From Methanoregula sp. (lineage in GTDB: Archaea; Halobacteriota; Methanomicrobia; Methanomicrobiales; Methanospirillaceae): 26,605 bases of DNA. The stretch's first letter is position 1; each line of letters starts with the position of its first letter. The stretch spans positions 1 through 26,605 of the forward strand of contig JBDKTL010000033.1 of NCBI GenBank assembly GCA_039698055.1, given 5' to 3'. Positions 1-26,605 of this stretch are shown piece by piece. The notes under the pieces are model-generated. The model was given only the letters and a program-made list of their open reading frames with translations, ran no database searches and was not told the origin of the DNA. Made by a program: the position numbers and the translations under genes.

Positions 1-33
1 CCGACACCCGACGTGAAGACCATCGGATCTTAC

Positions 34-117
34 CCCCAAAACACCCCCTTTTCTCCATTCACCCCCACTTCAGGTCACCTCAAAGGAGATCCGCCCACCA
101 AAAGCCGCTATTAGCGT
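34..117. repeat. Dispersed non-coding repeat family A, copy 1 (colinear with 2932-3015)
   Basis: 86-117 GAGATCCGCCCACCAAAAGCCGCTATTAGCGT vs 2984-3015 GAGATCCGCCTTCCAAAAGCGTACATTAGCGT (26/32). CCCCAAAAC at 34 and 2932 keeps the same 2898-bp offset. Confidence 0.7.
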
Positions 118-304
118 ACATTTCCAAACCCGAACCATGCCGAATTCCGCCAAACGAAGCACATCCCGAAGTTTCCCAAAATTCGTGTGCCGGAATTCAG
201 TGAATTTCTGCCAGAATGAGGGTCAAGGCACCTGCCAGCGGAAGAGGTCTCCGACGGAGACACAGGTTTGCGAAAGGGTAAGTCTCCCAATGATCCTGGG
301 CCAC

Positions 305-336
305 AATAAACGATCTCCAAAACCCCCCTTCTTTTC
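305..336. repeat. Dispersed repeat family A, partial copy
   Basis: AATAAACGATCTCCAAAACCCCCCTTCTTTTC matches 2922-2953 at 30/32. Confidence 0.8.
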
Positions 337-401
337 ACTGGACCCCTCCTATCCCCCACCCCCCTTCGGCTTTCCCCTCCCAAAAAAAATCCCGGCCCGG
401 A

Positions 402-918
402 GGTACCCCTCCCCCACCATGAGGTACCCCCCCGGCCCCATCACTCCCTCAGTGGCAGGTACCCCCCAAGGGGGGTGTGTCCCCCACAGGCAGGGGTACC
501 CCTTAGGGGGTACCTCCCCTTTTTGCAGGCACATTGCCCAGAGTTCGCGTGCAACTCCGGCGATAACCAATGCACACGTGCGGACCTGTAACCGGGGGGT
601 ACCCCAGGAGGGGTACCTCCCTAAGGGCCAGACACCCCCCAGGGGGGGTATGTCCTTCTGGGGGAGGTACCCTGCCGGAGGGCCTGTCATACATGGGGAG
701 GGACCCCCCCAGAGGGTACCTCACGTACGGGCAGGTACCCTCCCGACCCACCCCTCCCATTGTCAAAAGGGAGCCCCGATTGGCCGGCCCAAATGCCAGG
801 TATCCCTCACCAGTTTACGACGGAAAATGCCGGTTTTCCCGGACACTGCTGGTGGTGGGTGCCGCCCGGAACAGGAGGGGTACCCCTTGGGGGGTACCTC
901 CCTCAGTGGCAGGTACCC
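402..918. repeat. Cluster of palindromic GGTACC motifs in G/C runs
   Basis: 13 GGTACC sites counted: 402, 423, 458, 495, 509, 598, 612, 666, 715, 734, 879, 893, 912. Three pairs are spaced 14 bp apart. An exact 21-bp repeat lies at 444-464 and 898-918. Confidence 0.9.
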
Positions 919-985
919 TCCGGCCCCGGCCAGACCCGGTGCAGATCGGGAGTGGTGGTGTGCCGGAAGTGCCGGAATATATTCC

Positions 986-1086
986 GGGCAACCCGGGCAG
1001 ATGTAACCTTATGTCAGGAAAGTCTCATGAGAAATGTAGACAAAAAAAAGATCCCGGAAATGACCCTCAATGTACCTCATGTGCCC
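986..1086. repeat. 101-bp element family B, copy 1 (degenerate)
   Basis: Core GGAAAGTCTCATGAGAAATGTAGACAAAAAAAAGATCCCGGAAA at 1017-1060, with arms GGGCA...TGCCC. The right flank resembles 25786-25810. Confidence 0.75.
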
Positions 1087-1198
1087 CGCGAATCATGTAC
1101 GGGTGTTTCCCGCCATGATACGGCCCGTCAAAACCAAATGTCTTTAGTCTTTTAACCAGCTCTGTCCATGAGACCGGGGTAATCTTAAGCCCGGACAC
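1067..1198 (-). pseudogene. hicA: Truncated HicA-family toxin (43 codons; not in ORF track)
   Basis: Manual translation from GTG 1198 gives MSGLKITPVSWTELVKRLKTFGFDGPYHGGKHPYMIRGAHEVH*. It has a HicA-type N-terminus with GGKH and overlaps the hicB stop. The C-terminal half is missing and the stop codon lies inside repeat B. Confidence 0.8.
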
Positions 1199-1445
1199 TT
1201 TGATCCAGCCTTACGACTTCTTCGATGGTGCAGTTATCTATCGGGGGAATGGGAAGTCCCCGTCGCAGGCGAACGATAATCCAGCCATCGATCACTTCTT
1301 TAAGGTTCGCCCGGCATTCTTCAAGGGTTTTCCCGGTCGCATAGACTCCTTCCAGTTCCGGGATCTCGCCGTAATAGGGTTCATCGTCGTCGATGAGCTC
1401 GTACCGGGCATGAGCAAGGGCTTTTTCAATATATTCAAGGATCAT
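1185..1445 (-). CDS. hicB: HicB-family antitoxin (UPF0150-like)
   Basis: YYGEIPELEGVYATGKTLEECRANLKEVIDGWI...GLPIP pattern. ATG 1445 is preferred over GTG 1454. Confidence 0.88.
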   Translation of the reverse strand: MILEYIEKALAHARYELIDDDEPYYGEIPELEGVYATGKTLEECRANLKEVIDGWIIVRLRRGLPIPPIDNCTIEEVVRLDQSVRA

Positions 1446-1862
1446 TTTTATCACCAGCTCCGGCAGGGTCCGGGTAATCCTGCCTGTTCAGGTTGATCTT
1501 TGTCTGGTCATCTATTAATTCTCTTCTTATCGAGGGATACTGCCCTTTACGGGATCACACCCACGCTCGTAAAAGCGCCGGTTATTACCCCTTTAGAGCC
1601 TGACCAGATGTTCACCCCCCACCCCATATCGGCCGTTCGTGGTAATCCACAACAAGGTCAGTTAAAATGGAAGACAAAATCCCTGAACTGCACCACACTG
1701 ATTGGCCCACGATTGCACCGCCATGCGAGACCCGGCTAATCTCCTTTCATCATGCAACCCATAGGAGCCCTACAGCCGGATCGGGATTAATATTTTTACT
1801 AAAAGAAGAATTATTTACATATTTACCATTAATCAGCAATCCTATCTTAAAAAAAGGAGAAC

Positions 1863-2861
1863 ATGGCACACATCCACCGCATTTCCGGCAGTACTCAGTA
1901 CCTGATTAACGGGACGCGCCCCATACAGGGAAAAAAGCTGGCGACCTTGGATGAAATTCAGCATTTCTACGATCATTACTCTGAGATTCTTATAGAAACT
2001 CAGACAACCATTTCCCGGCAACAGGATAAGATCATCCTTAGTTTGAGTGCCGACGAATTGCGACTGAACCGGCAATTACAGGATGCAGTTGCCGGTAAAA
2101 CAATTGAAGTGGATAAAAATATTGATGATCTGAACCAGATGATCACTCTCGAAAAGCGTTTTTTTACGCGGACCGGTTACCGGTTACAACATTGGATCGC
2201 AGTTACTTTCCGGGATCAACATATCCATGCTCCCTATGCCGGTATCTCCCGTGAATTAGGTTCAATACGCGACCGAAAAAATACCCACATCAATAACAAG
2301 CAAACACTCATACAACGAGAATGCCATAACATCACAATCTCGTATGAATTCCTGAGAACAAACGAACCTTTTCTCATAGGTGCTCAGGGGGAAGAGGCAG
2401 TTATCGCCGCACTCTCACGATTACCCGATGAATTCCATGTTCTCAATGATGTAAATCTTCATTTTCAACGAGCTATCCATTGGCGGGAAAGAGATGAATA
2501 CATCAAGAACTGCCAGATTGACCATATTGTCGTCGGGCCAACCGGTATTTTTCTTGTAGAAACAAAAAACTGGAAATCTTCAGATATCGAACTGAAATCT
2601 GACAACCTGAAATATCAGGTAAGGCGTTCAAGCCTGGCCCTGTGGTATTATCTTAAAGATTTTTACTGGAGAACCGAGTGGCCGAAAATCCGTAATGTTA
2701 TCGTATCGATGAACGGCTCTCCTTCTGGCCGGAAACCGGATAAGTACATCGATATTGTAACACCGAATCAGTTGTGTAGTTATATCACAGCAAGAAAAAT
2801 TGCCCTGTCCGATGCAGCTATTCACAGATTAGTTGCTTTACTTGCCCGGGATCGACATTGA
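1863..2861 (+). CDS. NERD (nuclease-related) domain protein with N-terminal helical region
   Basis: GAQGEEAV...LNDV...QIDHIVVGPTGIFLVETKNW is a PD-(D/E)xK-type NERD motif. AGGAG precedes the ATG. Confidence 0.85.
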   Translation: MAHIHRISGSTQYLINGTRPIQGKKLATLDEIQHFYDHYSEILIETQTTISRQQDKIILSLSADELRLNRQLQDAVAGKTIEVDKNIDDLNQMITLEKRFFTRTGYRLQHWIAVTFRDQHIHAPYAGISRELGSIRDRKNTHINNKQTLIQRECHNITISYEFLRTNEPFLIGAQGEEAVIAALSRLPDEFHVLNDVNLHFQRAIHWRERDEYIKNCQIDHIVVGPTGIFLVETKNWKSSDIELKSDNLKYQVRRSSLALWYYLKDFYWRTEWPKIRNVIVSMNGSPSGRKPDKYIDIVTPNQLCSYITARKIALSDAAIHRLVALLARDRH

Positions 2862-2921
2862 CGCCCACGATTCTGAATAATGGATTAGGACTTATAACTC
2901 CACCCAAGGGTCATGGCCCGG

Positions 2922-3015
2922 AATAACCGATCCCCAAAACCCCCCTTCTTTTCCCATCACCTCACCTACTCCCCAACCATTCAGAGATCCGCCTTCCAAA
3001 AGCGTACATTAGCGT
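2922..3015. repeat. Dispersed repeat family A, copy downstream of the NERD gene
   Basis: Matches 305-336 (30/32) and 86-117 (26/32). Confidence 0.75.
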
Positions 3016-3437
3016 TTTACACCGCCCCGCAAAATGCTCCGATTGGCGTAAATCACACCAAACCTCCGTTCCCTGAAAAAACTGAGCAAAAGTGTACCGT
3101 TTTTTGCAATAGTTCCGGAAAAGAGCTCCCCGGATGGACAAACCGGGCGTGTAAGATGGCCGGATTAGGGGTGCAGGATGCAGCCCCGGGGGATGTGATT
3201 CCGGCATACGTTTCCTTAAAAGAACGGGAGGGTGGCCCGGATGACAGGACCTTATGCCCCGTCACCGGGCATGTATGATCCACAAACGAAACACACCTCT
3301 GTGCAGGTTGTCATGACCAGTTGGAAAACCAGCACAGGCCCCGGAACCAGCAGGTGCAGCACGCACGTATGCAGAATCCCCGGGCACAGCGGAATTTTGT
3401 TTGCTTACTTCACCGTCATCGTTTTTGGGGAATATAC

Positions 3438-3466
3438 CTGGCGTTGAGTGAAAAAAATGGTGCAGT
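3438..3466. repeat. 29-bp direct repeat, left copy
   Basis: CTGGCGTTGAGTGAAAAAAATGGTGCAGT is identical to 5671-5699. Confidence 0.9.
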
Positions 3467-3591
3467 AATGGTTTGATGACCCGGCAGGATAAGATCTCAT
3501 TGCCTTATCAGTCTTAAAAAAATACAGCACTACCTAAGATACTGCCGGCAGTACCGGGAATTGTTCGGCCTCCCCGCATGACGCCGGCGGC

Positions 3592-4968
3592 ATGAACGGG
3601 ACAGGGATGCAGACACCGGGTCAGGAAACAATCGCAGGGAACACACCGATGAACACTCCACAGGAAACGGTCATGTCAAAAACGGCAGATGTCCCGGCAA
3701 TGGACCGGAAGATCTGGTGGAAGATCATCCCGTTCATCCTTGTCCTGTACGTGATCAGCATCCTTGACCGGATCAATATCGGGTATGCCGCCCTGACCAT
3801 GAACGCAGACCTCGGGATGGACCCGTTCCTCTTCGGCTTTGTTTCGGGAATTTTCTTTGTGGGCTACATCCTGTTCGAAGTCCCAAGCAACCAGATCCTT
3901 GCCAGAACCGGGGCCCGCATCTGGCTGTTCCGCATCATGGTCAGCTGGGGAATCATCGCCATGCTGATGGCCGTTGTCCGGACCCCGCTCGAACTGGGCA
4001 TTCTCCGGTTTTTGCTCGGTGCCGCCGAAGCCGGTTTTGCACCGGGCCTCATCCTGTACCTCTCGTTCTGGTTCAGGAAAGAAACGATTGCAAAGGCTCT
4101 TGCCGTATTTTTTACCGCAATCCCGCTCGCGATGATCATTGCCTCGCCGGTGTCGGCGCTCATCCTCTCCCATGCGTCATGGTTCGGGATTGCGGGATGG
4201 CGGTGGCTGTTTGTGCTCGAAGGAATACCGGCCCTTGTCTTTGGCTGTGCGATCCTCGTCTGCCTCCCGGACCTGCCCGATACGGCGAAATGGCTGAAGC
4301 CTGAAGAACGGGCATGGCTCGCGGCCCGGCTTGACGGGAAACGGGTGCAGGCCGACACCGCAACAAAAATCCCGTTCCGGGAACTGGCCGTATTCCCGAT
4401 GGCAGCGCTCCTCTGTGCGGCATCGTTTCTTGTCGGGCTCTTTTTAACCGGGCTCCTCTTCTGGCTCCCGCAGATGATCCAGAACTCGGGGCTGTCAGGC
4501 TCGCTCTCCGGTACCAGCCTGATCGTCATGATCCCCTACGGTCTTTCTGTCCTTGTCATGTATGCCTGGTCGCGGCATTCCGATCGCAGCGGGGAGCGCC
4601 GCCGTCACGTGGCGATACCGTTCCTTTTCGCAGCAGTATTTCTTATCGCATTAGCCCTCCCGCATGGCGGCATCGGCCCCGGGTTTCTCCTCCTCACCGG
4701 GGCAATCGCGGCATGTTATGCAGCTTACGCCCCGTTTTTTGCCCTGACACTCGATATATTCCCGCCAAATCTCCGGGCGTCCGGCACGGCTCTTGTCAAT
4801 ACCACCGCATCGGTGGGATCGTTCTTTGGCCCGGTGGTCTTTGGCCTTTTTGGCGGGCAGATCGCCGGCCCCCTGTCGGTCCTGCTGTTCTTCCTGCTCG
4901 GGATATCGCTTATTGCCTGTGCAGTCTGCCTGACGAGGAAGAGCAGGGCGGTGCCGGCTGCGGGATAA
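3592..4968 (+). CDS. MFS transporter, anion:cation symporter (TtuB/phthalate-permease-like)
   Basis: LDRINIGYA, FEVPSN, RFLLGAAEAGF, GWRWLFVLEGIP and SDRSGERR motifs, with about 12 hydrophobic segments. The true start may be a later Met. Confidence 0.92.
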   Translation: MNGTGMQTPGQETIAGNTPMNTPQETVMSKTADVPAMDRKIWWKIIPFILVLYVISILDRINIGYAALTMNADLGMDPFLFGFVSGIFFVGYILFEVPSNQILARTGARIWLFRIMVSWGIIAMLMAVVRTPLELGILRFLLGAAEAGFAPGLILYLSFWFRKETIAKALAVFFTAIPLAMIIASPVSALILSHASWFGIAGWRWLFVLEGIPALVFGCAILVCLPDLPDTAKWLKPEERAWLAARLDGKRVQADTATKIPFRELAVFPMAALLCAASFLVGLFLTGLLFWLPQMIQNSGLSGSLSGTSLIVMIPYGLSVLVMYAWSRHSDRSGERRRHVAIPFLFAAVFLIALALPHGGIGPGFLLLTGAIAACYAAYAPFFALTLDIFPPNLRASGTALVNTTASVGSFFGPVVFGLFGGQIAGPLSVLLFFLLGISLIACAVCLTRKSRAVPAAG

Positions 4969-4985
4969 AAAAACCGTGAACCGGT

Positions 4986-5618
4986 TCACGCGTGAGAGAT
5001 GAGCACGCTGATCCCCAGTCCGACAAACAGGACGCAGGTAAACCCGTCAAATCCCCGCTGCACCTTCGGGTTATCCCGTAACCGGTCAGCAATGGCTGAC
5101 GCACAGAGGGCAACAATCATGCACCAGATCGTGCCGGTTACAAAAAAAGTACTTCCGAGAAAAAGAAATGATAATGATCCAAGATTTGCGACAGGATCGA
5201 TAAACTGCGGCAGGAATGCCAGGAAGAACAGCGCCATTTTCGGGTTCAGCAGGTTCGTGAGCAGCCCCTGCCGGTAAATCTGCCAGTTCCCTTCCGCGGT
5301 ATTTTGGAAACGGATGGCCAGAGGGACACCGCTCCTGCGGGCGATTGTCATGATGCCCAGCCAGATCAGGTAGATTCCGCCGGCAAGGCAGATGACCGTG
5401 AACGTGACCGGTGACAGCGCCAGTACGGAATAGAGCCCGATGGCAGCGGCAGCGATATGGATGATGCACCCGGACCCGATGCCAAGCACCGACACCATGC
5501 CTGCCACCCTTCCCTGCGTGATGCTCCGGCCGATAATGTACAGCGTGTCCTGGCCGGGGATAAGGTTCAATGCGATCCCGGCGAGAAGAAAGACAAAAAA
5601 ATTCTGTGTCCCGAACAT
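4986..5618 (-). CDS. LysE/RhtB family translocator
   Basis: IPGQDTLYIIGRS, GGIYLIWLG and QGLLTNLLNPKMALFFLAFLPQF motifs. ATG 5618 is preferred over the longer track start. Confidence 0.92.
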   Translation of the reverse strand: MFGTQNFFVFLLAGIALNLIPGQDTLYIIGRSITQGRVAGMVSVLGIGSGCIIHIAAAAIGLYSVLALSPVTFTVICLAGGIYLIWLGIMTIARRSGVPLAIRFQNTAEGNWQIYRQGLLTNLLNPKMALFFLAFLPQFIDPVANLGSLSFLFLGSTFFVTGTIWCMIVALCASAIADRLRDNPKVQRGFDGFTCVLFVGLGISVLISHA

Positions 5619-5670
5619 GATCTCCGGCAAACTGTTGTGAAAAAAATAGTCGGTGACAGCGATGATAACG

Positions 5671-5699
5671 CTGGCGTTGAGTGAAAAAAATGGTGCAGT
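5671..5699. repeat. 29-bp direct repeat, right copy
   Basis: Identical to 3438-3466. Confidence 0.9.
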
Positions 5700-5885
5700 T
5701 ATCCCGGTCGTCACCACAATCGCGTGAACCCGGAGTCCCTCACACACTCACGGGGAGATCTGCACAAACCGGAAAAACGGGGTGGCGCAAATACGGGGCA
5801 GCCCCTCCGGGCATTAGTTCCGGTTTTTTATTTTCATGGTGCTCAACCGTAACCTTCATTGCCTTTCTGCTCCTGATGGGAACAT

Positions 5886-6080
5886 ATGCAGGATATTGTC
5901 AGCAGCAAAAAGATGGAAAACGGTATTGTGGTTTTCTGGGAAGAGAAGGGCGAGAAGAAAAACGAATCGTTCAATTACGCTGAACTTGTCGACATGAAGA
6001 TCAATGCACTCGACCTGCTCGACCGCCCGAAGTCCTATAAGCTTGACAAGGCTGCACGCAAGATCGTCGTGCAGAAATAA
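5886..6080 (+). CDS. Small hypothetical protein (64 aa)
   Basis: Clean ATG-TAA ORF with natural K/E/D-rich composition, lying in an intergenic gap. Confidence 0.7.
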   Translation: MQDIVSSKKMENGIVVFWEEKGEKKNESFNYAELVDMKINALDLLDRPKSYKLDKAARKIVVQK

Positions 6081-6244
6081 GATCCGGACCCCCAAGAGAA
6101 AATAAAAAACAGCGGGCCGGCACCGGGACGACGGGTACGTTATAGCCTGAAAGAAACACTTTGGGCACTCTGTACGACGCTTCCGAGAACAATCCCACGG
6201 CATTTTTTTATCCCCGCAAACGATAAGTTGTCGTTGGTCATGCA

Positions 6245-6760
6245 ATGAAACCGGACTTCGAACATATCCCGGCATCGTTAAAGGCGCTCGACCGGTGGGT
6301 GGTCTGGAAACGGGAGGACCGGAGCGGGAAAACGACCAAGCCCCCGTATGTCGCCGCCACCGGGCCGGAGCGCCACGCACTGGTCAACGTAAAAACGACG
6401 TGGCGGACATTTGCAGAAGCCGTGGCGGCGTCTGAAACCGGGAACTATGACGGTGTCGGGTTTGTGCTCGGGAACGGGATCATCGGGTTTGATTTCGATC
6501 ATGCGACCGATGAGATGGTACAAGAAGCCCGGTCGCTTGGCACCTACACGGAGTGGAGCCCGAGCGGTACCGGGGTGCACGTGATCGGCCGCTCACCGCT
6601 GGTGGCAAAAGGCCGCAAAAAAGGCAGCGTGGAATTCTACGCGACCGGCCGGTACTTCACGGTCACAGGAAATATCGTGGCCGGATCCCCGCCGGATATT
6701 CTTGAGATCCCGGATGACCGGCTCCGTGCATTCTTAAAAAAACATTTTGATGAAGGATAG
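6245..6760 (+). CDS. Stand-alone primase-polymerase (AEP superfamily, NrS-1/phage-plasmid type) domain
   Basis: RWVVWK...KPPY, GVGFVL...GFDFDH (DxD), TYTEWSPSGTGVHVI (SxSGxGxH) and EFYATGRYFTVTG motifs. Confidence 0.8.
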   Translation: MKPDFEHIPASLKALDRWVVWKREDRSGKTTKPPYVAATGPERHALVNVKTTWRTFAEAVAASETGNYDGVGFVLGNGIIGFDFDHATDEMVQEARSLGTYTEWSPSGTGVHVIGRSPLVAKGRKKGSVEFYATGRYFTVTGNIVAGSPPDILEIPDDRLRAFLKKHFDEG

Positions 6761-7442
6761 AAGTGCTGTAACAATGCGACAGAGTTGTCTGTAGGTAAAC
6801 CGGTACGGGATCGTGATGTCCGGATTTTTTTATTTTTTATATCGGCCGGGACACTGCACACCCCGGTTTTTTCCCGGTTCCTTGCCGGGTACCCTTGTGA
6901 CCCGCTCAGGAGGAATCCGGCAGGGAAGCAGACTCATTTTATGAAAAATCAAAAAAAAGGCTCCGGTAACCTGATGAGGGACGATGAAGTTGGTTAACTG
7001 TCGCGGGAAAAAATAAAAAATCCAAAAATAATCCATTCTATTTTTTATTTTTATCCCGTTTATTGGACAGCCATAACACATACGGAAAACCATGAACTTT
7101 TCTGCCAATGCCCAATTCGAATAACGCAAGTCTGATTTTTCTCTTAAAAGAATGGGGTTCTGTCGTGGCAATGATCGTTTCCCGGGTTATGGGATCTGTG
7201 GGCGGGACCAATGCCGGATGCATATGTCGATATTAATTTTTTTCCAGATAAATAATTGTGCAACCGGTGTTTCTCTTTTGTGTATCCCGCGCCGGTTACC
7301 AGATGTTTCGATCCCATGACAAGATAAAAAAAACTACAAAAAAGGGTCCGATAGGTTCGCGGTTGATTCACCACGTGAACGGCTGGTGATAAATGGCGGT
7401 TGATTAGAGTGCATATTTTGGTTTGGGCAAATAAAAAAATGA

Positions 7443-7748
7443 TTACTTGTTGGTTGTCGGAGATGGAGCTAAGATCCCAGCCATAGCGCCAACAGCAGCA
7501 GAACCAATCGCAATTATTCCATCGGGAATTGTTTTACCCAATCCAACCAGAACTGAAACTGCAATAATAACCAGGAGTATACTAAAGCCAAGGAATAAGA
7601 TTACCCATTTGTAAATATCTCCGTCCAGCTTTAGTTTTATTTTCTTTATTTCATCGCTATCATTTGAATTGGGTATGAGTCCAGAGTCAATACCCTTTAT
7701 GGTAACTTCGCCACTTTCCCCAGCACCAGTTTTTGTTTTCTCAGTCAT
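7443..7748 (-). CDS. Small membrane protein (2 TM), AT-rich
   Basis: Hydrophilic N-terminus followed by two hydrophobic helices, ending GSAAVGAMAGILAPSP. Confidence 0.7.
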   Translation of the reverse strand: MTEKTKTGAGESGEVTIKGIDSGLIPNSNDSDEIKKIKLKLDGDIYKWVILFLGFSILLVIIAVSVLVGLGKTIPDGIIAIGSAAVGAMAGILAPSPTTNK

Positions 7749-7995
7749 AATTTACCAATGGGGATATTTGCACATTACTATAAAAATCGATTGTTAATAA
7801 TTTTCGATTATTCTAAAAAAATCAAAGATAACAAAAATATTAAAAAATTTCTAATTTTTCCGCGTCACAATCAATTGCCATGTAACAAGACTTCAAAAAA
7901 TAAAATTAATATAGGGTAACACGGAAATATACTTCCATCCTGTTATATCAGCAGGATCATGCACGTCCGAGTCAAAACAACACACAGGTGATATC

Positions 7996-8439
7996 ATGAA
8001 ACGTGAAGAAGTGACAGAAAAAATTCTGGATGCAATGCGCGAAAAGAACCTGACGTTTGAGAAGGTCGCTGCGGCAATGGGTAAACACAAAATCTGGGTC
8101 GCGGCTGCCCTCTTTGGCCAGGCAAGTATGAGTGCGGACGAGGCAAACACGGTAATTTCTTTGCTGGGCCTTGATCCTTCCTGTGGAAAAATCCTGCAGG
8201 AATGTCCCTATAAGGGATCGCTTGATACCGTTGTTCCCACCGATCCGCTGGTGTACCGGCTGTACGAGATCATGGCCATCTACGGTGTTCCGATGAAAGC
8301 AGTCATCCATGAAATGTTCGGGGATGGCATTATGAGCGCTATCGATTTTGAGATTGATATCAAAAAGAAAGCAGATCCAAAAGGAGATCGCGTAATTATC
8401 GAGTTAAACGGAAAATTCCTTCCCTACAAGAAATGGTGA
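7996..8439 (+). CDS. cynS: Cyanase (cyanate hydratase)
   Basis: PTDPLVYRLYE, IHEMFGDGIMSAIDF and C-terminal GKFLPYKKW signature. AGGTGA RBS upstream. Confidence 0.97.
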   Translation: MKREEVTEKILDAMREKNLTFEKVAAAMGKHKIWVAAALFGQASMSADEANTVISLLGLDPSCGKILQECPYKGSLDTVVPTDPLVYRLYEIMAIYGVPMKAVIHEMFGDGIMSAIDFEIDIKKKADPKGDRVIIELNGKFLPYKKW

Positions 8440-8765
8440 TCCGCACCGGGCAGGACCGGTTGGGGATATGAACGGTTCTTCGTACCGGAACCGGATATCC
8501 TGTGCGAAAAACCGGAGTTTTATTTTTTTTACACAGAGGCGCACCAGACGGTTTTTTCCAAAAAGAAATCCCGGACACAAAAATCCTGCACTCTTTAAAA
8601 AATACAAAATGATAAATATATACCTCCTGTTCTCGTAAACAAAATTAATTAAAAAACAGCAGGTTTCCCCCAGCAGGATTATCCACACGGCATCTTCCCG
8701 TGGATTTTATTTCATCCTGTTGTCACCTGCGGGTCGTGTTTCCCACCATTTCGGCCGGAGTACCT

Positions 8766-10076
8766 ATGATAAAAAAAATACTGCCCTGCATCATTCTTGC
8801 CATGCTCGCGATGATCGTCCTGTTGAGTGCGGGATGCATCGGCGGGGATTATGTCGCCAACCGGGATATTGTCATCATCAGGCTGGGTCCGGACGGGGCG
8901 ACGGAATGGACACGATCCATCGATACAGGATATGACGATTCCGCAAGCGACTTTATCCAGACCGCAGACGGGGGGTTCCTGATCGGTGCGCAGAACACCA
9001 GCGGGCGGTACGGCCCGTCCCATTCCCGGCTGCTCCGGCTCTCAGCGGACGGGCAGGATCTTCGGGTGTATCCGCTCGCACAAAATTATGGCGAACTGAC
9101 ATCGCTGATCCAGACCCGGGACGGGGGGTTTGCCGCCATAGCCCGGGAAGGAGAGGTCATCCGGGCCGGGCCTTTTGGAACCCTGCTCTGGGAGACCAGC
9201 ACCGGCCTCACCAGTGCGATGACCATCCTTGAAACGGCCGGGGGGAGCATCGCTGTTGCCGGTGTCCAGCAGGATTCAATCCCGTTTGGTCAGGTGCCGG
9301 TCTACGATCAAAACGGTACCGTCTCTTCACGGCCACCGTTGCCCGGTGAGGTGCAGGTCACTCCCGGCTGCCACGAGACCCATATCCCGGCGGGCGACCG
9401 GCAGATTGCGGTAACAGAATGCACGGTTCCCGTCGATCTGATCCAGCAGGCCGCGGTCGTTGTCCTTGATGCCGGGGGAAACCTGTCGTGGAAAAAATCC
9501 TATGGGGCCACCGGCACGACCAGTGCGTGGTCGATGAAAGAGGCGCCTGACGGTAAAGGATTCCTCGTGGTGGGATTTGAGACCCTGCGAAATGAGGGGG
9601 TGAACCGGACAAATTATATTGTTGCGCTCGATCTCGAAAGGAACGGGACGGTCCTGCACGCAACACGGTTTGACCGGATCGAATATTTCACCGCCGCTCA
9701 TATCCGCACGGCGCCCGGGGGGTATGACATCCTGTACACGAATACGACCATTGAGGATGGGCATTATGCAAACCGGCCCGCACAGGTCCATTTCGATGCC
9801 GGGACCGGGAACGTTACCTTCAACCATCTTCTCGATTCGGGTGTTGTGGTGACATGGACCGGGGACGGGGGGTATTTTACCGCGGGTTTTGACGGGTACA
9901 GCGAGGATGTCTACGCCAGGTCAGACACGCACCGGCTCCATGCGGTGTACCTCAATCCTGACGGGAGCCGGGCATGGGACCGGGAGATCCCCGGGGTTAC
10001 GGTCAATTATATAGAGAAAGTGATCCAGACGTCCGATGGCGGGTACGCAATCCTTGCCCTGAAGGAAAATTACTGA
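8766..10076 (+). CDS. Secreted lipoprotein with beta-propeller-like QTxDGG repeats
   Basis: MIKK, a hydrophobic stretch and an LSAGC lipobox from ATG 8766. Repeated QTADGGF / QTRDGGF / QTSDGGY. Confidence 0.8.
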   Translation: MIKKILPCIILAMLAMIVLLSAGCIGGDYVANRDIVIIRLGPDGATEWTRSIDTGYDDSASDFIQTADGGFLIGAQNTSGRYGPSHSRLLRLSADGQDLRVYPLAQNYGELTSLIQTRDGGFAAIAREGEVIRAGPFGTLLWETSTGLTSAMTILETAGGSIAVAGVQQDSIPFGQVPVYDQNGTVSSRPPLPGEVQVTPGCHETHIPAGDRQIAVTECTVPVDLIQQAAVVVLDAGGNLSWKKSYGATGTTSAWSMKEAPDGKGFLVVGFETLRNEGVNRTNYIVALDLERNGTVLHATRFDRIEYFTAAHIRTAPGGYDILYTNTTIEDGHYANRPAQVHFDAGTGNVTFNHLLDSGVVVTWTGDGGYFTAGFDGYSEDVYARSDTHRLHAVYLNPDGSRAWDREIPGVTVNYIEKVIQTSDGGYAILALKENY

Positions 10077-10397
10077 ATGGTTACCGGGTCCGGTGATAGT
10101 AAAAAATAACCCGGCCGGCCTGCACGAGAACGGGACGCATAAGGCGGGGGCACGTTTCGTCCTGATGCGTCTTTGTGCTGATGACGAAAATTTTTTTACC
10201 GGTTTCCCATGCAGCCATCGCTCCCCGATCCGGTTGCCGGGATTTTCATGCCGGCACGCAGCCCGGGATCTTTTTTTTTTAATTCCATGAGTTCAGGGCA
10301 CCGGCTCTCCACAGGTACAGCCGGCCCGTGGCGGTGCTCATCCCTGCATGAATACACCGGCTCGTACGCTGTGCGGGAAAAATGATAAATACAATTA

Positions 10398-10432
10398 ATC
10401 ATACAAATATGATAAGTATGAAAAATATGAAA
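10398..10432. promoter_or_regulatory. Putative operator upstream of the AbrB-like gene
   Basis: Three tandem 9-mers AATATGATA / AGTATGAAA / AATATGAAA (10406-10432) and an ATCATA-N4-TATGAT palindrome. Confidence 0.5.
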
Positions 10433-10459
10433 TGTGGGGTAGATGATCTGGTGAGCGAT

Positions 10460-10690
10460 ATGATTGCGCCGCGAGAGGAGAAGACCAAGCACCTGTTTGG
10501 CAGTGTAAAAGTCGGCGAGCGCGGGCAGGTTGTCATCCCCAAGGAAGCCCGGGATATCTTCGACATCAAGCAGGGAGACATCCTGCTCGTCCTTGGCGAT
10601 ACTGAACGCGGGATTGCGCTCGTGAAAGCAGATACGATCCAGGAATTCGCCCGGAAAATCCTTGACAGTACAAGCAGGCCGGACGAATAA
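10460..10690 (+). CDS. AbrB/MazE/SpoVT family DNA-binding protein
   Basis: GSVKVGERGQVVIPKEARDIFDIKQGD motif. Start placed at ATG 10460. Confidence 0.9.
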   Translation: MIAPREEKTKHLFGSVKVGERGQVVIPKEARDIFDIKQGDILLVLGDTERGIALVKADTIQEFARKILDSTSRPDE

Positions 10691-10709
10691 TACCGGAACG
10701 GGGATTGTC

Positions 10710-12080
10710 ATGAAAATTGTTGTACTCAACGGAAGCCCGAAAGGCGACATCAGTGTCACGATGCAGTACGTGGCATATATCCGGAAGAAATTTCCGGACC
10801 ATGCCTATGAAATCCTGAATGTGGCGCGGGACATAAAGAAGATCGAGAAGGATGGCGCAGCCTGGGAAAAAATTATCGGCAGTATGCGATCGGCAGACCT
10901 CATCATCTGGTCATTTCCGCTCTATTACATGGTCGTCTGTGCCCAGTACAAGCGGTTTATCGAACTTCTCTTCGAGAGGAACGCACAGGATGCCTGTGCC
11001 GGGAAATATGCCGCATCACTCTCAACGTCCATTCACTTCTTCGACCAGACCGCTCACGCGTACATCCACGAGATCAGCGACGATCTCCGGATGAAGTATC
11101 TCGGGTTCTATTCTGCGGAGATGCACGATCTCCTCAAGGTGGAGGAAAGAAGCCGGCTGGAAAAATTTGCCGCCCTCCTTATCACCGCAGTACAGGAAAA
11201 GATGCCGGTCCAGCGGGAGAACCCGCCGATCGTCCGGCAGACCTTCGCGTATGTTCCGGGAACAGAACCTACAACGATCGCGACCGGCACAAAAAAGGTC
11301 GTCATTCTCACGGACGATGACGGCAGTTCGCCCAACCTCGCGGCAATGACCGGCCGGCTCAGGGAAAGTTTTTCCGGCTCTGTTGAAACGATCAATCTCC
11401 ACGATCTGGATATCCGGGGAGGGTGCCTTGGCTGCTGCCAGTGCGGCTATGACAACACCTGTGTATATACCGACGGGTACGTGGACTTTTTCAAAAACAG
11501 GCTGGTGCCTGCGGATATCATTATCATGGCAGGTTCGGTGCACGACCGGTACCTCTCGTCAGCATGGAAGCAGTTTTTTGACCGGAGTTTTTTCAAAGGG
11601 CATACCCCCGGACTTACCGGTAAACAGGTTGGCTTTGTGATCGCCGGCCCCTTTAACCAGTGCCGGGCCCTCAAAGAAGCGCTCCCGGCATGGGTGGACA
11701 ACAGCGGCTGTCGTGCGCTGTTTGTAACTGACGAGGTCGGGGAATCAGGTGAGATCGATGCCCTGCTCGATGCAATGGCAGAATGTCTCGTACAGGGTGC
11801 CAAGGCCGGGTACATTCCCCCGCACACGTTCTACGCGGTCGGCGGCCACAAGATTTTCCGGGACAGTATTTACGGGGGGATGAGACTTGCATTCCAAGCA
11901 GATTACCGGTATTACCGGGAGCATGGGATGTTTGATTTCCCGCACGCAGATTTTAAGACCCGGTTATTCAATGTGGTCTTTATCCCGCTGACAAAAATTC
12001 CCGGTTTCCGCAAAAAACTGTTTGCCGATATGAAAAAGCACATGATAGAACCCTACGAACCCGTGCTCAGGAACGCGTGA
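10710..12080 (+). CDS. NAD(P)H-dependent FMN oxidoreductase with two flavodoxin-like domains (second is iron-sulfur flavoprotein-like)
   Basis: MKIVVLNGSPKG start and FPLY motif. The second domain carries CLGCCQCGYDNTC (CxxCxxCx5C). Confidence 0.85.
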   Translation: MKIVVLNGSPKGDISVTMQYVAYIRKKFPDHAYEILNVARDIKKIEKDGAAWEKIIGSMRSADLIIWSFPLYYMVVCAQYKRFIELLFERNAQDACAGKYAASLSTSIHFFDQTAHAYIHEISDDLRMKYLGFYSAEMHDLLKVEERSRLEKFAALLITAVQEKMPVQRENPPIVRQTFAYVPGTEPTTIATGTKKVVILTDDDGSSPNLAAMTGRLRESFSGSVETINLHDLDIRGGCLGCCQCGYDNTCVYTDGYVDFFKNRLVPADIIIMAGSVHDRYLSSAWKQFFDRSFFKGHTPGLTGKQVGFVIAGPFNQCRALKEALPAWVDNSGCRALFVTDEVGESGEIDALLDAMAECLVQGAKAGYIPPHTFYAVGGHKIFRDSIYGGMRLAFQADYRYYREHGMFDFPHADFKTRLFNVVFIPLTKIPGFRKKLFADMKKHMIEPYEPVLRNA

Positions 12081-12105
12081 ATATTTTTTTGGGAGTACCA
12101 GGTTC

Positions 12106-12681
12106 ATGAAAATTACCGGCATTCTCCCGGGGTTTCTCCCGTTGATCGTCTATGGGGTTCTTGCAGGGAGTTCTGTATCGAGCGTGATCATCGCACTATG
12201 TGCGGCAGCGATTGTCACGGTTCTTGCCGGTTTTGCCGATCTCAAAAAGGGCATGATTCTTGCCTGGACAAATCTTGTGCTGTTCTGCTCCCTGTTCGTT
12301 GCGACCGGGCTGCTGGGCATGACCGGGATAATTCCCGGTATGGGAATTATTATCTATGCAGTACTTGCAGCAGTCACGTTTGGATCGATTGTCGGGAGAA
12401 TGCCGTTCACCCTGCAGTATGCACGGGAAATGGTGGACCGGGCGCTCTGGGATAACCCGGCATTTGTCCGGGTGAATATCCTGATGACCGGTGTCTGGGG
12501 CGGGGTCTTTTCAATAAATCTCCTGCTGGACTGCATCGCGCTGGCAGAACCGGAACTGGCACGGGGGGTTATCCTGCCGGTCACCTATGTCGTTCTTGCG
12601 GCCGGAATTATTTTTACCATCTGGTACCCGGGACATATCCAAAAAAAACATTTGCAGGTGCCCGCTCCCGGCAGTAAATGA
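12106..12681 (+). CDS. Membrane protein, hypothetical
   Basis: About 6 hydrophobic segments and a PFTLQYARE motif. Starts 25 bp after the preceding gene. Confidence 0.8.
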   Translation: MKITGILPGFLPLIVYGVLAGSSVSSVIIALCAAAIVTVLAGFADLKKGMILAWTNLVLFCSLFVATGLLGMTGIIPGMGIIIYAVLAAVTFGSIVGRMPFTLQYAREMVDRALWDNPAFVRVNILMTGVWGGVFSINLLLDCIALAEPELARGVILPVTYVVLAAGIIFTIWYPGHIQKKHLQVPAPGSK

Positions 12682-12972
12682 TACATAAATATTTTTTTTT
12701 ATGGCGAATCGGGTCGTTATCCCACGGGCCCCCACTCAACCCAATCCGGGCGCTTTGATAAAAAAACTGGCGAGACATCATGACGTAAAACCCCCCGGGG
12801 CGGAAAACGCGATATCCCGATCCCCGTCCTCCATTAAATCCCGCGTGAGCCCGGAGCCCCCGGCCATTTTTTTTTAAAGAGCCACACCCAAGCCACAACG
12901 AGAGCCCATTAGCCTTACGAAAAAAAAAATCCCACGCCCCGGAAAAAATAGGGGCTGGATGTGGGGAATTCG

Positions 12973-13992
12973 TCAGAGCGCAAGAGACACAAAGAGCAGG
13001 AAATACAGGGCGATGGAGAGCGGGGGGATGACCCGTATCGACCAGAAATTGATCGTTTCAACCCGGGCGGTCTCGCCGGATTCCGTGAATTTCAGGATAA
13101 GGATACCGGAAAGAAGCACCATGACCAGCGTCGCGTACGTGATGATCATGAACAGGTCAAGGAAGGTCGCATAGGCTACGGCCGGGATATCGTCAGCGAT
13201 GCGCCAGTGGATGAGCACGGCAGCAAGAAACATCGAGGCGTTCAGGCCAAGCCGGGAGGTGCTTTTCATCAGCAGCGACGAGAGCGAGACGATGATGATG
13301 AGCATGAGCGGGAGGAAGAATTTCAGGATTGTTGACGTGACATCCCGTTCGATGCCGTAATCAAAGATTACCCGGGAGTAGGGGATCTCGTTTGCGACAT
13401 ACGAGCTGTTCGTGACAAACGACCGGGTGCCGGTAAATTTCCACCCGGGGAGGTCTGCCTCGGGACTGATGCTGCTTGTTGCCGGGTCCGCGACAAGAGT
13501 CATCTCCTGCATATTTTTAATTTTTGGCTCCATCTTAACCGAGAGGGTATCCCGGTCAAAAGGGTAGCGGCTGAGGTCGGGTTCGGCGGTCAGGACGGCA
13601 ACAATCCGGTACTCTTTTTTCGTTGGGGTGTCGATAACCGGGCTGACCGATGTGATCATCCCGTTCATCAGTTCAAAATCATCAATCGATACGGGAGAGC
13701 CGGATGAGAGGTCAAGGTAATAATCAGCCCCGACCGTACCGGCGGTTACGTCAAACCGGTTGAAGTCAACAACATAGATGGTGACATTGACGATTTGGGG
13801 GCCGGTTGCGGCGGATTGCCCGGACAGGTCCGGGCCTGCCCCGGCAGAAGCGGGAACCGCGATCAGGATGATGGCGATGGCGACAAACAGGAAATACCGG
13901 GTGAGACTGCCGGGCCCTGCACACGACCGGCCTCCGGCACGCCCGGTTTTGCACCCCGGGTTTTGCCGGTGACAGATGCTCTCCACACTCAT
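12973..13992 (-). CDS. Prokaryotic pentameric ligand-gated ion channel (GLIC/ELIC-like) homologue
   Basis: Signal-like segment, then a beta-rich ectodomain with the Pro-loop DLSRYPFDRDTL and pre-M1 IER. M1 is FFLPLMLII, the M2-M3 loop is IPAVAYATFLD, and there are four TM helices. Confidence 0.8.
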   Translation of the reverse strand: MSVESICHRQNPGCKTGRAGGRSCAGPGSLTRYFLFVAIAIILIAVPASAGAGPDLSGQSAATGPQIVNVTIYVVDFNRFDVTAGTVGADYYLDLSSGSPVSIDDFELMNGMITSVSPVIDTPTKKEYRIVAVLTAEPDLSRYPFDRDTLSVKMEPKIKNMQEMTLVADPATSSISPEADLPGWKFTGTRSFVTNSSYVANEIPYSRVIFDYGIERDVTSTILKFFLPLMLIIIVSLSSLLMKSTSRLGLNASMFLAAVLIHWRIADDIPAVAYATFLDLFMIITYATLVMVLLSGILILKFTESGETARVETINFWSIRVIPPLSIALYFLLFVSLAL

Positions 13993-14288
13993 ATAAAAAA
14001 ATAGGTGCGGGGGTATATAATGGAAGGCATCTTTTCTCCTCCCGCCGGCTCCACCGGGTACAAGTTATCGCCCGGGGGATCGGACGCGGGAGTTTTTCGT
14101 TCAGGTCGTACACGAAAAACAGTACTCCCTGCCCGTTTGCCCGTATATTCCGGGTCTGCCGGTCGTGGAGTTCGTGGCCGGTACGGGGACAAGTACAGCT
14201 GAAGCAGCCCATAAAAAACCAGTAACAACGGTGCCAAAAAATAAAATGTGAGGGAAGTTTCCTGATGATATAGCCGCTTGTAGACGTT

Positions 14289-14984
14289 TTAGGCCGGGAG
14301 CCTGCGGTTCTTCCAGAGTGTGTGCATCTCGTAGATCACCAGCAGGAGCAGAGTAACTGCCGCCGCAATGATAAGAGCCGGTATGACGCTGTTACCGGCC
14401 AGCATTGATGCCGGCGCAACAGAACCGGGATGGATGGACCCCGAAATCTGCAGGGGAACGGACGGCAACCGGAAAAACGGCTGGATGAGTGCACCACAGA
14501 ATACGATCGCAAAGATCCCAAGAGCGGCGCAGTATTTCATCAGGGTCCGCTGGACGTCCGCGATGCTGTTCATGTTGGGAGCGACGATAAAAACCTGGTT
14601 TTTCAGCCGGTAGATCTTGACTTTTTTCCCTTTTACACTGTAGCGCGTATTGGAGATCTCAAGAATGCCGGCATGCATCAGGTTTTCAATATGGTATTTT
14701 GCCGCGTTGATGGACATGTCAAGCCGCTGTGCAATATCGGACAGCCGAAGCGGCCCTTCAAGGGAAAGGAGCTGGACGACCTCACCGGCGTTCTGGTTGG
14801 ATATCGCCTTGACAATATTCTGGGCTTTTTCCTGCCCCGGCTCAAGAAAGATTACCTCATCGGTCATCATGAGCGACTTTTCAGCTGACAGGCCCCGGCC
14901 GCTGCCGTCACCACATCCGTTCATGCCAGACTCATAATCCGTTGTCCGCCGGATAACTCCTCCGCCGTCATGTACGTCTTCCAT
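14289..14984 (-). CDS. ArsR-type wHTH regulator with two C-terminal TM helices
   Basis: KAISNQNA...LRLSDIAQRLDMSINAAKYHIENL...RYSVKGKKVKIY, then two hydrophobic helices. The start may be near 14870. Confidence 0.85.
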   Translation of the reverse strand: MEDVHDGGGVIRRTTDYESGMNGCGDGSGRGLSAEKSLMMTDEVIFLEPGQEKAQNIVKAISNQNAGEVVQLLSLEGPLRLSDIAQRLDMSINAAKYHIENLMHAGILEISNTRYSVKGKKVKIYRLKNQVFIVAPNMNSIADVQRTLMKYCAALGIFAIVFCGALIQPFFRLPSVPLQISGSIHPGSVAPASMLAGNSVIPALIIAAAVTLLLLVIYEMHTLWKNRRLPA

Positions 14985-15320
14985 GAGACACCTCCGTGGT
15001 TATTGGTTCGTGTACCCCGGTTGTTTCCGGCAGATTCCGTTCCTCTGCCGGGCACCGGGATTTATTGCATGATCCGGGCAGCTGCCCCGGTATCACCATT
15101 ACACTCTGCACTCTATTTTTATTTCTTGCTGGTTCGCCATAAATAGCCGCTGATAACTGAAAAAATAATTTCACTCATCTTCCCAAAGGTTTCGCATCAT
15201 GTATCCCCGGCCTTATTACCTTTAAAAAACCGGATAGATGTACACGAGATCTGCCGGCCTCGTTCCCCCGGGTTTCCGCATTACCGGGGACGGGGCCGGC
15301 CGGTGAATGGAGACCTGCAC

Positions 15321-15986
15321 ATGGAGATTGTCCTTATAATTGCCTACTTCCTGCCGATTCTCTTTCTTATGGCATTTATCGGGCACGAAGGAAAAAAATT
15401 CCTGGTATGGCTCCTCTGGGGATTTCTCGCATCCATTCCCGTCATCATCCTGTACCCGGTTGTCACCCATGCCCTGCCTGCCCTCTGGTATCCCTACCTG
15501 ACCGTATCCCCGGTTCTCGAAGAATTTTTCAAGGCGCTGCCGATCGTCATTTCCGCAGTCATCGGCATAAAAAACAGCGATCGGAACCTGCTTGCCTGTG
15601 CGATGGCTTCCGGGATCGGGTTTTCCATCGTTGAAACGTGGCTGGTCATCGATCCTGCCATGCTCCAGCTCACGCTCGGGAATGTCATGAGCGTTCTTGC
15701 CCGGTCGTTTTCAACCTCGCTCATGCACGGGTGCACGACCGGGATCATCGGGTATGGCATTGTCATAACCCGGAATTTTGACCGGGGGGCGCTTCCTGCC
15801 CTCGTGTTCGGGTTTTATACCCTTGCCGTGACCACCCACGCGATGTACAACCTTTTATCGGTATACTACGGCGAGATGGGGATCATCATCGACATCATCT
15901 TCCCGGTGGTCTTCTTCTTTTTCCTGCTCGCCTGCTACCATGTGGATCTCCCGGGCCTCTTTAAAAAAAGGAGTCTGGCCTGGTAG
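15321..15986 (+). CDS. PrsW-family intramembrane glutamic/metalloprotease
   Basis: PVLEEFFK, GIGFSIVET, LMHG and THAMYN motifs in a multi-TM protein. Confidence 0.88.
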   Translation: MEIVLIIAYFLPILFLMAFIGHEGKKFLVWLLWGFLASIPVIILYPVVTHALPALWYPYLTVSPVLEEFFKALPIVISAVIGIKNSDRNLLACAMASGIGFSIVETWLVIDPAMLQLTLGNVMSVLARSFSTSLMHGCTTGIIGYGIVITRNFDRGALPALVFGFYTLAVTTHAMYNLLSVYYGEMGIIIDIIFPVVFFFFLLACYHVDLPGLFKKRSLAW

Positions 15987-16046
15987 GTGCCCGGGTGCCA
16001 TAAGGGTACGGCAGATTCGTGCAAATTTTTTTGTCGACAGGGCCGG

Positions 16047-16835
16047 TTAATCCGTGCGGGAATCAAGATACGTAAAAAGTCCCAGCAGGATCAAAAGAAA
16101 CGACAGGACATCGAGCGGACTGACAATATTCAGGAAATCGTACACGGAGAGCGGGTTTGCCGGCAGGGATATTACGACCATCCTCCACGCCTGCATGGTG
16201 CCAAGAGTTTCCCGGAGCACGTAGATAACCGACGCACAAATCCAGAGGCAGGTACCGGACCAGAGCAGGGGAAACCGGTAAACCGCGTGCACGAGCGCAC
16301 GATCCAGAAGCAGCGCCATGATCAGGACCTGGAACACCGCGAGCGTGGCTGCAAGAGTCAGGCCCGATAATCCAGGAACAAGGAGGGCCACGATCAAAAA
16401 AAGCCCCCACGCTGCGATCCTTAATCCCGCCGGGCAGGGTCGTTTGGGGAATTCCATCCGGAATGCGACGATAAAAAAGAACATGAAGCCTAAGAATCCC
16501 AGTTCGGACACGCTGAAGAATTCCTGTGCCCGGCCAAGAGCGACCGACGAAAGGTACCAGAATGTATTGGACAGGGCAAACCCGAGAAAGGCAAATGCGG
16601 CAAGGAGTAAAATGATCCGTTCCGACCAGCTGCGGTACGCGTACAGGCACCAGCCCATACAGAAAAGGGCAATGCCCCCCTCAAGAAAATTGCCGTAAAA
16701 CCGGTACGTATCCGGGGGGATAACAAAAAGGAGCGCCAGGAAAAATACCGTAAGCAGGACGACACCCCACACGAGCTGGTACACCCGGCCGGGAACACCA
16801 TCGTTGTGAGCAAGTCCTGCCGATCCCGCATTCAT
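16047..16835 (-). CDS. Polytopic membrane protein, hypothetical
   Basis: About 8 hydrophobic segments; no family recognised. Confidence 0.75.
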   Translation of the reverse strand: MNAGSAGLAHNDGVPGRVYQLVWGVVLLTVFFLALLFVIPPDTYRFYGNFLEGGIALFCMGWCLYAYRSWSERIILLLAAFAFLGFALSNTFWYLSSVALGRAQEFFSVSELGFLGFMFFFIVAFRMEFPKRPCPAGLRIAAWGLFLIVALLVPGLSGLTLAATLAVFQVLIMALLLDRALVHAVYRFPLLWSGTCLWICASVIYVLRETLGTMQAWRMVVISLPANPLSVYDFLNIVSPLDVLSFLLILLGLFTYLDSRTD

Positions 16836-16974
16836 CTGTTCTGAATAATTCTCCTGTGTCGGGTTTATAGGTACAGGTTCCGGAAGAATTTAAGAAATGA
16901 TTTGGAAAAAAACGGTATGGTGATGGACACTACTTAAAAAAAATTGCCTCTAAACCGGCCACACCACTTTTTTT

Positions 16975-18381
16975 TTAAAATCCCGCCGGGTCCTGTGCAT
17001 CCCAGCGGACTTTTGCCTTCTGCACCAGCAGCCACGCCGGGATCGCAAGGACAATGGCAGAAAGGGCAAAATACGGGTTTGCAAAGGCAGCCGCGGTGAA
17101 GACCGTGAGCGCGATACCCACAAAAACGAGGTACACAAAGAGCACCTTTACATCGTACACCAGCACGCTTGGGGAGAGCCCGCAGAGCCAGGCCATGACA
17201 CCGACCGCATAAAACGAGACCGAGATCGCGAGCACAACGGCCGGGACAAGATAGGCAATCTCCCCGGATAGGATCGCTACGACCGCGATAAATGCGCCCG
17301 GTATTACCTGGAGAACCGAGAACGTCGTGAGTTTGCTTGAGATCAGCGTGCTGACGGCCACCGGCAGGCAGGCGTACGGTCCAAACGAGTCAAACATCGT
17401 CACCCACGTGTACATCGTCGATGCAATCACGCCGGTGGTAATGGCGAATATGAAGAGCAGGCCGTGGGGCGGGAAGAACGAGCCTAACAGGGATAAGAAG
17501 AACCAGATCACCACGAGGGGGAGGAGGAACGAAAAGATTGCCTGGCCGATCATGCTCCCGCTCCGGTACAGGTCGATGGTGTCTTTGGCGGCGAGCGGGG
17601 GATTGGGCAAAAACGAGAACCGGTTCACCAGGGGCGCAAACGCGTCCTTGTAGATCTTCTCCGATCCCACGGATTCAGGATTGAAAAGAACAATCGCGAC
17701 GGCGAAAAGGAGAGCAAGCACGGCGCAGGAGACAAGCATGTTCACCCACGAGAACGCACTGTAGAGCAGCAGCGGCGGGAAGAAAAGCGCCGGGTTTGTA
17801 CCGGTCACTACAGCACAGCCTCCAATACCGAGGCCCAGAGCCAGCAGTACGACCAGGAGTAATGGCCGTGACCGGGCGTAGACTGCCGAGAGGAAGAAGA
17901 CCCCGCAGAGCCCGAAGAGGAACGCAAGGGTGAGCGTGAGGAGCAGGAGCAGGGCGCTTGCGAGCGGGACGCCCGTGAACGGCGAGGCGAGGATGTACCC
18001 GAGCCCAAGCGGCAGGACCCAGAGGAAGAAGTAATAGATGGTGTCCTTGACGACGAAATTTGTGAAGATGAACCGGTCGGAAAGCGGGAGGGACCGGGCA
18101 GAGTACGAGAGCAGACTTGCCTGGCCGAAGCGCCGGTTCATCATCTCGTTGCCCAGCAGGCCAAACCCCCCGACCATGATCCCGAGCATCAGGTAGTTTG
18201 CGTGGATGATGATCGTGAGGTCGCCGGCATGAAGCGTCGCCCGCATCAGGGGAACGAGAAATGCGCCCATGAACGCGATCCCGAAGATCATGACCGGGAA
18301 CATGGCAAACGAGAGGCTGCCAAACATCGTGGAGTGGACCCGCCATTCCTCCTTCATCATCGCTATGAAGAGCTCAAACAT
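16975..18381 (-). CDS. ABC transporter permease-like membrane protein
   Basis: Starts MFELFIAMMKEEWR and overlaps the ATPase stop. Many TM segments in two halves. Confidence 0.82.
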   Translation of the reverse strand: MFELFIAMMKEEWRVHSTMFGSLSFAMFPVMIFGIAFMGAFLVPLMRATLHAGDLTIIIHANYLMLGIMVGGFGLLGNEMMNRRFGQASLLSYSARSLPLSDRFIFTNFVVKDTIYYFFLWVLPLGLGYILASPFTGVPLASALLLLLTLTLAFLFGLCGVFFLSAVYARSRPLLLVVLLALGLGIGGCAVVTGTNPALFFPPLLLYSAFSWVNMLVSCAVLALLFAVAIVLFNPESVGSEKIYKDAFAPLVNRFSFLPNPPLAAKDTIDLYRSGSMIGQAIFSFLLPLVVIWFFLSLLGSFFPPHGLLFIFAITTGVIASTMYTWVTMFDSFGPYACLPVAVSTLISSKLTTFSVLQVIPGAFIAVVAILSGEIAYLVPAVVLAISVSFYAVGVMAWLCGLSPSVLVYDVKVLFVYLVFVGIALTVFTAAAFANPYFALSAIVLAIPAWLLVQKAKVRWDAQDPAGF

Positions 18382-19099
18382 GGCAATCCTTCCGGACAAG
18401 CGAGAGGAAGAACGAGGGCAGGTGCTCGCCCCGTGCGGTAAGTTCCGCGACAGGACCGGTATGGAGCAGCGTGCCCTTGTGGAGGATGGCAAATCCCGAA
18501 CAGATCTCTTCGGCTACTTCGAGAATATGGGTCGAGATAAAGATCGTCTTACCTTTTTTGACATACCCGGCAAGATAGTCCTTGACCAGATCCTGCATAA
18601 TCGGGTCGAAGTTTATCAGGGGCTCATCGATCAATGCGAGCCGTGGTTCGTGGATGAAGGCCTGCGTGAACATCAGTTTCTGGCGGGTGCCCCGCGAGAG
18701 ATCCTTGCAGAGCACGTTTTTCTTATCGGCAAAGTCGAGGAATTCAAACCACCAGTCCGCCTTTGTCTCAATGTCCGGGATCTTCCTGACCGCCGCAACG
18801 AACTCGAGGTATTCCTGCGCAGTGAGAAAACTTGGCGGGGTCTCCTGCTCAGGGATGATTCCCACCCGCTCCCGGACACCGACCGGGTCGGTTACTGCAT
18901 CTACGCCAAGAACGGTGGCCGTGCCACCGGTCGGCCGGGTCTGGCCGGTCAGCATCTTGATCATGGTGGTCTTGCCGGACCCGTTTGGCCCGAGAAGACC
19001 AAAGAGCGCTCCTTCCTCAATTGCGAGGTTCACGTGGTTTACGGCCTGTACATCGCCATACGTTTTTGTTAAATCCCGTGCTTCGATTACTGTTGTCAT
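18374..19099 (-). CDS. ABC transporter ATP-binding protein
   Basis: Walker A GPNGSGKTT, signature LSRGTRQK, Walker B ALIDEP, H-loop STH. Confidence 0.95.
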   Translation of the reverse strand: MTTVIEARDLTKTYGDVQAVNHVNLAIEEGALFGLLGPNGSGKTTMIKMLTGQTRPTGGTATVLGVDAVTDPVGVRERVGIIPEQETPPSFLTAQEYLEFVAAVRKIPDIETKADWWFEFLDFADKKNVLCKDLSRGTRQKLMFTQAFIHEPRLALIDEPLINFDPIMQDLVKDYLAGYVKKGKTIFISTHILEVAEEICSGFAILHKGTLLHTGPVAELTARGEHLPSFFLSLVRKDCHV

Positions 19100-19168
19100 T
19101 CCATCACTCCGTTAAAATCATTTGCTTTTCCTGGTGCGGCATCTCGTTGTTTTTGTCTCTTCTTTTCT

Positions 19169-19819
19169 TCATGTGCCCTTTTCGGCCTTCATCCCGGCAA
19201 AAATATAATCCAGACCTTCGTTTACGATCTTCTCGCGCCGGGCAGGATCGTGTTCGGCATATGCCCGGGCGATCAGGCCGGAGAGAGACGACGCCATCAT
19301 GCAGAACAGGAGGCCCGGGTCGATAGTGCGGATCGTGCCCATGCGGATCCCGTCCTTGACGATGTCCTGCAGGAAGAGAAAGTGGGACATTCCCTCCTCG
19401 TGGGCATTTGTTGAAACAAAGGGAGAATGGGCAAACTGTTCCATAAATTTCTGCTTTGCGGGATTCTGTATCCCCCACTTGACTGCATTGAACCCAATCC
19501 GGCGGAGCTTTGCTAGCGCAGTCTTCTCAGGATTCACGTCACGGCACATTACCTGTGCCGCTTCACTCTTGATCCTGCGGTAGAGCGTGTCAATCAGCTC
19601 CTCTTTGGTGGTAAAATAAAAAAAGAGCGTACCGGTTGCAACACCGGCCTCTTTTGAGATCAGCGACGTCGGGGTGCCAAAAAATCCCCGTTCGGTGAAA
19701 AGGGTAAGCGCTGTTGCAAGGATCTTCTCCCGGTTGTCGGATGACTTTTTGTCATCATCGTCCGGTACTGTGGCCGGTTTCCGGGGACCGGATCGTTTTT
19801 TCTCAGTTTTTTTCATCAT
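19169..19819 (-). CDS. TetR/AcrR family regulator
   Basis: REKILATALTLFTERGF...ISKEAGVATGTLFFYFTTKEEL. Confidence 0.93.
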   Translation of the reverse strand: MMKKTEKKRSGPRKPATVPDDDDKKSSDNREKILATALTLFTERGFFGTPTSLISKEAGVATGTLFFYFTTKEELIDTLYRRIKSEAAQVMCRDVNPEKTALAKLRRIGFNAVKWGIQNPAKQKFMEQFAHSPFVSTNAHEEGMSHFLFLQDIVKDGIRMGTIRTIDPGLLFCMMASSLSGLIARAYAEHDPARREKIVNEGLDYIFAGMKAEKGT

Positions 19820-19915
19820 TTTCCTCCGTTTCCCAAATGAACCATTATTCCATCCTTACCTGGATTATTTCAGGTTCCCTTAACCATCGTTCCTCCTGCA
19901 TGAAGCAGGGCCGGA

Positions 19916-21115
19916 TTATTCCTTGACCGTGGAAGAGAACATCAGCCTGACCAGCGGGAGCATGATCTTCGTGCGGAGCCCGCCTAAGGTACTCCGGACT
20001 TTTTTAAGTTCTTTTGGTATCGCAATCTTCTGGGGACAGGCTTTTGCACACTTCCCGCAGTTCCGGCAGAGAGATGCATCGGCCGGTGCTCCCATTCCTC
20101 CCATCAGCTGCATGCCATAAAACCCCCGGGTCATCATGCGGCTTGTGCCCATGTGGTAGTCGTTGTACAGGGAGAAACACTGGGGGATATTTACGCCGAA
20201 GGGACAGGGCATACAATAGGCACAGCCGGTACAGCCCACTTTGATCAGTTTCCTGTACGCGGCTGCCACTTTTTCCATGGTTGCAAGTTCATCGGCAGTC
20301 ATGGAGCCGGGCAGGGCATCTTCGCAGGTTTTGATGTTCTCTGAAATATGGTTCTCATCATTCATGCCGGACAGGACAACGGTGACTTCAGGATGGTTCC
20401 AGACCCAGCGGAGTGCCCACGCGGCTGCGGACTGCTGTGGTGTGGCATCGCGGTAGATCTCTTCGACTTCTTTGGGGAGTTTTCCGGCAAGCATCCCGCC
20501 CCGGAGCGGTTCCATGACCATGACCGCGATATTTTTCGATGCTGCGTAGCGGAGTCCCTCGGTCCCGGCCTGGTTTGTTTCATCGAGGAAATTGTACTGG
20601 ATCTGGCAGAAGATCCAGTCATAGGCATCGATGATCTCCGTAAATGTCTTGCGGTCACCGTGGAAAGAGAACCCGGCATTCCTGATTTTTCCGGCAGCTT
20701 TTGCCAGATCCAGGAATTCGAGGACACCCAGTTCCTTTAACCGTTTCCAGTGACTTGCTTCGAGCCCGTGGAGAAGGTAATAATCGATATGATCGGTCTG
20801 GAGTTTTTTGAGCTGGATGTCGAGGATCCGGTCCATGTCGTCCCGGGTTTTTACGCTCCATGGCGGCAGTTTGGTGGCAAGTTTCACCCTCTCCCGGTAA
20901 CCGTCCTTAAGCGCCCTTCCCAAAAACCGTTCGCTCTCGCCGCCATGGTAAGGAACTGCGGTATCGATATAGTTGATACCGTTGTCGATCGCATCGCGGA
21001 TCTGCCGGGTGGCTCGTTCTTCATCAATACTCATTCGCTTGGTTGGAAGCCGCATTGCGCCAAAGCCCAGTGCGGATAATTGATCGCCGTTCTTGGGTAC
21101 GTGCCGGTACTGCAT
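19916..21115 (-). CDS. Aldo/keto reductase with C-terminal 4Fe-4S dicluster domain
   Basis: LGFGAMRLP, DTAVPY, LATKLP and MEPLRGG motifs, plus CTGCAYCMPCP and CRNCGKCAKACP. Confidence 0.95.
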   Translation of the reverse strand: MQYRHVPKNGDQLSALGFGAMRLPTKRMSIDEERATRQIRDAIDNGINYIDTAVPYHGGESERFLGRALKDGYRERVKLATKLPPWSVKTRDDMDRILDIQLKKLQTDHIDYYLLHGLEASHWKRLKELGVLEFLDLAKAAGKIRNAGFSFHGDRKTFTEIIDAYDWIFCQIQYNFLDETNQAGTEGLRYAASKNIAVMVMEPLRGGMLAGKLPKEVEEIYRDATPQQSAAAWALRWVWNHPEVTVVLSGMNDENHISENIKTCEDALPGSMTADELATMEKVAAAYRKLIKVGCTGCAYCMPCPFGVNIPQCFSLYNDYHMGTSRMMTRGFYGMQLMGGMGAPADASLCRNCGKCAKACPQKIAIPKELKKVRSTLGGLRTKIMLPLVRLMFSSTVKE

Positions 21116-21170
21116 GGATATCACCGCCGGTATTGTCAGGTTCTTTTTTTTGATTTGCCAGAATGGATGA

Positions 21171-21190
21171 AATAGACTGACTAGTCAATT
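21171..21190. promoter_or_regulatory. Palindromic operator, probably for the TetR protein
   Basis: AATAGACTGACTAGTCAATT contains the perfect palindrome TGACTAGTCA, about 55 bp upstream of the AKR-TetR-ABC operon. Confidence 0.55.
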
Positions 21191-21418
21191 TGTTGCAGGT
21201 ACTACCATTAAAACTTTTTTATGCACCGGCAGCATCCCAGCCCATCGCCAGCCATGGGAGGCAATTTTTGTGCAAATTCAGATCATCGTTCTTTATCGAC
21301 AGGTTGCAACCCGGTATCTCATGCCGGGCGTTCACTGTTCCCTTGCCGGGCAAAACGGGCGGAACGGCAAAACCCTTAATAGCCTTTGTCGATGTAATGA
21401 TGACACTGAGGATTTACC

Positions 21419-21817
21419 ATGGTGAAACTGACCGATCAGATCAAGGAATCGCTTGCAGGAACAAAGATTGTGTTCTTTGCAACATCTGCACGAGACCACA
21501 CGCCAAACGTCGTTCCGATAGGGGCATTCAAGCTTCTGGATGACGAAACGCTGCTTATTTCAGACCAGTTTTTCAACAAGACGCTCCAGAACCTCAAGGA
21601 GAACCCGAAGGTTGCCATATCGTACTGGGGAGAGAACGGCGGGTACCAAATCAAGGGATCGGTGACCCTCCACACCAATGACGAGGTCTTCCGGCAGGAT
21701 GCGGCGTGGATGAAAGAGTTCAAACCAAACCTTGCTCCAAAGACTGCTGTAATCATGAAGATTTCCCATGTCTACCATGTCAAACCCGGCGCAGATGCCG
21801 GAAAGAAAATACTCTGA
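21419..21817 (+). CDS. Pyridoxamine 5'-phosphate oxidase-like FMN-binding protein
   Basis: ATSARDHTPNVVP, FFNKTLQNLKENPKVAI and GYQIKG motifs. Confidence 0.9.
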   Translation: MVKLTDQIKESLAGTKIVFFATSARDHTPNVVPIGAFKLLDDETLLISDQFFNKTLQNLKENPKVAISYWGENGGYQIKGSVTLHTNDEVFRQDAAWMKEFKPNLAPKTAVIMKISHVYHVKPGADAGKKIL

Positions 21818-21830
21818 TCTTTTTTTTATT
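21818..21830 (+). terminator. Archaeal poly-T terminator candidate
   Basis: TCTTTTTTTTATT directly after the stop codon. Confidence 0.4.
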
Positions 21831-21968
21831 TGAGCCGCACTCAGCGCAAAGATTCCGGGGGAGTTTGCCGTTTGTGCCGGAGTTCGGTGCGGCATATTCC
21901 GGATAATTCCAAAAAAGATTACGTGATTTCTCTTTTTAAAAAAAAATTAACCCGGCAAAAACCCGTTT

Positions 21969-23738
21969 CTAGTTGATCCTCTGTATCCTCCCGTCAGATG
22001 TTTCATTCACCGGTTGCGGCATTGACCCCACGTAAGCAACAAGGGCATCGACATCATCCGGCCCGTACGTCATATTCTTTCCTTCGGTAAATGTCGTGTA
22101 CCCATCACCGCCTCCGGCGAGATAATCTGTCAGGGAAACGGTGTAGCTCGTGGTCGGGTTTAACGGGACACCGCGTATCTTCACTTCAGTCACCCTGCTG
22201 CCCGCAGGTTGTGCGGCATCCCAGGTATACACCAGTCCCGAGACAGCGAGATTGTGCGGGGGGATTGGCGACTCCCACTGCCGTTCGAGTACCTGAAGGA
22301 TCTGTTCGCCGGACAAGGTCACGGACAGGATTGTGCCGCCAAACGGCTGGATGGAATACAGGTTACCCCACGTAATATTTCCTGCTGACAGGTCTGCACG
22401 AAGGCCCCCGGAAGTATCAAATCCCCCATCGGCGTTCATCGCGGCCCGCTGCCCGTCCGCAACCAGATCCCCCAGCGCCGATTCCCCGGCAGGGGTCTGG
22501 TCCCGGGTAATACTCATGGCAGCAACGCTGATCATCCGGTTCACTACAGGGCCAAGGACATGTTCGTCCGCTGCAAGGAACGCACTCGCAGCGGGATCCG
22601 GGCTGGTGCCGGGAGGCTGGTCCGCATAGGTCGGGATAATCCGTGCGGATTTCTCCACAATATCGCCGCTTGCCCGGTCGATCGTGAGATCGATATCGGC
22701 ATACCCCATGCTGTACATGTACGCCTGCGTGACGAGCACAGGGTTACCTCCGGCATTTGCCAGGTAGGCGTTGGTAAACTCATGGGTATGGCCGGACAGC
22801 ACGACATCGACATCGCTGTCAAGACGGGGAATAATCTGGGCCACCCGCCCGGTCACATTCCCGTTCGCCCGCGTCGGGCCATCGTACGGGGTCTGGTTCC
22901 CGCCTTCATGAAGAAGGACAACGATTGCATGAACACCCTGCTTCTGGATTTCCGGGATATACCGGTTGATGGAATCAGCTTCGTCCAGAAACGTCACACC
23001 CTCGACTTCGGCAGCGTTCTCGAGCATGGGTGTGTTCTTTGTATCTGCGCCAATGAAGGCAACAGGTACCCCGCTGACATTTCGCAGGGTATAGGGTGGA
23101 AGGACCGGCGTATTGTTGACCGTCCAGATCACGTTTGCGCAGACATAACCGATTTTCGTGCCGGGGTACGGATCAACAAGGTGGGTAATATTTGTCGCCC
23201 CATTCCCCCCGTATATTTTTCTCAATAGTTCCGGTACGCCTTTATCAAACTCATGGTTGCCCGGTGTCGCAACCATATTACAGGAGGCATCAGGGGAGCC
23301 CGACCCGAAACTACAGTACTGATTTGCATAACTGTTGAAAAACAACAGTGTCGGCTCGTCAAGGAGCAGCCCGGACTCCGGAGGCGATGCCCCGACGACA
23401 TCCCCGGGCAGGGCAATGATGGTGCCACCTGCATCCCCGGATGCCATCGCCGATTTGAGATAGGAAGCAAGGACCGGTGCACCCCCTGCCGGGCGTTTGT
23501 TGAGTTTCTGTCCCGGGGGGAGCTGCCCATGGAAATCGTTTACCGCGAGAATTTTTACGTGAACAGCGGAGTTTGCAGGCGATACCGGGACAGGGCCGGG
23601 AAGATACAAGGAGAGTAAAATTGGTGCCAGTATGAGAACACAGAGGATGCAGAGCCCTATTAAGATCTGCAGCCCGAGGGGGATCCTGTCCTGCCGGGAA
23701 TCGGGTGCCATAATACTGGATCTTTTACCGGTGATCAT
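21969..23738 (-). CDS. Membrane-anchored 5'-nucleotidase / UDP-sugar hydrolase
   Basis: NDFHG, GD, GNHEFD, GHTH, ESALGDLVAD, GGLR and GGDGY motifs, with an N-terminal hydrophobic anchor. Confidence 0.95.
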   Translation of the reverse strand: MITGKRSSIMAPDSRQDRIPLGLQILIGLCILCVLILAPILLSLYLPGPVPVSPANSAVHVKILAVNDFHGQLPPGQKLNKRPAGGAPVLASYLKSAMASGDAGGTIIALPGDVVGASPPESGLLLDEPTLLFFNSYANQYCSFGSGSPDASCNMVATPGNHEFDKGVPELLRKIYGGNGATNITHLVDPYPGTKIGYVCANVIWTVNNTPVLPPYTLRNVSGVPVAFIGADTKNTPMLENAAEVEGVTFLDEADSINRYIPEIQKQGVHAIVVLLHEGGNQTPYDGPTRANGNVTGRVAQIIPRLDSDVDVVLSGHTHEFTNAYLANAGGNPVLVTQAYMYSMGYADIDLTIDRASGDIVEKSARIIPTYADQPPGTSPDPAASAFLAADEHVLGPVVNRMISVAAMSITRDQTPAGESALGDLVADGQRAAMNADGGFDTSGGLRADLSAGNITWGNLYSIQPFGGTILSVTLSGEQILQVLERQWESPIPPHNLAVSGLVYTWDAAQPAGSRVTEVKIRGVPLNPTTSYTVSLTDYLAGGGDGYTTFTEGKNMTYGPDDVDALVAYVGSMPQPVNETSDGRIQRIN

Positions 23739-23948
23739 TTAAGTGTTGAGTTTTCTCAAGGAGCAGACGGGGGTACCGGTTTTAAACCCCATTTCCCTTT
23801 GTCCTGTGCCCGGCCAGATCCCCGCCATTCCCCTGAAGATACCGGGAGGAGTTCGGGCAGGAATTTTCCCGGGGGTTCTTGTATGGATATCCAAAACCGG
23901 ATGCTATCAGGACAGTCGGACAATCGCCCGGGTGGTTGATGCGTTTGT

Positions 23949-24509
23949 TCACCGGAGCCCCGGCCGTGGGAAGACGATTAAAAAAAGATTAAATTCAGCC
24001 GGTATAAGGTTCTCCCTGATCGCATCCGTATGGATCCGGTACTTGATCTTTGACAGGTTGCGCCGGATATCCCAGCCAAGCTGTTTACGCTCTTCATCCT
24101 TGAGTCGCTGGAATTCCTTGATAAGATAAAGTTTGAATTCTACTGAGATCCAGGACGCGAATTCGTATGCGATATCCTTGTGGGCGTACGTCCCGCCATA
24201 CCGTCCCGGTTTAGAGATGATGCCAATGGCTGATGTCCGTTCAATCCACTGTTTGGGAGTAAGGGTAAAACTGTTGAGCCCGGCAAGTTTTCTAAACCCG
24301 TCGAATTCCACGGGTTTAAAATCCGGATTATTGAGACGCTCCCAGACTCCCAGAAATTCTATCGTATTGCGATTCCGTAGCCAGTTCCGGATTAAATCAT
24401 CAGTATTGTCCGGATCTTTATATCGTGCAATATCGGTAATGCAGATATAATCCTCCTCATTGAGTGTATAAATGGAAATTTCATTATCCAGCACATGGAT
24501 CTTTGTCAC
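23949..24509 (-). pseudogene. KilA-N domain DNA-binding protein, probably C-terminally truncated
   Basis: DYICITDIA, IRNWLRNRNTIEFLGVWE and GRYGGTYAHKDIAYEFASWIS motifs. After IHTDAIRENLIPAE the frame runs into a T-rich, non-coding-looking tail. Confidence 0.75.
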
Positions 24510-24608
24510 AATCGTTCCCGGTCCAATTACCGGTAATTCTGGAGATAAAGACCCGGGCGAAGAGTGTGAAAGTGAATTTGTTCCGCGTCACACCCGATTG
24601 AAAAATCC

Positions 24609-24709
24609 GGGCAGTGGACAAAAAAGTACCGGTTTTTACGGAAAGTTTTACGAGAAAATTATACAGGAAAAAAGATCCCGGAAATTGCGATAGTTTTGTC
24701 CAACTGCCC
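24609..24709. repeat. 101-bp element family B, copy 2
   Basis: Arms GGGCAGTGGACAAAA / TTTTGTCCAACTGCCC (inverted, one bulge). Core at 24640-24684. Confidence 0.88.
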
Positions 24710-24728
24710 AAAAAACGATCTGGCTTTT

Positions 24729-24829
24729 GGACACTATGGACACCATTTCCGGTTTTCCCGGAAAGTCTTACGAGAAAATTGTACAGGAAAAAGATTCCGG
24801 AAATCGTGAAAATGGTGTCCATGGTGCCC
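24729..24829. repeat. 101-bp element family B, copy 3
   Basis: Arms GGACACTATGGACACCATTT / AAATGGTGTCCATGGTGCCC (18/20 inverted). Core at 24760-24803, 120 bp after copy 2. Confidence 0.88.
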
Positions 24830-25123
24830 GGACAGGTCCCGCACCCACTCCCAAAATCTCGGGCGGTACCAGCACGTCCCGGTGCCCGCTCCTGTTCCGG
24901 CAATTGCCAAACGCCCCACGCTCACCGGCTCCCAGCTGCACCATTACGCGAGAGCCGGCCAGTCCCCGGGTTTCGGAGGGGACAAAAGTGGGGCCCGGGC
25001 TTTCCGGTTCGGAGTGGCTGAGCCGGTTCGCAGCTGCATTGAGTTGATGCGGATTGTTTTAAAACCCTGCAACAAAAAGCGATTATATCATCAGGCGAAT
25101 ACAACGTACAATCAGGAATTCCT

Positions 25124-25297
25124 ATGAGTGCTGTTGAACAGTATGTAGTTGATGAAAAGGGCAATAAGGTCGCAGTCATCCTCCCGCTCGCCGAATACCA
25201 GCACCTCAAGGAAGATCTTCATGATCTTGCCATGGTTGCCGAGCGGCGGGACGAAGGTACGATAAGCCTTGCCGAGTTAAAAAAACGCGTAATGTGA
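25124..25297 (+). CDS. Type II antitoxin (RelB/Phd-like, 57 aa; not in ORF track)
   Basis: Manual translation MSAVEQYVVDEKGNKVAVILPLAEYQHLKEDLHDLAMVAERRDEGTISLAELKKRVM*. Ends 9 bp before relE. Confidence 0.85.
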   Translation: MSAVEQYVVDEKGNKVAVILPLAEYQHLKEDLHDLAMVAERRDEGTISLAELKKRVM

Positions 25298-25306
25298 GCA
25301 GGGTTG

Positions 25307-25573
25307 ATGGAACCGTATTCACTCTCTTTTAAAAAGGGCGTAGAAAAAGATCTCCGGAAAATCCCCAAAGAAATTCTCCAGCACATTTTTGATCATGTTG
25401 AAAATCTGGTGAACGAACCGGTTCCTCACGATGCTTACAAACTTGCCAGTACAGAAAATCTTTACCGGATTCGCGTTGGCGATTATCGTGTGATCTATCA
25501 GGTACTTCACGTGAATCGCGAAGTAACGGTGATATATATCCGGCACCGGAGTGTGGCATACCGGGGATTATAG
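25307..25573 (+). CDS. relE: RelE/ParE family toxin
   Basis: VEKDLRKIP...KL...LYRIRVGDYRVIY...IRHRSVAY. Confidence 0.92.
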   Translation: MEPYSLSFKKGVEKDLRKIPKEILQHIFDHVENLVNEPVPHDAYKLASTENLYRIRVGDYRVIYQVLHVNREVTVIYIRHRSVAYRGL

Positions 25574-25709
25574 ATCGGCAATATCCTTTCTTCCACCATC
25601 CACTCTCCCAAAAGGTTCGGTAAGTGCATTTCTCCGAGCCTTAAAAAACGCCGGCACCGGCCAGACCCGTTGAATTGGTGATAAAAATTAGTGATCACTA
25701 TCTGTCCTG

Positions 25710-25810
25710 TGTCACATGTGTCACATTAACCCAATTTTCCGGAAAGTCTTACGAGAAAATGGTACAGAAAAAAAAATCCCGGAAAATGCCCTCAATGTGT
25801 CCCGTGTGCC
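25710..25810. repeat. 101-bp element family B, copy 4
   Basis: Core GGAAAGTCTTACGAGAAAATGGTACAGAAAAAAAAATCCCGGAAA at 25741-25785. Arms GTCACATGTGTCACATT / AATGTGTCCCGTGTGCC (13/17 inverted). Confidence 0.85.
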
Positions 25811-25969
25811 GGCCCGAACATTGTTCGGCGGGTCTTGAGCGGGGAACATGGGCATGACTCTCTGCTAGGGAAAACAATATACAGATTCCCCCCACCCAAT
25901 TTATCATTTTGATTTTTCTTCTTTGTTTAGTTCATTGTTGAGATTATTTACGATAGATATGCTGATCAA

Positions 25970-25995
25970 TAGTATATTTATACAGATATAAATAT
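25970..25995 (+). promoter_or_regulatory. TATA-box candidates upstream of the Cys-rich peptide
   Basis: TATTTATA and ATATAAAT lie about 40-60 bp before ATG 26034. The region is AT-rich, so specificity is low. Confidence 0.35.
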
Positions 25996-26033
25996 GAGAA
26001 AATTAATAACGTCAGCGAACTATAATAGCATTT

Positions 26034-26330
26034 ATGCCAAAAAAGCCACTTTGGTTACAACTCCGAATTGCATATAAATATGCAACGAAAGAAGAGCAAA
26101 ATAAAATCAAAGAAATCACAGCATCAATTTTAACTAGAGAGGGTGTTCCAACAGATTGTCCAATTTCAGTAGTTGATGAGGCAAACCCCGATCCAAATTG
26201 TGGAAAAACACGTGCATGTCTCTGGGCTTGCTTAAATTCCTGTCAAACAAGTTGTAAGACAGGGGGTTGTCTTAGTAGTTATCATTGGATTGGGCCCGAT
26301 GAAAAGAAAAAGAGCAATAAAAAAATGTGA
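26034..26330 (+). CDS. Cys-rich putative RiPP precursor peptide (SCIFF/ranthipeptide-like core)
   Basis: Core CGKTRACLWACLNSCQTSCKTGGC, with Cys at 56, 62, 66, 70, 74 and 79. Immediately upstream of a radical SAM motif ORF. Confidence 0.7.
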   Translation: MPKKPLWLQLRIAYKYATKEEQNKIKEITASILTREGVPTDCPISVVDEANPDPNCGKTRACLWACLNSCQTSCKTGGCLSSYHWIGPDEKKKSNKKM

Positions 26331-26341
26331 AATATTATAAA

Positions 26342-26481
26342 ATGGCGCGACAACGGAAATATGGCCACATCTCTTTTATCATCACACCTCAGTGTAATCT
26401 CCGATGCAAATATTGTTTTCAAGGAAAAAAAGGATTATTAGAACCAATTCATACGGATTTTCAAGTAATTGAAAAATTTGT
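26342..26481 (+). pseudogene. 5' fragment of a radical SAM enzyme, interrupted at ~26482 (not in ORF track)
   Basis: Manual translation MARQRKYGHISFIITPQCNLRCKYCFQGKKGLLEPIHTDFQVIEKFV. It has a CNLRCKYC (CxxxCxYC) motif preceded by a hydrophobic strand and T. The frame closes at TGA 26504-26506, inside the presumed IS end. Confidence 0.8.
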
Positions 26482-26605
26482 GCTCTGTAGAAAACCTCAA
26501 CGATGAGAGAAAGTAAGAACCTATGAATGTTACAGACACTCATTTTGTTAGCGATTTCTTTCATCTGAATCAGGAATCTTCTCGCTTTGAGATCCCCGTT
26601 GAACT
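26482..26605 (-). mobile_element. End of a probable IS5-like insertion sequence (transposase C-terminus; element runs off window)
   Basis: The minus frame is open from the window edge: FNGDLKARRFLIQMKEIANKMSVCNIHRFLLSLIVEVFYRA. From memory, this resembles C-termini of methanogen IS5-type DDE transposases. Candidate terminal IR is GCTCTGTAGAAAACCTC. Confidence 0.65.

Follow-up and report, generated by a model that had tools for sequence, protein, structure and literature searches.

The 98-residue open reading frame (ORF) near the right end of the 26,605-nt stretch of Methanoregula sp. DNA analysed here (the window) is best read as encoding the precursor of a peptide that is synthesised on the ribosome and then modified by an enzyme, and the ORF that follows it as the start of a dedicated radical SAM maturase gene. 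The two would form a horizontally acquired cassette that was inactivated by an insertion sequence (IS), a reading to which we assign a probability of roughly 0.78. Because the enzyme in the window is only a stump, its relation to the peptide rests on homologous loci; intact pairs of a peptide and a radical SAM protein of ~350 amino acids are present in a metagenome-assembled genome (MAG) of the same genus, G031, and in three bacterial or metagenomic loci.

The precursor gene lies at 26034..26330 on the forward strand, with its stop codon at 26328-26330. Alignment with the leaders of 12 other precursors delimits a leader part of residues 1-38 (MPKKPLWLQLRIAYKYATKEEQNKIKEITASILTREGV; 26034..26147, forward strand), and further alignments assign residues 39-98, with eight Cys, and the stop codon to the core part (26148..26330, forward strand). 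A Cys ladder had been described for this ORF in an earlier note made from the sequence, and it is found as described: the N-terminal part of the peptide contains a single Cys, C42, and the ladder runs C56-x5-C62-x3-C66-x3-C70-x3-C74-x4-C79, with SCQTSCKT within it. The 60-residue core has four C-x3 spacings and includes RACLWACLNS, which fits the motif of the family described below, while the tail of the peptide is rich in Lys. Residues 4-38 of the leader share 51% identity with the G031 peptide. The second Cys of the canonical core is missing (PSGC) and a 29-residue extension is present, which makes the window peptide a divergent family member. In the profile alignment, an additional stretch of very low score (2.5 bits) pairs SCQTSCKTGGC with the family's gCesssstggC, and SCQTSCKTGGC looks like the beginning of a second core repeat.

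The precursor family comprises 13 sequence clusters among 5.8 billion and is covered by no curated model. Its members come from the window genome, one other Methanoregulaceae MAG, MAGs of Phycisphaerales/Planctomycetota and Deltaproteobacteria, and metagenomes. The precursors span 88 to 143 residues, of which the N-terminal 35-40 are conserved and share the pattern P-[LMV]-W-x-x-L-R...Y/F-A...E-E. The Cys part is variable in its length, in the number (5 to 12) and spacing of its Cys, and in having a single or a double core, a complete double core being present in the Phycisphaerales precursor P0058. The common core motif is C-L-[FWI]-x-[CG]-[LM]. The invariant columns of the 13-row alignment (A4) are M, P, W, L, R, A, E and C; this Cys is the only invariant residue of the cores, which are Cys-rich throughout.

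A profile of the 12 other precursors, built without the window peptide and searched against the 31,093 six-frame ORFs of the genome, matches one ORF only, the window peptide (E = 1.9e-15, 57.6 bits), and a profile of the bacterial precursors alone also matches it (E = 8.5e-13). Used as a single query, the window peptide retrieved itself only among 5.8 billion clusters, and itself together with two long repetitive proteins (P0056 and P0057) among 1.84 billion representatives. The multi-stretch matches of these two, which cover residues 8-56 of the query, were judged spurious, and weak matches in two other genomes (G056 and G021), with E of about 0.003 and internal stop codons, were disregarded. 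Among the NCBIfam and Pfam peptide models none matches the window peptide, in NCBIfam at E up to 10 and barring an irrelevant match at 0.16. The earlier note had named a match to a ferredoxin or Zn-binding family as evidence that would speak against its reading; ferredoxin, zinc-ribbon and metallothionein models match none of the peptides tested. Full-text literature searches yielded no paper on the precursor or enzyme family, which may be included unnoticed in the supplementary gene lists of mining studies (PMC12144867, PMC13692751). Judged from these sequence searches, the family is rare, unnamed and without a curated peptide model.

The second ORF begins with an ATG at 26342, 11 bp past the peptide stop, and its frame reads MARQRKYGHISFIITPQCNLRCKYCFQG. 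Pfam, the family profile and alignment identify 26342..26480 (forward strand) as the first 46 codons and one nucleotide of a radical SAM maturase gene, and the CxxxCxxC motif recognised earlier is present as CNLRCKYC. This motif binds the SAM-cleaving [4Fe-4S] cluster of radical SAM enzymes, within a partial TIM barrel. Since only 46 codons remain, the stump stays below the cut-off of the Pfam Radical_SAM model (PF04055; E = 3e-4, 21.4 bits, cut-off 29.5). It scores 30.8 bits over positions 3-26 of the profile of enzyme family A1 and aligns with the N-termini of that family, first along CNLRCKYCFQG and then with ...VIEKF opposite ...VIDxF. The intact G031 homologue, 349 residues long, reaches 54.5 bits with PF04055 and is modelled as a radical SAM barrel, which places the enzyme within that superfamily. 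A search for peptide homologues beside radical SAM genes, suggested in the earlier note, found the two linked in all five loci examined (the window, L002/L011, L012, L013 and L016): the peptide lies directly upstream of an A1-family radical SAM gene on the same strand, at gaps of 11 to about 200 bp. The peptidase or exporter genes that had been thought possible companions of the pair did not appear as conserved neighbours among the 10 neighbouring ORFs scanned in four loci, and no PqqD-like protein was found among them.

The enzyme gene is cut in codon 47, and the terminal inverted repeat of the IS begins at 26481. The left end of this ~1-kb element fills 26481..26605 (reverse strand), with the terminal repeat TGCTCTGTAGAAAACCT and the C-terminus of a transposase that matches DDE_Tnp_1 (E = 1.2e-18), and the contig ends inside it. 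The locus had been proposed to extend over 26034-26506; both ORFs are indeed there, but 26506 belongs to a stop codon inside the IS, and the native enzyme sequence ends at 26480. Contigs C2, C19, C35 and C40 terminate in this same IS end, C11 has it internally, and variants occur in C9, C31 and C41. The copy in C11/C29 is 998 bp long, and two contig pairs show a target duplication of 8 bp. Two DNA runs contain a unitig that spans the junction (25732-26508), and no contig of the source runs bridges 26480 without the IS, which is not proof that an uninterrupted allele is absent. The rest of the maturase (~300 codons) is missing from the assembly: tblastn of the G031 enzyme against the genome returned the stump alone, and the five matches of a SPASM family search are all full-length genes of other families. 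Contigs C1, C32 and C36, which carry the other IS end, were rejected as the missing flank, as they do not begin with the expected 8-bp duplicate and two are instead the partners of C35 and C19. The cassette is inactivated in the window genome, unless an intact copy resides in the unassembled part. The window locus serves as a pointer to the intact pairs in G031 and in the Phycisphaerales and Deltaproteobacteria MAGs, and not as a working locus.

The peptide gene itself is intact and is represented in a metatranscriptome. One 273-nt contig of RNA run X3 matches 26062-26314, within the peptide gene only, at 100% identity; the match comes from one study and one assembled contig, and the start of that contig at 26062 does not define the transcript start. 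No other contig of that run falls on 25000-26605, though IS depth in the DNA runs is 10-20 times higher, and carry-over of DNA is an unlikely source of the RNA contig.

The A1 enzymes, ~350 residues long, are a distinct family because 40 proteins match at E-values of 1e-75 to 1e-241 while the next follows at 3e-17. In a metagenome scan with the enzyme alignment, L016 is the sole family member among the 80 loci kept, the other 79 being at 26-30% identity, and L014 and L015 from the genome scan, at 33-35% identity over 112 residues, were left out of the family loci. The best curated model for the A1 enzymes is that of PapB (NF047865), with a full-length alignment of 330 positions and 116-134 bits (116 for G031, 118.5 for P0012, 134 for P0007 and 22.7 for the stump) against a cut-off of 340, which leaves them outside the PapB family. 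They likewise fall outside the SCIFF maturase family (TIGR03974), whose model gives 13.9 bits for the stump, 74 for G031 and 87 for P0007 against a cut-off of 425. The closest match in the PDB is CteB, both by sequence (E = 6.8e-31, CteB residues 98-431) and by fold (Foldseek E = 4.6e-18, TMq 0.72, from an enzyme model with pLDDT 92.4), and anSME, ChlB and SuiB are nearly as near by fold. Together with the intact homologous pairs, CteB as the closest solved relative upholds the earlier claim of a methanogen precursor gene followed by a radical SAM gene that an IS has interrupted.

Neither an RRE nor the complete SPASM motif is found in the A1 family. The proteins begin about 13 residues ahead of CxxxCxxC, their alignment to CteB starts only at CteB residue 98 and no PqqD-like neighbour is among the ORFs scanned around them, which places them apart from the RRE-dependent maturases. 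A SPASM domain was defined by the seven-Cys motif CX9-15GX4C ... CX2CX5CX3C ... C with two auxiliary clusters. The CX9-15GX4C part (C227...G240...C245) is invariant in the A1 family, only the last Cys (C295) of CX2CX5CX3C is kept, and the precomputed matches of the 40 close family members (P0002-P0041) include none to PF13186 (SPASM). The conserved C-terminal Cys are those at positions 210, 227, 245 and 295, those at 236 and 315 being less so.

The SCIFF/thermocellin system (CteA and CteB, PDB codes 5WGG/5WHY; TIGR03974) is similar in that a Cys-rich peptide is encoded beside a radical SAM enzyme, and CteB, the nearest solved structure, shares the CX9-15GX4C part of the SPASM motif with the A1 family. 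The pair of the window family also has no dedicated peptidase or exporter, and to our knowledge SCIFF loci are likewise without them. The window peptide, however, matches no SCIFF model (TIGR03973) and has an unrelated leader. The A1 enzymes correspond to residues 98-431 of CteB only and do not have its N-terminal domain, which we take to be an RRE, and their CX2CX5CX3C is reduced to its last Cys. From the earlier description of the system as SCIFF-like with a longer leader, the long leader, here of about 38 residues, can be retained; the peptide is not a member of the SCIFF family.

PapB, the maturase of PapA (freyrasin, a ranthipeptide; NF047865), provides the best-scoring curated model for A1 and is among the top matches for the stump, but the A1 scores are far below its cut-off. 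PapB is reported to form Cys-Asp/Glu thioethers in Cys-x3-Asp motifs, and PapB of Paenibacillus carries an N-terminal RRE at residues 1-86 (PMC12715619). The A1 family, in contrast, begins 13 residues before CxxxCxxC, and repeats of Cys-x3-Asp are absent from the window core. A methanogen counterpart is the CrpA/CrpC system of Methanococcus voltae (TIGR04463), where a radical SAM enzyme is reported to form thioether (ranthionine) cross-links in a Cys-rich product with a conserved N-terminal recognition part (PMC13692751). CrpC has an RRE and a full SPASM domain with three clusters, and acts on a large repeat protein, all unlike the system described here; TIGR04463 gives 17 bits for the stump and 41 for the G031 enzyme. 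The maturase of CXXX-repeat peptides (TIGR04115) is similarly short, with about 359 positions and no N-terminal extension, and the C-x3 spacings of the window core recall its substrates. However, its model reaches 22.6 bits for the stump, 51 for G031 and 73 for P0007 against a cut-off of 350, and no CXXX-repeat peptide model matches the window peptide.

The predicted complex of the Deltaproteobacteria peptide P0059 and its enzyme P0007 scores 0.86 (three runs: 0.91, 0.02 and 0.86), whereas the best of three controls scores 0.01. In the calibration, 58 of 80 solved complexes and 2 of 110 mismatched pairs attained the mark used; the present prediction departed from that calibration in that own alignments were supplied and cofactors included. 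As solved maturase-peptide complexes exist (CteB, SuiB, ChlB), the pass may partly reflect likeness to them. The runs share at least 24% of contacts, and the partner has a pLDDT of 48-53, so that its fold is uncertain. In the model, leader residues 17-31 contact enzyme residues 215-223 and 322-329, and core residues 82-87 contact C210, C227, C245 and C295.

We infer that the peptide is the substrate of the enzyme, and a mechanism can be proposed on the basis of this model. The conserved leader helix (P-x-W-x-x-L-R-x-x-Y) would dock on the conserved C-terminal helix of the enzyme and on the helix at ~209-220, taking the place of an RRE. The Cys-rich core, and in particular the invariant Cys of C-L-[FWI], would then be placed beside an auxiliary [4Fe-4S] cluster held by Cys210/227/245/295, the 5'-deoxyadenosyl radical from SAM would take a hydrogen off an acceptor residue, and the Cys sulfur would close the thioether ring. 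The products probably carry thioether cross-links at Cys and would be ranthipeptide- or sactipeptide-like, classes in which the Cys sulfur is bonded to a beta/gamma carbon or to an alpha carbon, respectively, of another residue. The system in the window genome would have been inactivated by insertion of the ~1-kb IS into codon 47. The scheme does not account for removal of the leader or export of the peptide, if either happens, because no peptidase or exporter is conserved beside the pair.

The chemistry could nevertheless be another one, which we consider unlikely but worth weighing: the peptide may undergo a C-C cross-link to the hydrophobic or aromatic residue of C-L-[FWI], an epimerisation, or a Cys oxidation of the type carried out by anaerobic sulfatase maturases. 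All thioether-maturase models remain far below their cut-offs, anSME, ChlB and SuiB are almost as close in fold as CteB, and a family without the canonical CX2CX5CX3C would have a cofactor set unlike that of CteB and PapB, which is in line with such a reaction. Yet the top matches by sequence and fold, the PapB model and CteB, are thioether maturases, Cys alone is invariant in the Cys-rich cores, and the predicted complex sets this Cys beside the Cys of the auxiliary cluster. In thioether maturases, the substrate Cys is proposed to bind at the auxiliary cluster.

That the peptide is not modified at all, and is a small Cys-rich protein travelling with the radical SAM gene as a regulator or as a partner that binds metal or an iron-sulfur cluster, is improbable. 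Eight Cys in 60 core residues, a pair without conserved peptidase or exporter, and a peptide gene with transcripts, or at least with a contig in an RNA library, despite the broken enzyme gene would suit such a protein. The Cys spacing, however, varies from member to member, an uncommon trait in a metal site, the ferredoxin, zinc-ribbon and metallothionein models are silent, the conserved N-terminus followed by a variable Cys part is the architecture of a precursor, and the relatives of the enzyme are peptide maturases. The notion that neither the ORF nor the CxxxCxxC stump is a gene, both having arisen by chance in AT-rich DNA, draws on the peptide finding no homologue by itself in searches of billions of sequences, but it is refuted by the leave-out profile match and by the peptide-enzyme order kept in all five loci, and the RNA contig on the ORF also opposes it.

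The cassette is present in 2 of the 228 genomes of the taxonomic family, as an intact pair in G031 and with the enzyme stump only in the window genome. An A1 radical SAM gene was found in none of the 401 genomes sampled in the phylum, with five candidates scored per genome and the known positive outside the sample. The GC content of 26034-26480 is 35.8%, compared with 52.8% for positions 1-25700 of the window and 51.4% for the genome, and that of the G031 cassette is 34.2% compared with 50.7% for its host, about 16 points lower in both hosts. As it is AT-shifted in both archaeal copies and so rare in the family, the cassette looks foreign in its sequence and was apparently acquired horizontally; the AT-richness and the horizontal origin put forward earlier are both in agreement with these figures. 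The 25860..26033 stretch (forward strand) directly upstream is even more AT-rich (28.7% GC), as composition and sequence show, and is presumed to be the promoter region of the cassette.

Radical SAM peptide maturases are wanted as catalysts for the production of constrained peptides, and we know of almost no experimental exploration of modified peptides in archaea. The family offers a compact enzyme of ~350 residues that apparently recognizes a well-conserved leader without an RRE, and a few natural substrates with very different cores, of 5 to 12 Cys in single or double repeats. It is also a case of one cassette common to bacteria and methanogens. Tentatively, the pairs may constitute a separate class of radical-SAM-modified peptides, with a compact, RRE-less maturase having one auxiliary cluster and a leader helix read by the C-terminal helix. 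Such a cassette would move between Planctomycetota/Deltaproteobacteria and methanogens and sit in archaeal arrays of accessory cassettes (toxin-antitoxin pairs etc.) separated by repeats.

With regard to these repeats and the idea of an integron, an Rfam search of 23500-26605 gave no match, and no recombinase is encoded among 10 ORFs of the window, nor among 10 that flank the second repeat cluster of G031. Immediately to the left of the AT-rich block lies an imperfect palindrome of ~100 nt (25713..25808, no strand assigned; inverted repeat I2, direct repeat family D1), which may mark the boundary of the cassette. The DNA fold z-scores are -2.3 to -3.7, and copies in the genome are few. The palindrome is one of three similar elements located between accessory gene units at the end of the contig.

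The precursor ORF (26034..26330, plus strand) codes for a 98-amino-acid peptide with a single C42 and then the ladder C56-x5-C62-x3-C66-x3-C70-x3-C74-x4-C79. A second frame opens eleven bases past the stop codon, with its ATG at 26342, and reads MARQRKYGHISFIITPQCNLRCKYCFQG... The GC content is 35.8% over 26034-26480 and 28.7% in the 174 bp upstream, compared with 52.8% in the rest of the window, which is the entire contig C33 of this 2.26-Mb, 49-contig assembly, and 51.4% in the genome. The Cys ladder of the ORF, the frame starting 11 bp downstream and the AT-rich character of the block, all described in the earlier note, are borne out.

The peptide belongs to a rare family of precursors encoded beside radical SAM enzymes of about 350 residues. 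As a single-sequence query it first returned only itself; in a second search two repetitive proteins also matched and were judged spurious. It has no match among Pfam or NCBIfam families, the ferredoxin and Zn-binding families that the earlier note had considered included. Among 61 related genomes there was one meaningful match, in a Methanoregulaceae MAG of the same genus (G031), where the leader of a Cys-rich peptide of 143 residues shows 51% identity to window residues 4-38 and an intact radical SAM gene, coding for 349 aa and starting MKNSTADFILSPNCNLKCKYCFQG, comes 22 bp after the peptide. When one genome per species was scanned by pattern, three family members came up, in G031, a Phycisphaerales MAG and a Deltaproteobacteria MAG, and a metagenome scan gave one more. 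In these four loci, as in the window, the radical SAM gene is immediately preceded on the same strand by a peptide gene with this leader (5 of 5), the linkage that the earlier note had proposed to look for.

Searching 5.8 billion sequence clusters with a profile of the five peptides yielded 13, most with the core C-x-P-S-G-C-[EQ]-S-x-G-x-T-G-G-C-x-P-G-T-A-C-L-F-T-C-L-Q-S, and one with two copies of it. The Phycisphaerales precursor (L012 4435-4797) has a single leader with two tandem canonical cores after it. In a non-circular test, with a profile made from the 12 other members, the window ORF was the only match (E 1.9e-15) among 31,093 ORFs of its genome, aligned over leader and core through RACLWACLNS. 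The SCIFF-looking SCQTSCKTGGC pairs weakly (2.5 bits) with the family G-C-E-S-S-x-S-T-G-G-C and resembles the beginning of a further core repeat.

The 46-codon stump of the maturase gene in the window aligns to the N-terminus of the family enzymes, including the segment past the cluster motif. Forty relatives match the G031 enzyme at E 1e-75 to 1e-241, and the next scores are down at 3e-17. The best curated model is the NCBIfam PapB family, matched over its full length at 116-134 bits (cut-off 340), with SCIFF-maturase, CXXX-repeat and other RiPP maturase models scoring lower. The G031 enzyme was modelled with AlphaFold2 from a 35-row alignment (pLDDT 92.4), and its best PDB match is CteB (sequence E 6.8e-31; Foldseek E 4.6e-18, TMq 0.72), followed by anSME, ChlB and SuiB. 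Since the alignment is restricted to CteB residues 98-431 and the family enzymes start about 13 residues ahead of CxxxCxxC, the family enzyme is, by its sequence, devoid of an N-terminal recognition domain. The loci share no PqqD-like, peptidase or transporter gene.

The SPASM motif is reduced in the family: C227...G240...C245 is invariant, and CX2CX5CX3C is cut down to its last Cys, C295. C227, C245 and C295 are each present in 35/35 rows, C210 in 34/35, C315 in 33/35 and C236 in 28/35, and none of the 40 close family members has a Pfam SPASM match. By comparison with anSME and twitch-domain enzymes, this pattern is presumably consistent with a single auxiliary cluster (Aux I); a second cluster of non-canonical type is possible.

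The complex was predicted for the Deltaproteobacteria enzyme and peptide together with SAM and two clusters, and scored 0.86 (three runs: 0.91, 0.02 and 0.86), the best of three controls reaching 0.01. The mark of the tool was reached in calibration by 58 of 80 solved complexes and by 2 of 110 mismatched pairs. Contact agreement between runs was at least 24%, and partner pLDDT at least 48. In the best run, leader residues 17-31 (P-M-W-A-Q-L-R-V-A-Y motif) are predicted to contact enzyme residues 215-223 and 322-329, the latter within a strongly conserved C-terminal helix in which K321 and K327 are invariant. Core residues 82-87 (C-L-F-S-G-L), holding the sole invariant core Cys, are predicted to contact N174, C210, C227, C245 and C295. 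The window peptide retains every contacted leader residue and a C-L-W-x-C-L motif. The leader would thus dock onto the enzyme's own C-terminal helix and the core Cys would be positioned at the auxiliary cluster; by analogy solely with the nearest characterised relatives, a radical-mediated step would then close the thioether. The prediction is support for this docking, not proof, because the job was unlike the calibration set-up and similar complexes have already been solved.

The SCIFF-like reading of the earlier note holds in that the family would work similarly to the SCIFF and PapB ranthipeptide systems, but tests of membership place it outside both. PapB carries an RRE at residues 1-86 (PMC12715619), unlike the family enzyme. 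CrpA/CrpC, the one characterised methanogen system, also differs, having an RRE and a full SPASM domain (PMC13692751). Radical SAM-dependent RiPP clusters in Euryarchaeota generally were already predicted by genome mining (PMC12144867). No description of the present family was found in the main texts of the full-text literature searched.

In the window, the maturase gene is interrupted by an insertion sequence (IS). The final 125 bases belong to a repeat that also terminates contigs C2, C19, C35 and C40, is internal in C11 and has variants in C9, C31 and C41. The IS terminal inverted repeat starts at 26481, therefore the enzyme gene retains 46 native codons and one base, and the stop codon at 26504-26506 belongs to the IS. 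In its C11/C29 copy the IS measures 998 bp. It codes for a minus-strand DDE_Tnp_1 transposase (E 1.2e-18) and is flanked by 8-bp target duplications in contig pairs C35/C32 and C19/C36. Since its copies are 98-100% alike, the insertion is probably recent. A unitig over 25732-26508 in two DNA runs that contain this DNA, and are possibly its source, supports the junction, and the contigs of those runs contain no uninterrupted allele. The remainder of the gene is absent from the assembly: none of three contig ends carrying the other IS terminus fits the window flank, and tblastn with an intact homologue matched only the stump. The five SPASM-domain genes of the genome, considered as this remainder, are all full-length and of other families. 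At 26382-26603 (minus strand) the transposase frame leaves the IS, enters the stump and stops at 26382, so this copy would encode a transposase with a foreign C-terminal tail. A second repeat with the related terminal sequence GGCTCTGTAGAATTCCTCAATG terminates C5, C6, C17, C20 and C27 and occurs at C28:13772; the two elements jointly explain many assembly breaks.

With its maturase cut, the window locus cannot function unless an intact copy lies outside the assembly, which is 93% complete. The peptide gene itself is intact. A metatranscriptome run of the same study as the DNA runs contains one 273-nt contig with 100% identity to 26062-26314, modest evidence that the peptide gene is transcribed. 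The same run has nothing on the adjoining toxin-antitoxin genes or on the IS, the latter 10-20 times deeper in the DNA runs, yet without an RNA contig. The cassette unitig (25732-26508) is covered about half as deeply as its left-hand neighbours in both DNA runs (321 vs 606-700 and 166 vs 342-420), these being contig depths and not copy numbers; the cassette may be carried by only a fraction of the population, or the left flank may be common to another strain. Within window 25000-26508 the assembly graph of these runs branches at the palindromic repeat.

Horizontal acquisition of the cassette, suggested in the earlier note, is well supported by its rarity, GC shift and accessory or mobile neighbours. 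Among 228 genomes of the taxonomic family, the family enzyme was found in G031 alone, the window's genome holding the stump only. It was found in none of 401 sampled genomes of the phylum, with five candidates scored per genome and the known positive outside the sample; among 401 genomes sampled from the phylum of the Phycisphaerales MAG, only that MAG had it. Cassette GC is below that of the host by about 16 points in both archaeal copies and by 3-8 points in the bacterial ones. Upstream of the window cassette lie a KilA-N domain gene (23949-24509, minus strand) and a RelB-like antitoxin/ParE toxin pair (25124-25297 and 25304-25573, plus strand), typical of accessory or mobile DNA, at this end of the contig. 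The G031 cassette lies between copies of a 217-bp repeat and adjoins a HicA/HicB pair, and in the Phycisphaerales MAG a DDE transposase gene is directly upstream of the precursor.

The KilA-N gene, the RelB/ParE pair and the peptide cassette are separated by imperfect palindromes of about 100 nt (24610-24715, 24729-24829 and 25713-25808), with further copies at about 1014-1085, C37:60611-60667 and C2:4043-4105, only about 6-7 in the genome. They share the centre CCGGAAAGTCTTACGAGAAAAT...CCGGAAA, have variable outer stems with GGACA/TGTCC, give DNA fold z-scores of -2.3 to -3.7 and have no Rfam match. The 217-bp repeat of G031 has seven copies in two clusters, spaced 1-2.8 kb apart, and no recombinase was found in the 15 kb examined near them. 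In one cluster (L011 744-960, 2957-3174 and 4072-4232) it brackets the AT-rich peptide and radical SAM cassette and the HicA/HicB pair; in the other (L101, G604:C18:135936-141603) it brackets TPR and HEPN genes, with a PIN gene just upstream. This layout is like that of a cassette array.
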